A DNA stretch of 64,000 bases from a bacterium (GTDB lineage: Bacteria; Patescibacteriota; Minisyncoccia; Phycocordibacterales; UBA5272). This document shows, in pieces, positions 1-64,000 of this stretch. The notes beneath the pieces were generated by a model, which saw only the letters and a list, made by a program, of their open reading frames with translations, searched no databases and was not told where the DNA came from. A program made the position numbers and the translations under genes. The stretch is taken from contig JAIXVU010000002.1 in NCBI GenBank assembly GCA_027482685.1, positions 19,352 through 83,351 of the forward strand, in the 5' to 3' direction. The first letter of the stretch is position 1; the number at the start of each line of letters is the position of its first letter.

Positions 1-407
1 GAATCAAGACGCTTGACTCTAACCATATGAACATCTTTTAGTTGTATACGATTACTTTCTTTTATTTCTAATAAGGAGTCATTACCTGTTATCGTTGCTT
101 CATACAAAGGAAGGTCTCCAGCATCTTCACCACAAGCGACTTGTAGACAGGTAACGTTTTTATTATTTTGGTATCTTTTTTGTAAATAATTAAAATTAGT
201 CGGGTTAGGTTCAAAAGCCCAAATATGGACATTTTTAAATTTGAGAAAAGACTGGATTTCATCGCCGTGCCAAGCACCAACAACAAGAATATTTATCTCA
301 TCATCTTTTCCTTTAGAAAGAATAGCAGGGAAATGGTCTTCAATATCTATCTGAAATAAGTGACCTCTATAAAAAGTTTTTCCTAAAAACGTTTGCTCTG
401 TATACAT
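1..407 (-). CDS. FkbM-family SAM-dependent methyltransferase, partial (C-terminus beyond window start)
   Basis: Manual translation from the ATG at 407 runs without a stop to position 1 (not in the ORF track because it is open-ended). It contains ILVVGAWHGDE...NVHIWAFEPNPTNFNYLQ, matching the FkbM motifs (vIDvGANiG ... aFEPxPxxFxxL). Confidence 0.5.
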   Translation of the reverse strand, partial: MYTEQTFLGKTFYRGHLFQIDIEDHFPAILSKGKDDEINILVVGAWHGDEIQSFLKFKNVHIWAFEPNPTNFNYLQKRYQNNKNVTCLQVACGEDAGDLPLYEATITGNDSLLEIKESNRIQLKDVHMVRVKRLD

Positions 408-410
408 AGT

Positions 411-1382
411 TTATCTTATACCTTTTGAGTATACCATTCTTATGGTGAGAATCAGTTTGTTTTTAAATTCATTAATTTTTATGATCCAGGAAGGTATAAT
501 TTTAGGGGTCGGATACCTGTATGTCTTTTCTTTGAAAAGCTCTTTTAGGGTTATATTATCCCATATATCAAGTGGCTCAAAATATTCAATTGAGTATTTT
601 TCAAACCAAGATAGAATTTCTTTAAATCGCCAGTCATTATGAATATGATAATCTGCAACTGACTCATCAACTATTGTAAAAGATTCAACTGCTGAAAGAT
701 TTTGTGTAGCAATCCCTTGTTTATCTTTTTGTATTTCATACGTCGCGTTAATTCTTACCGCACTCCTTGCACCTTTGATATGCTCTGAACACATGTACCA
801 TATTCGTTTAACCGAAGAACGTTCCGTGTTTAAAAATTGAAAGTGAATTACTGAGCCATCTTTCCTTGTAATGACCTTACGAAAGAGTGGATCACCAGGA
901 CTTCTACTTACTCCAAGAAAAGCATATGGGAAATCACTATGGACATCGTCACAGAAAATAAAACTTTTATTGATATTTTTATAGACTCCGTCCACTCTCT
1001 CAGTATTTTTATTACGAAAGAGGGTTACCCAATCTAACCAAAGACTCTGTCCAGGCTCAAGAGTGCTTATATTTTTTATAGCAGATACGTAAAAGTTATC
1101 GGAAAATATTTCGTCAGCATCCAGGCAAATAAAATGTGTTCCACCTTCTTTTCTGCCTTCTATTAAAAGGCGCTGACGTATGCTATGTTCTGCCCAGCCT
1201 GATTCTGTTGTGTAATCTTCGCTAATTATTTTTGCACCAGCTTCTTCTAAGATTTTTCTACTTAAGTCAGTAGAATAGTCATCATACGCAATTATATGAC
1301 TAGTTACTTTTTTAATGCTCGCAATATACTCTTTTATCACCCATTCTTCATTTTTAAAAGGGAGAAGCGCTATTATCTTCAT
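411..1382 (-). CDS. glycosyltransferase family 2 (GT-A fold)
   Basis: 323 aa; N-terminal LPFKNEE...AYDDYSTD resembles the GT2 donor-binding region, with a DAD at ICLDADE. Lies in a glycan gene cluster. Confidence 0.55.
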   Translation of the reverse strand: MKIIALLPFKNEEWVIKEYIASIKKVTSHIIAYDDYSTDLSRKILEEAGAKIISEDYTTESGWAEHSIRQRLLIEGRKEGGTHFICLDADEIFSDNFYVSAIKNISTLEPGQSLWLDWVTLFRNKNTERVDGVYKNINKSFIFCDDVHSDFPYAFLGVSRSPGDPLFRKVITRKDGSVIHFQFLNTERSSVKRIWYMCSEHIKGARSAVRINATYEIQKDKQGIATQNLSAVESFTIVDESVADYHIHNDWRFKEILSWFEKYSIEYFEPLDIWDNITLKELFKEKTYRYPTPKIIPSWIIKINEFKNKLILTIRMVYSKGIR

Positions 1383-1389
1383 AGTATTC

Positions 1390-2334
1390 TTAGTTTTCTT
1401 TGTCTATCCAAGCATATAAGGTCTCCTTATCTAGTACTACAGTATACTCTGGGACAATTTCTTTTACTAAACCGAAAAGTACCTCTCGGTCATCTGGCAA
1501 GTGGTACGTTCGCAGAGCAAGTTTTGGTCTATACTTCTTAAGCGTCTCTCTTGCTCCTTTCAACAAATCTCGCTCAGCTCCCTCAATGTCCGCTTTAATA
1601 AAATCAACTTTAGTAATATTATTTTTTTTCACAAATTCATCGAGTGTTATTTGTTCTAATTGAATGGTTGTGTCACCTTCACTATGAAGTTTTGTGGAAG
1701 CACCGTTATAATTAGATTTTAGATTATAAAAGAAATCAACACTCTTATTTGTTTCTCCAAGGAGGTAATTTTCAATACGAATATTTTTACAATCATTTCG
1801 TCTACTGTTCTTTTCAAGTATAGAGCTAATTTCTTTCATTGGCTCAAAGGCTATTACTTGACCAGTTTTTCCAATTTTTTTACTTGCAACAACTGAGAAC
1901 ATTCCAATATTTGCACCAGCATCAATAACGCAGTCTCTCTCGGTTAACCTTACTCCGAAATTTTCATATTGCCCTTCTGACTGATAATATGGGTTATCAT
2001 ATACAAGAGCTTGGATACGACTATCTCTAATATCTAGCTTAGGGTAAATGATATCAAAGAAGTCACCCTCGTAGAAACAACCAGGAGGAAAGAGAAGATT
2101 AACCATAGGAGTGGTTAGAAGTAAACCATCTTTTTCCTTCTCAAGTTTGATCTCTTTGATATTGCTTGTGATTGCCCTAAAGAACGTATGTTCGCCAAAG
2201 ATCTTTTCTCGAATTGATCCGGGGATTAAGAATACAATATTGAACCCCTTATCCAAATGTTTTAGATAGTAAACACGCTGAGCTATTCCCCTTGACATTC
2301 CTCTTAATTTTTTAGTAATAGTACGTACGTTCAT
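1390..2334 (-). CDS. FkbM-family methyltransferase
   Basis: 314 aa; VIDAGANIGMFS...GQVIAFEP matches the hallmark FkbM motifs. Confidence 0.7.
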   Translation of the reverse strand: MNVRTITKKLRGMSRGIAQRVYYLKHLDKGFNIVFLIPGSIREKIFGEHTFFRAITSNIKEIKLEKEKDGLLLTTPMVNLLFPPGCFYEGDFFDIIYPKLDIRDSRIQALVYDNPYYQSEGQYENFGVRLTERDCVIDAGANIGMFSVVASKKIGKTGQVIAFEPMKEISSILEKNSRRNDCKNIRIENYLLGETNKSVDFFYNLKSNYNGASTKLHSEGDTTIQLEQITLDEFVKKNNITKVDFIKADIEGAERDLLKGARETLKKYRPKLALRTYHLPDDREVLFGLVKEIVPEYTVVLDKETLYAWIDKEN

Positions 2335-2349
2335 GATCGTATGCGGTCT

Positions 2350-3108
2350 TTATTGGTACTCAAAATTTTCACGTGCATAAACAAAAGCGTTTCCTGGAAG
2401 TCCAAAAACAGGGAAAGGGGTAAGATACCCATTACTCCCTTTGTTAAACTCATTAATTGCTTTTATAACACCTTTTTCCGGATGTCCATAAAATGACCAC
2501 ATATCATCAAATCTAAAGTATGTTCCACTTGCAAGAGAGTCTTGTAGCCAATTAAACACAGTTACTGTTGATGAATAGTAATCTGCATCCATATTTACAA
2601 TCGCAGGCACATATTTTCTATAATCATCTTTAAGTTTTTGCGTAAGAGAGTTTTCAAAGAAACCTTCTACAAGATGAACATTTTCAGGGGGGAAGCCTAC
2701 TTCTTTAATCATATCCAGAACAACTTCTTTTCCGTACACGAATGTACCTTTTTGCCAATCAGTTCGCTTGTCGGCTTCTTCGGCTTCAGGCAATCCTTGA
2801 AAACTATCAAATCCGAAAATATGATATTTTTTTATGTCGACTCCGTAATCTTTACAAAATTTTTGAAGAGCAAGGATATAAATCTTCATAGAGCCTCCAC
2901 TGGCAACGCCGAATTCATAGTAGTTATATTGAGGTGCAAAATCAGGGTTGTCGTGCTGGTATTTTAAACAGTTATAAAACCAGTTGAACATATTATCCCT
3001 CCGTTCATACTGGAACATGAAAAGACCTATAGTTTTATCAAGTATTAATTCAACAACAACGCGAAATTGATAATATTTGGAGGCTTTTAAGTTACGAAGA
3101 AATGTCAT
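2350..3108 (-). CDS. TylF/MycF-like (macrocin O-methyltransferase family) class I methyltransferase
   Basis: 252 aa; EFGVASGGS...GFDSFQGLPE...MDADYYSST resemble the TylF family GxxRGGS / DSFEGLP / D-x-D metal motifs. Confidence 0.55.
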   Translation of the reverse strand: MTFLRNLKASKYYQFRVVVELILDKTIGLFMFQYERRDNMFNWFYNCLKYQHDNPDFAPQYNYYEFGVASGGSMKIYILALQKFCKDYGVDIKKYHIFGFDSFQGLPEAEEADKRTDWQKGTFVYGKEVVLDMIKEVGFPPENVHLVEGFFENSLTQKLKDDYRKYVPAIVNMDADYYSSTVTVFNWLQDSLASGTYFRFDDMWSFYGHPEKGVIKAINEFNKGSNGYLTPFPVFGLPGNAFVYARENFEYQ

Positions 3109-3253
3109 ATCTAAACAATAGAATAGCTATATATAATTGTTTTAGTATACATGTAAGTGAGGTATTATACAACGGCAGATTACAACCAGTCATATCGAAA
3201 AAGCCTTTAGCCGGTAAGCTTTAAAAGGAATTTTTTATTAGAAACACTTTTTA

Positions 3254-4192
3254 TTACGGCACAATTTCTGCGATAATTTGATTGAGATAATTTTCATCAA
3301 GACAGTCGTCTGGATTTCGTTCATTGATTTCATTAAAGTACTTATATGAAACTCTTGTGAGACGTGTTTCTTTTCTAAGGAACATTTCATACTCCATATC
3401 GATATGACCAATGTCTATTACACGATAACCTTCTTTAAATAGGTCATAGGTCAATACTTTTGCTGCTGGACCAAGAGAAATAAGAATAAGTTTATCTTTA
3501 TCAAGTCTAAGTGCCTCTTTTTTAATCTCACTATATTTTGCATAAGCATTCTCAGGTGGACAAAGTATACGTTTGATTGATTTTACTTGAGAAAATATAT
3601 CATTACCAACACCTATTCGGCTTTTTGATCCTTCAATTAGAACAACGTCTTTGTTTTCCCAAATTTTGAAAAGCTTCTTGAAAAAATGACCATTACCCGC
3701 CTTATCCTTAAATGCAAGATATGGCCTAGATATATGAGTGTCACCATAAACGATATCTTTTTTTGTGAGAGCTTTCCATACATGACCATTTCGATAGAGG
3801 TGATGCATGTAGAACCAGTAAGCAACTGTATCAAAATCTTCAATGCCTCTCCATATACCAGGTATACAGACAAGCAAACCTTTCTCATTTGTTTGAATTA
3901 TTTCTTCAAGTCTTTTTGTAAGGTCATTTTGATTTTTTTGGAATGCAGTTGCTCCGCCGTCGAGCATATAAATTTCACCATCGCCGAAACGAACAACAGA
4001 TAGATTTTCTTTAATGATTAGATCTATTGTATCAGAGATAGATAAAACATTCGGTACGTTTTTGTTTTTTAAAACGTACTTGTTAGACATGTACAAAATA
4101 TAAGCAACTACAGGTCCAATCTTCTGTCGTAATGTCAGGGGGGTTATTGATCGTATTTTTTTGACGATAGTCTGATAGATAGTTGTTCTCAT
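3254..4192 (-). CDS. GT-D type glycosyltransferase (DUF1792 family)
   Basis: 312 aa; contains the RFGDGE signature of DUF1792/GT-D glycosyltransferases. Confidence 0.55.
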   Translation of the reverse strand: MRTTIYQTIVKKIRSITPLTLRQKIGPVVAYILYMSNKYVLKNKNVPNVLSISDTIDLIIKENLSVVRFGDGEIYMLDGGATAFQKNQNDLTKRLEEIIQTNEKGLLVCIPGIWRGIEDFDTVAYWFYMHHLYRNGHVWKALTKKDIVYGDTHISRPYLAFKDKAGNGHFFKKLFKIWENKDVVLIEGSKSRIGVGNDIFSQVKSIKRILCPPENAYAKYSEIKKEALRLDKDKLILISLGPAAKVLTYDLFKEGYRVIDIGHIDMEYEMFLRKETRLTRVSYKYFNEINERNPDDCLDENYLNQIIAEIVP

Positions 4193-4194
4193 TA

Positions 4195-5082
4195 TTAGTG
4201 TTTTCTTATACCGAGTTTAAACAGTATACGTTTGACAAAATTTTTTAAAGATATAATGTAGTTCTGTTTGAGGAAATGCCACTTCATTTTTTCTTCTGAA
4301 AGCGAGAGATTATATAAATCACTGATCCAAAGTGCAATCTTCATAGTAGATTCTTGGCGTTTTGCAACAGTTTCAAAGCCAGGGCATATATCCCAGCGCA
4401 TATTGTCGTTTCTAGTTTTCACTATTGGTTTTGCAATAAGTACAACTTTTTCCTCTTTGAACGCACTTAGTAAAATAAAAAGATGTACAGCTTGACTATC
4501 GAAGTATTTTTCTTTTTCTTTAAAATTCATCCAAATATCTCTTTTAAATATTTGCATTGATATGCCACCAAAATTCCCTACAAGATCAGTGTAATCTTTA
4601 ATTGACCTAACAAATTCCCCCAACGTATCATAAGTGACATTGTGTGTAATCTTCCTGTTAGGAGAAGACATTATTGGGTGAATAAGATCATGATCGTACC
4701 CCCAACAATTTGCTATGTAATAAGGACTTTTATGTTGCTTGAGCTCCTCAAGAAGATGGTTGATGCTATCTGGGAACAGTCCATCATCATCACCTAATGT
4801 TAAACAGTATTCGCCGGAGCTCTTGTCTACAACCTGCACCAGATTTCTGTCAAATCCAATGTTTTGAGAATTTTTATAATAATGTATGTTGGTAAAGTTA
4901 GCCTGAAATTCCTTAACTACATTTTCGGTTGCATCAATGCTTGCGTTATCTGAAATAACAATTTCAACATTGTTAAGAATAAATGGGTCTTTACACTGGG
5001 AAGTAATGGTGTTTAGACATTGCTTCAAACAGTCAGCTCTGTTATACGTTGGTATACAAATACTTAGAAGTGGTGCGTGCAT
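4195..5082 (-). CDS. glycosyltransferase family 2
   Basis: 295 aa; SICIPTYNRADCL...EIVISDNASID is a classic GT2 N-terminus with a DDD motif. Confidence 0.7.
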   Translation of the reverse strand: MHAPLLSICIPTYNRADCLKQCLNTITSQCKDPFILNNVEIVISDNASIDATENVVKEFQANFTNIHYYKNSQNIGFDRNLVQVVDKSSGEYCLTLGDDDGLFPDSINHLLEELKQHKSPYYIANCWGYDHDLIHPIMSSPNRKITHNVTYDTLGEFVRSIKDYTDLVGNFGGISMQIFKRDIWMNFKEKEKYFDSQAVHLFILLSAFKEEKVVLIAKPIVKTRNDNMRWDICPGFETVAKRQESTMKIALWISDLYNLSLSEEKMKWHFLKQNYIISLKNFVKRILFKLGIRKH

Positions 5083-5113
5083 AACAGTTTTAGATATTTA
5101 AGTATACCATAAT

Positions 5114-6418
5114 TTAGAGACCTCCTCGTATGGTGTTTAGCATGACTTTTCTTGATTTTTTAAATAAAAATAAAGCTCCAAGCGGGATAAAGTAAGATAT
5201 AAGACTGGCAAATGCTGCGCCGACCATGCCAAAAATGGGTATGAAGAAATAGTTTAAAATAATATTCGTAATCATACCTAAAAAGCTTGTTATTGAAATG
5301 ATTTTTGTCATATTTTCAGAAACTAATATCTGATGACTTAAAGAATTAAGTATTCCTCCAACATTACTCCATACGTACACTTGTAAAACGGTATACGCTC
5401 CAATAAAACTTGACCCGAATATAAGTAATATAAAGTCTTTTGAGAATAAGCTTGTAATAAGTGCTGTTCCCGCAGATATTGCAAAAACTAATAAGTATAA
5501 TTTTTTTATTCTCGCATAATATAATTGCTCTGAAACTTTTTTTGCATTAACAATTGCTGGAAATAGACTTGACGTAACTATTGCTGGAATGACATACCAG
5601 ATTTCAGAGATCGATACAGCCGAGCTATAAAGCCCAACCGAAGTGGCATCCATCATGTTTTTAATCATCACCTGATCTATTCTTGCATAAATAGTAACAA
5701 AAGCAGAAGCAAAGATTAAAGGGAATGAGTCTTTGATTATTCCGAGCGCGATTACCTTATCGAATTTCAATCGGCGGACAGTGCCATAGAATTTGGTTCG
5801 AATATACAAATATCCAAGCATGTATAGCACTGCTTCAAGTAATACGATACACGCCAGAAAGATAACACCTTTATCTAAGATAGTTGTTGTTATTTTTAAT
5901 ATATTTAAAATTATTGTAACACCAAGAACAAGCAGGTAGGGGTATTTCTGCTGAACATTTGCCTGAAATTCATAACTAATTAAATTAAAAGAGTTAAAGA
6001 CAAAACCCAAGCTTATAATAAAAATCAGAAATAAAGAAACATCTTTATCAGACAGTAGAACAGCAAAAAGCAGACAAAGCCCGATCGTTAGTAGTGAAGC
6101 TACGAAACGAAGACCAATAGCGGAACCAAGATATTCATTTCTTTTTTCTGGAAATCTAACCAAATCTCTATAGAGCACTTGGTCAATTCCAAGCGCTGCT
6201 ACGAAACTAAACAACCCAACGAAACTTATCGCATAGCTTAACTGTCCATAGTTTGTTGGACCAAGATGCCTAGCTACATAAAGCATGGTAATTAAAGAAA
6301 TTACCATGCTTGCGATTTTTGCGAAGAACATCCATCCCATGTTTTTTGTATGTTTCTTAACACCGGGATGGGATGTTTTTTCTTGTATGTAGCCGACGGT
6401 TTTTTCGAAGTAGTCCAT
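5114..6418 (-). CDS. wzx: polysaccharide flippase (Wzx-like, MOP superfamily)
   Basis: 434 aa, about 12 predicted hydrophobic helices, typical composition of oligosaccharide flippases; glycan cluster context. Confidence 0.65.
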   Translation of the reverse strand: MDYFEKTVGYIQEKTSHPGVKKHTKNMGWMFFAKIASMVISLITMLYVARHLGPTNYGQLSYAISFVGLFSFVAALGIDQVLYRDLVRFPEKRNEYLGSAIGLRFVASLLTIGLCLLFAVLLSDKDVSLFLIFIISLGFVFNSFNLISYEFQANVQQKYPYLLVLGVTIILNILKITTTILDKGVIFLACIVLLEAVLYMLGYLYIRTKFYGTVRRLKFDKVIALGIIKDSFPLIFASAFVTIYARIDQVMIKNMMDATSVGLYSSAVSISEIWYVIPAIVTSSLFPAIVNAKKVSEQLYYARIKKLYLLVFAISAGTALITSLFSKDFILLIFGSSFIGAYTVLQVYVWSNVGGILNSLSHQILVSENMTKIISITSFLGMITNIILNYFFIPIFGMVGAAFASLISYFIPLGALFLFKKSRKVMLNTIRGGL

Positions 6419-6493
6419 ATTACCAGTATACCTTATACCTTATGTGCTACATTTTATTTTATAGAAACACACTTCTGAATAATTTTGTTTAGG

Positions 6494-7720
6494 CTACTTC
6501 TCGTAGCGTAACAAAAATTCATCAATCTTACTTTTCAGGTAGTTTATCTGATCTGTATCTAATCCATGATGGCAAGCAAGCACAAATGCATTTTTCATTA
6601 TCGTGTCGGTGTTTGGGAATGCCTTACTTATTTTCCTGTTAACAATTTTTTTGAATCCTGGTTGCTTGAGAATATTGCCTGCAAATACTGGGCGTGTCTG
6701 GATATTATTATCTTCAAGGAAGGTGACAATTTCTAAGCGTGTAAAAGGTGACTTTGGTTTAATGATAATAGGAAAGGCTAACCATGCAGTTTCTGTATTT
6801 GGTGTCTGTGTTGGGAGGATAAAATATTTTTCCTTGGCTGAAATAAATTCTGTTAACATAGTAAAGTTCTTCCTTCTTTTTTCTAAAAATCCTGGAAGTC
6901 TTTTCATTTGCGTAAGAGCAAACGCTGATGAAATTTCAAGTGGAAGAAAGTTATAACCCACCTCGCTAAAAATAAATTTGTTATCGTACGGAATACCATT
7001 CAACTTAAAGTTGAAGCGATTTTTTAGAAGTTCTGAGTTTGCTTTTTCACCGTAGAGTGATGATTGGCGACCCCATCCACGGAGTACTTTTAGACGAGAC
7101 TCCCATTTTGGGTCATTTACCATAATCATTCCTCCACCACCGGCACCGTTAATGATGTGTGATCCATAGAAACTTGTTATAGAGATATCTGAGTATTTAC
7201 CGGTTGGGTTACCGTGAAATGTTCCACCTAACGTATCGCAAGAGTCTTCGATAAAACACAACTTATGTTTTTTAGCAATTTTTGCAAGAGCTTGCATATC
7301 AGGGATATTGCCCATTAGTGACGGAATCATGAGAGCTTTTGTTTTCTTTGTGATAGCTTTCTCTACTTGTTCCAGGTTAACAAGGTATGTTGTTGGGTCT
7401 ACGTCAACAAATACAGGGATAAGTCCTTTTTGCACAATAGGAGACACAACAGTTGCAAATGTAAGAGCTGGGGTTATAACCTCAGAACCTTTGGGAAGAT
7501 TAAGGAGTTCAAAGGCAAGTAGATTAGCAGATGAACCGGAGTTAACCATAACACCATATTTTTTACCAAACATTTTTGCAACCTTTGCCTCAAATTCTAT
7601 AGTTTTATCTCCAAGAGCAGTATTTCCTCTTAGCACCTCAACAACCGCGGCGATCTCTTCTTCTCCGTGGACCGAAAAACCGTACGGGACTCTTAGCTTT
7701 TCTTGCTTTGCTTTAGGCAT
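6494..7720 (-). CDS. ddhC: DegT/DnrJ/EryC1-family PMP-dependent sugar 3-dehydrase (CDP-4-keto-6-deoxyglucose 3-dehydrase, E1/RfbH-like)
   Basis: 408 aa; DegT-family fold. A His replaces the usual PLP-Lys (SFYGSHIINGAGGGG), as in E1/ColD 3-dehydrases. Lies next to ddhA/ddhB homologs. Confidence 0.6.
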   Translation of the reverse strand: MPKAKQEKLRVPYGFSVHGEEEIAAVVEVLRGNTALGDKTIEFEAKVAKMFGKKYGVMVNSGSSANLLAFELLNLPKGSEVITPALTFATVVSPIVQKGLIPVFVDVDPTTYLVNLEQVEKAITKKTKALMIPSLMGNIPDMQALAKIAKKHKLCFIEDSCDTLGGTFHGNPTGKYSDISITSFYGSHIINGAGGGGMIMVNDPKWESRLKVLRGWGRQSSLYGEKANSELLKNRFNFKLNGIPYDNKFIFSEVGYNFLPLEISSAFALTQMKRLPGFLEKRRKNFTMLTEFISAKEKYFILPTQTPNTETAWLAFPIIIKPKSPFTRLEIVTFLEDNNIQTRPVFAGNILKQPGFKKIVNRKISKAFPNTDTIMKNAFVLACHHGLDTDQINYLKSKIDEFLLRYEK

Positions 7721-8211
7721 ATGTTATTGTGGTTAATTAATTTTTCTGACTGAATCTGCTTTGATAAATGTGTCTATTAAATATATCAGATGTGGCGGCA
7801 TTTTCAAACTCGAGCTATTACTAGTGATGTAGTCTTTGAGAATCTTAGTGGAGCTTTAGTGCTGTGTAAATATAAAAGAATTTCTTGGGTTTCCTTTTTT
7901 CAACAATGAGAGGCGAGCGAGTGCGGAAACTAATAAGGATATAAAGAAAGGATTTTGACTTTTTATAATTCTACAATTCAAATAAATTAGAGACCCCCTC
8001 AAGCAATTTCTGTTTGAGGGGGTTATATTTTCATTCTATAAATTCACTGGAGTGATTATTTTAAGGAAGGAGAAAGGGTACAGAAATTAATAGAGGATAC
8101 AAGAAAATACTGTTTGACTAATTAGATTAATTGTGTTAGTGTTTTTTTAGATAGGCTGTTCTTTTAGTTGACGCCGTCAACAGAACACTTGTCGTTTAAG
8201 GAGAAATATCG

Positions 8212-8970
8212 ATGACCGCTTATGTGGTTGACCCCCTTAGCTATGCACGGGCAAGCTCGCTCGTGCTAGTGGACGCTCGTCCGAAGACCGACATTGTGTT
8301 CATTCATGGCTCACCAGCTGCGAATGATGCGATTGATGCTGAGCTTCTGAAGCTTGCTGTCGATATGGTTCGTACGCAAGAGACGGAGAAACTCGTCATC
8401 AACGGCCTCACAGATGAAGCGTGCTGGCCAAACGGACAGCGGTTGGCGTACCCCGGGTGTAATACCTGGGGGCGTACGTTGCAAGGGCTTGGATTCTCTG
8501 AGTTCTTGAAGATTCCGCCGTCTAAGCACACTGCTGCGGAGAGCGATAACCTGATCAAGCTCGCAGCCGAGATGGGCTGGAAGAAGCTCGTCATCATGAG
8601 TTACCCCCACCACATCTTGCGGTGCATGCTTCAGATGGTCTTCTGTCTCAAGCGTGCAGGGTCAGACCTCAAGGTTTACACTCGTACGCTCCCATCTGTC
8701 AACTGGCAGATGGTCGCCGAGAAGGGGGTGCTTGGGAAGGCGCCTTTCCGAGGCACACTGGTTGATGCCCACATTCGTGAGGAGTATGAACGTTTGATCA
8801 GTTACGCAGATCGCGCTTGTTTCGAAACTCCAGACGGTCGAATGGTCTCTGAGGAGGAAGCTGGGTCAAATGACAAACGAAAGTACACCCCGCACGCAAC
8901 GCTCGAAGAACTGATCGACTACTACAAGCAGCGCGACGATCAAGGTATTCCAGATCATTTCCCTGGTTGA
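8212..8970 (+). CDS. hypothetical protein, DUF218/YdcF-like; compositionally foreign (GC-rich)
   Basis: 252 aa; visibly about 55-58 % GC against about 30 % in flanks. Canonical SD AAGGAG 8 nt upstream; TGA stop; loose DUF218 pattern (DIVFIHGS...VINGL...VIMSYPHHILRCM). Followed by hairpin terminator 8994-9029. Confidence 0.35.
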   Translation: MTAYVVDPLSYARASSLVLVDARPKTDIVFIHGSPAANDAIDAELLKLAVDMVRTQETEKLVINGLTDEACWPNGQRLAYPGCNTWGRTLQGLGFSEFLKIPPSKHTAAESDNLIKLAAEMGWKKLVIMSYPHHILRCMLQMVFCLKRAGSDLKVYTRTLPSVNWQMVAEKGVLGKAPFRGTLVDAHIREEYERLISYADRACFETPDGRMVSEEEAGSNDKRKYTPHATLEELIDYYKQRDDQGIPDHFPG

Positions 8971-8993
8971 AGTCATACACCGCTACCCCATAA

Positions 8994-9029
8994 GCCCTCC
9001 AGACTCAGGCCTGGAGGGCTTTTTCTTTT
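8994..9029 (+). terminator. rho-independent terminator (gccctccag-actcagg-cctggagggc + T-run)
   Basis: Perfect 9-bp GC stem followed by tttttctttt, directly after the 8212-8970 stop. Confidence 0.6.
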
Positions 9030-9185
9030 GTGAAAAGGATAGAATATACGATTATAATTCATACTCTATGAAGATCATTTTTGGGTTGTTATTACACTAT
9101 TTTTTCTGTATAATGGTAATAATTGAAAAATCTCTGATAAAGCCATTTGTGTTGGTATGCTAAAGGTTTTTGAAAGGCTAAACGC

Positions 9186-10253
9186 ATGAAAAATTTTTAT
9201 AAAAATAAAAAAGTTCTCATTACAGGCCATACAGGCTTCAAAGGTTCATGGCTTACACAAGTGCTCCTTAATTGGGAGGCAGAAGTTGTCGGTGTATCAC
9301 TAGCTCCAAATACAGAACCTAACCTTTTTGAAATTTTAGGACTAAAAGCAAAAATAAAAAACTATTTTTCTGATATTAGAAATTTAGAAGCAATGAAGAA
9401 AATTTTTATAGACGAAAAGCCAGAGATAGTATTTCATCTCGCCGCTCAACCGATTGTGAGGTTAAGTTATGATGATCCACTCGGAACACTTTCAACCAAT
9501 ATTATGGGAACAGCCAATATTCTTGAGGTGTGTAAAGAGGCTACGTCAGTTAAATCAGTTGTCATTATCACAACTGATAAAGTATACGAAAATAAAGAGT
9601 GGCACTACGCATATCGCGAGAATGATCCGCTTGGTGGGCACGATCCATATAGTTCTAGCAAAGCTGCTGCCGATATCGTAACCAACTCATACATTCAGTC
9701 ATTCTTTAATCCAGAAGACTTCGGCACGAAACATAACGCACTCGTAGCTATTGCTCGTGCGGGGAATGTTATAGGGGGAGGCGATTGGGCGGAGTATCGT
9801 CTCATTCCGGATGTTATTAAAGCTATCTACCATACAGACACCCATGTCGAGATACGTAATCCGGAAGCAGTTCGCCCATGGCAGCATGTCCTTGAGCCGC
9901 TCTCAGGGTATCTTATGCTCGCAGAAGAGCTTTATAATAAAAAGAAAGAACTTTCAGGCGCATGGAATTTCGGACCTAATAACGATAGTTTCGTTAGTGT
10001 ACGAGTGCTCGCCGAAGGCGCAAAAGAAATTTTGGGTAAAGGGGAATACAAAATTAATCCAGATACCACCAAACATGAGGCGAATCTTCTCAAGCTCGAT
10101 ATCAATAAAGCTATAGCAGTACTTGGCTGGAAGCCGCTACTATCATTTAAAGAAACACTCGATCTTACATTTAATTGGTATAAGAATTATTATGAAAATG
10201 GTGAAGATATAGTAGAATACACCAATAAGCAGATTAATTCCTTTCTCAAATAA
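9186..10253 (+). CDS. rfbG: CDP-glucose 4,6-dehydratase
   Basis: 355 aa; VLITGHTGFKGSWL Rossmann motif and overall RfbG/DdhB-like sequence; followed by the cytidylyltransferase. Confidence 0.8.
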   Translation: MKNFYKNKKVLITGHTGFKGSWLTQVLLNWEAEVVGVSLAPNTEPNLFEILGLKAKIKNYFSDIRNLEAMKKIFIDEKPEIVFHLAAQPIVRLSYDDPLGTLSTNIMGTANILEVCKEATSVKSVVIITTDKVYENKEWHYAYRENDPLGGHDPYSSSKAAADIVTNSYIQSFFNPEDFGTKHNALVAIARAGNVIGGGDWAEYRLIPDVIKAIYHTDTHVEIRNPEAVRPWQHVLEPLSGYLMLAEELYNKKKELSGAWNFGPNNDSFVSVRVLAEGAKEILGKGEYKINPDTTKHEANLLKLDINKAIAVLGWKPLLSFKETLDLTFNWYKNYYENGEDIVEYTNKQINSFLK

Positions 10254-10256
10254 CGT

Positions 10257-11030
10257 ATGAAAGTTGTACTACTAGCGGGTGGGTTAGGAACACGATTAAA
10301 TGAAGAGACTCAGGTAAAACCGAAACCAATGGTAGAGATAGGTGGTAGGCCAATACTTTGGCATATCATGAAGATATACGCTCATCACGGTTTTACTGAA
10401 TTTGTTATTTGTCTTGGATACAAGAGTCATTATGTAAAAGAGTGGTTCAGTGATTACTTCTTGCACAATAGTGATTTTACATTAGACATGAAAGATAATA
10501 CTATTACGTATCACAAGACAGCAGAGGAGAAGTGGAAAATTACATTTGTTGATACAGGGCATCTAACTATGACAGGTGGGAGAATAAAAAGAATCCAAGA
10601 ACATATCGGAAATGAGTCATTCATGATGACATACGGGGACGGTGTTGCAGATATCGATATCAAGAAACTTGTTGATTTCCACAAAAAAGGAAAGCGAATT
10701 GCTACGATTACATCTGTACTTCCTGAAGGAAGGTTCGGAACTATTTTTTCTGATAAGGATTACTTGGTTACATCATTTAGTGAAAAGACTGATAACAAGA
10801 ACAGGGTCAACGGAGGTTTTTTTGTGTTTGAGCCGAAAGTGTTTGACTATATTCTTAATGGCGATGAGACAATTTTTGAAAAAGGCCCGCTTGAACAACT
10901 TGCAAAAGATAATCAGTTGCAAGCATACCATCATGATGGGTTCTGGAAGCCAATGGATACGTTAAATGATAAGAATAAACTAGAAGAAATGTGGAATAAA
11001 GGGGGCGCACCGTGGAAGATATGGGATTAA
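10257..11030 (+). CDS. rfbF: glucose-1-phosphate cytidylyltransferase
   Basis: 257 aa; MKVVLLAGGLGTRL...KPMVEIGGRPILWHIM is the classic RfbF/DdhA N-terminus. Confidence 0.8.
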   Translation: MKVVLLAGGLGTRLNEETQVKPKPMVEIGGRPILWHIMKIYAHHGFTEFVICLGYKSHYVKEWFSDYFLHNSDFTLDMKDNTITYHKTAEEKWKITFVDTGHLTMTGGRIKRIQEHIGNESFMMTYGDGVADIDIKKLVDFHKKGKRIATITSVLPEGRFGTIFSDKDYLVTSFSEKTDNKNRVNGGFFVFEPKVFDYILNGDETIFEKGPLEQLAKDNQLQAYHHDGFWKPMDTLNDKNKLEEMWNKGGAPWKIWD

Positions 11031-11048
11031 TCTTATTGCATCACTTGA

Positions 11049-12833
11049 ATGAAAAATACCACACAATCTAAAAAGCTATATTCAGAAGTAATTGTAGATT
11101 TTTTGGTAGAGAAAAAAATCACTCATGTATTTGATCTAACTGGTGGCATGATTGCGTTTATTGAAGATGCTATCAGCAAGACAAAAGGCATTGATTGTGT
11201 ACCTGTTCATCACGAACAAGCAGCAGGATTTGCAGCCGAAGGCTATGCAAGGAATGGGAATAATTTTGGGGTAGCAATTGCTACAAGCGGGCCAGGTGCA
11301 ATGAACTTAATGACGGCAATCGGTAGTTGTTATTTTGATTCTGTTCCAACGTTATTTATAACAGGTCAAGTACATACCGATAATATCAAGAAGAATAGTC
11401 TTGTACGCCAAGAGGGGTTCCAAGAAACTGATGTGGTAACTATCGTAAAGTCTCTCACTAAATATGCAGTACTAGTAACTGATCCTAATCAAGTTCTCTA
11501 CGAACTTGAAAAAGCACATTATATTATGAAACAAGGTCGTCCAGGACCAGTGCTTGTTGATATACCGATTAATATACAAAGAACTTTAGTAGACAGTAAG
11601 AACGCACAGCATTTCTATGGTTCAAAGGAACATAAGAAAATGGAATCAGAGAATTCTAAGCTCTATAAAGAGATTGGTAAAACAAAAATATCAGTATTTC
11701 AAAAATTATTAGAAGAGTCTAAAGCGCCTCTTGTTCTTGTGGGTAATGGTGTTAGATTATCTCAAACAACGAAAGAACTTGCGATGTTTGTGAAGAATAA
11801 TAATATACCAGTTGTAGCGTCTCTAATGGGGCTTGATACATTTTCAAATACAAAATATTTTGTCGGGTACATCGGTTCTAATGGTAACAGGCATGCCAAT
11901 ATAACGTTTGCAAATGCTGATCTTATAATTGTTCTCGGCAGCAGATTAGATATCAGGCAGACAGGGGATCCTAAATTTTTTAATCAAAGAGCAACTATTA
12001 TTCATGCAGATATTGATGCAAGTTCTATCGACTATGCAATTCCTGCAAAGATATCTTTTAATACGGATTTACCTCATTTCTTTTCTGCTACGAAACATAT
12101 AAAAACTCCAGTTAAAAAACCTTGGGTGAATTTTATCAAACAGGTAACAAATGCTTTTGCTCGACCGTTGGTATATGGTAATGAGATAAATCCAAATACA
12201 TTTTTTACCGAACTTTCAAATGCAAGTTATCCTGATTCAACTATTGTTGTTGATGTCGGCCAAAATCAACAATGGTGTGCCCAGTCGTGGACTGTAAAAA
12301 ATAATCAGAGGCTTCTATTCTCAGGTGGAATGGGCGCAATGGGGTTCGCATTACCTGCTGCAATTGGTGCATGGTACACCAATCAGAAATCTCAAGTCAT
12401 TGTCATATCTGGAGATGGGGGTATACAGATCAACATTCAAGAATTAGAAACTGTTAGTAGAAATAAAATACCAATGAAGATTTTTGTATTGAATAATAAA
12501 TCTCTTGGCATGGTTCGTGAGTTTCAAGATTTGTATTTTAATAAAAACTATCAGTCAACAGTGAAGGGGTATGGTAATCCGGATTTCAAGAAACTTGCAG
12601 GAGCATATGGGATTGATTATGCTCTCATAAAAAAGATTTCAAATAACGATTCTAATCTCAAAGATATACTTGCAAGTAGCAGGCCGGCACTTATTGAAGT
12701 TGAGATACCAATAACTGCTAAGCTAGAACCGAAAGTAGTCTACGGGCATAAGCTTGATGATCAAGCTCCATATCTTGATCAAGCGCAGCATGACTTTTTG
12801 GAACAATTAAAAGCCAGGCTGTATACTTTATAG
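11049..12833 (+). CDS. thiamine-diphosphate-dependent enzyme (acetolactate-synthase large-subunit family); candidate CDP-sugar C-branching enzyme (YerE-like)
   Basis: 594 aa; N-terminal Pyr domain, and a GDGG...NN ThDP-binding motif (ISGDGGIQINIQEL...VLNNKSLG). Sits immediately after ddhB/ddhA like yerE in Yersinia yersiniose clusters. Confidence 0.7.
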   Translation: MKNTTQSKKLYSEVIVDFLVEKKITHVFDLTGGMIAFIEDAISKTKGIDCVPVHHEQAAGFAAEGYARNGNNFGVAIATSGPGAMNLMTAIGSCYFDSVPTLFITGQVHTDNIKKNSLVRQEGFQETDVVTIVKSLTKYAVLVTDPNQVLYELEKAHYIMKQGRPGPVLVDIPINIQRTLVDSKNAQHFYGSKEHKKMESENSKLYKEIGKTKISVFQKLLEESKAPLVLVGNGVRLSQTTKELAMFVKNNNIPVVASLMGLDTFSNTKYFVGYIGSNGNRHANITFANADLIIVLGSRLDIRQTGDPKFFNQRATIIHADIDASSIDYAIPAKISFNTDLPHFFSATKHIKTPVKKPWVNFIKQVTNAFARPLVYGNEINPNTFFTELSNASYPDSTIVVDVGQNQQWCAQSWTVKNNQRLLFSGGMGAMGFALPAAIGAWYTNQKSQVIVISGDGGIQINIQELETVSRNKIPMKIFVLNNKSLGMVREFQDLYFNKNYQSTVKGYGNPDFKKLAGAYGIDYALIKKISNNDSNLKDILASSRPALIEVEIPITAKLEPKVVYGHKLDDQAPYLDQAQHDFLEQLKARLYTL

Positions 12834-12835
12834 TT

Positions 12836-13732
12836 ATGAAATCGATAGCAATTCTAGGTGCAACCGGGTATATTGGAACATCCTTGTCTCGCGAGTTTGC
12901 AATGCAAAAAGAAACAATAGATTTATACCTATTCTCTCGCTCACAAGAAAAGATTTTGAGTCTGAAGGAATCTATTAAAGAGCTAGGGGAACAGTCTAAT
13001 AATTATTTTTATTCTAAGGACGTATTCCACAATCATACCTACGATGTCATCATTAATTGTACAGGAGTGAGTGACCTTACCACACTCACTGAACAACCCG
13101 ATCAGATTATCGACATCACTGAGAGTATGGATATTATAATCCTCGAATACCTTAAGAAGAAACCAGATACAATGTATATCAACATGAGTAGTGGTGCGGT
13201 ACATAACACGCCAGGCGCTGGCTCATCCACTATGACTCCAGCAGACTTTTATACTTTCGCAAAAAAAGAAGCAGAGAAGAAGCATCGCTCACTCGGTAAT
13301 CTTTCTATCGTTGATATCCGCATCTTTTCTTTTTTTAGTCGTTATGTTAATCCGAAAAGTCACTTTTTAATGTCAGAAATAGTTGATTGTATAACTAATA
13401 ATAAAGTTTTTGAAACAAGTGGTGAAGATATTATTCGTGACTATATTTCGCCGCATGATTTATGTGCACTCATTCTTTGCATTATCAACAAAAAGAAAAT
13501 AAATGATGCTTATGATGCATATAGTAAATCTCCAGTTTCTAAATTTGAAATACTAAATTTTTTAAAAGAAAAACACGGGCTTGTTTATAGTATTAAAGAA
13601 GGAACTATAAAAAATGGGTTATCTAAAAACGATTATATTCCAAAAGATAAGAAAGCAAATACACTAGGGTACGACCCGGTGTTTAGCTCACTTGAAAGCA
13701 TTAATCATGAGATTAACGCACTTCTGAAATAA
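12836..13732 (+). CDS. NAD(P)-dependent SDR oxidoreductase (candidate 4-keto reductase, YerF-like)
   Basis: 298 aa; GATGYIG Rossmann motif, YTFAK (YxxxK) catalytic dyad; the stop-start overlaps the ThDP-enzyme gene (coupled). Confidence 0.55.
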   Translation: MKSIAILGATGYIGTSLSREFAMQKETIDLYLFSRSQEKILSLKESIKELGEQSNNYFYSKDVFHNHTYDVIINCTGVSDLTTLTEQPDQIIDITESMDIIILEYLKKKPDTMYINMSSGAVHNTPGAGSSTMTPADFYTFAKKEAEKKHRSLGNLSIVDIRIFSFFSRYVNPKSHFLMSEIVDCITNNKVFETSGEDIIRDYISPHDLCALILCIINKKKINDAYDAYSKSPVSKFEILNFLKEKHGLVYSIKEGTIKNGLSKNDYIPKDKKANTLGYDPVFSSLESINHEINALLK

Positions 13733-13739
13733 TCTGGAA

Positions 13740-14732
13740 TTATTTACCAGCTTTTGCTTTCTCTACTTGCTCCTGTACCCAGGTGTACATGATAGCCATC
13801 CCATCTTTCAGCGAGAAGTGAGGTTTCCACCCAAGTTTTTCTTCAATGAGTTTATTGTCAGAGTTTCTTCCTCTCACACCAAGGGCTCCAGGAATATGCT
13901 TTAGGGTTAATTTTTTCTCAGCAATTTCTGCAGTCATCTCTACCAGCTCATTAATCGTTACCATTTCGTCAGAACCGATATTAACAGGACCCATAAAATC
14001 AGAATCCATTAGTCGTCTGACGCCTTCTAGACATTCATCAATAAATAGAAATGATCGTGTTTGTCTACCATCACCCCAAACTTCCACCTCACCACCATCT
14101 GCTGCTTCAGCAACTTTTCTACATACTGCAGCTGGTGCCTTGTCTCGTCCACCAGTCCACGCTCCTTCTGGTCCAAAGATATTATGGAAACGTGCAATGC
14201 GCACATTCATGCCATAGTTTCTATGGTAAGAGAGATACATGCGTTCACTGAAGAGTTTTTCCCATCCATATTCACTATCTGGTGCTGCTGGATATGCTGA
14301 AGCTTCTGCACAGTTCGGGTTCTCTGGATCGAGCTGGTTGTGTTGTGGGTAGATACAAGCGGACGAAGAATAGAAAAGTTTTTTTATTTTTGCGATATTA
14401 CCGTAATGAGCAACGTTGAGATTTATTTGAGCTGAATTATGTACTACATCAGCATCATGCTCACCCGAGAAAATATATCCAGCACCACCCATATCAGCAG
14501 CAAGTTGATACACTTCATCAAATGGTTGATCAAACACAGACTCGCATATCTTCTGATCACGTAAATCTCCAATGATAAATTCATCAGCAAGGGTCTCACT
14601 ATATTCTGGTCGTTTGATATCAACAGCACGTACCCAGAATCCTTCTTTTTTCAATCTCGTAACCAGATGATTTCCAATAAACCCTCCACCTCCAAGAACT
14701 AGTGCTGTTTTCATAAAAATGTGATTATTCAA
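13740..14732 (-). CDS. gme: GDP-mannose 3,5-epimerase
   Basis: 330 aa; strong similarity to plant/bacterial GME: ADMGGAGYI, ARFHNIFGPEGAWTGGRDKAPAAVCRK, SFLFIDECLEGVRRLM, HIPGALGVRGRNSDN. The real start may be the internal MKTALVLGGGGFIG. Confidence 0.8.
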   Translation of the reverse strand: MNNHIFMKTALVLGGGGFIGNHLVTRLKKEGFWVRAVDIKRPEYSETLADEFIIGDLRDQKICESVFDQPFDEVYQLAADMGGAGYIFSGEHDADVVHNSAQINLNVAHYGNIAKIKKLFYSSSACIYPQHNQLDPENPNCAEASAYPAAPDSEYGWEKLFSERMYLSYHRNYGMNVRIARFHNIFGPEGAWTGGRDKAPAAVCRKVAEAADGGEVEVWGDGRQTRSFLFIDECLEGVRRLMDSDFMGPVNIGSDEMVTINELVEMTAEIAEKKLTLKHIPGALGVRGRNSDNKLIEEKLGWKPHFSLKDGMAIMYTWVQEQVEKAKAGK

Positions 14733-14817
14733 TTAATTATACAGAAAACACAATGTTAATCAAGTCCAAAAATAGCACCATGATACAATATAATTTATCA
14801 ACAATATAAAGTAATAT

Positions 14818-15273
14818 ATGAAAACACCACACAGACTCTCTGATGAAGATTTCGCACATATTTATAGCATGGTGCCGAGATTAAATGTGGATCTTATTGT
14901 ACGCACAGCAGATGGTGGGGTTGTACTCATTAAAAGATCAATAGAGCCACATATCGGTGCATGGCATGTCCCAGGGGGTACCGTGTATAAAGAAGAAAGA
15001 ATGTATGAGGCTGCTGTTCGCGTGGCAAAGAATGAAACTGGTTTTGATGTTGTCGTTGATAAACAACTAGGCTTTATGGAGTTTCCATTTGAAAAGCGTG
15101 GCGATTTAATGATTCATACAATAAGTATTGTAATTGAGGTAAAAGTAGTGAGTGGCGAATTAAAGCAAGACACTAATGCGAAAGAAATTAATATATTTTA
15201 TAAACTCCCAGAGGAAGATGGTATTCCAGAGCACTTTACATTTTTACAAGAGAATGGAGTTTTTGAAAAATAA
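14818..15273 (+). CDS. NUDIX hydrolase (GDP-mannose mannosyl hydrolase-like)
   Basis: 151 aa; Nudix box GGTVYKEERMYEAAVRVAKNETG. Confidence 0.6.
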   Translation: MKTPHRLSDEDFAHIYSMVPRLNVDLIVRTADGGVVLIKRSIEPHIGAWHVPGGTVYKEERMYEAAVRVAKNETGFDVVVDKQLGFMEFPFEKRGDLMIHTISIVIEVKVVSGELKQDTNAKEINIFYKLPEEDGIPEHFTFLQENGVFEK

Positions 15274-16134
15274 TTAGTAACTTTCTTTCTTAAAGAAGCG
15301 CGTTGAATCTTTTTGCATTGCATCTACAATTTGAGCGATACCCGTTTCTATACTTGTTTTTGGTTTCCAGTAGTTTAATATAAAGTCATTAGGTTCATTT
15401 CTTTTATCTTTTTGTACTTCATCTTTTGAGATTGCTGGGATTATCCTTGATCCAGGGAAATGTGAAGCGATTATGTTTGCAACATTGAGAATGTTTGTCC
15501 AATCAAAATTGGTGATATGGAGCTCTTTATCTCGAGGGATCTCGGAGTATTTTTCAGATAGTGTTACTAGCGCTTCACAGCAGTCATCAGCAAAGAGGAA
15601 CTGCCTCTCTTCTGTTCCATCGGTTAGAAGGTCAATCGTACTCGTATCATGTGCCTTTATAATAAGGTCAGTTATCACATGGGACTTATCTAGATCATGT
15701 TCCACCCCATACACATTCCAGAACTTCACGATAATACCGCCTAATATTTCGGTATATGATTCACCGACTGCTTTTAATCTGCCATAACTTGAATATGACA
15801 TGTTTGACATTTGGCTAGACGCAAAGATGAAAGGCTTTTTGTATTTGTGTAGTACATCAAACGTGTGAGTCATTAACTTCATGTTATTGCCGATGAAGTC
15901 TGGCGTTTGTTGATAGATTTTCAAATATCGTGACCCTCCAACATCAAACGCTAAAAAGAAAACAAAATCAGCTTGTGCAACGAGTGTATCTAGAAGGGGG
16001 TTGTTATAGATACGAAGGTCTTGTTCAGGGGAGTTCACAATATCAAACTCAAGCACATCATGCCCTTTTTGTTGTAAAAAGCTCGTAAGTGCTGCACCCA
16101 CTTGTCCTTCTGATCCTAATACGAGGTATTTCAT
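15274..16134 (-). CDS. NAD-dependent epimerase/dehydratase family (RmlD/Fcl-like reductase)
   Basis: 286 aa; GSEGQVG (GxxGxxG), YGRLK (YxxxK). Confidence 0.55.
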   Translation of the reverse strand: MKYLVLGSEGQVGAALTSFLQQKGHDVLEFDIVNSPEQDLRIYNNPLLDTLVAQADFVFFLAFDVGGSRYLKIYQQTPDFIGNNMKLMTHTFDVLHKYKKPFIFASSQMSNMSYSSYGRLKAVGESYTEILGGIIVKFWNVYGVEHDLDKSHVITDLIIKAHDTSTIDLLTDGTEERQFLFADDCCEALVTLSEKYSEIPRDKELHITNFDWTNILNVANIIASHFPGSRIIPAISKDEVQKDKRNEPNDFILNYWKPKTSIETGIAQIVDAMQKDSTRFFKKESY

Positions 16135-16222
16135 AATGCTATTTTATAGATAATTAGTTTAACTGTACTATTTTTTTTACTTTATTGCAAAGATTTTTAT
16201 TGAATGTTACCCTGTTAACACC

Positions 16223-16711
16223 ATGATTATTCAATACAACGATTTAGCAAAAATTCGTGATATACACAAGGATAAAAAAATAGTTTTCTGTTCAGGGAGT
16301 TTTGATTTGTTACATGCGGGGCATGTTCTTTTTTTTGAGGAATGCAAAAAATTTGGTGATATTCTAGTGGTTGCAGTTGGGGATGATTCTATTATAAAAA
16401 TAAAAGGCAGTAATCGCCCTATCTTGAATGAATACATTAGGATAAAAATGGTTGACTCATTAAAAGTAGTTGATTTTTGTTTTAAACATAAAAATGTTCC
16501 TGGTGCTTTTCTTAACCAGTTTATGCTGGAAGTGTTAGAGTTACTTCAGCCTAACACGTGGGTTATTAATGCAGATGCAAGTGAAATAGATTTTAGAAAA
16601 GAGTTGGCAAAAAAATTTAATGTAGATATACATATTTTAAATAGAGAGTGCCCACCTGAGTTTGAAGAAATTTCAACTTCAAATATTATAAAAAAAATTG
16701 CAAATATGTAA
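16223..16711 (+). CDS. cytidylyltransferase-like nucleotidyltransferase (HldE domain II / RfaE-II / TagD-like sugar-phosphate nucleotidyltransferase)
   Basis: 162 aa; GSFDLLHAGHV...FGDILVVAVGDDS...KGSNRPI matches the RfaE-II/HldC pattern. Confidence 0.6.
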   Translation: MIIQYNDLAKIRDIHKDKKIVFCSGSFDLLHAGHVLFFEECKKFGDILVVAVGDDSIIKIKGSNRPILNEYIRIKMVDSLKVVDFCFKHKNVPGAFLNQFMLEVLELLQPNTWVINADASEIDFRKELAKKFNVDIHILNRECPPEFEEISTSNIIKKIANM

Positions 16712-16807
16712 GTGTAGTCCGGAAATACTCATGATCTACAAAATAAAAAAACTGCATTCAAGTCAAAGGACATGCCTCTGGTCTTGAATGCAGTATCGAA
16801 GAGTTCT

Positions 16808-17554
16808 TCAGCTCAATGAGAGCCGGCCCAGCTTCCGGAGGGCGGCATACGTGACATCGCGCGCGCAGCTCTCGATGGCGAAACCGGGATTGTCTTCCCA
16901 CAGCTTGTCGGACTCGATGAGCGTTACCCATTCGTTGAGTGGGAAGAGTATCATGGCGAGATGTTCCGTACTGTCGAACTTCGTCGGCCCCTTGATCATG
17001 GTTTTCTTCATGATGCCGAGGTATGGAAAGCATTGCACGTGGGAGTTGCGCACAGTGCTCCACACTCCGTTTGAGGAGGAGAGTGGAATCAAGTTTTCAA
17101 GCTCGGTTCCGGTCTCTTCCTTCCACTCGCGGAGGCCGGTGGCATGCATTGTTTCTGCCATGCTGTTGAGGGCAATTTCGGCCTTGTTGGGGACGCCGCA
17201 GATCGGCACGATCGTGATGCGATCGTTGCCATGCTTCCATTCGGCGGTGACTGGTACGTACTCGTTGCCGTCTTCGTCTTTGATTAGTGCGAAGACGCAG
17301 GCGTACGGCTTGAAGTGCGTTGTGAATCCGTCGAAGGTTTTGCCGTCATAGGGGTTCTGGTGCTTGATCGCGTAGGTCTTGGGAGCGAAGCGGTCGTAGT
17401 CAGCACGCTCACTTGGCGTCGCCGTCTCAAGGAACGTGGTGAGGGGGATTGCCTCTGCCAACTTCGACCAAGGCTTGATGTCCAGGGAACGGATGCTTTC
17501 GAAGCACGTATTCGCCGAGAGTACAGGCCAACCAAGGTATTGTTTCGAGTGCAT
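16808..17554 (-). CDS. NUDIX-fold hydrolase, compositionally foreign (GC-rich)
   Basis: 248 aa; high GC; Nudix box E-x7-REWKEETG (ETMHATGLREWKEETGT). SD GGAGG 6 nt upstream; TGA stop. Several overlapping GC-artefact ORFs on both strands. Confidence 0.4.
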   Translation of the reverse strand: MHSKQYLGWPVLSANTCFESIRSLDIKPWSKLAEAIPLTTFLETATPSERADYDRFAPKTYAIKHQNPYDGKTFDGFTTHFKPYACVFALIKDEDGNEYVPVTAEWKHGNDRITIVPICGVPNKAEIALNSMAETMHATGLREWKEETGTELENLIPLSSSNGVWSTVRNSHVQCFPYLGIMKKTMIKGPTKFDSTEHLAMILFPLNEWVTLIESDKLWEDNPGFAIESCARDVTYAALRKLGRLSLS

Positions 17555-17789
17555 AGATATCCTCCAGTTTTTCCGTAGTGGGACTTGGTTTATTGCAGAA
17601 ACTCTTGCAATATGAGGGTCAAAATAGCAATCTTTAATATATTAGCATTTTTTTTATTAAAAGTCAATACTTCATATTTTAACCCTTGCACTCACTGTGT
17701 ATTTTTAGTAGAGTTTTTGGTGGATACTATAATAAGCAAAAGCATCTCGCTTAAGCGTTGTAGTAGTTCTTCAATATGGAGGATTTGTC

Positions 17790-18266
17790 ATGAATGGTCC
17801 AACAAGATCAGTGATTCCTTGCGACAAGATTCCTACGCCTCCCTTGGGCTACAGTATTCGGCTCGTCGACCAGTTGATCAATTCCTTCAGAGGGAGTAGC
17901 TTCGTCTGGAATAAGTTGACTCAAGAAGACATGCTTGGTATTCATCCAAGGCAGATGTCAGGCGAGTATGTTGCAGGAGCTGTCCTTTGCGAAGAATTCC
18001 ACAAAGCTTCGTTCTACAAGGATCACCAACTTCTTCCAGTAAATGTACTGTTGTGGCTCTTGGATAATGTCGATCAGATTCCATCAGGCTATGAAGGGAA
18101 AATCATTCCATTCTGGGGCACTGTCTTTAAGCAAAATGATATCCCTGTGATTGTCGTGCCATGTCTTGATTGCCGGCAGGGCAAGTCACGGATGGCAATG
18201 CTTCCCACTGGCGGACTTTTTGGCCCTGAAAGTCCAGCTGCTTTCACTAAGGTACTAAGAGTGTAG
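17790..18266 (+). CDS. hypothetical protein (moderately GC-rich, with SD)
   Basis: 158 aa; GGAGG 7 nt upstream of the ATG; no recognisable motif. Confidence 0.3.
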   Translation: MNGPTRSVIPCDKIPTPPLGYSIRLVDQLINSFRGSSFVWNKLTQEDMLGIHPRQMSGEYVAGAVLCEEFHKASFYKDHQLLPVNVLLWLLDNVDQIPSGYEGKIIPFWGTVFKQNDIPVIVVPCLDCRQGKSRMAMLPTGGLFGPESPAAFTKVLRV

Positions 18267-18311
18267 CCTCTCTTACAATCAAATACCCAGCGCGCAAGCG
18301 CTGGGTATTGT

Positions 18312-19079
18312 TCATTTCAATAGTAATCGTACATATCTTACAAGTATATATACTAAAAAAGTAGGATGGGAGAGGAGGTTTTTTCCTGCACCTTCATAAG
18401 AGAGCTTGGCGATAGATTCAAATCGTTCACCGCGTGTTCGCTTTCGGAAGTTAAGCCCAGATGATTGATTATACCCATCAGAGATTGTACTGTTATGATC
18501 ATGATAGTACATCTTTTCATGTATTCCTATCTGATAAAAGTAAATCCACTCCTCACCTTGTTTAACCGTTTTTGAAAATGTGGCACTTGTTGCAAGTTTG
18601 GTTTCGATACAGTGTGTTGCATCTCCTTTGCCACGTCTTAAAAGTAAATAATCACGAGCATATGAATAGGAGGTATCAGGTTTAGGAAATTTAGTTATAG
18701 GGGTACCATCTTTATAGGCACGATTAGTCAGTATCCATCGTTTGTTAGGATTAGTAAGAATAAGATCATGTAATGTCTGTAATGTATCTGGTGCAAAGTA
18801 ATCATCATCATCTAAAAAGATAACCCATTTAGAATCCGCAGAAACACTCTGCAAACCTTTGTTCCTACTGTAATTAACTCCACGATTCAGATCGTTTGTC
18901 TTATAGATAATACGTGAGTCATTAATTGAAGAGACAAACGGCACGTAGGAAATATCACCTGGAGAGTCATTAATGATTATTATCTCCCAGTTTTTATATG
19001 TTTGTCCAATGAGGGAATCAACCGCACGGACGAGTGTATCGGCACGCCTATAAGTTGGAGTAATAATACTGAAACGCAT
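18312..19079 (-). CDS. glycosyltransferase family 2
   Basis: 255 aa; MRFSIITPTYRRADTL...IIIINDSP; DDDD motif at VIFLDDDDYF. Confidence 0.7.
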   Translation of the reverse strand: MRFSIITPTYRRADTLVRAVDSLIGQTYKNWEIIIINDSPGDISYVPFVSSINDSRIIYKTNDLNRGVNYSRNKGLQSVSADSKWVIFLDDDDYFAPDTLQTLHDLILTNPNKRWILTNRAYKDGTPITKFPKPDTSYSYARDYLLLRRGKGDATHCIETKLATSATFSKTVKQGEEWIYFYQIGIHEKMYYHDHNSTISDGYNQSSGLNFRKRTRGERFESIAKLSYEGAGKNLLSHPTFLVYILVRYVRLLLK

Positions 19080-19118
19080 AATTGTAGAATAGCATGTGCC
19101 CAGGCTGTACTATATAGT

Positions 19119-19817
19119 TTATACAAAGCCGAACATTTTTTTGAGTACTATTTTTATACCGAGCTTTTCTGTTATTTTCTTGCCCAGTTTGTAAATCCCT
19201 ATTTTTTTAAATAGTTTATTTAGTGGAGAACCCCACGAGTAATGCCAGAGATGAATACCGATAACATCAGGTCCCATAGGTTGCCCACGGTATTCTTGTA
19301 TATGTTCGCTATCAAATGGGTAGAAGGTTTTTGGTGGGTATACCGTTATACGCTCTTTATTTGTGTATGTCGCAAAGATATCAGTGAGCACTCTTGGAAT
19401 AGTAATAAGCTCACGTGGATTATCATCATAAAACTTTTTACAGTCATAGATAAACGGATGATGCTTCTCCGCTCCTATCATGCCAGCACTTATGACTCCA
19501 ACAGACTCTTCACCTAGCGCGCAATCACTTGCTGTAAGAGGTTCAAGTGACTGCACAAGGAGCATGTCAGTGTCTAAGTAGAAGCCTCCATGATCATAGA
19601 GAATCTGTAGTCGTGCGTAGTCAGAGACGAATGCCCATTTTTTTTCGTTATACATCTTGCTTGCAAATGGATATTTCTCAACAGGGAAGTTGAGTTCATT
19701 CCACTCAATAATCTCAAACTCTGGGCAGAGAGTCTTCCAGCTTTCAATACAGTCTAAGATATCATCATTCTTTTTAGTTTCTCCAAACCAGCAATAATGT
19801 ATAGTTTTAGGAATCAT
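19119..19817 (-). CDS. glycosyltransferase with DXD sugar-binding motif (GT32 / Och1-like)
   Basis: 232 aa; IPKTIHYCWFG N-terminus and YLDTDML DXD motif typical of GT32-like transferases. Confidence 0.5.
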   Translation of the reverse strand: MIPKTIHYCWFGETKKNDDILDCIESWKTLCPEFEIIEWNELNFPVEKYPFASKMYNEKKWAFVSDYARLQILYDHGGFYLDTDMLLVQSLEPLTASDCALGEESVGVISAGMIGAEKHHPFIYDCKKFYDDNPRELITIPRVLTDIFATYTNKERITVYPPKTFYPFDSEHIQEYRGQPMGPDVIGIHLWHYSWGSPLNKLFKKIGIYKLGKKITEKLGIKIVLKKMFGFV

Positions 19818-19877
19818 ATGAAATGTATATAGAGTATACCATCATGCTATACTGACTCCATTATTTTACTAAGCGCT

Positions 19878-20624
19878 ATGTATAATTTTTTACGTTTTGT
19901 AAAGAGGTCATTATCTAAAGTTAAATTCACTCTGACATTTCCTCTGATCCTAAAGAGCTACCTATCTTTTAGGAAGATGGATAAAAAGAAGCGGTTTTCT
20001 ATTCCATTTGGTTCTGTGATGCCGGTTCTATTTGAAAATATCCCATTTACTAGATTTGATACTCATTATATCTATCACACCGCATGGGCAGCACGAAAGG
20101 TAAAGGAGATTGGAGCTACAGAGCATGTTGATATTTCATCGAGTCTGTACTTTTCTTCGATTGTGTCAGCATTTGTTCCTGTAAAATTTTATGATTTCAG
20201 GCCAGCAAAACTTAATTTATCTAACCTAGACTCTGCTTCGGCTAATTTGTCTAAGTTACACTTTGAAAATAATTCTATTACGTCTCTTTCATGTATGCAT
20301 ACCGTTGAACATGTTGGACTTGGTCGTTATGGAGATCCTATTGATCCAGAAGGGGATGTGCAAGCAGCGCATGAGTTACAAAGAGTTGTAGCGCGTGGTG
20401 GGTCGTTACTGTTTGTTGTCCCAATAGGTAAGCCTCGTATACAATTTAATGCGCATAGGATTTACTCATATCAAATGATAATGGAAATGTTCCCAGAGCT
20501 CACACTCAAGGAGTTTTCGCTTATTCCTGATAACGCTCTTCAACATGGAATGATATATAACGCAACAGAAGCGCAGTCTGACGCTCAAGTATACGGCTGT
20601 GGCTGTTTCTGGTTCGTAAAATAA
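19878..20624 (+). CDS. class I SAM-dependent methyltransferase, DUF268-like
   Basis: 248 aa; SCMHTVEHVGLGRYGDPIDPEGD resembles the DUF268 LEHxGLGRYGD signature. The real start may be the internal MDKKKRF. Confidence 0.45.
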   Translation: MYNFLRFVKRSLSKVKFTLTFPLILKSYLSFRKMDKKKRFSIPFGSVMPVLFENIPFTRFDTHYIYHTAWAARKVKEIGATEHVDISSSLYFSSIVSAFVPVKFYDFRPAKLNLSNLDSASANLSKLHFENNSITSLSCMHTVEHVGLGRYGDPIDPEGDVQAAHELQRVVARGGSLLFVVPIGKPRIQFNAHRIYSYQMIMEMFPELTLKEFSLIPDNALQHGMIYNATEAQSDAQVYGCGCFWFVK

Positions 20625-20637
20625 GTAACAAGTACAT

Positions 20638-21519
20638 ATGATAGTTATTAAAATTCAAGGAGGTTTAGGTAATCAATTATTACAATACAGTATAGGACAG
20701 GTATTGGCGACTAATTATCATAAAGAAGTTGCCTACGACCTTAGTTTTTTTGATGCAGACACTAAGTACACTAAACGACCTTATTTACTAGATCTTTTTA
20801 ACTTCACTGTCCGTAAAGCAACGCAAGAAGAAATAAAAAAAGCAAAATATCCATATGGAATAATATCAAAAGTTTTCGTTATGATAAAAAAAATACTTAA
20901 CAAGTATTTTTTTAAAAAATATTATATTGGATATGATAAAAATTTTTTACCGCGTGTAATAAAAGCTGATTATTTATATTTAGAAGGTTTTTGGCAAGGG
21001 TATAAGTACTACGAAAAAAATCTTAAACAGCTTAATGAGCTCATTAAGCTCAAAGACATGACACAGGTAGAAGCTTTTAAGCATCAGATAATTTTCAATG
21101 AAGAGTCTTCGGTCTCAGTTCATATTAGACGTGGAGATTTTCTTAAGAAAAACGCAGGGACAAAAGCTGTGCCCAAAGAATATTATATGCGTGCGGTTCC
21201 ATTGTTAGAAAAGAAAATTCTAAACCCTACATATTATGTTTTCTCTGATGATATTGAGTGGGTTAAGCAAGAGATGAAGACTCTTTTTAGAGAAGGGGTT
21301 AATGCCGTTTTTGTATCTTCGTACAATCTCCCAGACTATCAAGAGTTCATGCTTATAAATAACTGCAGGCATGCTATTTTATCAAACTCTACGTTTTGCT
21401 GGTACTCAACGCTTTTGACAGACTCAGAAGAAAAGGTTGTTATATTCCCAAATAATTGGGAAAACGAATATCTAAATAAAGATCCCAATATTTGCCCACC
21501 ACATTGGATCGGCGCATAG
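20638..21519 (+). CDS. glycosyltransferase family 11 (alpha-1,2-fucosyltransferase-like)
   Basis: 293 aa; IKIQGGLGNQLLQYS and HIRRGDF are the GT11 motifs I and II. Confidence 0.7.
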   Translation: MIVIKIQGGLGNQLLQYSIGQVLATNYHKEVAYDLSFFDADTKYTKRPYLLDLFNFTVRKATQEEIKKAKYPYGIISKVFVMIKKILNKYFFKKYYIGYDKNFLPRVIKADYLYLEGFWQGYKYYEKNLKQLNELIKLKDMTQVEAFKHQIIFNEESSVSVHIRRGDFLKKNAGTKAVPKEYYMRAVPLLEKKILNPTYYVFSDDIEWVKQEMKTLFREGVNAVFVSSYNLPDYQEFMLINNCRHAILSNSTFCWYSTLLTDSEEKVVIFPNNWENEYLNKDPNICPPHWIGA

Positions 21520-21585
21520 CTATCAGATTAGGAAAACTATGCTACACTAGCGATATTATTATAAAAACAGTTTTAGCTAAAACGT

Positions 21586-23826
21586 ATGCAAAGCATTATT
21601 AAAAAAATTGTGTGGGTATGTCTTGGTATCATTCCTTTTACCGCTCTCTATGTTGCGAGTGGACAAGGGTTAGACATCTTTAGTCTTGGTCAATCAGGAA
21701 TGTATTTCCCTTTTATCTCAGGTAAGAACTTCATGTTCCGCATCTTAGTTGAGATTGCACTTGCGGGATGGATTCTTCTTGCGCTTCGTGACGCGTCATA
21801 CAGAATCAATATCAAGAAATCTCCGCTTATCATTGCATACGGATTATTTATTACTGTACTCTTCTTTGCAAATATTTTCGGTGTAGATGTACAAAAGAGT
21901 ATGTGGAGTAACTTTGAACGCATGGAAGGATTCGTGGGGCACGCTCATCTCTTTATATACTTTATTGTTCTTTCTGGAATGCTTGCAAGTGTTCGTGATT
22001 GGACAAGAATGTTTAAGATATTCGTTGCTTCTAATATTCTCATCACTCTCTATGCTGCTGGGCAACTATTTGGATCGCCTGCGTACGCTTTTTCTAAATT
22101 CTTTCCGACGGCAGGGGCGTGGTTTGCAGCTAATTTCCCTATTAGTGTTGGTGCGACTCGACTTGATGCGACACTTGGTAACTCAGCATACTATGCTATT
22201 TATGCGATGATGTTTGTGTTTATCTGTGCATTGCTTTGGGTCCAGTCTGGAAATCTTAAGAGATCTTGGGGCTACCCACTTCTAGCTCTTGTTAACATTA
22301 TAGGACTTTTCTACAGTGGTACACGCGGGACAATGATTGGTGTTTTGGTTGGAGGTTTTGTAACGCTAGGAATTATTGCAATTAAAGAGAAAGGAAAAGT
22401 TCGTACGTATGTTGCAGGCACCCTTATTGCACTTGTAATTGCTGTTGCCTCTATTTTCGCTTTCAAAAATACTGCTTTCATTCAGAACTCACCAACGCTT
22501 TCTCGTCTAGCAAGTATTTCTCCAAACGATATAACAGGTGCAAGTCGTATCTCAATGTGGCAGATAAGCTACGATGCATGGCTAGAACGTCCAGTACTTG
22601 GTTATGGACAAGAAAACTTTAGTTATATTTTTGCTCGTAAATTCATTCCAGAAAAAATGTCTAATCTTGAGCCATGGTATGACAGATCACACAACGTGTT
22701 CTTCGACTGGCTAACAGCTGCAGGGGCACTTGGTCTTCTTACATATCTCTCGCTCTACGTTTTAGCTTTCTGGATGATGTGGAGGAAGAAGAACGATCTA
22801 ACTCTTCGTGAGAAAGCTATCCTCTCTGGACTTATAGTTGGATATTTCATCCATAACATATTTGTGTTCGATAATCTTATTAGTTATGTACTATTTGCTC
22901 TTATCCTTGCATATATCGGTATTCGTACAAGCATCACCCACTCACACTCAGTTACACGAGGGACGCTTGTTTCAGATGAGAATCTCAAGCTTCTCTATGC
23001 GCCAGTTGTTGTCATACTTCTAGTTGTTACGCAGTACTATGTTAACTATCAACCACTTCTAGTAAACAAACTTATCCTTCAAGCAATGGATGCTAATCGC
23101 CTCGCCGAGAAGATGCCTATTCCAGAAGTTATTAAAACCCAAAATTCACTCTTTAACCAAGCTCTAGAGCTTAACACTCTGGGTAGTTTAGAAGCTAGAG
23201 AGCAGTATCTTCAGACAGTGCTTCGAATGTCTCAGTTATCGATCCCGCCAACAGTTAGCGCAGAAGAAAAGAAAGCATTAACAGATGCATTAAACGCTAT
23301 GATTGAGTCTGCTCGTACTAATATTACGGCTACCTACGATACCTACAAAGACGATGTTCGCATGCTCTCAATTTACGGGCTCTTCTATAGCGGTATAGGA
23401 GACCCAGTATCTGCAGAAAAGGTTCTGCTTGATGCAAACAAGCTTGCACCTAAGAAGCAGTTGATCACCTTTGATCTAATCCGTTCTTACTTACTTCAAC
23501 AAAAGTTAGCAGAGGCATATGCTCTAGGTAAAGAAACATTTGAGATTGCTCCTAACTATGCACCAGCTACAAAATGGTATCTTTTAACCGCTTTGTATGT
23601 TGGTGAGTACAAGGCCGCAAGTGAAAATGTGGCAGCAAAGACAGGGTCTATTCCTTTTGATGAGGACGTGTTAAACGCAGCAGTCGGACTTGGACAAACT
23701 CAAGTTGCGGTTGCGATGTTAAATGATCTTAAGAAATCACGCCCAGAGCTTGCTGCTCAAGTTGATGCATTCATCAAACAAATAGTTGCCAACCCTCGTC
23801 CAGTAGTTGCAGTACCTAAGAAATAG
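21586..23826 (+). CDS. O-antigen ligase/polymerase-like (Wzy_C) polytopic membrane protein with C-terminal TPR-like soluble domain
   Basis: 746 aa; about 12 TM helices; YSGTRGTMIGVLVG and SRISMWQISYDAWLERPVLGYGQENF match the O-antigen ligase family; alpha-helical repeat tail. Confidence 0.6.
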   Translation: MQSIIKKIVWVCLGIIPFTALYVASGQGLDIFSLGQSGMYFPFISGKNFMFRILVEIALAGWILLALRDASYRINIKKSPLIIAYGLFITVLFFANIFGVDVQKSMWSNFERMEGFVGHAHLFIYFIVLSGMLASVRDWTRMFKIFVASNILITLYAAGQLFGSPAYAFSKFFPTAGAWFAANFPISVGATRLDATLGNSAYYAIYAMMFVFICALLWVQSGNLKRSWGYPLLALVNIIGLFYSGTRGTMIGVLVGGFVTLGIIAIKEKGKVRTYVAGTLIALVIAVASIFAFKNTAFIQNSPTLSRLASISPNDITGASRISMWQISYDAWLERPVLGYGQENFSYIFARKFIPEKMSNLEPWYDRSHNVFFDWLTAAGALGLLTYLSLYVLAFWMMWRKKNDLTLREKAILSGLIVGYFIHNIFVFDNLISYVLFALILAYIGIRTSITHSHSVTRGTLVSDENLKLLYAPVVVILLVVTQYYVNYQPLLVNKLILQAMDANRLAEKMPIPEVIKTQNSLFNQALELNTLGSLEAREQYLQTVLRMSQLSIPPTVSAEEKKALTDALNAMIESARTNITATYDTYKDDVRMLSIYGLFYSGIGDPVSAEKVLLDANKLAPKKQLITFDLIRSYLLQQKLAEAYALGKETFEIAPNYAPATKWYLLTALYVGEYKAASENVAAKTGSIPFDEDVLNAAVGLGQTQVAVAMLNDLKKSRPELAAQVDAFIKQIVANPRPVVAVPKK

Positions 23827-24090
23827 CTTTATACTAGTCTAGTGAGTGCCTATTGGCATGTTCACAAGATAGATGAATGCCTGCGCAAAGAGTCACCTCA
23901 CGGTGGCTCTTTACGTTTTTGGATATTTTGCATTTGATAAGCAAAAGTTGTACACTTATAAACGTCGGTAGAACACTTGCAAGTAATTGCGGTGAGCGAC
24001 CGCGCTCACATAAGGCATTTATCTTGGAGCATGCCACGCTCACCACAATTGTGTGTGAAGTGGTGCGTATCGCGATACATGGTGAGAACT

Positions 24091-24117
24091 AAAAGCGACG
24101 CCGTAGGCGTCGCTTTT
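24091..24117. terminator. bidirectional GC hairpin terminator (aaaagcgacgcc-gtag-ggcgtcgctttt)
   Basis: Perfect stem lying between convergent genes (ligase-like + / tsaD -). Confidence 0.55.
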
Positions 24118-24154
24118 AGTATTCTACATCGACACTAGTCTTATTTATACACCT

Positions 24155-25336
24155 CTAACTCTCCTCAATTGACCATGATCCACGAGCTGCTAACTTAGCT
24201 CTCGGTTCTTCTCCTACATCTAAATGCATAAGCCCAGTGGAAGCAATCATAAGAGCATTATCTGTCGAAAGTTTCCTGTCAGGAATGTACAGTGTGAAGC
24301 CTTCAGCGGTAGCTAGCTCTTGTAAAGCAAATCTAATATGTGTATTAGCGCTTACTCCACCACCTACAATGAGACTTTTTGCACGTGTCTCGTACATTGC
24401 CTGCTTTACTTTTGCCACAATCACATCAGTGATAGCATTCTCAAATTCAAGTGCGAGCATTCTTCTGGTTATGTCATCAAGCGGTTTGTTCTTCTGTATG
24501 CGTGTAAGTACTGCAGTTTTGAGTCCACTGCATGAGAAGTTAAGGTCACCACTGTGTAGCATCGGGCGAGGGAGTCGCAAGTCATCACGAACAACCAGCC
24601 CTTCTTTACGTGCATATTCAGCAAGTCTAGATATCTCAGGTCCTCCAGGGTAAGGGAGATCCATCATGCGCGCAGCTTTATCAAATGCTTCACCAACTGC
24701 ATCATCTCTAGTTTTACCTATAACAGTGTATGAACGTAATTTAGCTATTCGAACTATCTCAGTATGTCCGCCAGAGATAAGTAACGCACAAGCTGGAAAC
24801 TCTATATCTTGTAGTTCATAGAGACCATCTTTTTCCTGTAAGATACTTGCCATCACATGGCCTTCCATATGATTGATTGGGTAGATAGGAATATCCCACG
24901 CGGTACGTAGTGCTTGTGCAGCTGTAATACCTATCCACAACGCTGGTTCGAGTCCTGGGCCTTCTGTTACAGCTATTGCATCAACAAGAGGCTTTTGTAT
25001 GCCCTCAAAGAGCGTATTCATTGCTTGTAGCATCTCTGGCTCACGCTCAAGTAAGGTCTCTAATTTTTTACGTTTTGCATGAGGAAGATGAAATGTATTA
25101 GTTCGTTCAACAAGAAGTTCAGCTTCGCCAAGAGCTTCTGCTATGAGTTGAGTAATGGCCTTTGCATGTTCGCGCTTAGCTAGCATTGGGAATACTCCAC
25201 CATACTGTGCATGGAGATCAATCTGTGAGAGCACTTTGTGAGAAAGCACCTCAAAGCGTACTTGCTTACCTCGAGCTCTTTTGATTATAGATATAGCTGT
25301 TTCATCACAGCTGGTTTCAATTGCAAGTAGTATCAT
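24155..25336 (-). CDS. tsaD: tRNA N6-adenosine threonylcarbamoyltransferase
   Basis: 393 aa; MILLAIETSCDETAISI, LISGGHTE, GGGVSAN motifs of the Kae1/TsaD family; contains an insertion relative to E. coli. Confidence 0.8.
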   Translation of the reverse strand: MILLAIETSCDETAISIIKRARGKQVRFEVLSHKVLSQIDLHAQYGGVFPMLAKREHAKAITQLIAEALGEAELLVERTNTFHLPHAKRKKLETLLEREPEMLQAMNTLFEGIQKPLVDAIAVTEGPGLEPALWIGITAAQALRTAWDIPIYPINHMEGHVMASILQEKDGLYELQDIEFPACALLISGGHTEIVRIAKLRSYTVIGKTRDDAVGEAFDKAARMMDLPYPGGPEISRLAEYARKEGLVVRDDLRLPRPMLHSGDLNFSCSGLKTAVLTRIQKNKPLDDITRRMLALEFENAITDVIVAKVKQAMYETRAKSLIVGGGVSANTHIRFALQELATAEGFTLYIPDRKLSTDNALMIASTGLMHLDVGEEPRAKLAARGSWSIEES

Positions 25337-25382
25337 GAAATAAAGTATACCAAAAAAAGCTTATAATGTAAGGCTAAATTAC

Positions 25383-26423
25383 TTAGCGTTTCGGTAAAAT
25401 ATTATTAATATTTTGCACGAGTCCTTGTGTCTCATAATTTCCAACCGAAAGCCATGTAGGTAGTCCAAGTACACAAAGTCCAGATGTATCCTTTGCGAGA
25501 GCTATACCTCCTGAGTTACCGTTGTCTATTTTTGCAGAGACGAAGTAGTTACCATCACCAGCTTGAGATGTATCATATCCTGAGATGATACCATTTGTTA
25601 CTGTTCTATAGACAACATTAAATGTACCAAGTCCTTCTATGGTTATTTTACTATCACGTTTAGCATATGCTGGGAATCCTATAATAACAATTGGCGTACC
25701 AACAGGCATGAGAGATATACATTTTTTAATTTTCGGTATGCTGTAGTTATAGTTTGCAACGGGTAATGTATCAGATGTAAGTGATGAACCGATACTAAGC
25801 ACAGCAGAATCTGTTAATTGATTGTAACTATATACTGACCCCCGAATAGAGAATAATCCTATCGTTTTATTAGAATCATTAGTGATAGATGTTATACAGG
25901 TAGCACCGTCTTTTACAACATGGCGATTAGTTAAGATAGCATATGGGACATCAGGAAAATTATACAGCGCACCACTTCCGCTTGATATACTACCATCAGT
26001 ATTTTTACAAATAACCTGAACAATACCCGTTGTATATGGAGTAAGATCAGTTGATGAAATAACTATCTCTTTAGGTTTATTGGTTTCTTCTGTTATTTTT
26101 TGGCTTAAGACTTGAACATCTTTACTTGTTTTTGCAGCGAGGTCCGCTTGTAGAGCAGCATTACTTTTTGCTTGAGCTAGTTCGGTTTGTGCACGCATAA
26201 GAGCATCTTGTTGTTCGCGAAGTAGTTCTGCGGTTTTCTTTTCTTGAAGTTCTTTTTCACGAGCTTGGGCTTCTACTAATTGCTTCTGCAGTTCTTCAGT
26301 ATTAGATATTTTTGTATATAAGGTAAAAGAAACTGCTCCAAGTAATACGAGCAAGATAAGAATAACCCCAAACGCAACAAGGATGAATCTCCATGTAAAT
26401 GAAAGGGTGATACGTGTACGCAT
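25383..26423 (-). CDS. membrane-anchored trypsin-like serine protease (S1 family)
   Basis: Catalytic triad context TNRHVV (His), DSAVL (Asp), DNGNSGG (Ser); N-terminal TM helix. Start taken at the internal Met (MRTRITL) because the longer ORF overlaps the upstream rlmH. Confidence 0.55.
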   Translation of the reverse strand: MRTRITLSFTWRFILVAFGVILILLVLLGAVSFTLYTKISNTEELQKQLVEAQAREKELQEKKTAELLREQQDALMRAQTELAQAKSNAALQADLAAKTSKDVQVLSQKITEETNKPKEIVISSTDLTPYTTGIVQVICKNTDGSISSGSGALYNFPDVPYAILTNRHVVKDGATCITSITNDSNKTIGLFSIRGSVYSYNQLTDSAVLSIGSSLTSDTLPVANYNYSIPKIKKCISLMPVGTPIVIIGFPAYAKRDSKITIEGLGTFNVVYRTVTNGIISGYDTSQAGDGNYFVSAKIDNGNSGGIALAKDTSGLCVLGLPTWLSVGNYETQGLVQNINNILPKR

Positions 26424-26462
26424 AGTTGCTAAATACGGCTTTATATCGTACAGTGTATCATA

Positions 26463-26909
26463 ATGAAAATCATTATTATGACTGTTGGAAAAGACCGAGA
26501 TGATGTAACTGAGGATGCTGTGAAGCATTTTGCTATTCGTCTGATGAGATATCTTCCGCTTGAATGGGTCTACATTGAGCATAGTCAAACAAAAGAGAAA
26601 GAAGGGGAGAAAATACTCTCGTCAATAAAAAAAGAAGACTATGTTGTATTACTTGATGAAAGGGGCCAAGATATGAAAAGTGAGCAACTCGCTGAGCTTG
26701 TAGAAAATCGTATGGTGGACTCTGTGAAGCGTATGGTGTTTGTAGTCGGAGGCGCCTACGGCGCCTCCGACTCCGTCCACCTCCGTGCTAACTACACATG
26801 GAAGCTCTCATCACTAGTATTCCCACATATGCTTGTACGAGTTATCCTGGTTGAACAGCTCTATCGTGCCATGACGATATTGAAAGGCGAGAAGTATCAC
26901 CACGAGTAA
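26463..26909 (+). CDS. rlmH: 23S rRNA (pseudouridine1915-N3)-methyltransferase
   Basis: 148 aa; SPOUT RlmH pattern ...VVLLDERG...FVVGGAYG...FPHMLVRVILVEQLYRA. Confidence 0.8.
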   Translation: MKIIIMTVGKDRDDVTEDAVKHFAIRLMRYLPLEWVYIEHSQTKEKEGEKILSSIKKEDYVVLLDERGQDMKSEQLAELVENRMVDSVKRMVFVVGGAYGASDSVHLRANYTWKLSSLVFPHMLVRVILVEQLYRAMTILKGEKYHHE

Positions 26910-26944
26910 CTTTAGCGCCTATCTGCTTAGAAGGTAGCATGTTC

Positions 26945-27457
26945 TTAATTATTCATCATGATATAGAAGCCAAGAACACTTGCGATACAGAGCCAAATGA
27001 TGAGAGTGCTGAATGTGAGCGTGATAGATCTGCTAGATGTAAGTGTCTTTATGAATGGTTGCTCTTTTGTGTCTAGTTTGTATGCATAGTACATACTCGC
27101 AATTGTAAGAAGTAACATCGAAAATGTTGGCCAGAAGAACATAGCAGGAATGCCAGTACCAAATGAGAGCCATTGGAATACTGCGTAGTTGATCCATGAA
27201 ATAATCTGGAGACGTATGAGCATGGTACGAGCATGTGATACAGGCGAGTTGAGTGTCCAGATATTCCCGATGAGTACAAGAATATTGTTGATGGTCCACG
27301 CAACACCGAATACCCATGTAGCAGGTGCCCATGATGGGAGGTTGAGTATGCTATACACCGCCTTGATATCTACAAAGAGGGTAATACCATATCCTGCGAT
27401 GAGGTTGATGAGTATATAGAAGATAATCGCTTGCCAGTAATGATAGTGTTTGTGCAT
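26945..27457 (-). CDS. tspO: TspO/MBR family tryptophan-rich membrane protein
   Basis: 170 aa, 5 TM; LNLPSWAPATWVFGVAWTINN matches the TspO signature kPsWxPPxWvFgpvWt. Confidence 0.6.
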   Translation of the reverse strand: MHKHYHYWQAIIFYILINLIAGYGITLFVDIKAVYSILNLPSWAPATWVFGVAWTINNILVLIGNIWTLNSPVSHARTMLIRLQIISWINYAVFQWLSFGTGIPAMFFWPTFSMLLLTIASMYYAYKLDTKEQPFIKTLTSSRSITLTFSTLIIWLCIASVLGFYIMMNN

Positions 27458-27494
27458 AGGTACAGTGTAGCACTGTAACTGAGAGTATCCTCAT

Positions 27495-27644
27495 TTATTT
27501 TCGCTTCTTTGGTGTGGCCAGTTTTCTACATTTACTACTACAGAATTTTATAGTTTCCCAGTCCTCACGTTCTTGGAAACTTTTTATCGTGTTTAGATTG
27601 ATTCTGCAGATGGTGCATTTCTTATCGGCTTTTTGGGTGGACAT
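27495..27644 (-). CDS. small zinc-ribbon protein, DUF2256-like (missed by ORF track, 49 aa)
   Basis: MSTQKADKKCTICRINLNTIKSFQEREDWETIKFCSSKCRKLATPKKRK; CxxC...CxxxC arrangement and KKC..C......W..W....CS..CR pattern as in DUF2256. Confidence 0.4.
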   Translation of the reverse strand: MSTQKADKKCTICRINLNTIKSFQEREDWETIKFCSSKCRKLATPKKRK

Positions 27645-27812
27645 AGGGGAATAATTAATTAAGGTTAGTATAACATTTTATGTAAGAGAGTATGACCCCT
27701 ACGGGTCGCTACGTTTTACTACGCTCCTTGAGAACCCACGGTTCTCAACGTTCGTTGGTACACTCACTGCTCTCCTCTACGGAAAACTCTCGTTTTCCGA
27801 CCCTTTCCAATT

Positions 27813-27877
27813 CCGTGGGGTCATGAAATTAAAAGCACCATCATAATGATGGTGCTTTTAATTTCATGACCCCACGG
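27813..27877. repeat. perfect about 32-bp palindrome overlapping the tRNA-Glu 3' acceptor end (trailer hairpin / terminator)
   Basis: ccgtggggtcatgaaattaaaagcaccatcat / atgatggtgcttttaatttcatgaccccacgg; the right arm is the tRNA 3' strand. Confidence 0.7.
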
Positions 27878-27938
27878 AGAGTCGAACTCCGCTTACCGGC
27901 ATGAAAAGCCGGTGTCCTAACCGATAGACGATGGGGCC
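27867..27938 (-). tRNA. tRNA-Glu (anticodon TTC)
   Basis: Reverse complement GGCCCCATCGTCTATCGGTTAGGACACCGGCTTTTCATGCCGGTAAGCGGAGTTCGACTCTCCGTGGGGTCA folds as a cloverleaf (7-bp acceptor, anticodon loop TTTTCAT, T-loop TTCGACT); no encoded CCA. Confidence 0.8.
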
Positions 27939-28207
27939 CTATAATTCGCTTTGCGAATTCGGGCGACTATTTGCAATTAGCCCAAGCAAATAGTTTAGCA
28001 GTCCGTTGCTACTTTATAGACTAAAGTGCAGATACAATACTACCACATATTTTGTTATTTTGGAAGAGGTTTAGCGTTGCCTTTGTCTCTACTCTCATGT
28101 ATTATGTGTCAGGTGGTTCTTTTGTTTCTTAATACAATAACTAGATACGGTATAAGGTAATTCTTATCTATCTAGTAACATGGTCGCCTGTAAAATGTCG
28201 ACCAGAA

Positions 28208-28283
28208 GGGCGGTTAGCTCAGTTGGTAGAGCGCCACATTGACGTTGTGGATGTCAGAGGTTCGACTCCTCTATCGCCCACCA
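28208..28283 (+). tRNA. tRNA-Val (anticodon GAC), CCA encoded
   Basis: GGGCGGTTAGCTCAGTTGGTAGAGCGCCACATTGACGTTGTGGATGTCAGAGGTTCGACTCCTCTATCGCCCACCA; canonical cloverleaf, anticodon loop TTGACGT. Confidence 0.85.
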
Positions 28284-28339
28284 AAATTAAAATCTCACAT
28301 ATCGTACGGTATGTGAGATTTTAATTTTGGTGGGCGATA
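28272..28339. repeat. about 30-bp near-perfect palindrome that includes the tRNA-Val 3' end (tatcgcccacca...tggtgggcgata)
   Basis: tatcgcccaccaaaattaaaatctcacata / tatgtgagattttaattttggtgggcgata. Confidence 0.7.
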
Positions 28340-28376
28340 AGAAAGACGCTTGGGCGTCTTTCGTGAGGAGTCGAAC
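28327..28376 (+). repeat. direct repeat copy 1 (about 50 nt) flanking a GC-rich insert downstream of tRNA-Val
   Basis: TTGGtGGGCGATAAgAAAGACGCTTgGGCGTCTTTcgTGAGgAGTcGAA versus copy 2 at 29258-29307 (TTGGcGGGCGATAAaAAAGACGCTTaGGCGTCTTTttTGAGtAGTtGAA), about 85 % identity. Confidence 0.6.
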
Positions 28377-28596
28377 GAAAAAGCGGTCTACGAAAGTGAA
28401 CTGCAAAAATTGGATACAGTATTTTTGCGGTTCATTTTTGTCGCTTTTTATCGGGGTCGCGACTAGGAGATTTTGTTTGAGTCCAATGGAAGAAAAAGAA
28501 AATCCCTAGTGGTGACCGACTCCGCCTCAATTGCCTCGTTTCCGTGAAGGAGTCAGCTTTACTTTATACAAGATGATTGATATATAAGGTTTTAAA

Positions 28597-28640
28597 TTGA
28601 CATTGACAAAATATGAATTTAGTGTACACTATATATGTTA
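28597..28640 (+). promoter_or_regulatory. sigma70-like promoter candidate (tandem TTGACA ... TATATAT)
   Basis: ttgacattgacaaaatatgaatttagtgtacactatatat upstream of the GC-rich ORF at 28681. Confidence 0.3.
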
Positions 28641-28680
28641 GCTCATGATGAACCAGTTGCAGTTCTTTTGAAAGGTCTTT

Positions 28681-29041
28681 ATGACTCGCAGCAGCTTCGA
28701 TGATGTGCACCTTGAAACAGATGCACATTTCAACGATCTTGGGCCACAAGGAGAAAAGGCTCTCGGTTTGGTGGTAGGGTTGATGCCTCACTTCGGTGCC
28801 GGCCACCCTGACCTTCTCCGCAAGAGAATGCTCTTTCGAACTCTTGGTGCTCAGTCTGGCCACTCAAGATCCCTTGAGGGGTGTTCTGACAAGCCATGAC
28901 CCGAAGTCACTTCCTTCGAAGGCGCTCTACTTCCTCGGCCTTTATAAGAGGGCTGTGGAATCGAATGTCGATGACATCGGAGTGCTGTGCGAAATAGTGA
29001 CCAAGGACGACGATAGGCTTCGCACTTATTTGTTTCGCTAG
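28681..29041 (+). pseudogene. GC-rich frameshifted ORF pair (foreign gene remnant)
   Basis: Two overlapping + ORFs in different frames (28681-28899, 28796-29041) within a high-GC segment; no recognisable domain; competing antisense ORFs (GC artefacts). Confidence 0.3.
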
Positions 29042-29186
29042 GCAACAAGTTGGTGCTTCATTGAGCAGTGCTTTACGGGCAGGTCGAAAGACCTGCTCGT
29101 TTTCTATTTCAAAACCTTCCCCCCTTTTCAACTACTCGCTAAACTTAATAATATACTCTAAAAATATATTTAATTTCTCATAATCT

Positions 29187-29216
29187 GGTTCGATGTGTAT
29201 CCTCGATTCCCCACCA
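29187..29216 (+). repeat. degenerate partial copy of the tRNA-Val 3' half (T-arm/acceptor)
   Basis: GGTTCGAtgtgtatCCTCgaTtCCCCACCA compared with tRNA-Val GGTTCGACTCCTCTATCGCCCACCA. Precedes direct repeat copy 2. Confidence 0.45.
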
Positions 29217-29257
29217 GATACAAAATGGCGAAGTCGTATGACTTCGAATTTTTTTAT

Positions 29258-29307
29258 TTGGCGGGCGATAAAAAAGACGCTTAGGCGTCTTTTTTGAGTA
29301 GTTGAAT
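29258..29307 (+). repeat. direct repeat copy 2 (see 28327-28376) including a terminator hairpin aaaagacgcttaggcgtctttttt
   Basis: See copy 1. Confidence 0.6.
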
Positions 29308-29350
29308 AAGAGACTCCTTTGTTATTAATTACAAGTGATATAATTAACAT

Positions 29351-30049
29351 ATGACCCAAAAAATCCCCGCACACGATAGATACCTCGCATCTCACTCGTG
29401 GCTCTCTACATACCATCTCTTTTCATTTGCTGATTATTTCGATCCAGATAATATGAACTTCGGAGCACTCCGAGTGTTCAATGATGATACGATAGATGGA
29501 CGAAGTGGATTCGGTCAGCATGGGCACAGAGATATGGAGATAGTGACTATCGTTTTAAGTGGTGAGTTAACTCATACAGACAGTATGGGTAACAGCGGGG
29601 TGATAAAGGCAGGAGAGGTACAGTATATGAGTGCAGGGATAGGCGTGATGCATAGTGAAGTAAATAATGGTGATGAACAGGTACACCTCTACCAAATATG
29701 GATAATGCCGAAAAGCAAAAATCTACAACCAAGTTATGGACAGAAAGATTTTACAGGCATTAAAGAGAAGAATATTCTTGTACCGGTTGTGTCAGATAAA
29801 CAGATTGGTCAGGCGATACAGATACAAGCGGATGCGACTATCTATCTAAGTGAGTTAGAGGCCAGTAAAAAGATTGCTTATGAGTTACAGAGTGGAAGAG
29901 GGTTGTTCGTATATGTTACAGAAGGAGCGATAATTATTAACGCAGCAGAGTTTGCAGCTGGTGACCAAGCGAGAATAGTTGATGAAAAAGAGATACAGAT
30001 GATAGGGAAGATGGATGCAAAGTTCGTTGCGATAGATGTCGTTGTATAG
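29351..30049 (+). CDS. pirin-family cupin protein
   Basis: 232 aa; GFGQHGHRDMEIVTIVLSGELTHTDSMGN...VQYMSAGIGVMHSE matches the pirin N-terminal cupin motifs. Confidence 0.8.
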   Translation: MTQKIPAHDRYLASHSWLSTYHLFSFADYFDPDNMNFGALRVFNDDTIDGRSGFGQHGHRDMEIVTIVLSGELTHTDSMGNSGVIKAGEVQYMSAGIGVMHSEVNNGDEQVHLYQIWIMPKSKNLQPSYGQKDFTGIKEKNILVPVVSDKQIGQAIQIQADATIYLSELEASKKIAYELQSGRGLFVYVTEGAIIINAAEFAAGDQARIVDEKEIQMIGKMDAKFVAIDVVV

Positions 30050-30093
30050 TAGAACGTGGTAGGTAGAAAGTAAACAGGGAATATGGATAATTA

Positions 30094-30120
30094 ACACGCG
30101 ACCCCGAAGGGGTCGCGTGT
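30094..30120. terminator. bidirectional GC hairpin (acacgcgaccc-cgaa-gggtcgcgtgt)
   Basis: Perfect 11-bp stem between convergent genes. Confidence 0.55.
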
Positions 30121-30151
30121 TCGCTTGTAACTATATACAATTTCAACCCTT

Positions 30152-30436
30152 CTACTTTCCACCGAGAATCTTCTTTCGTTTCTTGGTGTAGAAAAACCAC
30201 GGGGTAGGTGGTGCACCATTCATAAAATCTACCACCGCCATGAAGGTGTCTAATAGACATGGGTCATGACGAGTATTTGTTATACGACAGAGCTCGCTAT
30301 AAAGCTCAAATGGGTCACGACGGGAGAGTTCCTGCGGGTCTGTTATACCGAGAGTGGCGAAGTTTTTTGCAACTGCCTTTCCAACGTTTGGAATATCAGT
30401 AAACTTCTTGACCTCACTTACGTGCATGGCCTTCAT
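30152..30436 (-). CDS. helix-hairpin-helix DNA-binding domain protein
   Basis: 94 aa; FTDIPNVGKAVAKNFATLGITDPQEL is an HhH motif. Confidence 0.4.
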   Translation of the reverse strand: MKAMHVSEVKKFTDIPNVGKAVAKNFATLGITDPQELSRRDPFELYSELCRITNTRHDPCLLDTFMAVVDFMNGAPPTPWFFYTKKRKKILGGK

Positions 30437-30452
30437 GAGTTAAGTGTAGCAT

Positions 30453-31967
30453 TTACACTCCTCGTAGCACAGTAATCTTCGCACCGATACTGTTGAGACG
30501 TTCTGCAATATCAGCATATCCACGTTTGATAGAGTAGACATTGTGTAGCATGCTCGTACCTTCTGCTCCTAACATCGCAATTAATATAATAGCAGTTGGC
30601 CTAAGTGCTGGAGGGGATACAATCTGTGAGCCACGTAACTTAGATACACCTGTAACGAGCGCACGATGCGGATCAAGGAGTTTGATATCTGCTCCGAGAC
30701 GATTCAGTTCTGTGAAATATATTGCGCGGTTCTCCCATGTCCAATCGTGAATAAGAGTCTGACCCTCTGCAAAACATGCAATAGGAACGAAGAAGGGGAG
30801 ATTGTCGTTATTGATCCCTGGGAATGGCTGGGTATGTATCTTATCTGTTGGTGCTACAAGTTTAGACGGACTCACTGTTATATCCACGAGTTCTGTACGG
30901 CCATTCTTAGCGAAGTATTTCTTGGATAATTTATATTTGAGTCCCATGCGTTTTAGCTTCTCTAGCTCAAGTGTGAGGAACATAATAGGACATCTCATGA
31001 TAGTGAGTTTGGATTTTGTAACTATTGCAGCGGATAAGAAGAACATGCTCTCTATTGGGTCTTCACTATTATAGTGTTCAACATTTACATCAATATCTTT
31101 CTTGCCATGAACGGTAAGCGTAGTAGTTCCGATACCATCGATTCGCACCCCAAACCGTTCAAGTAAGAAACATACATCTTGTACTTGGTAGTTAGGCGGT
31201 GCAAACATGATAGTAGTTATACCTTCTATACGAGATGCTGCAATAATAGCCGTAATAGCGCCAGTATCTGATGACTCATAGAGAGGGATGGTACCAGCGT
31301 GTAACTTCTTGTGTGAAATAACGTAGTGGTCGGACTTGGTAACGATATTCACTCCTAGATATTCCAGAGCGTACTTGTGTGATGAGACAGTTCTCTCGCC
31401 CATCTTGCACCCGCCAGAGTGTGGGAGGTGGAATGTGTCAGTATTGTGAATGAATGCACCAACGAATGTAAAAGAGCGAATCTTCTCTGCAACAGCTTTA
31501 TTCATTTTTGAAAAAGCTAGTTTCTTCGGGGGTTTGATCTCAAGAGAAGTATCGTCGTTAATCCATTTTATCTTAACGCCTAGACTCTCAAGGAGTTCCT
31601 TGTATCTATAGACCTCTTCGATATGTGGAATGTCATGGAGAATAGTGGTGCCAGAGTTCACAAGTGCGGCTACCATCATGTTAATCGCTCCATTTTTGGA
31701 GGTGTTGGTTGTGATACTGCCTGATAACTTACGTCCACCTTCAACTTTGAAGTCAATAGTATCCTGGAGACTGATGATGTTATGTTTGAGAACATCACTC
31801 ATCTTGAGTAGTTGCTCAACTGTTACATTTTGGTTGCCAGACTCTACACGAGCGACAGCTGATTGTGAGGTCTTGAGTGAACGAGCAAAGTCTTCTTGGG
31901 TCATGCCACGTTCTTCACGGAGCTTTTTAATAAAAATACCTATTTTCTCTTGGTCATTTGGTGGCAT
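30453..31967 (-). CDS. murA: UDP-N-acetylglucosamine 1-carboxyvinyltransferase with N-terminal XRE-family HTH domain (HTH-MurA fusion)
   Basis: 504 aa; residues about 1-75 are an XRE HTH (MTQEDFARSLKTSQSAVARVESGNQNVTVEQLLKMSDVL). The remainder aligns to MurA (FKVEGGRKLSGSITTNTSKNGAINMMVAAL; LPHSGGCKMGERTVSSH with the catalytic Cys; C-terminal RGYADIAERLNSIGAKITVL). Confidence 0.75.
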   Translation of the reverse strand: MPPNDQEKIGIFIKKLREERGMTQEDFARSLKTSQSAVARVESGNQNVTVEQLLKMSDVLKHNIISLQDTIDFKVEGGRKLSGSITTNTSKNGAINMMVAALVNSGTTILHDIPHIEEVYRYKELLESLGVKIKWINDDTSLEIKPPKKLAFSKMNKAVAEKIRSFTFVGAFIHNTDTFHLPHSGGCKMGERTVSSHKYALEYLGVNIVTKSDHYVISHKKLHAGTIPLYESSDTGAITAIIAASRIEGITTIMFAPPNYQVQDVCFLLERFGVRIDGIGTTTLTVHGKKDIDVNVEHYNSEDPIESMFFLSAAIVTKSKLTIMRCPIMFLTLELEKLKRMGLKYKLSKKYFAKNGRTELVDITVSPSKLVAPTDKIHTQPFPGINNDNLPFFVPIACFAEGQTLIHDWTWENRAIYFTELNRLGADIKLLDPHRALVTGVSKLRGSQIVSPPALRPTAIILIAMLGAEGTSMLHNVYSIKRGYADIAERLNSIGAKITVLRGV

Positions 31968-32032
31968 GGAATGTCTCTATATTATAACTTGGTATGTATA
32001 TGGTGAGTATATCATATATGGTATATGTGAAA

Positions 32033-32123
32033 GTAATTAGTTATTAGTTTAGAAATACACAGACCGAAATTCCCAAAGGGGATTTCGGTCTGTACTAATT
32101 ACAAATTACTAATAACTAATTAC
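32033..32123. repeat. intergenic palindromic element: GC hairpin terminator (32060-32092) flanked by 16-bp perfect inverted A/T stop-rich arms (gtaattagttattagt ... actaataactaattac)
   Basis: Read directly; inner stem cagaccgaaat-tcccaaagggga-atttcggtctg. Confidence 0.6.
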
Positions 32124-33382
32124 AGTAATGAGTAGAAAAAGTAAACTGTAAGCGCTGACATGATGACAGTAATTGTTATACCAAACATATTACCTAGCTT
32201 GCCATTAACATTGTTACCCAGAATTTTTTTGTTATTAGCTATAAGTAGGATGAGTATCATAAGAGGAGGAGCGAGCAATCCGTTTAAGATAGCAGAATAG
32301 TAGAGCATGGCAATCGGGTTAACTCCAAATAAGTTAACAATTAACCCCACCACCATAGAGAGAATGATAATAACGTAAAAGCCACGAGCTTGAGAAAATG
32401 TTTTACTCAGTCCTTCTTTCCAACCAAAGGCTTCTGACACGGCATATGCCGCAGATCCTGCAAGAACAGGGACTGCTAGTAACCCTGTGCCAATAATTCC
32501 AAATGCAAAGAGTAAGAAAGCAAAGTCACCCGCAAGTGGACGGAGTGACTCGGCTACTTGTGCAGCGGAAGTGATTGAGGTAAGACCAGATGATCCAAGA
32601 GTACTTGCCGCTGTAATAATAATGAAGAATGTTACAAGGTTAGAAACGAACATGCCGATAGTTGTATCGATACGCATCTGTGATATATCGCTTATAGCAA
32701 CTTTGGGTGAGTTTGTATTGAAGTCTTGTACTTTTTTGTTAACTATTTCCTCCTCTACTTCTTCTCCGGTTTGCCAGAAGAAAAGATATGGAGATATCGT
32801 TGTACCAAGCATTGCAGTAATGTTCAATATAAATGCTGTATTCCATTCTATATGAGGCACTATCGCTGCATAGAGTATCTGTGTCCAGTTTTGGTTAATG
32901 GTAAATGCGGTGATGATATACGCAACTATAGTAAGTGCAAGATATTTGAGTATTGACACATATGTCTTGTAGGGGATATATACCACTGCAAGTATCGTAA
33001 AAAAAGTAAGCACACATACACATATAATGAACGAAACAGGAACAAGTAATTGAATCGCAGATGCCATTGCGCCTAAGTCTGCACCTATATTGATAGTGTT
33101 TGCAAAAACAAGTAGTGAGACAGCACCATAGAGAATAGGCTTGGCGTAGTTCTCTTGTATAAGTGTTGTTAACCCTTTACCTGTTATTGTGCCTATTCGA
33201 CCACACATTTCTTGTATTGCGAACATGAAAGGAAATGTGAACAGAGCAAGCCATAATTGCCCTAAACCAAATACAGCTCCAGTTTGTGCATATGTTGCGA
33301 TACCTGCTGGGTCATCATCTGCGACACCGGTGATAACACCAGGGCCGGCAGATTTTTTGATACGTTTGAGAAATGCGAACAT
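32120..33382 (-). CDS. mntH: NRAMP-family divalent metal (Mn2+/Fe2+) transporter
   Basis: 420 aa; GPGVITGVADDDPAGIATYAQTGAVFGLGQLW is the Nramp N-terminal consensus; about 11 TM helices. Confidence 0.8.
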   Translation of the reverse strand: MFAFLKRIKKSAGPGVITGVADDDPAGIATYAQTGAVFGLGQLWLALFTFPFMFAIQEMCGRIGTITGKGLTTLIQENYAKPILYGAVSLLVFANTINIGADLGAMASAIQLLVPVSFIICVCVLTFFTILAVVYIPYKTYVSILKYLALTIVAYIITAFTINQNWTQILYAAIVPHIEWNTAFILNITAMLGTTISPYLFFWQTGEEVEEEIVNKKVQDFNTNSPKVAISDISQMRIDTTIGMFVSNLVTFFIIITAASTLGSSGLTSITSAAQVAESLRPLAGDFAFLLFAFGIIGTGLLAVPVLAGSAAYAVSEAFGWKEGLSKTFSQARGFYVIIILSMVVGLIVNLFGVNPIAMLYYSAILNGLLAPPLMILILLIANNKKILGNNVNGKLGNMFGITITVIMSALTVYFFYSLL

Positions 33383-33455
33383 GATGTGAATAAGTATATC
33401 AAGTAATAGTTATTAGTAATTAGGTATTAGTAATTAGCAGGGGATACTATATTAT

Positions 33456-35207
33456 CTATATTTGATGAGCGACAAGATTTTGATATACAGAGTTTGACTG
33501 CATGAGTTCATCGTGAGTGCCTTCACCAACTACATGACCTTTATCCATCACGATAATTTTATCAGCATCACGTACTGTTGATAGGCGGTGGGCTATGATG
33601 ATAGTGGTCTTACCCTTTGATACATCACGGATGGCGTCCATTACACGAGCTTCATTTTCACTATCAAGCGAAGAGGTCGCCTCGTCAAAGATGAGTATTT
33701 CTGGATTTTTAATAATTGCTCTTGCTATACCAACACGTTGACGTTCACCGCCTGATAACTTAACCCCTCGTTCACCAACAAAAGTATCAAACCTCTTCTC
33801 TCCTAACCTATGATAAAACTTATCAATACGAGCAAGATGTGCAACTTCTTCTAATCTCTCGAGTGCGTGGGCACGGTCTCTGTCTTTTACTGCTATCATA
33901 ATATTCTCTCGAATAGTGTCATCCAGAAGATCTACATGTTGTTCTACATAGCCTATGTGTTCGCGTAGATACCCTGCATCAATAGTTCTTAACTCTACAT
34001 CACCAATTGTTATTGAGCCATCCTGATAATCATATGCACGAAGTAGTAGTTTAACTATTGTACTTTTACCTGAGCCAGAAGAGCCAACGAGTGCAGTTGT
34101 TTTGTTTTCGGGGATGGTAAATGAAAGGTTTGTAAATACAGGCGAGCCAGCTTTTTCATAGCTAAATGTTACATCAGAAAATACAATTGCATCTTTGAAT
34201 GGTATATTTTTTGTACCACTTTCATCAAAAGAGGGAGTCTTGTCGATTATAGAAAAATATCTCTCAGCATCTGCGTATGACTGAGGTATCTGTCTCATAA
34301 CTGATGAAAGCGCTCCAATATTCCAGTAGAGTCTATTGATAAGACTAAGAACAAGGTACACTGTTCCAATTGTATACGCATTTTCGAGATACAAGTATGA
34401 AGCAATTGCAAATGTTGCAACTACTGACATTTCTGTGAATAGATGTCGCCTTGAAGAATGCTTTGCGGATCTTCCTAGGGTTACAAGGTGATGATTAACA
34501 GCGCTTAAGCGCTTTCTGAGATATTCTTTTAGAAAATAGTCTTCACGATGAAGCAGTTTAACTGTCTGTAGATGTGTAAATGCTTCAGTCCTTTGTCTAC
34601 TTTGTTCATTCCAGTTGTCACGATTTTTTGTTACATAAACATGGTGGCTCTTTTGAAACAAAAATGACCAAACACTAATAGTTATAATGATACACGTACT
34701 GACTACCGCTAAGATAAAACTTTGAAGATACAGTGTCGCTACTGTAATAATCGCGAGTGTGATAGTTGGTAAAACTGTTGTAATTATTTTATTAATTATA
34801 TCTTGTATTGCTTGTTCTCCTTTTGCAACAACTGTTAATTTGAGCGCAGAATGGTCTTCGATATGTTGTGCTGGAGTGAGAGATAGAATTTTTTTATATG
34901 AAAATTCTTGTATATGCTGGAAAAGAGTTTGGTCTAGATTATTTTGAGTATTTCGTACCGCAATATAATCAATAAGCACATCAATTGCATATATGATTGC
35001 ATATGCTGTAAAAGCGTAGATAAGTAGCTCCACATTTTTTTCAACAAGAAAATTGAGTATTTTACTCTGACCATAAGCAATTGCTACGACGAAACCCTGA
35101 GCGAGGATGATCAATCCTAGTTGTAGATAGAAATATTTGTGAAAGGGTTTGAGGATATTCCAGAGACGCAAAACATTTTTTATATGGATAGACATGAAAT
35201 CTATCAT
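33456..35207 (-). CDS. ABC transporter, fused permease/ATP-binding (type I exporter, MsbA-like)
   Basis: 583 aa; 6 TM N-domain; Walker A GSSGSGKST, signature LSGGERQRVGIARA, Walker B ILIFDEATSSLD. Confidence 0.8.
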   Translation of the reverse strand: MIDFMSIHIKNVLRLWNILKPFHKYFYLQLGLIILAQGFVVAIAYGQSKILNFLVEKNVELLIYAFTAYAIIYAIDVLIDYIAVRNTQNNLDQTLFQHIQEFSYKKILSLTPAQHIEDHSALKLTVVAKGEQAIQDIINKIITTVLPTITLAIITVATLYLQSFILAVVSTCIIITISVWSFLFQKSHHVYVTKNRDNWNEQSRQRTEAFTHLQTVKLLHREDYFLKEYLRKRLSAVNHHLVTLGRSAKHSSRRHLFTEMSVVATFAIASYLYLENAYTIGTVYLVLSLINRLYWNIGALSSVMRQIPQSYADAERYFSIIDKTPSFDESGTKNIPFKDAIVFSDVTFSYEKAGSPVFTNLSFTIPENKTTALVGSSGSGKSTIVKLLLRAYDYQDGSITIGDVELRTIDAGYLREHIGYVEQHVDLLDDTIRENIMIAVKDRDRAHALERLEEVAHLARIDKFYHRLGEKRFDTFVGERGVKLSGGERQRVGIARAIIKNPEILIFDEATSSLDSENEARVMDAIRDVSKGKTTIIIAHRLSTVRDADKIIVMDKGHVVGEGTHDELMQSNSVYQNLVAHQI

Positions 35208-35280
35208 AACAGACCTTTACAATTTTTGTAAGTCTTGTTTTATGAGTGGTGGGTATGATACAATGTATACAAGAAAAAGA

Positions 35281-35315
35281 AAGAACGGCGCCATAGGCGC
35301 CGTTCTTTCTTTTTT
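35281..35315. terminator. GC hairpin terminator (aagaacggcgcc-atag-gcgccgttctt) with T-runs on both sides
   Basis: Perfect stem downstream of trxB. Confidence 0.55.
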
Positions 35316-35318
35316 ATA

Positions 35319-36239
35319 TTACGCGTGCAAATGCAAATAGATATCTTCAAGGGCCCGCACAGCGTCTCCCGCTGCGATGTTGTTCTGATGATAGAGTACA
35401 TCAGTACAGTCACCTGCTGACCAGATGCCTTTTACGGATGTCTCTTGGGTACGAGGATCAATCTTTATATTCTTACTCTCAGTCATATCAACTACTCCTT
35501 CTACGAAATGTGTAGCAGGGACTTGGCCAATCTCAACAAAGACAGCAGAAACAGGGAGCGTTACGTCTTCATTAGTATCAGTTTTGGTATACGTGATTGA
35601 ATCTACGAAAACACTACCTTTGATTTCTTTCGGCACAGCATTAGTTACGAGAGTAAAATGCTCTTTTTGTTTGAGCTTCTCTACCGTGATTGCATCTGCT
35701 CGTGGTTCGCTACGAGAAAGAAGGGTGACTGACTTACAATATGCGAGTAGTTGTGCAGCTGATTCGAATCCTGCATTTCCTCCACCAACGACTACAACAT
35801 CCATGCCAGAAAATAGTGGTCCGTCACATGATGCGCAATAGGTGATACCTTTGTTCTCGTAGACATCCGCTCCTGGGATATCTAATTTACGACGAGATGA
35901 TCCAGTTGAGATGAGGACAGTCTTACTAGAGTGAGTATCTCCGTTTTCAAGCGTGACAGTGAAGCTGCCATCAGAGCCTTCAACTTTGTTTACAAATAAT
36001 CCTTCGCTTATAGAGAGTATCTCACCTTTGTATTCTTCAACATGCGTCTTGAGAGATTTTGCGAGATTTGCACCGGATATATGTGGTGTACCTATCCAGT
36101 TCTGAATATCATCAGATACGGTAGATTGCCCGCCCCATTCTTTCACGATAAGTAATGTCTTTAGTTGTTTACGCGCGGCATACACTGCGGCTGATGTGCC
36201 TGCTGGTCCGCCTCCGATGATGATGAGATCGTAGTTCAT
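35319..36239 (-). CDS. trxB: thioredoxin-disulfide reductase
   Basis: 306 aa; IIIGGGPAGTSAAVYAAR FAD motif, redox CASCDG, second GGGNAG NADPH motif. Confidence 0.85.
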   Translation of the reverse strand: MNYDLIIIGGGPAGTSAAVYAARKQLKTLLIVKEWGGQSTVSDDIQNWIGTPHISGANLAKSLKTHVEEYKGEILSISEGLFVNKVEGSDGSFTVTLENGDTHSSKTVLISTGSSRRKLDIPGADVYENKGITYCASCDGPLFSGMDVVVVGGGNAGFESAAQLLAYCKSVTLLSRSEPRADAITVEKLKQKEHFTLVTNAVPKEIKGSVFVDSITYTKTDTNEDVTLPVSAVFVEIGQVPATHFVEGVVDMTESKNIKIDPRTQETSVKGIWSAGDCTDVLYHQNNIAAGDAVRALEDIYLHLHA

Positions 36240-36545
36240 GGTTAATAGTTAATGGTTAATAGTGAAGATATTGATGAGTATAGCATGCATGATAAAGTAC
36301 TAAGAAATATATATACAGTAAACGTTTGTTGATAAAATAAAAATAGAGGAGGTGGCATGGACTGATTGGAGAAGGAAAAAATAATTAAAAGCCGCATTGT
36401 TTGATGCGGCTTTTAATTATAAATATTTAGAAAATTATTTTAGATACGAGGCGAAACAAATTTTTATGAGGAGTTGTACTTAGATGTACAGTGACGAAAT
36501 AAAAATTTGTTTTAACGAAGTAGATGAAGTAATTTTATATTTTTT

Positions 36546-37790
36546 TTATTTTTTCCTTCTAAGGAATGGTGGCAACGCCTCCCAATCATCTTCTTCATCG
36601 CCGTCATCAGTAAACTTAAACCCGGTTTTCTTTACTTGTTCTTTATCAGCTTTTTTTACTGCATCAACGTCTATTTGGTTCATCTCTAGGTCAATACGCT
36701 TCTCTTCTTTTACAACTTGCATGATAGTCTCCTCTTTATCAATCTTAGGAGTTGTTAGAGGGGCTTCATCTCGACGTACTTCACTACGAGCTTCGCTAAT
36801 AGTAGACGGTGTTCCGTTAACGCGAGTAGAAAATCCAGTAGGGAATCCTGTGGCAATAACAGTTACCTTCACCTCATCTTTCTTGAGGGTGCTATCAGAT
36901 GCGATACCGAAGATTATCTTTGCATCCTTATCAACTGATTCGGTGATAATCTTTGCAGCTTCTTGGACTTCAAGCATCCCAAGATCTTCTGATCCGTAGA
37001 TTGCAAAGAGTACACCTTTAGCGCCGTGAATAGAGACATCAAGGAGAGGGGAATTGATTGCAGCTGATGCTGCTTCGCGTGCACGGTTCTCTCCCATGCC
37101 ACGGCCTACACCCATAAGAGCCGTTCCTGAGTCCTTGAGAATCCGTTTGATATCAGAAAAGTCTAAGTTGATGATACCTGGGTTACGAATGATATCTGAT
37201 ATGCCTTCTACGGCTTGCTTAAGTACTTCATCACAGAGTTCAAACGCTTGCTTTACTGAAGTGTTCTTATCGATAACAGAGAGTAGACGGTCGTTAGGGA
37301 TAACAATGAGCGCATCAACTTCCTTCTCTAGCTCCTCAAGACCTCTCTCTGCGAGTTTCATACGTGATGCTCCTTCGAAGAAAAATGGCTTAGTAACTAC
37401 AGCAACAGTCAAGATGCCTTCGTTCTTTGCAATAGATGCTACAACTGGGGCTGCGCCAGTACATGTTCCTCCACCCATTCCTCCTGCGATGAATACCATA
37501 TCAGCGCCTTTGATGACATCTTGGACTTCTTCGCGAGTTTCTTCAGCACTACGCTTGCCTACTTCTGGATCCATTCCCGCACCAAGACCTTTGGTAAGAT
37601 TTTTACCAATATGAATCTTCTTCTCAGCGAGTGAATGGTGAAGGTCTTGTGTATCTGTATTCATTGCAATAAACTCTACTCCTTGAAGTTTAGAATTGAT
37701 CATATGATTAAGTGCGCCTTTTCCTGATCCACCAATACCGATGACCTTAATGCGAGCGAAGCTTTCTATCTCTGGGTTTACTTTTGCCAT
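36546..37790 (-). CDS. ftsZ: cell division GTPase FtsZ
   Basis: 414 aa; GIGGSGKGALNHM and the tubulin signature AGGMGGGTCTGAAPVVA; long acidic/basic C-terminal tail. Confidence 0.9.
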   Translation of the reverse strand: MAKVNPEIESFARIKVIGIGGSGKGALNHMINSKLQGVEFIAMNTDTQDLHHSLAEKKIHIGKNLTKGLGAGMDPEVGKRSAEETREEVQDVIKGADMVFIAGGMGGGTCTGAAPVVASIAKNEGILTVAVVTKPFFFEGASRMKLAERGLEELEKEVDALIVIPNDRLLSVIDKNTSVKQAFELCDEVLKQAVEGISDIIRNPGIINLDFSDIKRILKDSGTALMGVGRGMGENRAREAASAAINSPLLDVSIHGAKGVLFAIYGSEDLGMLEVQEAAKIITESVDKDAKIIFGIASDSTLKKDEVKVTVIATGFPTGFSTRVNGTPSTISEARSEVRRDEAPLTTPKIDKEETIMQVVKEEKRIDLEMNQIDVDAVKKADKEQVKKTGFKFTDDGDEEDDWEALPPFLRRKK

Positions 37791-37889
37791 GAATAATATG
37801 AGTTACTGATATATAGTAACTATATCAACTATGAGAACATTTTGCAAAGAGACTTTTTTTAGTATAAATATACAAAAAACTCTTATAGA

Positions 37890-39059
37890 TTAAGGCAAAA
37901 ACTGGTGTATGAACTTCTTGACACGGGTGAAAAATGATGTCAGTACCTCACGAAGAACATCGTTTTCTGTATCAAGAGGTGCTAAGAATGTAAGACCAAA
38001 TGTTCGTGCCCATGCACCATCACGAAGTGTGTCATTTGAAAGCCTAACGAGTTCATTTGTGATAATTTTTATCGGTAGTTTTAGTTCACTTCTAAAAACA
38101 AATTCAAGATGTGGAAGATGAGATGAACCACCACAAACAACAACACCAGCAGGAAGTAATTCTTGACGACTCACACGAGCAAGTTCCTTGTTAATTTTTG
38201 CACAGAGGTCTTCAAATCGAGCAGTGATTATCTCTTCCACACGACGCTTAGAGTACATATGGGTGCCACGACCGACTTTTATTTCTTCTGCGTCTTCTAG
38301 TGTAACTTTTAGACCAAGGGCAATATCTTTGGTAAAATCATCACCACCAGCTGGGATAGTAGAAACAAGAAGTGGAATGTTATTCTCATATACAAGAATT
38401 GATGTTACCTGAGAGCCAATATTGATAAGTGCTACGCCGGCAACTTTTTGTTTCTTGGTAAGTAACGGAATACTCTCAGCAATCGGTCCAGCAACTATAT
38501 CTGTTACACGAACCTCTGCATCTTCGAGACATTTTTTGAGCGTAGTCATGCCCTTTAGAGGGTAAGTAACAAAGAGCGTCTTTACTTCTAGCTTGTTACC
38601 ACGAACACCAGTAACATCACCTTGGACATCTTGACCGTCTAGTCGGTATTTCATCGGGATGGTATGAACTACAGATTTGTTACGGATATCTGGAACTCCT
38701 TTTGAGCCATCCTTTACCGCATTATCAATATCAAGATCAGTAACTGATGCATCTCCTCTTGAAACTTGAGCGTAGCCATTTGCGTGATGCGATGAGAGAC
38801 CGATACCACCAAGAGAGATAAGTGTGTGAAGGGTGTTGCGGCCTGTTTCGTCTTCAAGAGTATTTAGAGCATTAATGATGGCTTTTGTCACTTCTTCACT
38901 ATCTTGGATATTTCCACGACTAATACCGTCAATATTCTTTTTGTATGTTCCTAAAATATGTGGAAGCTTAGAGCCTTCCTCGTATACGCATGCTAAAGCT
39001 CGCAAGCTTGTGCTTCCGATATCTATCCCCACAATCATGTCGCTTAGTTTACGTGCCAC
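37890..39059 (-). CDS. ftsA: cell division protein FtsA
   Basis: 389 aa; actin-like ATPase N-terminus IVGIDIGSTSLRA and FtsA-like overall organisation; directly upstream of ftsZ. Confidence 0.8.
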   Translation of the reverse strand: MARKLSDMIVGIDIGSTSLRALACVYEEGSKLPHILGTYKKNIDGISRGNIQDSEEVTKAIINALNTLEDETGRNTLHTLISLGGIGLSSHHANGYAQVSRGDASVTDLDIDNAVKDGSKGVPDIRNKSVVHTIPMKYRLDGQDVQGDVTGVRGNKLEVKTLFVTYPLKGMTTLKKCLEDAEVRVTDIVAGPIAESIPLLTKKQKVAGVALINIGSQVTSILVYENNIPLLVSTIPAGGDDFTKDIALGLKVTLEDAEEIKVGRGTHMYSKRRVEEIITARFEDLCAKINKELARVSRQELLPAGVVVCGGSSHLPHLEFVFRSELKLPIKIITNELVRLSNDTLRDGAWARTFGLTFLAPLDTENDVLREVLTSFFTRVKKFIHQFLP

Positions 39060-39444
39060 GGAAAAATACGCCTAGATGTTTAGCTTCTAGTTCTTCCATT
39101 GTACTACCATGTAGATGTCCTTTCAAATGAAGAACTCCATGAATAACAAGAAGATGAAGAAATTTTGTGTATGACATGTCGAATTTTTTTGCATCACGTC
39201 TGGCTATTGAGAGGCAAATGTAGATTTCACCCTCGGTCTCTGAGAGAGGGAATGAAAGGATGTTGGTCGGATAATCCTTATCTCTATATGTTTTGTTTCT
39301 TTCCTTTGATTCTGTTGGAGTACAGAAAATTATTGTGAGATTGTAGCTTTTACCGAGAATCTTTTCTTTGATTGCTAAAAATGGTATCTCAGGAATGATT
39401 CCATTTTTTCTAATTATAGTGAGGTTTTTGAGTTCAGATATCAT
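39049..39444 (-). CDS. ybeY: rRNA maturation endoribonuclease YbeY
   Basis: 131 aa; HGVLHLKGHLHG zinc-binding motif. Confidence 0.8.
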   Translation of the reverse strand: MISELKNLTIIRKNGIIPEIPFLAIKEKILGKSYNLTIIFCTPTESKERNKTYRDKDYPTNILSFPLSETEGEIYICLSIARRDAKKFDMSYTKFLHLLVIHGVLHLKGHLHGSTMEELEAKHLGVFFRGT

Positions 39445-39523
39445 GAGTACATTTTATAGGTAAAAGTAAAAAGTTGAAAGCAAGTAAAGGTGTAATTAGT
39501 TGTTGGTAATTAGTAATTAGTGA

Positions 39524-39556
39524 AATACGAGGGGCGCCGTAGGCGCCCCTCGTATT
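39524..39556. terminator. GC hairpin terminator (aatacgaggggcgcc-gtag-gcgcccctcgtatt)
   Basis: Perfect 14-bp stem. Confidence 0.55.
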
Positions 39557-39596
39557 TACTTGTAACTTTATACTTGAAACTTTTGACTTGATTATC

Positions 39597-39845
39597 TTAT
39601 CTTCGTCCTTTCTTTCGTTCGATTACTTTACCCATTCTCTTTGCTAGTTCGTATTTTGCAAGGTTATTAAGCTTCTTTAGTTTTGCGCGCTTGGTCTTGA
39701 GTACTGAAAGTGGGCGGTCGCTGTAGCGGAGTGAGCGGACACGTGGTAATACACCAGATTCTTGAACACGCTTCTGGAAGCGACGAATGAGCGAAAGTGA
39801 ATTTTCGTTTGAGTTCTTTTTTACTTCTACGTTTACGTTTGACAT
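39597..39845 (-). CDS. rpsU: 30S ribosomal protein S21
   Basis: Internal-Met start MSNVNVEVKK...; IRRFQKRVQESGVLPRVRSLRYSDRPLSVLKTKRAKLKK matches S21. The longer ORF in the track has a hydrophobic artefactual N-extension. Confidence 0.65.
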   Translation of the reverse strand: MSNVNVEVKKNSNENSLSLIRRFQKRVQESGVLPRVRSLRYSDRPLSVLKTKRAKLKKLNNLAKYELAKRMGKVIERKKGRR

Positions 39846-40338
39846 ATGTGGGGATAATTCTAACATAAAAATAAACAATGAGCAAACCCGCTCTATACTT
39901 GTTTTCATAGGGAATTGGGTGGTTCGATACGTAAGGTATTTTGTTAATTTTTTATAAGAGTTTTTCTTTTTTAACCCTACCGTTTACAAAGACGTGTCAT
40001 TTGTATGCTTACAAATGCACTCTGTCTCGGCTACCCGCCTCCGACGCGCTTTCTAAACGGTGGGGTTGGGTGTGTTAAGACGCATGAATACAACCCAACT
40101 AATACGGGATAATTATCGTGAAAAAGAAGTATTTGTATTCTATAACCCTCAACTTTTCCCATGAGAAGCAACTCACCGCAGGACGACGGTCCGAGGTGGA
40201 AGAAAATTTTCAGCAGGAAATTATTCTGTTTGCTTCGATGGGAAAGTTGAAAAAGAAAATGCAAAGAAAAAGATATAGCGAAATAGTAGCCGTTTCGAAC
40301 AACGTAGTCTAATTAAAAAGTTGAGTTGACAGCAAAAG

Positions 40339-41652
40339 CTATTTCAAATGCTTGATGTAATCAGATAGTGCATCTATCTTCACCGTGTCTTGAGAGTGGA
40401 CTGACATATTACGGACGATAACGGTGTTATCCATCGCTTCTTTTTGTCCAAAGATAAGACAGTAAGGAATCTCCATCTTCTCAGCAATGGCTAGTTGTGC
40501 AGAAAGAGAGTCTTTAGATAGTGATTGGTGTAGAGGAATACGAGCTTTACGTAAGATCTCCATCACACACAGACTCTTAAGCTTCGCTTCGAATCCAAGT
40601 TGGATGAAATAGACCTTCGGAGGCTTCATGATACGAGGGGCTAGAGTCTTACACTCAGGGAACATCATGATGCGTTCCATGCTTAACCCGCTTCCAACTG
40701 AAGGGACGTCTTTCTTACTCCCCATCATTTTTGCTAGATTGTCATAGCGACCACCACCTGTTATTGTTATCTCTTTTTCTGTGCCATCCTCACTAACGTC
40801 TACTTTTATCACCTCAAACACAGTTCGCGTGTAGTAACTCTGTCCGCGGACAAGTGAGTTATTAACGCGATAAGGAATACCCATTTCCTCGAGGTATTGG
40901 AGCACTTCCTTGAAGTGACTACGAGCGTCCGTTGATAAGAATGAAAGGGAAGATGGAGCATTCTCCTTAAATGGTTGGCACTGCGGTTGCTTACAATCTA
41001 ATAATCTAAGAGGATTAGTCTTGATACGTTCATGGCAGTCCTTACAGAGACCATCTAAGTGTTTCTTGTAATAATTGGTTAGTTCTTTTACAAACGCTGG
41101 TCGAGTCTCCTTGTCTCCCATGGAGTTAATATCAATAATAAGATCTTTGAAGCCGTATTCCTCAAGTATCGTCATAAGGGTGCGAATGATGAGTGCGTCT
41201 GCGATAGATTTACTCGTTCCTAATATCTCTAAGTTGAACTGTCTGAATTGGCGCCAACGTCCACGCTGAGGTTTGTCATGACGAAATGTTGGGCCGTATG
41301 AGTAGAAGAGTAGTGGCTGAGGAAGTGTTTGCATGCCGTGTTCTAGATATGCACGCATTACCGATGCTGTATATTCTGGACGAAGTGCAAGACGGTCACC
41401 ACCTTTTGTCTTAAACGTATACATTTCTTTATCGATGATGTCTGTTCCTTCGCCGATAGCGGACACGAAGACTTCCTCTTTCTCAAGTACTGGAGTTTCT
41501 ATCGGTTTGAATCCATAGTACACAGCAATCTCTTGTGCCTTTTCAAAAAGTCCTTGAAAAGCGTAGTACTGCTCACCTATAACATCATCCATTCCTTTGA
41601 GAGACATTGGAGGTTCTTTCTGAGTTGTTGGTTTTTTTGTTTCTTCGTTCAT
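40339..41652 (-). CDS. hisS: histidine--tRNA ligase
   Basis: 437 aa; class II motifs and the HisRS-specific GGGRYDNL motif. Confidence 0.8.
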   Translation of the reverse strand: MNEETKKPTTQKEPPMSLKGMDDVIGEQYYAFQGLFEKAQEIAVYYGFKPIETPVLEKEEVFVSAIGEGTDIIDKEMYTFKTKGGDRLALRPEYTASVMRAYLEHGMQTLPQPLLFYSYGPTFRHDKPQRGRWRQFRQFNLEILGTSKSIADALIIRTLMTILEEYGFKDLIIDINSMGDKETRPAFVKELTNYYKKHLDGLCKDCHERIKTNPLRLLDCKQPQCQPFKENAPSSLSFLSTDARSHFKEVLQYLEEMGIPYRVNNSLVRGQSYYTRTVFEVIKVDVSEDGTEKEITITGGGRYDNLAKMMGSKKDVPSVGSGLSMERIMMFPECKTLAPRIMKPPKVYFIQLGFEAKLKSLCVMEILRKARIPLHQSLSKDSLSAQLAIAEKMEIPYCLIFGQKEAMDNTVIVRNMSVHSQDTVKIDALSDYIKHLK

Positions 41653-41688
41653 ATATCTTCTAGGTGTTAGGTATTATGTGTAAGTCTG

Positions 41689-42468
41689 TTATTTTGTATA
41701 GATATACTGCCCTGGTTCGTAACTAAATGTAGAAAATGGATAGATGCGGAGGAGAACTTGTCCTTTGATATTTTTTTCATCAAGTGGTCCCCAGTCACGG
41801 CTATCATAACTCTGTGAACGGTTATCTCCCATTACAAAGTAATGGTTCTCATCAAGAGTTAGATCAACATTTTTACGAGTTTCTTTGTAAGTAACATATG
41901 GCTCTTCAAGTGTGAATCCATTTGGCTCATCTTTGTTATAAATTGTCGTTACGCCATCTCGTACGACAACTCTTTCACCAGGAAGGCCGATAACACGTTT
42001 GATAAGATGCTTACCCGTGTACGGGTTACTACCACCTTCATAGAGCTTAAATATCATGACATCTCCGCGAGCTGGGGTCTCTACTAAGTATGAGAACTTA
42101 TCTACTAAAAGGAATTCTTTGTTGTGATATGTTGGAAGCATTGACCCACCATCTACAATAAAAGGTTGAATAATGAACCCTTGTACAAGCTTCACAATAA
42201 GAATCAATCCAATTATCCAAAAAAGAAGTGATGATGGACGCTCATCCTCTTCGAGTATCTTTATTGTCACTAATCCATTTCTCCATGAAGGTAAAAATGT
42301 TGCAAAGATAAGTGCAATAACTAAAAGTGTAAGGAAACTAAAAATAACAATTGAAACAGGGTTCTGTGTTACATCACTTAATGATTCGAGTACTGCGGTT
42401 GTAACAGAAGTAAATAAGGAGGACAACATTATGATGCGTAGTATATAGATTAGATTATCATTGTGCAA
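41689..42468 (-). CDS. lepB: signal peptidase I
   Basis: 259 aa; DGGSMLPTY (Ser box), GDNRSQSYDSRDWG (box E). Confidence 0.8.
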   Translation of the reverse strand: MHNDNLIYILRIIMLSSLFTSVTTAVLESLSDVTQNPVSIVIFSFLTLLVIALIFATFLPSWRNGLVTIKILEEDERPSSLLFWIIGLILIVKLVQGFIIQPFIVDGGSMLPTYHNKEFLLVDKFSYLVETPARGDVMIFKLYEGGSNPYTGKHLIKRVIGLPGERVVVRDGVTTIYNKDEPNGFTLEEPYVTYKETRKNVDLTLDENHYFVMGDNRSQSYDSRDWGPLDEKNIKGQVLLRIYPFSTFSYEPGQYIYTK

Positions 42469-42480
42469 GAAAAATTTAGT

Positions 42481-42588
42481 TAATGGTTAATAGTTAATGG
42501 TGGATACATACATGCGAACACGCGAGGCGCCGAAGGCGCCTAGCATGTATCTAACTATTGACCATTAACGATTAACCATTGACCAATG
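42481..42588. repeat. imperfect long palindrome with central GC hairpin (gcgaggcgcc-gaa-ggcgcctagc) flanked by inverted ggttaatagttaatgg / ccattaacgattaacc stop-rich motifs
   Basis: Located in the divergent lepB/pth promoter region; the same motif family also occurs at 36240-36265 and 53371-53400. Confidence 0.5.
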
Positions 42589-42653
42589 AATCTATATTTT
42601 TTTCTCACATCAATTCTGGTACACTTACATCATCTCGATAATTTTAATTAACA

Positions 42654-43184
42654 ATGATCCACACTCTTGTCCCACTTGGAAATCCCGGTAACAAATATGC
42701 AAACACGAGACATAATGCAGCACGTGTGCTTCTCCATACTATCTATCAAGATGTTATTGCTCTTTCATCTGTTGAAGTGTTCGTACCGGAGACGTTCATG
42801 AATGAAAGTGGCAAGGCGGTGAGTGATTACATGCGGTATCACGAAGGGCGAGAGCTTGTGGTTATGTATGATGATAAAGATCTGGCATATGGAACATTTC
42901 GCATCTCATATGATAGGGGAGATGGGGGTCATAATGGAGTGAAGAGTATTATCGAATCACTTGGTACGAAGGATTTTATTCGTATGCGTATTGGTATAGG
43001 GCCAAAAGGGATGTTAGAAGGCGCTGCAAAAGCGCCACATGGTGAAGAAGTGCAAGACTATGTGATGGGGCACATACACGCGGACGAGGAAGAAGAGTTA
43101 CGAGTGATTGCTCCTAAGGTGCTAGCAGCGCTAAAAACAATAGCCGAACGTGGTTATCAAAAAGCAATGGAGGTGTATAATTAG
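42654..43184 (+). CDS. pth: peptidyl-tRNA hydrolase
   Basis: 176 aa; LVPLGNPGNKYANTRHNAA N-terminal signature. Confidence 0.85.
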   Translation: MIHTLVPLGNPGNKYANTRHNAARVLLHTIYQDVIALSSVEVFVPETFMNESGKAVSDYMRYHEGRELVVMYDDKDLAYGTFRISYDRGDGGHNGVKSIIESLGTKDFIRMRIGIGPKGMLEGAAKAPHGEEVQDYVMGHIHADEEEELRVIAPKVLAALKTIAERGYQKAMEVYN

Positions 43185-43192
43185 AAAAATAT

Positions 43193-44227
43193 ATGGAACA
43201 ACCTAATCAAGAAAATTTTGAAACTGGGGTAACAACATTTAATCCTGAATATTTAAGAAGTAATTTTGAGAAGAGTCGCATCCCCCTCGATCTGTCATTT
43301 GCTTCGCTATATTCTTCATTCGAAAATGATGTCAGTAGAGTAGAAAATCTTAAGGAGAGATTTGCTCAACAAGAAAGTAACGATGAAACGGGGATGATTG
43401 GAGAATCTCTCGTCTTTGCCCGCATTCAAGAAGGTGTTCTTGGTACAGGTATAACCGCTAGAGCAACAAGTCTTTATGATGATTTCTTTCACGGGGCGGA
43501 TATCGTGATTGAAAGTAAAGCCAAACAGCAACGTGATCCAATCATATCTTCAATTGATGTGACAATTAGCCAACAAGCTTTTGGGGTTAATCAGCGTTCT
43601 AAATTTGAGTCAGAAGGAGTTGTGAATGAGGTCGGGTTAGAAAAAAAATTACAAAGAGTAGTAAAGCACATAAAAACTATTGCTAACTTCTCACCAGAAA
43701 AAGCCATTGAATTATCTGCATGGCTACAGAGTGGAGGACTTGCTCAACCAAGGACTTCAAATAATCAAAAATATTTTGATGATGCGGAGCGTCTTATGCT
43801 TCTTAAATACTACAAAAATCCAGAAACATCTGATGAGCCGGATAAACCACATTTTGTTATGAGTGGCCCGCAAGTAGTCTTAAGTATTGATAGGGCCTTT
43901 GTCAATAAAGCGATTACCGCAGAGCAGTCTGAAAAAGCTCTCAAAGATATAGACACTCTTATACAAGTAGAAGTGCCTTATGCTGTAGCTGTTATCGCGC
44001 GACATGTTGATGAGCTTGCCCGTAAGATGGCTAAGGAGAGAGTGCCTTCTAATTTGTTTTTTGATATGATGCGTGCATCTTGTAGAGCATGGGAATTAAC
44101 TTTTGCAGGGGACCAGAATCAATTTAGATTACAAAAAGCAATTCAAGTATGCCAGAAAGATCCTGAGCTTAAAAAGCAATTACAGTATTACCAAGTCACT
44201 CTTAACAGTTTGCTAGCAGTAAAGTAG
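43193..44227 (+). CDS. hypothetical protein
   Basis: 344 aa ORF, no recognisable motif; codon composition like neighbours. Confidence 0.4.
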   Translation: MEQPNQENFETGVTTFNPEYLRSNFEKSRIPLDLSFASLYSSFENDVSRVENLKERFAQQESNDETGMIGESLVFARIQEGVLGTGITARATSLYDDFFHGADIVIESKAKQQRDPIISSIDVTISQQAFGVNQRSKFESEGVVNEVGLEKKLQRVVKHIKTIANFSPEKAIELSAWLQSGGLAQPRTSNNQKYFDDAERLMLLKYYKNPETSDEPDKPHFVMSGPQVVLSIDRAFVNKAITAEQSEKALKDIDTLIQVEVPYAVAVIARHVDELARKMAKERVPSNLFFDMMRASCRAWELTFAGDQNQFRLQKAIQVCQKDPELKKQLQYYQVTLNSLLAVK

Positions 44228-44247
44228 TTTCTATTTTTGAAAAAGCT

Positions 44248-44276
44248 AAAGAGCGACGCCGTAGGCGTCGCTCTTT
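44248..44276. terminator. GC hairpin terminator (aaagagcgacgcc-gtag-ggcgtcgctcttt)
   Basis: Perfect stem between convergent genes. Confidence 0.55.
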
Positions 44277-44320
44277 AGTATTTTCTAGACCCTAATTCCT
44301 AAACTCTAACCTTCTAGTTC

Positions 44321-45388
44321 TTACTTCTTCCCGTACGCAAGAGTCATACGTTCCTCATTTGCATCAAAAAGAGTGATTGAGAACTTGTAAATCTTCCCAA
44401 GCGATAGCGCCTCGCGGAGCTTAGCCTCATCACCGAAGTCAGATACATGCACAAGTCCTGCAACACCTTCCTCAATAGATACGAGTGCGCCATGCTTGTT
44501 GAACTTAATCACAACACCGTCGACGTCGTCACCTTTCTTGTATTTCTTCGCAGCTTCTTTCCAAGGGTTCTCTTTAAGAGCCTTGAGTGAAAGTGAGATC
44601 TTACCATCCTTAACCTCAATGATCTTTGCTTTTACTTTATCTCCTACCTTTGCGTGAGCTTTTGTATCTTCAACGAGCCCCCAGTCAATCTCACTCTTGT
44701 GAACGAGACCTTCAACACCGTCTGATAGTTTGATGAAGATACCGAACTCTACAACACCTGTAACAGTTCCTTCTACTTCATCACCTACGAGGTGATTACC
44801 TGCAACTATTTCTTTTGCTTCTTTGGTTGTTCCGCCATCTTTTTCTGAGAAGATTAGTTTACCTTCCTTTGGAATTGCTGAAATGATAGATACTGATACA
44901 CGCTTGCCGATAAGCTTCTTGAGTTCGCGGAGGATCTTATCCTTATCGCCATCCTCGATACGTGGGTAGTTCTCTTCCTTAAGTTGGGAAGCAGGAAGAA
45001 ATCCTGCCATACCTTGCCATTCGATGATTAGTCCACCTTTGTTAGCATCCTTAACAACGAGGTCCATAACACGCTTATCTTTGATAGCTTGTTCTGCATC
45101 ATTCCACATGAGAGCTTGACGAGCTTCCTTGAGTGAAAGTTCTACATATCCGTCGTTGTTCTCACGAAGGACAATTTTTGCTGAGATTGTATCTCCAATA
45201 TTGATACGCTTGATAACATCACGAGCATTCATGAACTCGATACCATAGATGATACCTGTTCCTGCCTGACCGAGGTCAACATAGAGCGCAGCTTTTTCTA
45301 TAGCTACGACCACTCCTTCGATAATGTCTTCTTCCTTAAAGATAACTGCTCCTTCTGCAAACGGAGCTACTTGTTGTAATGTTGTCAT
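44321..45388 (-). CDS. rpsA: S1-domain RNA-binding protein (ribosomal protein S1-like, 4 S1 repeats)
   Basis: Repeated S1 motifs (GxxVxGxV...G..GF/L.H.S); start taken at the internal MTTLQQV because the N-extension is implausible. Confidence 0.65.
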   Translation of the reverse strand: MTTLQQVAPFAEGAVIFKEEDIIEGVVVAIEKAALYVDLGQAGTGIIYGIEFMNARDVIKRINIGDTISAKIVLRENNDGYVELSLKEARQALMWNDAEQAIKDKRVMDLVVKDANKGGLIIEWQGMAGFLPASQLKEENYPRIEDGDKDKILRELKKLIGKRVSVSIISAIPKEGKLIFSEKDGGTTKEAKEIVAGNHLVGDEVEGTVTGVVEFGIFIKLSDGVEGLVHKSEIDWGLVEDTKAHAKVGDKVKAKIIEVKDGKISLSLKALKENPWKEAAKKYKKGDDVDGVVIKFNKHGALVSIEEGVAGLVHVSDFGDEAKLREALSLGKIYKFSITLFDANEERMTLAYGKK

Positions 45389-45465
45389 AAATATAAATTG
45401 TGTGCGGTACAAAAGAAAATGGTCCACACGAGGTGGACAAAGTCGCTGTGCCTCGTATCGGGGTC

Positions 45466-45507
45466 CCATCCACAGTTTAGAAAATACATTTTCTAAACTG
45501 TGGATGG
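45466..45507. promoter_or_regulatory. 20-bp perfect palindrome (ccatccacagtttagaaaat|ac|attttctaaactgtggatgg) in divergent region upstream of rpsA
   Basis: Read directly; about 78 nt upstream of the rpsA start. Possible leader structure or operator. Confidence 0.35.
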
Positions 45508-45698
45508 GGATTAAGTCCGAAACGTTTCTTGTTAATAAAGAATAGTATTTATACTACAGTACAAGAGCGAAAAAAGCAATCAAAATACTTCTTCATGAGA
45601 CATTGACAAAGCCAAGGTATTTCTGTAGTGTTTTGGTACAAGTACTTATTAAACGTGTACCTAGTCTTACGAAAGAGTGTTACTATATCTATAATATT

Positions 45699-47453
45699 AT
45701 GAAAAAAGGAATTATTAGTCTGATGGTAGTAGGAGTTAGTCTTTTTGGCGTAACTCTTTATGCAGCACCAGCATTTACGTCAATGACATACTACCCTGAA
45801 GGGATAGGTTCATATGATGAATGGAATGTAGTTGGTGGTGATAAGATTAGTGCGGTAGATAACAACGACGGGGATACAACTTTTCTTACAGTCAATACAC
45901 AAGGAAAAGCACAGACATTTACTTTTTCTACCCCAGCTATTCCAGTAAACGCGATTATTGATACAGTAAGTCTCTATGTTTTTGCAAAAAAAGTTGATGC
46001 AGGGTATGAAGATGTGCCAATTTCAGAAGAGAACAACCCACGATTCAAGTTCCGTGTTGAAAACGCTACAGATGTAAGTGATGGTGATGAAAAGATTATT
46101 TCAAACACAGATGGGTACATACTTTACGATAGACACATGGGAGAGAATCCTTTTACAGGGCTGACATGGACTGTTGCTGATCTTACAGCAGCTCAAACAC
46201 GCTTCGGAATCGTGCGTACCAATGAAGGGTCTGAGACTGGTATTGAACCACGAGTTACTAAGTTTTGGGTAGATGTTCTCTACTCTGTGCCAGGAGATGT
46301 CGAAGGAGAGGGAGAGACTGGTGGAACCGGTGGAGGTAGTGGAACTTCTACAATTCCAGTTAGTACTGCAACATTTGCAACAACTACACCTGAACTTACG
46401 CTTGTTACATTTACCGCAAGTAGTAGTAATGCAACCAGTACATTTAGTCTCTCAACATCGAGCCCATCCGGTGCGGTAGTTGATCCAGTAACTGGAGTAT
46501 TCACATGGACCCCAACAGAGGCACAAGGACCTGGTGTATATACGTTTGATATCATCGCATCAAGCACTAGCGGTGTTGTAACAACAACGGTAACGATAAC
46601 AGTTACAGAACTAAACGCTACACCAACTGCAAGTGATGTTCTTAGTTCCACTCTTGTTAACATTCCCGTAACCGTCTCATTACTAGGAGCAGATGCAGAT
46701 GTGCCTGTACAGACACTTCTCTATACAATTATTACAGCACCTACAAATGGTACAACAACAGCAAGTGGAACATCTGTGCTGTATACACCAAATAGTGGTT
46801 TCATTGGAATAGATACATTCACCTATGTTGTATCTGATGGTATAGCAACAAGTAGTATTGCTACGACTACGATTAGTGTAATGGCAGGAGGTGGTAGTGG
46901 AGGTGGAGGAGGTAGCGGTAGTGAAGGCGGTACAACATTTTCAGGTGGAGGATCATCAGGTGGCGGTAGTGGATTCTTTGTAGGAAGCGGACCTGCTGGG
47001 CAAGTACTCGGTGCAAGCACTGGTGGAAGCGGAGCACGTACTGGGCAAGTGCTTGGAGCGTCAACATGTGGACTATATCTCGATAAATATTTACGATACG
47101 GATACAACAACGATGTTGAAAGTGTTAAGAAGTTGCAGAGATTTTTAAATGAAAATCTTGGTACATCTATTCCTGTTACAGGCTATTATGGACCACTCAC
47201 TGAGACTGCTGTGCGCACTCTACAGAAGAAGTATAAAGCTATGATGCTCACACCTTGGAAGTTAGATGAGTCAACTGGTATTGTGTATCTCACAACAGTT
47301 ACCGCTATTAACAACATTGTATGTCCAGAGCTTAATCTTCCTGTTCCGACTAACCTTGTGCCATTTAGTCTTCATCCAGATGTTCCTACTCGTTTATCAT
47401 TTATGTCAAAAGTTTTAGGCGTAAGTATGAGTACGGAGCCGTTTGCAAGATAA
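45699..47453 (+). CDS. secreted/cell-surface protein with tandem Ig-like (putative Ig / cadherin-like) repeats, Gly/Ser-rich linker and C-terminal peptidoglycan-binding (PG_binding_1-like) domain
   Basis: Signal peptide MKKGIISLMVVGVSLFGVTLYAAPA (start at the internal Met); repeats VVDPVTGVFTWTPTEAQGPGVYTFDIIAS; GGGSGGGGGSGSEGG linker; C-terminal YGYNNDVESVKKLQRFLNENLGTSIPVTGYYGPLTETAVRTLQKKY. Confidence 0.55.
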   Translation: MKKGIISLMVVGVSLFGVTLYAAPAFTSMTYYPEGIGSYDEWNVVGGDKISAVDNNDGDTTFLTVNTQGKAQTFTFSTPAIPVNAIIDTVSLYVFAKKVDAGYEDVPISEENNPRFKFRVENATDVSDGDEKIISNTDGYILYDRHMGENPFTGLTWTVADLTAAQTRFGIVRTNEGSETGIEPRVTKFWVDVLYSVPGDVEGEGETGGTGGGSGTSTIPVSTATFATTTPELTLVTFTASSSNATSTFSLSTSSPSGAVVDPVTGVFTWTPTEAQGPGVYTFDIIASSTSGVVTTTVTITVTELNATPTASDVLSSTLVNIPVTVSLLGADADVPVQTLLYTIITAPTNGTTTASGTSVLYTPNSGFIGIDTFTYVVSDGIATSSIATTTISVMAGGGSGGGGGSGSEGGTTFSGGGSSGGGSGFFVGSGPAGQVLGASTGGSGARTGQVLGASTCGLYLDKYLRYGYNNDVESVKKLQRFLNENLGTSIPVTGYYGPLTETAVRTLQKKYKAMMLTPWKLDESTGIVYLTTVTAINNIVCPELNLPVPTNLVPFSLHPDVPTRLSFMSKVLGVSMSTEPFAR

Positions 47454-47472
47454 GCAAAAGTAACATAAGTAA

Positions 47473-47538
47473 GGGCGGAGAAATGGAACGTAAAAAAGTC
47501 GGCATACGCCGACTTTTTTACGTTCCATTTCTCCGCCC
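47473..47538. terminator. 31-bp perfect palindrome terminator (gggcggagaaatggaacgtaaaaaagtcggc-atac-gccgacttttttacgttccatttctccgccc)
   Basis: Verified arm by arm; contains internal T/A runs. Confidence 0.65.
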
Positions 47539-47575
47539 ACTTCTTACCTAGTTAATTCACGCTATACTATATCGT

Positions 47576-48733
47576 ATGAGAAAAGTTTTAAGAAAAATCC
47601 TGCGCTTCCTCCATCATTTTTTCATCCCACACAAGCATAACGAATACCGCCCACATATTTTTCGTGAGGCGTCCATTGCAAGTATCTTACTTGTATCACT
47701 TATCACATTTGCAATCTCTATAACATCAGCGCTCATCATCACATCACCATCTGGAGCATCAATTGTTACTCGCGTGCTTGTAGATTTGACGAATGATCAT
47801 CGAATTAGTAATGGCCTTAATCCACTGTTTCATAACGAGACACTAGATAACGCTGCGCTACTTAAGGCAAAGGATATGGCGATGTGGGGCTACTTTGCTC
47901 ATTATAGTCCTACAGGGGTTACGCCGTGGAGTTTCTTTGATAAGGTGGGGTATGTGTTTCTCTTCGCAGGAGAAAATCTCGCGATTAATTTTACCGATTC
48001 ACGTGATATACAAGAAGCGTGGATGGCTTCTCCAACACATAGGAAAAATATTTTAGATCCTCGATTCAAGGAGATTGGTCTAGCAACACAGGAGGGGGTA
48101 TACGATGGCTATCCAACAATATATGTTGTGCAGTTCTTCGGTTCGCCTGCGCTTCGCTCTACAACTGTCGTTGCAACTACATCAACAAGTACGTCACAAA
48201 CGACTGGTAAGAAAAATAAAGCTATAACGTCTGTTACAAAAGCAACTTCAAGACCTTCTAACGAGTTTGCCGCAAACACTCGTGTAAAAGGAGCAGAGAC
48301 TACGCTTTCTGCAAATGATGTCATACCAGATGACGAACGCATAGCAGGCGGTCTAGTGTCTGCTACTCAAACGGAAGTTACAATACCTGAGTATAGCGAG
48401 CAGGCGTTTATAACTATTCTCGCAGGAGATACATCGTTTGCGTATAATACAGATCCAGAACTTCTAGCTACAAATACTACTTCTATGCAGATGGTTGTCT
48501 ATTCCACATGGTATGAGCGTAGCATGATGGCATTTCCACGTAACATACAGATAGTGTATACCATCGTACTCATCATTCTTTTACTAGCATCACTTTCATT
48601 TATTTGTATAGAAATTAGACGCGAACATCATAAACATATTATCTACACAGTTCTCATCGTTATAATTCTTCTTATCTTAATGTATCTCAATAAAGCCTAC
48701 ATCATCTCTCAAGTGCCATTTATAAAATTCTAG
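47576..48733 (+). CDS. CAP/SCP/PR-1 domain protein, membrane-anchored with Ser/Thr-rich linker
   Basis: 385 aa; CAP signatures NDHRISNGLNPL, HYSPTGV, GENLAINF, W..SPTHRKNIL, YVVQFF; N- and C-terminal TM segments. Confidence 0.65.
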   Translation: MRKVLRKILRFLHHFFIPHKHNEYRPHIFREASIASILLVSLITFAISITSALIITSPSGASIVTRVLVDLTNDHRISNGLNPLFHNETLDNAALLKAKDMAMWGYFAHYSPTGVTPWSFFDKVGYVFLFAGENLAINFTDSRDIQEAWMASPTHRKNILDPRFKEIGLATQEGVYDGYPTIYVVQFFGSPALRSTTVVATTSTSTSQTTGKKNKAITSVTKATSRPSNEFAANTRVKGAETTLSANDVIPDDERIAGGLVSATQTEVTIPEYSEQAFITILAGDTSFAYNTDPELLATNTTSMQMVVYSTWYERSMMAFPRNIQIVYTIVLIILLLASLSFICIEIRREHHKHIIYTVLIVIILLILMYLNKAYIISQVPFIKF

Positions 48734-48923
48734 GAATAGAAAAAGCCGGACATCTCGCGATGCCGGCCTTCGACAGATAGCTTTTGTGTAGCTTTCGGAG
48801 CTCTGTCACACAGCCAGTGATGGGCCGCTTGCTATCCTGCTTTACTCCGTGCTGGGTTGCATGCCCAGCATGACCTTCAACATCGACTCATATTGGTCTC
48901 CTTGGTTGTGGCGTCGCTGGTGA

Positions 48924-49154
48924 TCAGCTGGTGAGTGCCGTTTTCCGACGGAACTTCACGAGCTTCTTGGGCTTCCGGCCGTAGTTGCGCGGCGAGGAGT
49001 GGCCCACCTTCAGGTAGTCGCGGAAGATTTTCTCCCGTTCACCAGAAGTGACGGGCATCTTGCCTGTGGTTTCGTTGACCACCTCCTTGGGCGTCGGGTC
49101 GCCATAGCACCACGCAGCCCTGATGAAGGTATTACCGATGAGGATCACGCACAT
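48924..49154 (-). CDS. small hypothetical protein in GC-rich island (76 aa from MCVILIG...)
   Basis: Strong SD AAGGAG 7 nt upstream of the internal ATG; GC-rich unlike the genome; no recognisable domain. Confidence 0.3.
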   Translation of the reverse strand: MCVILIGNTFIRAAWCYGDPTPKEVVNETTGKMPVTSGEREKIFRDYLKVGHSSPRNYGRKPKKLVKFRRKTALTS

Positions 49155-49310
49155 GGATTTTCTCCTTGTTGGTGCGGTTGGGAACTGGATACAACGAACT
49201 TTAACTGACATATATTATACACTATTATAAACTTTTGTCAAGTACAATTAGGCTTATACATCAAGGGTATTTTGACACATATTCTGTATTTGTTATGTAT
49301 TTACTACCTC

Positions 49311-49407
49311 TTAACCCCACCCTTTCGAAGCCTTGTGAAGCGCGACGGCGCGGAACAGAGACAATTTCTAGCAAGAAATTGTCGTGCTTTGAAAGGGTGG
49401 GGTTAAA
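49311..49407 (+). ncRNA. candidate structured RNA / regulatory element: 21-bp closing stem (ttaaccccaccctttcGaagc / gcttTgaaagggtggggttaa) enclosing two internal hairpins
   Basis: Read directly; internal stems cgcg-acgg-cgcg and gacaatttc-tagcaa-gaaattgtc. Lies upstream of the MBL-fold gene, non-coding in all frames. Confidence 0.3.
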
Positions 49408-49489
49408 AAGAAAAGAAAATGAAATTAGAAAACGAAATGTGTTACGTATCGAACCACGGCAATAGTAAAGCCCATTTTTCAGAAAGCTA

Positions 49490-50146
49490 TTGTATGTTAG
49501 AATACATCCCATGATAATCACTCACTACGGCAAAGAACATTTCAAATTACAAGTTGGAGATTTAACTGTTGCAATTAACCCAGTATCAAAAGATGGCTCT
49601 GGAAAGGTGGCAAAGTATGGAGCTGATATTACACTTATCACTGTCAACCACCCAGACTATAATGGAGCAGAGCAGACAGAACACGGAGAGAAGACACCTT
49701 TTGTTGTTCGTGGTGGGGGAGAATATGAGGTGCATGACGTTTTCATCAAAGGATTCAATACTGTAACAAAGTTAAAAGATGAAAAGAAAGATAAAGACTA
49801 TCAGAATACAAGCTATGTGTTCACATTAGACGGGATACGAGTGACGTTCTTAGGAGCAATCTCTGTAATGCTACAACCTGAGCACAAGTCTGTGATAGAT
49901 GAGACAGATGTACTATTCGTTCCCGTTGGACGAGATGATTTCCTGCTTAATCCATACGATGCGCAGAAGCTTGCGGTATCGCTTGAATCCAAGCTTGTTA
50001 TTCCGATGGATTACGACGAGCAGTCATTACCAATATTTCTAAAAGAAGCAGGAGCAGAAAAGATAGAGCCAGTTGAGAAGTTAACAATTAAGAGGAAGGA
50101 TATCGAGAGCAAATTAGGTGAAGTGGTCCTGTTCCACGAGATGTAA
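49490..50146 (+). CDS. metallo-beta-lactamase-fold protein lacking the canonical HxHxDH motif
   Basis: 218 aa; UPF0173-like overall pattern (ITHYGKEHF...DITLITVNHPDYNG...FLGAISVM...VIPMDY), but the His cluster is replaced (NHPDYN). Confidence 0.45.
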   Translation: MYVRIHPMIITHYGKEHFKLQVGDLTVAINPVSKDGSGKVAKYGADITLITVNHPDYNGAEQTEHGEKTPFVVRGGGEYEVHDVFIKGFNTVTKLKDEKKDKDYQNTSYVFTLDGIRVTFLGAISVMLQPEHKSVIDETDVLFVPVGRDDFLLNPYDAQKLAVSLESKLVIPMDYDEQSLPIFLKEAGAEKIEPVEKLTIKRKDIESKLGEVVLFHEM

Positions 50147-50268
50147 TCTAAAAAATAATACTATCTACTTTATCGATCAGATATTTTTTAAGGTTGCTGC
50201 ACTTTATTCTCTTACTACTTTTTACTAACTACCTACTACTTTCATTTGTTGTATACTAGTTTCTAAGA

Positions 50269-50622
50269 ATGAAAAACTATATCAAGTATATTCGTAGACA
50301 ATCTAAACATATCCAGCATATTCATGCGGCGATTTTTTCTGGAGCCTTAACGACGTTAATTGCAGTTGTTGTTCTGTATGCCGATTACGGATTTTGGCAA
50401 GAAAAGTATGTACGAAATGACACTCTCACAACTGATGAATTAACACTAACCGCTAAGAAAGAAGAACCTAAGATTGACTCACCGGTTGAGACACTTGGTA
50501 AGTTTTTTGAAGAAGCAAAGGTGAGAATAAGTGGAGTGCAGTTATCTAGTGTGCAACTTCTGGAAGGCAAAGAAGTATACATAAAAGACGAGGGTGAGGC
50601 GTCAACGACTAATCAAAACTAA
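50269..50622 (+). CDS. hypothetical small membrane protein
   Basis: 117 aa, one TM helix (AAIFSGALTTLIAVVVLYADYGFW). Confidence 0.3.
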   Translation: MKNYIKYIRRQSKHIQHIHAAIFSGALTTLIAVVVLYADYGFWQEKYVRNDTLTTDELTLTAKKEEPKIDSPVETLGKFFEEAKVRISGVQLSSVQLLEGKEVYIKDEGEASTTNQN

Positions 50623-50721
50623 CCCAACAACCTGTAGCGAAGATACCCTATTTATGCTAGAATAATGTTATACAAACACCGACTAAAATTCGGAAAATAA
50701 CACTTATTTCTCTTATCTTGT

Positions 50722-53196
50722 ATGGCTAAAAAGACTACACCACCAGAAGTTCCAAACGAGGTTCCGAAAACAGGGAATGCGCTTAGTCCGGTAAACATCG
50801 TAAGTGAAATGCGCACTGCGTATCTTGACTATGCGATGAGTGTTATTACAGCGCGTGCACTACCGGATGCGCGTGATGGACTCAAGCCAGTGCATCGTCG
50901 TATCTTGTACTCCATGAATAACATGGGTCTTACTCCTGGGGCGAAGTTCCGAAAGTCCGCAACTATTGTTGGAGATGTGCTCGGTAACTATCACCCACAT
51001 GGTGACGCGTCTGTATACGATGCGATGGTGAAGTCTGCGCAGGATTTTTCATATCGTTATCCTTTGGTGTTGGGTCAAGGTAACTTCGGATCAATTGATG
51101 GTGACGGTGCCGCGGCATACCGTTATACAGAAGCGAAGATGTCTAAAGTTTCCATGGAAATGATGCGTGATATTGAAAAGGATACAGTGCTTATGGTGGC
51201 AAACTACGATGGTACAAAAAAAGAACCTCATGTTCTTCCTACTGCAGTTCCTAACCTACTCCTTAATGGAACGCTTGGTATTGCTGTTGGTATGGCAACA
51301 AACATCCCACCACATAACTTAACAGAAGTAGTAGATGCTACAACGCATCTTATTGATAATCCTCACGCTACGACTGAAGAGCTTTGTGAGTACATTAAAG
51401 GACCAGATTTCCCGATGGGAGGTATTGCATTTGGTCAGTCAGATATCCGTGCTGCATACGCGACAGGTCGCGGTGGTGTCGTTGTGCGCGGAGAAGCAGA
51501 GATAGTAGAGACTAAAAGTGGGGCTTTCCAGATTATAATTACGTCTATTCCATTTCGTGTTCTTAAAAGTAACCTGATTGAAAACATTGCAGATCTCGTA
51601 CGTGATAAAAAGATAGACGGCATCAAAGGACTGCGTGATGAATCTACAAAAGATATTCGTGTAGTGATAGATCTAAAGTCTGGTGCGCAACCACAGAAGG
51701 TACTTAACTATTTATATAAGCATACTGAACTAGAAAGCACATTCCACTATAACGTGGTAGCTCTTGTTGATGGTGTGCCACAGACACTCGCGCTTAAAGG
51801 TGCTCTTGAAGCATTTGTTGGGCATCGTAAGGAAGTAGTTCGTCGTCGTACGGAGTTTGATCTCAAGCGCGCTTTAGAAAAAGAACATATCCTCTTGGGA
51901 CTCAAGAAAGCTCTTGATCATATTGATGAAATCATCAAGACTATTCGTGCTGCAAAAGATACACCGGACGCTCACGCGCAACTCATGAAGAAGTGGAGGT
52001 TTTCAGAGATTCAAGCAACAGCAATCCTTGAGATGAAGCTACAGCGTTTAGCTGGACTTGAGCGTAAGAAAATAGAAGATGAGCTAAAGGCAGTCCAAGC
52101 ACTCATTGCAGAACTAGAGGCTATCCTTAAATCCGAGAAAAAGATGCTTTCTATAATCAAGGGTGAGCTTGCTGAGATAAAAGAAAAGTACGGCGATGAG
52201 AGGCGTACTAAGATAGTGAAGCACAAGGCAAAAGAGTTCAATCCAGAAGATTTAATTCCAGATAAAGAAGAAGTATTGGTCTATACATCCGGTGGGTATG
52301 TTAAACGTACTGACCCAAGTGAGTTCCGTACACAGAAACGCGGCGGAGTAGGGGTGGTTGATATGAATACAAAAGAAGAGGATTTCGTCACGATGTCTCT
52401 CACGACGTCGTCACACAGCGATCTACTATTCTTTACTGACAAGGGTAAGGCGTATCAGATCAAGATGTATGATCTTCCAGAAGGTAAGCGTGCAACACGT
52501 GGTAAGAGTATTATGAACTTCCTCCAGTTATCAGACGGTGAAAAGGTAACAAGTATATTACCGATGCCTAAAGACATGAAAGAAATGAAAGGGGTATCGC
52601 TTATGATGATAACGAAAGATGGTACAGTGAAGAAATCCGCTGCTGAGAGCTTCAAGGATGTACGTCGTAATGGACTAATTGCCATTAAGCTAGATGGTAG
52701 TGATGAACTACTTGCTACAATGTTTGTTCAGAATGAGGACTCAGTTATCTTAACAACACAAAATGGTCAGTCTATACGATTTGCTCACACCGATGTCCGT
52801 GAGATGGGTCGTACCGCAGCTGGTGTTATTGGTATGAAATTAGACAAGGGTGATGTGATAGTGGCAGCAGATAAGATACTAGGCGGAGCAAAAGGTAACG
52901 AGCTCCTAATCATGACAGCTAATGGGTATGGCAAGAAGACTAAGATATCTGAATACAAAATACAAAAGCGTGGTGGTAGCGGTATCAAAACTGTTAAGGT
53001 AACAGAAAAGACTGGCAAGTTGATGGTGGCGCGCATCGTAACAGGTGAACAGGAGGAATTACTTGCGGTATCTAAGGACTCACAGGTTATTCGTACAGAA
53101 GTATCGTCAATTCCAACTCTTGGGCGTGATACGCAAGGTGTGCGTATTATGAAACTTCGTGACGGGGATTCTGTCGCTTCCTTTAACCTCCTATAA
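50722..53196 (+). CDS. gyrA: DNA gyrase subunit A
   Basis: 824 aa; [26 protein letters not shown] with the active-site Tyr region, QRD-like region and C-terminal beta-pinwheel repeats. Confidence 0.9.
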
Positions 53197-53402
53197 AGAA
53201 CGTCATAAATTGCGAGACTATTTTGTCGCATAGATTTTTTTCAGTCACTGTACGTTTAAGCACATCTCCTTCAAAAAATATCAAAGACTTCGCGTGTTCT
53301 CATCAATTTTTGACGTTCATACTACTGCAAACCCAAGCATAGTGCTTTGAAATTACTTCTTTTCCACTATTAACTATCAACTATTAACTATATACTAGTT
53401 CT

Positions 53403-53927
53403 ATGTCATTCCTCACGCCACGTCAGCTTGTACAAGAACTATACATCAAACCAGGTGACAGAGTCGCTGATCTTGGCTGTGGTACCGGAGTCTATACTAT
53501 AGAACTTGCTCATGCTGTAGCTGAGATCGGGCAAGTTTTTGCAGTTGATGTACATCGTGAGGCACTTCATACCCTAGCAGGTACTCTTGATAAACAGTCC
53601 ATCCAAAATGTTGAAATGATATGGGCGGATCTAGAGAAGGCTATACCGATTGATGCCTACAGCCTGGATGCGGTAGTGGTGTCTAATATACTTTTTCAAC
53701 TACATGATATTGATGCAATGCTCTCTCATGTTGCAAAGTTATTAAAGCCAGAAGGGCAGATGCTTGTAGTTGAATGGAGTCATTCTCACGGTGGTATTGG
53801 TCCACATGCTGATCATGTGGTAAGTGAGCAAAAAGCTGAAGCGCTTGTCCAAAAGCATGGCTTCAGGCTCCTCAAACGTCTGCCTGCTGGGGATTATCAT
53901 TATGCATTTATCGCACTTTCCTTATAA
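53403..53927 (+). CDS. class I SAM-dependent methyltransferase
   Basis: 174 aa; motif I VADLGCGTGVYT. Confidence 0.6.
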   Translation: MSFLTPRQLVQELYIKPGDRVADLGCGTGVYTIELAHAVAEIGQVFAVDVHREALHTLAGTLDKQSIQNVEMIWADLEKAIPIDAYSLDAVVVSNILFQLHDIDAMLSHVAKLLKPEGQMLVVEWSHSHGGIGPHADHVVSEQKAEALVQKHGFRLLKRLPAGDYHYAFIALSL

Positions 53928-53936
53928 AATATAACT

Positions 53937-55241
53937 ATGTTACGTAACATTATCCTTGGTGTTGGAGTCTTTGCAGCATTATTCTCTATTCTAATCTTTT
54001 CTGGAAGAGTTCCTTTTGGAGGTGGGGATAAAGCCAACGTACCAAAAGGAGATGTAAACGTCTGGGGAACACTACCATCAGCTGTGATGGCTCCAATTAT
54101 TCAAGTCTTTAACCCTCAAGCAAAGACATACAAAGTTGTGTATCGTGAAGTCCCGGAAGAGATGTTTGCTTCCTATCTTCTTGAGGCTTTAGCCAACGGC
54201 ACTGGGCCAGATGTTATCATGGGTCCGCATGAGCTCATACTATCTCAATCAGCGCGTATCTATCCTTTTCCGCTAAGCTCGATGCCAGAGGCTACGTTTA
54301 GACAGAGTTATGTTGACGGGGCGCAAGTATTCCTTACTCCAAGTGGTGCTATTGCATTACCTGTTGCTATTGACCCTATGGTGCTTTTTTATAATAGACG
54401 TATTTTTTCTAAGGAAGGTGTAGTGAATCCTCCAGTATATTGGGATGAAGTAACATCACTTGTTCCTAAACTTACAAAAATTGACGATAGCGGAGCTTTT
54501 ATTCAGTCGGGGATAGGTCTTGGTGCAGCGACTACACCGTACTCAAAAGATATTCTTATGGCAATCGTTGGTCAGTTAGGGCAAGTGCCTCTTCTTAGAC
54601 AATACGCTGCAGATACAAGTACTTATGTAACGGTAACAGCAAATACCCCAGTACAAAAAGATGGTAATGTGAAGCCTCTTTCTGATGCGCTTCGTTATTT
54701 TACACAATTTGCTGATACCGCTAAGACAACGTATACATGGAATGATTTTGCAGGCCGTGCGGACGATCAGTTCGTCGCAGAAAAGCTCGCTATGTACCTT
54801 GGTTATGCTGGTGAGTATGATGTACTTCGTGCACGTAATCCAAAAGGAGATTATGGAATGGCAACATTTCCACAAACACGAGACTATAACACATTTGTTA
54901 CTGGAGGAAAGCTCTACGGTATAGCAACGCTTAAGAACACACGTAATCTTCTAGCTTCGCTTACTGTCCAGTCACAGTTTGGAGGGCCAGCCGTTGCGCA
55001 AGCGTTAGCTACAGGTTTTGGAGGAGTACCTGCGCTACGAGCGTATGCAACAACTCCTGGAATAGATCCAGTTATCGCAAAGAGCATGCTCGTGACTAGT
55101 CCATGGTACGATATCTACAAAGACCGTTCTAGTCAGTTAGTAATGACGATGATAGCAGATGTTGTAAATGGTCGTGCGGGGCCGACAGATGCTGCGTCAG
55201 CATTTGTAGCTCGATTGCAAGATCTCTATACTACCAAGTAA
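53937..55241 (+). CDS. membrane-anchored extracellular solute-binding-protein-like protein
   Basis: 434 aa; N-terminal TM anchor then periplasmic-binding-protein-like composition; no adjacent permease genes. Confidence 0.4.
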   Translation: MLRNIILGVGVFAALFSILIFSGRVPFGGGDKANVPKGDVNVWGTLPSAVMAPIIQVFNPQAKTYKVVYREVPEEMFASYLLEALANGTGPDVIMGPHELILSQSARIYPFPLSSMPEATFRQSYVDGAQVFLTPSGAIALPVAIDPMVLFYNRRIFSKEGVVNPPVYWDEVTSLVPKLTKIDDSGAFIQSGIGLGAATTPYSKDILMAIVGQLGQVPLLRQYAADTSTYVTVTANTPVQKDGNVKPLSDALRYFTQFADTAKTTYTWNDFAGRADDQFVAEKLAMYLGYAGEYDVLRARNPKGDYGMATFPQTRDYNTFVTGGKLYGIATLKNTRNLLASLTVQSQFGGPAVAQALATGFGGVPALRAYATTPGIDPVIAKSMLVTSPWYDIYKDRSSQLVMTMIADVVNGRAGPTDAASAFVARLQDLYTTK

Positions 55242-55250
55242 CACAATACC

Positions 55251-56114
55251 ATGAACTATTTTTTGAAATTACTCGGTGTAAGTTTCTGTATAAGTTTTAT
55301 TATTCTTGGTAGTTTTGCTATAGGTACTCCTACTCGTGTCTATGCTCAGAGTGGCCCGTCGCTTTCAGGAGATGATGTGTGTGGGAGTTCATCTTCTACA
55401 AAATGTACTTTAGATGACGGGAAGAGAATAATTCGCGCTTTTGTTACTAACCTTGTTATCCCTATTGGTCTTACCCTTCTTACTGTGTTTATTATTTTAC
55501 GTATTCTCATGGCACAGAAAGCTCTTATGGAAGGAAATGCTAATGCGTACAAAGAAGCAAGCAAGAAGATTGCAAACGCTATCGTCAGTTTCGTTGTTAT
55601 TGTTGCGGTTATTGGTGGGTTAGCACTTGCAATCCTAAGGTTCTTAGGAGTAGAAGATACATTCACGTTCCTTTTATCGTATGAGACTACACCATATTCT
55701 CAAGTTTTTGTTAATGCTTTTGTTTCAACGGCATACGCCCAAGAACCAACCTGTGGCCCTGGTGCAGGTAGTACATGCCTTAACAATCCTGTAGGTATAA
55801 CTAGTCTGTATGATTTTATTTTAACTGTGGTTAGGCTTTTTATAAGATGGTTCGTTTTTCCAGCGATTATCTTCATGTGGGTATTTACTGGCTTTAAGTT
55901 CGTAGCTGCACAAGGTAGACCAGACGAGATAGTGAAAGCAAAGAAATGGTTGCTCTGGGGTATTATTGCAACCGTAGTCGTTGCTCTTACTGAAGGGTTC
56001 TTGTTTGCAATTCGTGGAACAGTGAATGCAATTCTACCAGGAGCAGCAGTTAATATCATAGACTACGGTACTATACTTGCGACAGTGATTTCAACTATTA
56101 CTAGGTATTTATAA
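55251..56114 (+). CDS. tandem-duplicated two-TM pilin-like protein (two TrbC/VirB2-like modules)
   Basis: 287 aa; module 1 has a signal peptide ending VYAQ, a CxxxxxxC pair, TM1, a KE-rich loop and TM2. Module 2 repeats the same plan (AYAQ, CxxxxxxxC, TM1, loop, TM2). Confidence 0.4.
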   Translation: MNYFLKLLGVSFCISFIILGSFAIGTPTRVYAQSGPSLSGDDVCGSSSSTKCTLDDGKRIIRAFVTNLVIPIGLTLLTVFIILRILMAQKALMEGNANAYKEASKKIANAIVSFVVIVAVIGGLALAILRFLGVEDTFTFLLSYETTPYSQVFVNAFVSTAYAQEPTCGPGAGSTCLNNPVGITSLYDFILTVVRLFIRWFVFPAIIFMWVFTGFKFVAAQGRPDEIVKAKKWLLWGIIATVVVALTEGFLFAIRGTVNAILPGAAVNIIDYGTILATVISTITRYL

Positions 56115-56191
56115 TGTACTATGATTATTTTCATAGCTGAACATAGTAATTATAGGTAGGCTCTGATACACTTTGTGATGTAATTATATAT

Positions 56192-56923
56192 ATGATAAAA
56201 AAATATCTACAAAATAAACGTGCACTATCTATCGGTATAGTCTTTGCTTTAGCTTTACCTACACTCCTTCATGCACAAGGGGCTGCTCAAACACAAGCAA
56301 CGGGAGCATTCGGGTCACTTGCTGCAGTGGTAGATAATTTTACTAACACGGTGGTTGCGGCTCTTGGCTCGCTCTTTGTTGCGGCGGGTACAGTAGCGTT
56401 CTTTTATGGAATGGTGCAGTATATATGGGGAGTACGCCAAGGAGATGCGGGTAAGGCAAAGGTTGGTAATAGTTTCATGGTGTGGGGGCTAGTTGGTGTG
56501 TTTGTCATGGTCTCTGTGTGGGGAATAGTGTATTGGTTCCAGAGTATATTCGGTATCCAAAATCAGAATAACATTGTTATCCCGCGTATTCAGATTGGAG
56601 GAGCTCCGCAAGCTAATAGAGGTGCCACCCCAGCCCAGCCTCTAGGATCTCCAGGAGCTACAGCACCGAGTAACGCTGGAGCAACACCAACGAGCTGTGC
56701 AGGTCTTCAGCCGGGGTCAGCGTGTAGATTACGAGATGGTTCTACAGGTTTTTGTACCGCTTCAGGGTGTATGTCTTCTCCCCCGACCGGTTCGGCAGCA
56801 AACGATCCGAATGCTATATGTCGAACGTGGGGCCCTGGAACTGGGTGTACACTAAATGGACAGCGAGCAGTGTGTACGGCAAACAATATCTGTGCCTTTG
56901 AGGACCAACTAATGGGTCCATAA
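56192..56923 (+). CDS. two-TM pilin-like protein with Pro/Gly-rich linker and C-terminal 8-Cys domain
   Basis: 243 aa; signal peptide ending LHAQ; TM1 AAGTVAFFYGMVQYIWG; loop GDAGKAKVGN; TM2 FMVWGLVGVFVMVSVWGIV; the C-terminus has 8 Cys. Confidence 0.4.
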   Translation: MIKKYLQNKRALSIGIVFALALPTLLHAQGAAQTQATGAFGSLAAVVDNFTNTVVAALGSLFVAAGTVAFFYGMVQYIWGVRQGDAGKAKVGNSFMVWGLVGVFVMVSVWGIVYWFQSIFGIQNQNNIVIPRIQIGGAPQANRGATPAQPLGSPGATAPSNAGATPTSCAGLQPGSACRLRDGSTGFCTASGCMSSPPTGSAANDPNAICRTWGPGTGCTLNGQRAVCTANNICAFEDQLMGP

Positions 56924-57015
56924 TTTTTTTATATGGCAATTGTCCACAGGGAATCCCTTAATTACTTGCAATAGGTCTGAAAGGGGATATACTTATAATT
57001 ATACACAATAAATAT

Positions 57016-57438
57016 ATGAAAAAAGCTTTAATCACATTATCACTTCCACTTGTTACCGTAGGAGCTGCACTCGCGCAGATTCAAGGAGCAATCACTAATC
57101 AGACAGGAACAGGTTCTGTTGCAGGACAGGGTCTAATCAACCTTATCAATACAGCACAAACAATTCTTAGTCTTCTTGTTCCACTTTTTATTGGTGTTGC
57201 GGTTATTGTATTCTTCTACTTCCTTGTTAAGTTTATTACCCAAGGAGCAGAGTCTGGAGATAAAAGATCAGAAGCTATTAAAGGAATGGCGTTTTCGGTT
57301 CTTGCGCTTTTCGTAATGGTATCTATCTGGGGTCTTGTCGGACTGCTCGGGTCATTCGTCGGTGTTAATCAAGGAGGTAATGTCCCTGCACCTGGTATCC
57401 CTGTACCATGTGGTGGCGCAACAGGACGTCCTTGCTAA
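57016..57438 (+). CDS. two-TM pilin-like protein (TrbC/VirB2-like architecture)
   Basis: 140 aa; signal peptide ending ALAQ; TM1 LLVPLFIGVAVIVFFYFLVKFI; loop GAESGDKRSEAIKG; TM2 MAFSVLALFVMVSIWGLVGLLG; C-terminal PCGGATGRPC. Confidence 0.4.
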   Translation: MKKALITLSLPLVTVGAALAQIQGAITNQTGTGSVAGQGLINLINTAQTILSLLVPLFIGVAVIVFFYFLVKFITQGAESGDKRSEAIKGMAFSVLALFVMVSIWGLVGLLGSFVGVNQGGNVPAPGIPVPCGGATGRPC

Positions 57439-57459
57439 GTATATTTTCTAAAGATTAAA

Positions 57460-57500
57460 GCAAACAAAACTCTCTGTCTAGAGAGTTTTGTTTTTGTGAG
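57460..57500 (+). terminator. hairpin terminator (caaaactctct-gtctag-agagagttttg + T-run)
   Basis: Read directly after the 57016-57438 stop. Confidence 0.5.
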
Positions 57501-57512
57501 AATATAACTGTC

Positions 57513-57908
57513 ATGTATACTTGTTATTATAATCACACGTGCAACATCGCCATGACATCACTATCTTCTAGAATAAAAGAAAGCATCAGCTTCATTTGTC
57601 TCTATCTCACAACAGTAACTCTTTCATTTGCGCAAAATCTAAATAGTATTGTTATCGACGGAGAAACACTTTTTGAACGTGTTGTTAATGAGATACTTAA
57701 CCCAATCTATCAGTTCATGGTTGCTATTGCAGCATTGTATTTTCTTTATGGTGTTGCGAAGTTTATCTATGATCTTAATGACCCAGAGAAGAAAAATTTT
57801 GGGAAGAGTCACCTTCTCTATGGGATGATAGGAATGTTCATTATACTTTCAGTCGGTGGAATACTTCCATGGTTAAACGGCATCATTGGTGGAATGTTCC
57901 AGTATTAG
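57513..57908 (+). CDS. two-TM pilin-like protein (paralog of the three preceding genes)
   Basis: Leader ending SFAQ; TM1 IYQFMVAIAALYFLYGVAKFIY; loop DLNDPEKKNFGKSH; TM2 LLYGMIGMFIILSVGGIL. The start is probably an internal Met (MTSLSS...). Confidence 0.35.
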   Translation: MYTCYYNHTCNIAMTSLSSRIKESISFICLYLTTVTLSFAQNLNSIVIDGETLFERVVNEILNPIYQFMVAIAALYFLYGVAKFIYDLNDPEKKNFGKSHLLYGMIGMFIILSVGGILPWLNGIIGGMFQY

Positions 57909-57914
57909 AGTACG

Positions 57915-58014
57915 GGCTAGAGAGTTAGGGTTTAGAGGATAGAGAAAAGCTGAAGCCAAAGGCTTCAGCTTTTCTAGTTTACTAACCCCTAGCCCCTAAA
58001 CACTAACCCCTAGG
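57915..58014. repeat. intergenic palindromic element: perfect 13-bp hairpin (agaaaagctgaagcc-aaa-ggcttcagcttttct) flanked by inverted ctag/ttaggg stop-rich arms
   Basis: Read directly between the pilin-like cluster and glyQS. Confidence 0.5.
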
Positions 58015-58034
58015 TGTGTTAGAATAAACAAACT

Positions 58035-59429
58035 ATGCCAGAAAACATACCAACATCTAAGAATGCATCACGCATGGAAGCTATCGTCTCACTCTGTAAG
58101 CGTCGAGGGTTCATTTTTCAAGGGTCTGAGATATATGGCGGACTCGCGGGAACTTTTGATTATGGCCCATATGGTGTGCTACTTAAGCGTGCAATAGAGA
58201 ATGCATGGTGGGATTTCTTTGTTACTCGTCGTGATGATATGTATGGACTAGATGCAAGCATCATCTCAAGTGAGAAGATATGGGAGGCAAGTGGTCACCT
58301 TACCGGCTTTACCGATCCTCTTGTAGAAGATACAAAGACCAAGAAAAATTACCGCGCAGACCATATTATAGAAGATGCTGGGCATGTTGCAGTGGGATTA
58401 ACTCCAGAGCAAATGTCAGCGCTTATTCGTGAGAAAGGTATCAAGAGTCCAGATGGTAATGAGCTAGGAGAGGCGAAGACATTTAACCTCCTCTATCCAG
58501 TACAGATGGGGGCATCTTCGGGGACAGCGTCTACCGCATATCTTCGTGGCGAGCTTGCGCAAGGGATGTTCACCAATTACAAGAATGTAATGGATAGTGT
58601 TCATCCTAAGCTTCCTTTTGGACTTGCTCAAGTAGGTAAGGCATTTCGTAACGAGATAGCACCGAGAGATTATACTTTTCGTACACGTGAGTTTAACTTG
58701 ATGGAGTTTGAATATTTCTTTGACCCACGTCTCGGCAATTGGCAAGAGTTGTTTGAAATGTGGCGTACAGAAATGTATACATGGATGGATCATGTTGGTA
58801 TCAAGAAAGACATGACACACGAGATAGAGAAGCAGGGACCAGATCTCGCGCACTACAGTAAGCGTACTATTGATATTGAGTTTGATTTTCCTTTCGGGCA
58901 GAAAGAGTTGTATGGTCTTGCATATCGTACTGACTATGATCTTACACAACATCAGGCTCATAGCGGTATTTCACATGCATATGTTGATGATACAACAGGT
59001 GAGAAGTTCATTCCACATGTACTTGAGCCGACGTTTGGTATTGATAGAACAATTCTTGCGGTACTCACAAGCGCGTATAATGAGGAAGTTGTAGGGGAGG
59101 GAGATACACGTACAGTGTTACGCTTCCAACCACGTATCGCGCCAGTTCAGATTGCAGTGCTTCCTCTTTCAAAAAAAGAAGAACTTACCAAACCTGCACA
59201 AGAGATAGTTGCCATACTCCGTAAACTATTCCGTACATCATATGATGAGACACAGTCAATCGGTAAGCGTTATCGTAGACAGGATGAGATAGGGACACCA
59301 TACTGTGTGACGGTTGATTTTGATACACTTACTGATAACGCAGTTACTGTGCGAGACCGCGATACCATGGAGCAGGTGCGTATCCCAGTTGCGGAGCTTG
59401 CGACATACTTTACTTCTAAAATTTTGTAG
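58035..59429 (+). CDS. glyQS: glycine--tRNA ligase (alpha2 dimeric type)
   Basis: 464 aa; RRGFIFQGSEIYGGLAGTFDYGPYGVLLKRAIENAWW and class II motifs; size and sequence typical of the archaeal/eukaryal-like GlyRS found in many bacteria. Confidence 0.85.
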   Translation: MPENIPTSKNASRMEAIVSLCKRRGFIFQGSEIYGGLAGTFDYGPYGVLLKRAIENAWWDFFVTRRDDMYGLDASIISSEKIWEASGHLTGFTDPLVEDTKTKKNYRADHIIEDAGHVAVGLTPEQMSALIREKGIKSPDGNELGEAKTFNLLYPVQMGASSGTASTAYLRGELAQGMFTNYKNVMDSVHPKLPFGLAQVGKAFRNEIAPRDYTFRTREFNLMEFEYFFDPRLGNWQELFEMWRTEMYTWMDHVGIKKDMTHEIEKQGPDLAHYSKRTIDIEFDFPFGQKELYGLAYRTDYDLTQHQAHSGISHAYVDDTTGEKFIPHVLEPTFGIDRTILAVLTSAYNEEVVGEGDTRTVLRFQPRIAPVQIAVLPLSKKEELTKPAQEIVAILRKLFRTSYDETQSIGKRYRRQDEIGTPYCVTVDFDTLTDNAVTVRDRDTMEQVRIPVAELATYFTSKIL

Positions 59430-59444
59430 TATACTTCTAGGTAT

Positions 59445-60242
59445 ATGGAGCGATTCGCATCAGAACAAGTAGGTAATGAGGTACATCATCCTCCAAAGAA
59501 TCTTGAGATAGGAGAAAATACATTAGAACGTAACAAAGGTCGTGAAGGAAAAGTCCTTCGTTCAAGTTTTGCTGGTATAAAAGCTCTTGCTGACAAAAAA
59601 GCTCGAGCGCTTGCAGCTGCTGCACTTGTTGGTCTTGGTGGGGCTGGGCTTGCAAACAATGTCGAAGCACAGACACCCGTATGGAATGGGCAATACCAAG
59701 GACAACAGGGTTTTGTAAATCCAAATGGATCTCAAGGTGGTTGGGGGCAGGGTGGTAGAATTGTTGGAACCGCAGAGAATGTTGCTAGAGGAATAGGGGC
59801 AAGTATTATTAATCAAGTGATTGCTCCAACAGATGTACAGGTAGTCGGCTTACAAAATGGCAAACCTATATTCTCGTTTAATCCACAAGTTTTAATGCAA
59901 AAAGCCCCTCAGGGGTATGAGTGGGGTATTCAAAATGAAGCACGCGAACTAATGTCCCAAATGGGGCTGACACCTTCACGTCCAGGAGAAGTGTTTTCTA
60001 TATTAAATACACGTAATCCAAACGATAGAATAGACGGAACAACTTTACAACTAGGTCAAGGTACTCGCAAAGTTGTTGTAGAGGTTGCAAGAGATAACAT
60101 TGGGCTTATGCTGAAAGTGCTTTCAGAGGTTACTGATCCTACTACAGGTGGAAGGTATCGGTTAGCACAAGAAATGCCCTTTACTGTTGGGGCAGATGGT
60201 CGTATTCAGACAGGCTCAGTGTCTAGCCAGAGATTACCTTAG
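59445..60242 (+). CDS. hypothetical secreted Gly/Gln-rich protein
   Basis: 265 aa; hydrophobic segment ALAAAALVGLGGAGLANNVEAQ; no known motif. Confidence 0.3.
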   Translation: MERFASEQVGNEVHHPPKNLEIGENTLERNKGREGKVLRSSFAGIKALADKKARALAAAALVGLGGAGLANNVEAQTPVWNGQYQGQQGFVNPNGSQGGWGQGGRIVGTAENVARGIGASIINQVIAPTDVQVVGLQNGKPIFSFNPQVLMQKAPQGYEWGIQNEARELMSQMGLTPSRPGEVFSILNTRNPNDRIDGTTLQLGQGTRKVVVEVARDNIGLMLKVLSEVTDPTTGGRYRLAQEMPFTVGADGRIQTGSVSSQRLP

Positions 60243-60328
60243 CTAGCTAGGCGGGCTGACGACTGCATAAAGAAAGACTCTGATAGATTCTTGAGAAAAA
60301 TAAGACTATATGATATAATCCAATAATC

Positions 60329-60490
60329 ATGTCAAAATCTCAAGATCATCTCATACAGATAAAAAACAAAGAAACAGGCGAAGTCTATTGGACGAGCAAG
60401 AATAAGAAGAAAGTAACTCGTAAAATAGAGCTCAAGAAGTATTCTAAGAAACTCCGTAAGCACGTAATGTTCAAGGAAACAAAGAAGTAA
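60329..60490 (+). CDS. rpmG: 50S ribosomal protein L33 (53 aa; below the ORF-track size cut-off)
   Basis: MSKSQDHLIQIKNKETGEVYWTSKNKKKVTRKIELKKYSKKLRKHVMFKETKK matches the L33 pattern Y.T.KNK....KLEL.KY....RKH....E.K; followed by two hairpin terminators. Confidence 0.7.
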   Translation: MSKSQDHLIQIKNKETGEVYWTSKNKKKVTRKIELKKYSKKLRKHVMFKETKK

Positions 60491-60546
60491 AACATACTAA
60501 AAATTATCGCCCGCGCGATAATTTTTAGTTAGAGATGGTTAAAGAC

Positions 60547-60588
60547 GGGCGGCCACCTTTGCATTCTGTGGCCGCCTGTTTTTTCCGT
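60547..60588 (+). terminator. rho-independent terminator (ggcggccac-ctttgcattct-gtggccgcc + TGTTTTTT)
   Basis: Read directly downstream of rpmG. Confidence 0.6.
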
Positions 60589-60618
60589 ATGCTACACTTT
60601 CTGTATTCTTGTAGTCTT

Positions 60619-61452
60619 ATGTCAGATATTTTTCCACCAAAAGACTTTGTGCATTTGTATCAAGATAGAGACTTCCTGCGAGCCTTATTTCCAAATGACT
60701 TGTATACAATTGTAGGTGATGATGGTGCAATTGGTCGGGCGTATACATTCGGACCTTTACAGATTGAGTACTACACAACTGATAGAGAGCCGAACATTTT
60801 GCCATTTCGTGGCATGCGTATTATCTTCTGGAACTCTATCACTCATACAATACCACCATATGGATGGAACGTTCTTCCTTTTAAGAATATTCTTGCTTCA
60901 TATGCATATATAGATATATCAGACAGTAACTATTGGCAGAGATGGAGCGAGACATTTAGAAGACAGAGAAGACTATGGGATACACAAAAAGAATATGAGA
61001 TACACATGTTAGATGAAGCTACCTATACTTCACTCTATCAACAATATGGAATATCTTCGTATTGTATATATATGACAACAAAGGTGTTACGAAAAGCGCT
61101 AGCGCTAGATACAAGTAATGTACGTATGTATGGGCTAGCAAGAAAAAGTGATGGGGTGATTGTTACAGGTGTTGCAACTATTAACAGTATGACCTCAGAA
61201 CAATCATACTACCTATCCTCTTTTACTAGAAAAGATATTGCTCCTTCTGCTTCTGGGTTGTGGCTGTTATCGAGCTGGATGGAGGAGATAAGGCAATGTG
61301 GATTACGATATGCTAATTTAGGAGTGATGTGGTCAGAAGGGATGTCTACAAGCTGGAAAGGATTTAGTGCTTTTAAGGCGAAGTTCAAACCATCTATACT
61401 TACTTTTCCAAAGCAATTCTACAAGATTACCTTTTCATTACGAAAAAAGTAA
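60619..61452 (+). CDS. hypothetical protein, possible FemAB/BioF2-like GNAT-fold (Acetyltransf_6) transferase
   Basis: Start at the internal MSDIFPP; C-terminal region VIVTGVATIN...QSYYLSSFTRKDIAPSASGLWLLSSWMEEIRQCGLRYANLG fits the a..Y..gGs....a...Lqw.ai..a...G...fdfGG pattern loosely. Confidence 0.3.
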   Translation: MSDIFPPKDFVHLYQDRDFLRALFPNDLYTIVGDDGAIGRAYTFGPLQIEYYTTDREPNILPFRGMRIIFWNSITHTIPPYGWNVLPFKNILASYAYIDISDSNYWQRWSETFRRQRRLWDTQKEYEIHMLDEATYTSLYQQYGISSYCIYMTTKVLRKALALDTSNVRMYGLARKSDGVIVTGVATINSMTSEQSYYLSSFTRKDIAPSASGLWLLSSWMEEIRQCGLRYANLGVMWSEGMSTSWKGFSAFKAKFKPSILTFPKQFYKITFSLRKK

Positions 61453-61494
61453 TCTTCAGTGAAGTACTATTCTGTGCTAGAATACGAAACACTT

Positions 61495-61565
61495 GGGCCT
61501 ATAGTTTAGTGGCAGAACAACAGTCTCCAAAACTGTTGGTCGAGGTTCGATTCCTCGTGGGCCCG
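61495..61565 (+). tRNA. tRNA-Trp (anticodon CCA)
   Basis: GGGCCTATAGTTTAGTGGCAGAACAACAGTCTCCAAAACTGTTGGTCGAGGTTCGATTCCTCGTGGGCCCG; anticodon loop CTCCAAA; 7-bp acceptor stem including a T-G pair. Confidence 0.8.
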
Positions 61566-61620
61566 CAAAAAAGTAAAAGCAGTATCATTTGATACTGCTT
61601 TTACTTTTTTGCGGGCCCAC
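61557..61620. repeat. 31-bp perfect palindrome that includes the tRNA-Trp 3' end (gtgggcccgcaaaaaagtaaaagcagtatca / tgatactgcttttacttttttgcgggcccac)
   Basis: Verified arm by arm. Confidence 0.7.
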
Positions 61621-61908
61621 AGAAAGTGAACTGCTTCACTTTCGTGAGGAATCGAATAGGGGTCGCGAAATTGCTTCGAGCGAAGCGAGGCAGATTTGTG
61701 ACCGATTTCTCGTTTATTTCATTCTCGGTGACCGAACTTCCTCGGGGGGGGTTAGCTATGTTTTTCTAGCAAGAAAAACGAGCGAGCCGTGGCCTGCGAG
61801 TTTCTTGAGCGACGGCGAAAGAAAACTTGTAGGAGATTCCTCGTGAACTTCTGTTATCATTAGTTATCAACACGGCGCTTTTCTCATACACCTATATACT
61901 ACTACTAT

Positions 61909-62967
61909 ATGGATAAAAAAATTCGCGTCGGTATTAATGGATTCGGTCGTATAGGAAGAGCGTTCTTTAAGGTTGCGTATGCTCATCCTGATATAGAAAT
62001 AGTTGCAGTGAATGATCTCGGAGATGTACATAATCTTGCGTACCTCCTTCAGTACGATACTGTGTATCGCGTTGCACACTTTGACGTGCATGCAGAAGTT
62101 CACGAGGCAGAGAATGAGCAGTACCTAGTTGTAGAAGGTGATGTTGATATGCGTGTAAAAGTTATACAAGAAAAAGACCCTGCTGTTATCCCGTGGGGTG
62201 CACTTGATGTTGATGTAGTGGTGGAGTCAACAGGGCTATTCACCGCATACGATAAGGCCAGCGCTCACTTAACAGGAGGGGCTAAGCATGTAGTAATATC
62301 AGCGCCTGCGAAAGATTCCGCAGAAGGTGGTATCCACGGTGAGACTATACTCATGGGGGTTAATGAAGAAAAGTTCGGCTCAACACCAGTTACTTCTAAT
62401 GCATCGTGTACTACTAATGCATCATCACCAGTAATTGCTATCTTAGATGAGACTGTTGGTATAGAAAAGGCGATACTTAACACTGTTCACTCATACACCG
62501 CATCACAGGGAATAGTTGATGGACCGAATAAGAAAGACTTTCGTGAAGGTCGTGCCGCTGCACAGAATATCGTACCATCATCTACTGGTGCCGCTATCGC
62601 TGTCACCAAAGCATTCACGTCACTCACGGGGCTCTTTGATGGAATATCAGTCAGAGTACCGACACCTGCGGGGTCAATAGCTGATATTACCTTTATCTCT
62701 AAGCGACCAACAACAGTAGAAGAAATAAATAAGGCCCTTACAGATGCATCTATGACAGAAAGGTGGTCAGATATATTCGCGGTAACAGAAGAAGAACTGG
62801 TATCAAGTGATATTCTTGGACTACCATATGCATCAATTGCAGATCTTAAGATGACGCGAGTGGTAGGGGGAAATCTAGTTAAGATAATGGCATGGTATGA
62901 CAATGAGATGGGGTATACACACACCCTTGTTAACCACGTCCTCAAAGCAGGAAAAGCAATAAAATAG
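61909..62967 (+). CDS. gap: glyceraldehyde-3-phosphate dehydrogenase (type I)
   Basis: 352 aa; RVGINGFGRIGR NAD motif, active-site SNASCTTNA. Confidence 0.85.
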   Translation: MDKKIRVGINGFGRIGRAFFKVAYAHPDIEIVAVNDLGDVHNLAYLLQYDTVYRVAHFDVHAEVHEAENEQYLVVEGDVDMRVKVIQEKDPAVIPWGALDVDVVVESTGLFTAYDKASAHLTGGAKHVVISAPAKDSAEGGIHGETILMGVNEEKFGSTPVTSNASCTTNASSPVIAILDETVGIEKAILNTVHSYTASQGIVDGPNKKDFREGRAAAQNIVPSSTGAAIAVTKAFTSLTGLFDGISVRVPTPAGSIADITFISKRPTTVEEINKALTDASMTERWSDIFAVTEEELVSSDILGLPYASIADLKMTRVVGGNLVKIMAWYDNEMGYTHTLVNHVLKAGKAIK

Positions 62968-63126
62968 CGATCTTCTTTGTTACGGAGCCTCGCGTACAGC
63001 GTCACCGTACTAGTAAGTACGCCTCCTTGTACGCACTCCGTGCCTCGAAGCTCATCTACTTTATTGCTTTTCTACAACATCTATTATTTTCAAAAATACT
63101 AAATTTAATAATGATATACTGAACTC

Positions 63127-63585
63127 ATGAAAATATATTTAGCAACAGATCACGCGGGGTATGAATTAAAAGAACAGATTAAGGTATACCTCGAAGAAGA
63201 GGGGCATGAGGTGTATGACTGCGGAGCTCTGACGCTCGAGCAAGGTGATGGTTATCCAGAATACATGGCACGAGCTGCCGAGAAGGTACAGGAGGATGCG
63301 TTCCATGCTCCATCTATGGCTGTTATCTTCGGCGGGTCAGGTGTTGGAGAGGCGATTGTTGCTAACCGCTTCGCTCATGTGCGTGCTGTAGTGTATGCCG
63401 GCGGTCCGCTTGATGTTATCAAAGTCTCACGAGAACATAATGATACGAACGTGCTATCGATAGGAGCGAGATTCGTAACAGTGAACGAAGCAAAGCAAGC
63501 AGTTGACTTGTTCCTACTAACTCCATTTTCACACGCCGAGCGTCATGTTGATAGAATTGTAGAAATTGAAGAACTAACAAAATAG
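63127..63585 (+). CDS. rpiB: ribose-5-phosphate isomerase B
   Basis: 152 aa; MKIYLATDHAGYELK...GGSGVGEAIVANRF...REHNDTNVLSIGARF matches the RpiB/LacAB pattern. Confidence 0.8.
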   Translation: MKIYLATDHAGYELKEQIKVYLEEEGHEVYDCGALTLEQGDGYPEYMARAAEKVQEDAFHAPSMAVIFGGSGVGEAIVANRFAHVRAVVYAGGPLDVIKVSREHNDTNVLSIGARFVTVNEAKQAVDLFLLTPFSHAERHVDRIVEIEELTK

Positions 63586-63615
63586 TGACCGTATTGAAAC
63601 TAGCCCCTAATCACT

Positions 63616-64000
63616 ATGCAAATCACCCCAGCTGTCTTACCACATACTTTTAATGAAATCCCAGATAAACTCGCGCGAGTTGATGGGCTCGCTACTCGGG
63701 TACAGATAGATATTTGTGACGGAGTATTTGGTCGTGAGAAGACATGGCAACCAACAGGCACAGAAACTCTACCATCAGGATTCTCTTATGAATTTGATAT
63801 TATGGTAAATAATTGGAAGGAGGTTCTCGGTAATTGCCTCTTACTTAACCCATCATATATTGTTATGCATGTTGACCAGTTACAAGCTGACGAACTGACT
63901 GAACTTGTGGAGATGGTAAGACCTCTTGCTATACCACTTGGTATCGCAGTATCAAATGATAAGAACATAGACTTTCTAGCTGATGCTGTACGGTATGTCC
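63616..64000 (+). CDS. rpe: ribulose-phosphate 3-epimerase-like TIM-barrel protein, partial (runs off window end)
   Basis: ITPAVLPHTFNEIPDKLARV...VQIDICDGVFG...FDIMVNN resembles the Rpe N-terminus (IAPSILSADF...HFDVMDGHFVPN...HLMV). Confidence 0.4.
   Translation, partial: MQITPAVLPHTFNEIPDKLARVDGLATRVQIDICDGVFGREKTWQPTGTETLPSGFSYEFDIMVNNWKEVLGNCLLLNPSYIVMHVDQLQADELTELVEMVRPLAIPLGIAVSNDKNIDFLADAVRYV

What the first reader, a model, noticed from the sequence alone, without database searches (positions are those of the whole stretch)
53403..57908. Cluster of four adjacent genes encoding five paralogous signal-peptide / two-TM 'pilin-like' modules with Cys-containing extracellular segments
Genes 55251-56114, 56192-56923, 57016-57438 and 57513-57908 each encode the same plan: a hydrophobic leader ending in a conserved [YHLF]-A-Q motif (VYAQ, AYAQ, LHAQ, ALAQ, SFAQ), TM helix 1, a 10-14 residue charged loop (GDAGKAKVGN / GAESGDKRSEAIKG / DLNDPEKKNFGKSH), and a Gly-rich TM helix 2. 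A variable tail follows: 8 Cys in 56192, PCGG...RPC in 57016, and CxxxxxxC pairs ahead of TM1 in both halves of 55251. This is the architecture of TrbC/VirB2-type conjugative/T4SS pilins, but no VirB4/VirB6/VirD4 genes are in the window. The genes sit between a methyltransferase, a membrane-anchored SBP-like protein and glyQS. A tandem array of diversified pilin-like paralogs with disulfide-capable tips, in an organism thought to live attached to host cells, could be a surface filament/adhesin system or a T4SS-pilus-like apparatus whose machinery is encoded elsewhere. It is not explained by any housekeeping function.
Basis: partly seen in the sequence, partly recalled or inferred. Interest (0 to 1): 0.7.

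Follow-up and report, generated by a model that had tools for sequence, protein, structure and literature searches.

The report
Patescibacterial VirB2-like pilin gene array
Four adjacent genes in this ultra-small (Patescibacteria/CPR) bacterium encode five diverged copies of a small secretion-system "pilin" membrane protein, a kind of gene array already described in this phylum, here locked into a deeply conserved operon with a sugar-binding-type protein and a methyltransferase.

Summary
Genes 55251-56114 (two modules), 56192-56923, 57016-57438 and 57513/57552-57908 each encode a leader ending A-x-A|Q, two TM helices around a charged loop, and a variable tail. Three of the four pass the Pfam PF18895 (T4SS_pilin) threshold; the fourth is homologous to them. 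The organism is a Paceibacteria/Nomurabacteria-type patescibacterium.

Tandem arrays of 2-11 divergent VirB2-like pilins in Patescibacteria are already published (Quinonero-Coronel 2025; Wang 2023), so this is a new member of a known kind.

What I add:
- Each array position has positional orthologs (34-55% identity, against 14-28% between paralogs).
- The array sits in a conserved LactB3-GyrA-MTase-SBP-pilins locus in about 50 distinct related loci. MTase, SBP and first pilin are only -4 to +24 nt apart, even where the SBP is only 26-32% identical.
- The two-module gene is a fusion that keeps an internal AYA|Q site.
- Extracellular tails always carry an even number of Cys (52 of 52).
- No VirB4, VirB6 or VirD4 lies within 10 kb in any locus.

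Best reading: Sec-exported pilin subunits of a T4SS encoded elsewhere, with disulfide-rich exposed tips. This is unproven. No similarity to canonical VirB2 was detected by profile comparison, and the fold match is non-specific.

The parts
53403..53927 (+). 174-aa class I SAM-dependent methyltransferase. It is the first gene of the conserved MTase-SBP-pilin operon.
   Evidence: Methyltransf_31/25/11 at E 1e-14 to 1e-17. It lies 9 nt upstream of the SBP gene. It is present next to the SBP and pilin array in nearly all related loci, with gaps of -22 to +142 nt. In some relatives pilin genes lie on both sides of it.
53937..55241 (+). 434-aa membrane-anchored family-1 (carbohydrate-type) solute-binding-protein-like protein. 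It has no Cys and an N-terminal TM anchor (aa 1-23).
   Evidence: Weak MalE match. Orthologs hit PF01547/PF13416. A profile of the family hits sugar ABC SBP structures at E 7e-9. Its stop codon is 9 nt from the first pilin start here, and -4 to +24 nt in most of the 24 metagenome loci, which are 26-55% identical.
55251..56114 (+). 287-aa two-module pilin fusion. Features in order: leader 55251-55346 (VYA|Q); C-x7-C 55380-55406; hairpin 1 at 55428-55652; linker ending in the internal AYA|Q site 55653-55739; C-x7-C 55752-55778; hairpin 2 at 55806-56024.
   Evidence: PF18895 at 36.8 bits with two stretches. The AF2 model shows two helical hairpins. The Cys pair and A161/A163 are conserved in 38 homologs. 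The two modules are separate genes in distant relatives L034, L036 and L037.
56192..56923 (+). 243-aa pilin with a Cys-rich tail. Features in order: leader 56192-56275 (LHA|Q); hairpin 56339-56557; two tandem 25-aa four-Cys motifs at 56696-56770 and 56819-56893.
   Evidence: PF18895 at 20.2 bits, below the gathering threshold of 26.6, but 37-39 bits to the two neighbouring pilins. There are 8 Cys in the tail. Orthologous tails are 8-530 aa long and always carry an even Cys count.
57016..57438 (+). 140-aa pilin. Features in order: leader 57016-57075 (ALA|Q); hairpin 57133-57366; C-terminal PCGGATGRPC 57406-57435.
   Evidence: PF18895 at 26.7 bits. In 111 orthologs the -1 Ala is invariant and the +1 Gln is at least 90% conserved. 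The AF2 model shows hairpin H34-76/H81-115 with a core pLDDT of 85-95.
57462..57493 (.). Terminator-like palindromic hairpin between the third and fourth pilin genes, followed by a TATACT -10 box at 57516-57521.
   Evidence: 14-bp stem found by the scan. Equivalent hairpin plus TATACT arrangements precede the orthologous gene in L007, L008 and L009.
57552..57908 (+). 118-aa pilin (131 aa if started at 57513). Features in order: leader-like 57552-57632 (SFA|Q); hairpin 57693-57899.
   Evidence: PF18895 at 30.7 bits and NF045849 at 28.6 bits, the latter below its cut-off of 40. Public gene calls differ on the start: M14 in L001, L049 and L050 (118 aa), the upstream ATG in L002 (131 aa). Most of the 27 orthologs lack a signal peptide and are 83-101 aa long.
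41689..42468 (-). Signal peptidase I. It is the candidate enzyme for the A-x-A|Q leader cleavages. This link is an inference, and the gene is not part of the cluster.
   Evidence: Peptidase_S26 at 131 bits.

Best explanation
The locus is a chromosomal array of four genes (five modules) for VirB2-like 'T4SS_pilin' (PF18895) subunits of a Paceibacteria-type patescibacterium. It is co-transcribed with a membrane-anchored sugar-type SBP-like protein and a small SAM methyltransferase.

Proposed mechanism, step by step:
1. Each precursor is exported by Sec. Signal peptidase I cuts after the conserved A-x-A, leaving an N-terminal Gln. This step is inferred from the motifs.
2. The mature protein is a two-helix hairpin in the membrane. 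Both termini face outward and the short basic loop faces the cytoplasm. This step is supported by hydropathy and by the AF2 models.
3. The subunits are then extracted and polymerised, or assembled at the channel, by the MPF_FATA-like T4SS that most Patescibacteria encode elsewhere, typically near dnaA. This step is inferred from family membership and the literature. It is not shown for this genome.
4. The five modules are not interchangeable variants. They are five anciently diverged, positionally conserved subunit types, which points to a heteromeric structure such as a major subunit plus minor or tip subunits.
5. The hypervariable N- and C-terminal extensions carry paired cysteines. They would be disulfide-bonded decorations on the exposed surface, with a likely role in contact with the host cell.
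6. The two-module gene arose by fusion of two adjacent pilin genes. It probably still releases two subunits through cleavage at the retained internal AYA|Q site. This step is an inference.
For: Family membership and architecture:
- PF18895 hits for all four genes, three of them above the gathering threshold.
- Mutual homology of the single-module genes.
- Helical-hairpin AF2 models.

Leader cleavage:
- The A|Q cleavage motif is conserved. The -1 Ala is invariant in 111 orthologs and at least 90% conserved across 52 diverse family representatives.
- The same A-x-A|Q leader end appears in 7 canonical VirB2/TrbC proteins.
- An SPase I gene is present in the window.

Conserved subunit types:
- Paralogs share 14-28% identity; positional orthologs share a median of 34-55%.
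- Gene order is conserved in about 50 distinct related loci.

Disulfide-rich tails and the fusion:
- Tail Cys counts are even in 52 of 52 non-zero cases.
- The internal AYA|Q is conserved in 38 homologs, and the two modules are separate genes in distant relatives.

Literature:
- VirB2-like pilin arrays of 2-11 genes averaging about 25% identity occur in Patescibacteria. VirB4 is found in 2,417 of 3,035 assemblies. Pilins lie near virB4 in 1,135 of 1,948 assemblies (PMC12102498).
- The pilin array inside the T4SS cluster is essential in S. epibionticum (PMC10633639; PMC12857230).
- T4SS-pilin-domain genes are among the most highly expressed unknown genes in Paceibacterales (PMC10936435).
Against: - No VirB4/VirB6/VirD4-type gene was found in the 64-kb window among the ORFs scanned.
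- None was found in the 10 kb downstream.
- None was found among the large ORFs of about 50 related 10-20 kb loci.
- The tightly coupled partners, an SBP and a methyltransferase, are not known T4SS components.
- No PF04956 hit was obtained, and profile-profile comparison with MPF_T VirB2/TrbC gives nothing (probability 0.3-9.5%).
- Most orthologs of the last pilin lack a signal peptide.
- The presence of a T4SS in this genome was not tested.
- No pilus has been seen in any Paceibacteria in the papers I read.
Confidence: 0.55

Rival explanations
1. The MTase-SBP-pilin operon is a self-contained surface or envelope module that works without the T4SS. The hairpin proteins would form a membrane or cell-surface oligomer that operates with the anchored sugar-type SBP, for example to capture host glycans or nutrients, or as an adhesion platform. 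The methyltransferase would modify one of the components.
For: Gene coupling is very tight: MTase to SBP to first pilin with gaps of -4 to +24 nt. It persists down to 26-32% SBP identity and 59-68% GyrA identity. In some relatives pilin genes lie on both sides of the MTase and SBP genes. No T4SS gene was found within 10 kb in about 50 loci. The SBP has no adjacent ABC permease or ATPase. Fusions of two and three modules recur in the family. These are easy to reconcile with a fixed membrane oligomer.
Against: The whole region from GyrA to GlyRS or IF-2 is syntenic, so part of the linkage could simply be inherited gene order. Members of the same Pfam family lie inside T4SS clusters elsewhere, and there they are essential together with the T4SS. 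There is no precedent for an SBP working with hairpin proteins. No energising component is encoded in the operon.
Confidence: 0.2
2. The proteins are T4SS components that do not form an extended pilus. As monoderm 'pilin-like' conjugal-transfer proteins, they would stay in the membrane and cell wall as part of the translocation channel or a short stub.
For: Two of the genes match NF045849, the Mbov_0395 family of pilin-like conjugal transfer proteins of Mycoplasma ICEs, at E 9e-7 and 2e-4. The patescibacterial VirB4 clade is nested in MPF_FATA, a monoderm class that generally lacks pili.
Against: The NF045849 scores (28.6 and 21.1) are below the cut-off of 40. Long, hypervariable, disulfide-rich extracellular tails and very high expression in related Paceibacterales fit exposed structural subunits better than buried channel parts.
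Confidence: 0.15
3. The genes encode unrelated small membrane proteins, such as holins, bacteriocin immunity proteins or type IV (PilA-type) pilins, that only look pilin-like.
For: A two-TM hairpin is a generic architecture, and the fold searches are non-specific.
Against: There is no PHROG match at E up to 0.01. No other Pfam family scores significantly, while PF18895 does. The leaders end A-x-A|Q, not in the G|F/M...E5 class III signal of type IV pilins. The context is a conserved housekeeping chromosomal region, not a prophage or a bacteriocin cluster.
Confidence: 0.03

Closest known systems
VirB2-like pilin arrays of Patescibacteria (Quinonero-Coronel et al. 2025, Microb Genom, PMC12102498; the essential six-pilin array in the T4SS cluster of Southlakia epibionticum, Wang et al. 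2023, Cell, PMC10633639)
   Same: It is the same Pfam family (PF18895) in the same phylum. The paralogs are tandem and sequence-divergent (14-28% identity here, about 25% on average in the paper). The predicted helical-hairpin subunits are the same. The array is chromosomal and there is no relaxase context.
   Different: This array is not in or near a T4SS cluster. Instead it is embedded in a conserved GyrA-MTase-SBP-pilins-GlyRS housekeeping locus of Paceibacteria/Nomurabacteria-type genomes. It includes a fused two-module gene and a subunit with a disulfide-rich tail. The published arrays were reported as most abundant in Microgenomatia and Saccharimonadia. The SBP and MTase coupling is not mentioned in that paper.
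Canonical conjugative/T4SS pilins: VirB2 (Ti plasmid), TrbC (RP4), TraA (F); Pfam PF04956
   Same: Each has a long leader cleaved after A-x-A with Gln at +1. Seven VirB2/TrbC sequences end AAAQ, AHAQ, ALAQ or ATAQ. Each has two hydrophobic helices joined by a short basic loop, and a small size.
   Different: No sequence or profile similarity was detected. The host is a monoderm. There are no adjacent virB genes. Several subunits carry long Cys-rich N- or C-terminal extensions, which would preclude head-to-tail cyclisation of the VirB2/TrbC type.
Archaeal conjugative/DNA-import pilins (pilin of Pyrobaculum calidifontis conjugative pili, PDB 8dft)
   Different: Sequence identity is 10%. The match is not statistically distinctive among helical hairpins, so homology is not established.
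Mbov_0395 family pilin-like conjugal transfer proteins of Mycoplasma ICEs (NCBIfam NF045849)
   Same: These are small two-TM proteins of monoderm T4SSs. The matches are weak but non-random: 28.6 bits (E 9e-7) for 57513 and 21.1 bits for 57016.
   Different: The scores are below the family cut-off of 40. The genes are not on an ICE, and no conjugation genes are nearby.

Membership tests
Pfam PF18895 T4SS_pilin | Score at or above the Pfam gathering threshold (26.6 bits) | tested here: met
   55251 scores 36.8 bits (two stretches), 57513 scores 30.7 and 57016 scores 26.7. 56192 scores only 20.2, but it hits the other two single-module genes at 37-39 bits by phmmer.
Pfam PF18895 T4SS_pilin | Leader, then TM helix, short polar loop and a second TM helix (a helical hairpin) | tested here: met
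   Hydropathy. AF2 hairpins with core pLDDT of 85-95.
Patescibacterial VirB2-like pilin array (PMC12102498) | At least 2 pilin genes in tandem, or separated by a single non-pilin gene, in a patescibacterial genome | tested here: met
   There are four adjacent genes with five modules. Homologs carry the names Candidatus Paceibacterota and Nomurabacteria.
Patescibacterial VirB2-like pilin array (PMC12102498) | High divergence between the paralogs of one array (about 25% average identity, 54% maximum) | tested here: met
   14-28% identity, mean 21%, over the HMM match columns.
Patescibacterial VirB2-like pilin array (PMC12102498) | The genome also encodes the patescibacterial-clade VirB4 and partners | not testable with these tools
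   Only the 64-kb window plus 10 kb downstream could be read. None was found there.
TrbC/VirB2 family (PF04956; MPF_T VirB2) | Detectable sequence or profile homology | tested here: not met
   No PF04956 hit at E up to 1. hhalign against 7 VirB2/TrbC sequences gives a probability of 0.3% and 9.5%.
TrbC/VirB2 family (PF04956; MPF_T VirB2) | Leader peptide cleaved at A-x-A|Q by signal peptidase I | tested here: inconclusive
   The motif is present and conserved, and an SPase I gene lies in the window. No signal-peptide predictor or experiment was available.
TrbC/VirB2 family (PF04956; MPF_T VirB2) | Encoded within a virB/trb/tra operon with VirB3, VirB4 and VirB6 | tested here: not met
   Absent from the window and from about 50 related loci.
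TrbC/VirB2 family (PF04956; MPF_T VirB2) | Fold equivalent to solved conjugative pilins | tested here: inconclusive
TrbC/VirB2 family (PF04956; MPF_T VirB2) | Polymerises into an extracellular pilus; some members are head-to-tail cyclised | not testable with these tools
   This needs microscopy or mass spectrometry.
NCBIfam NF045849 Mbov_0395 pilin-like conjugal transfer protein | Score at or above the cut-off of 40 bits | tested here: not met
   28.6, 21.1 and 9.9 bits.
Type IV pilins (PilA/ComGC, class III signal peptide) | Short basic leader ending in G, then a hydrophobic helix with Glu at +5; a single N-terminal TM helix | tested here: not met
   The leaders end A-x-A|Q and there are two TM helices per module. 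There is no T4P pilin Pfam hit.
Phage holins and other phage small membrane proteins | Match to a PHROG or holin family | tested here: not met
   No PHROG match at E up to 0.01.

The most novel reading that the evidence does not exclude
The deeply conserved, translationally coupled methyltransferase / carbohydrate-type SBP / multi-pilin operon next to gyrA is a distinct organelle of Paceibacteria. It would be a heteromeric VirB2-like filament or membrane assembly, with subunits decorated by disulfide-rich tips, that is functionally wired to an orphan SBP and a dedicated methyltransferase. It would be used to bind the host cell or extract material from it, possibly independently of the classical T4SS ATPases.
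Probability: 0.15. Interest if true: 0.75.

Novelty: new member of a known kind. Interest (0 to 1): 0.38.

Why it matters
Patescibacteria make up a large share of uncultivated bacterial diversity and live attached to host cells. Their T4SS and its unusual pilin arrays are essential in the one species tested, yet their function is described as completely unknown (PMC11665869).

This locus shows four things about Paceibacteria-type genomes:
- The pilin array is a fixed set of anciently diverged subunits.
- It sits at a conserved housekeeping site, away from virB4.
- It is always coupled to an orphan sugar-type SBP and usually to a small methyltransferase.
- Its exposed ends are hypervariable and disulfide-bonded.

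This yields concrete candidates for experiments on how these cells contact their hosts: the SBP, the methyltransferase, the internal cleavage site and the Cys-rich tips. It does not reveal a new kind of system.

Tried and rejected
- Foldseek of the 57016 model against the PDB found no hit at E of 0.001 or better.
- A profile search of 111 orthologs against PDB sequences gave only chance TM matches.
- hhalign against seven genuine VirB2/TrbC sequences, fetched from plasmids, showed no similarity.
- tblastn of the mature last pilin against 72,556 plasmids found nothing.
- PHROGs gave nothing, which rejects holin or other phage readings.
- I searched the supplements of the T4SS survey for the names of related MAGs (UBA11704, nzgw469 and others), to learn whether those genomes carry VirB4. 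None was found.
- I tried to extend upstream of the window through its first gene. No exact record exists.
- The AFDB50 fold library was unavailable.
- I looked for VirB4 among all large ORFs of the related loci. They are IF-2, ClpB, BipA, LepA, aminotransferases and the like.
- I considered antigenic-variation-type interchangeable copies, as in Bartonella and Anaplasma virB2 paralogs. I rate this less likely, because each array position has its own conserved ortholog lineage.
- A first identity calculation was wrong because insert columns were mis-parsed. It was corrected.

Full report
**1. Observation**

The four ORFs are present on the + strand at the stated coordinates.

Kyte-Doolittle analysis shows an N-terminal hydrophobic leader and two transmembrane segments per module. 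Gene 55251-56114 has a leader plus four TM segments, which makes it two modules.

The leaders end in V-Y-A|Q, L-H-A|Q, A-L-A|Q and S-F-A|Q. A fifth motif, A-Y-A|Q, lies between the two modules of 55251.

The Cys features are as described: 8 Cys in the tail of 56192 and PCGGATGRPC at the end of 57016. The pairs in 55251 are C-x7-C rather than C-x6-C.

The modules are homologous beyond chance. Pfam PF18895 (T4SS_pilin) matches all four proteins at E 4e-9 (two stretches), 6e-4, 6e-6 and 3e-7, and three of these exceed the gathering threshold. The three single-module proteins find each other at 37-39 bits. An HMM of the five modules finds no further copy in any frame of the window.

The last gene most likely starts at Met14 (57552). 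A strong hairpin (57462-57493) and a TATACT -10 box (57516-57521) overlap the upstream ATG. Public gene calls differ: three use Met14 and one uses the upstream ATG.

**2. Organism and surroundings**

Orthologs carry the names Candidatus Paceibacterota and Nomurabacteria. The window is therefore from a CPR/Patescibacteria genome, on a 121.7-kb contig in NCBI.

The rest of the window is housekeeping plus envelope genes:
- a polysaccharide-biosynthesis cluster at 1-24 kb;
- FtsZ and FtsA;
- HisRS;
- signal peptidase I (41689-42468);
- thioredoxin reductase;
- a Big_9/PG-binding protein and a CAP-domain protein;
- GyrA, GlyRS, L33, GAPDH and RpiB.

None of the ten ORFs of about 400 aa or more, nor the 30 further ORFs I scanned, is VirB4-, VirD4- or VirB6-like. 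The 10 kb downstream is central metabolism.

**3. What the proteins are**

AlphaFold2 with 111 orthologs gives a helical hairpin for 57016 (H34-76/H81-115, core pLDDT 85-95) after a low-confidence leader. For 55251 it gives two such hairpins joined by a low-confidence linker.

Direct homology to canonical TrbC/VirB2 is not detectable:
- there is no PF04956 hit at E up to 1;
- hhalign against seven annotated VirB2/TrbC proteins that I retrieved from plasmids gives a probability of 0.3-9.5%.

One shared detail is notable. All seven canonical proteins also end their leader with A-x-A|Q. In the window family, the -1 Ala is invariant in 111 orthologs of 57016 and at least 90% conserved across 52 diverse representatives. 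The +1 Gln is at least 90% conserved in the 111 orthologs.

Two genes weakly match the Mycoplasma ICE 'pilin-like conjugal transfer protein' family, below its cut-off. There is no PHROG match. The leaders are not type IV prepilin signals.

The family is large. The 57016 profile finds 6,321 50%-identity cluster representatives at E of 0.001 or better, including proteins with two and three fused modules.

**4. Comparative genomics**

Lookups of orthologs and a scan of GTDB species genomes with the SBP profile gave about 30 patescibacterial loci, including a few duplicate contigs. I mapped all of them.

The gene order is conserved: Lactamase_B_3, a small ORF, GyrA, a variable segment, MTase, SBP, the two-module pilin, the Cys-tail pilin, the 57016-type pilin (often with a paralog), the 57513-type pilin, GlyRS and L33. 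In many loci two extra genes lie between the Cys-tail pilin and the 57016-type pilin; they are absent here.

Each window pilin has positional orthologs. Median core identity is 34-55%, whereas the five modules within the window share only 14-28%.

In the most distant genomes (SBP 30-35% identical), the two modules of 55251 are two separate genes, each with its own leader. The window gene is therefore a fusion.

In 38 homologs of the fusion, the Cys pair after the first leader and the inter-module H-A-Y-A-Q motif are conserved. Some homologs carry large Cys-rich insertions directly after that motif. This fits a retained cleavage site, with an extracellular N-terminus for module 2.

A second, independent scan of metagenome contigs used only the family motif F[VI]M[VAL][SA][IV]WG[IL] and returned 30 loci of at least 9 kb:
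- In 24 of the 25 loci that extend upstream, the array of 4-8 pilin genes directly follows the SBP gene.
- GyrA lies upstream in all 24, and a recognisable MTase in 18.
- SBP identity to the window is only 26-55%, and GyrA identity is 59-91%.
- The gap from the SBP stop to the first pilin start is -4 to +24 nt in most, with several ATGA overlaps. The MTase-to-SBP gap is -22 to +142 nt.

In some genomes pilin genes lie on both sides of the MTase and SBP genes. The methyltransferase and the SBP-like protein are thus conserved operon partners, not incidental neighbours.

The SBP is a membrane-anchored, Cys-free, family-1 carbohydrate-type SBP. A profile of it hits sugar ABC SBP structures at E 7e-9. 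No ABC permease or ATPase lies beside it.

None of the large ORFs in any of these loci is a T4SS ATPase.

**5. Variable, disulfide-capable ends**

Tail lengths range from 8 to 530 aa in the 56192 group and from 3 to 209 aa in the 55251 group. Every tail that contains Cys has an even number of them (52 of 52). This is strong evidence for extracellular disulfides.

The window's 56192 tail holds two tandem 25-residue four-Cys motifs (CAGLQPGSACRLRDGSTGFCTASGC and CRTWGPGTGCTLNGQRAVCTANNIC). The same motif is repeated four times in the tail of a different pilin type in locus L010. The small knots therefore appear to move between subunits.

One relative has a 737-aa first pilin with an FN3-like N-terminal domain.

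Most orthologs of the last pilin lack a signal peptide (83-101 aa). The three most distant ones start with a very short M...AYA|A peptide. The window's leader on this gene is thus a minority state.

**6. Literature**

The kind of array is already described.
- Quinonero-Coronel et al. 2025 searched 3,035 patescibacterial genomes with PF18895, PF04956 and CONJScan pilin profiles. They found VirB2-like pilins in 1,948 VirB4-containing assemblies, near virB4 in 1,135 of them. They also found 441 arrays of 2-11 pilin genes with about 25% mean identity. VirB4 was present in 2,417 assemblies and in Paceibacteria usually lies near dnaA.
- Wang et al. 2023 showed that a series of pilin genes inside the T4SS cluster of Southlakia epibionticum is essential. 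A 2025 review calls this a six-pilin VirB2-like array.
- In Paceibacterales enrichments, T4SS-pilin-domain genes are among the most highly expressed genes of unknown function.
- The T4SS survey does not mention an SBP, gyrA or this methyltransferase.

**7. Mechanism and verdict**

The best explanation (about 0.55) runs as follows:
1. The precursors are Sec-exported and processed by SPase I.
2. The mature subunits are hairpins with both ends outside the cell.
3. They form five conserved, non-interchangeable types.
4. They are assembled by the T4SS encoded elsewhere into a heteromeric pilus or stub.
5. The exposed ends of that structure carry hypervariable, disulfide-rich modules for host contact.

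Shown here: family membership, architecture, conservation, the gene fusion, the even-Cys rule and the operon coupling. Inferred: leader and internal cleavage, topology, T4SS dependence, filament formation and host binding.

Rival explanations:
- a T4SS-independent module built around the SBP (0.2);
- a non-filamentous T4SS membrane component (0.15);
- unrelated small membrane proteins (0.03).

The finding is not new in kind: it is a new member of the published patescibacterial VirB2-like pilin arrays. The conserved MTase-SBP coupling and the tail rules are modest additions. Interest: 0.38.

Noticed in passing
window 53378-53405, 56990-57018, 58010-58037; L007 10440-10480; L008 10490-10527: No Shine-Dalgarno-like sequence precedes any gene of the cluster. 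TATACT or TATAAT-like -10 boxes lie only 6-9 nt before several ATGs: the MTase gene here and the last pilin gene in relatives. This suggests leaderless or very short-leader mRNAs in this lineage.
   Followed up: partly
L007 8764-9818 (also L009 8687-9822 and L008 9168-9721): In many relatives two further genes sit inside the array, between the Cys-tail pilin and the 57016-type pilin. One encodes a 270-290 aa protein with a Gly/Ser-rich N-terminus, one TM segment, a coiled coil and a 4-Cys C-terminal domain. The other encodes a 75-83 aa two-TM protein. Both are absent from the window. The larger one has no Pfam match.
   Followed up: partly
L022 7746-9248 (-) and L023 1317-2828 (-): A protein of about 500 aa with a DCC1-like thiol-disulfide oxidoreductase domain lies just upstream of the MTase-SBP-pilin operon in two relatives. 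It may be relevant to the disulfide-rich pilin tails.
   Followed up: no
L127 6640-8853: In this locus the first pilin after the SBP is 737 aa long. It has an FN3-like (Pur_ac_phosph_N) domain ahead of a C-terminal T4SS_pilin module (34.5 bits). This is an example of a large passenger domain on a pilin.
   Followed up: partly
P0164, P0165, P0176, P0184, P0196, P0207: Single polypeptides carrying three tandem pilin modules (about 330-360 aa) recur in the family, so fused 'poly-pilins' are not unique to the window. Most lack an A-x-A|Q motif between modules.
   Followed up: partly
window 1-24000: This region is a large surface-polysaccharide biosynthesis cluster. It includes several GT2, GT-D, GT11 and DXD glycosyltransferases, FkbM- and TylF-type methyltransferases, a flippase, a DegT aminotransferase, epimerases/dehydratases, a TPP enzyme and a 746-aa Wzy_C/O-antigen-ligase-like protein.
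   Followed up: no
window 30453-31967 (-): A 504-aa protein has an N-terminal HTH_3 (XRE-type) domain fused to a full-length EPSP_synthase/MurA-type enolpyruvyl transferase domain. This is an unusual architecture.
   Followed up: no
window 45603-47453 (+) and 47576-48733 (+): These are a 616-aa protein with Big_9/cadherin-like Ig and PG_binding_1 domains, and a 385-aa CAP (cysteine-rich secretory protein) domain protein. Both are candidate surface or host-interaction proteins a few kb upstream of the pilin locus.
   Followed up: no
window 59445-60242 (+) and 60535-61452 (+): Two ORFs after GlyRS (265 aa and 305 aa) have no Pfam or NCBIfam match. The 265-aa one has no counterpart in the related loci. 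The 305-aa one has only one weak counterpart (31% identity, in L032).
   Followed up: no
L003 3664-5277: An AIPR (abortive-infection phage-resistance) protein gene is inserted between GyrA and the MTase in one relative. The GyrA-MTase gap is therefore a variable insertion spot.
   Followed up: no
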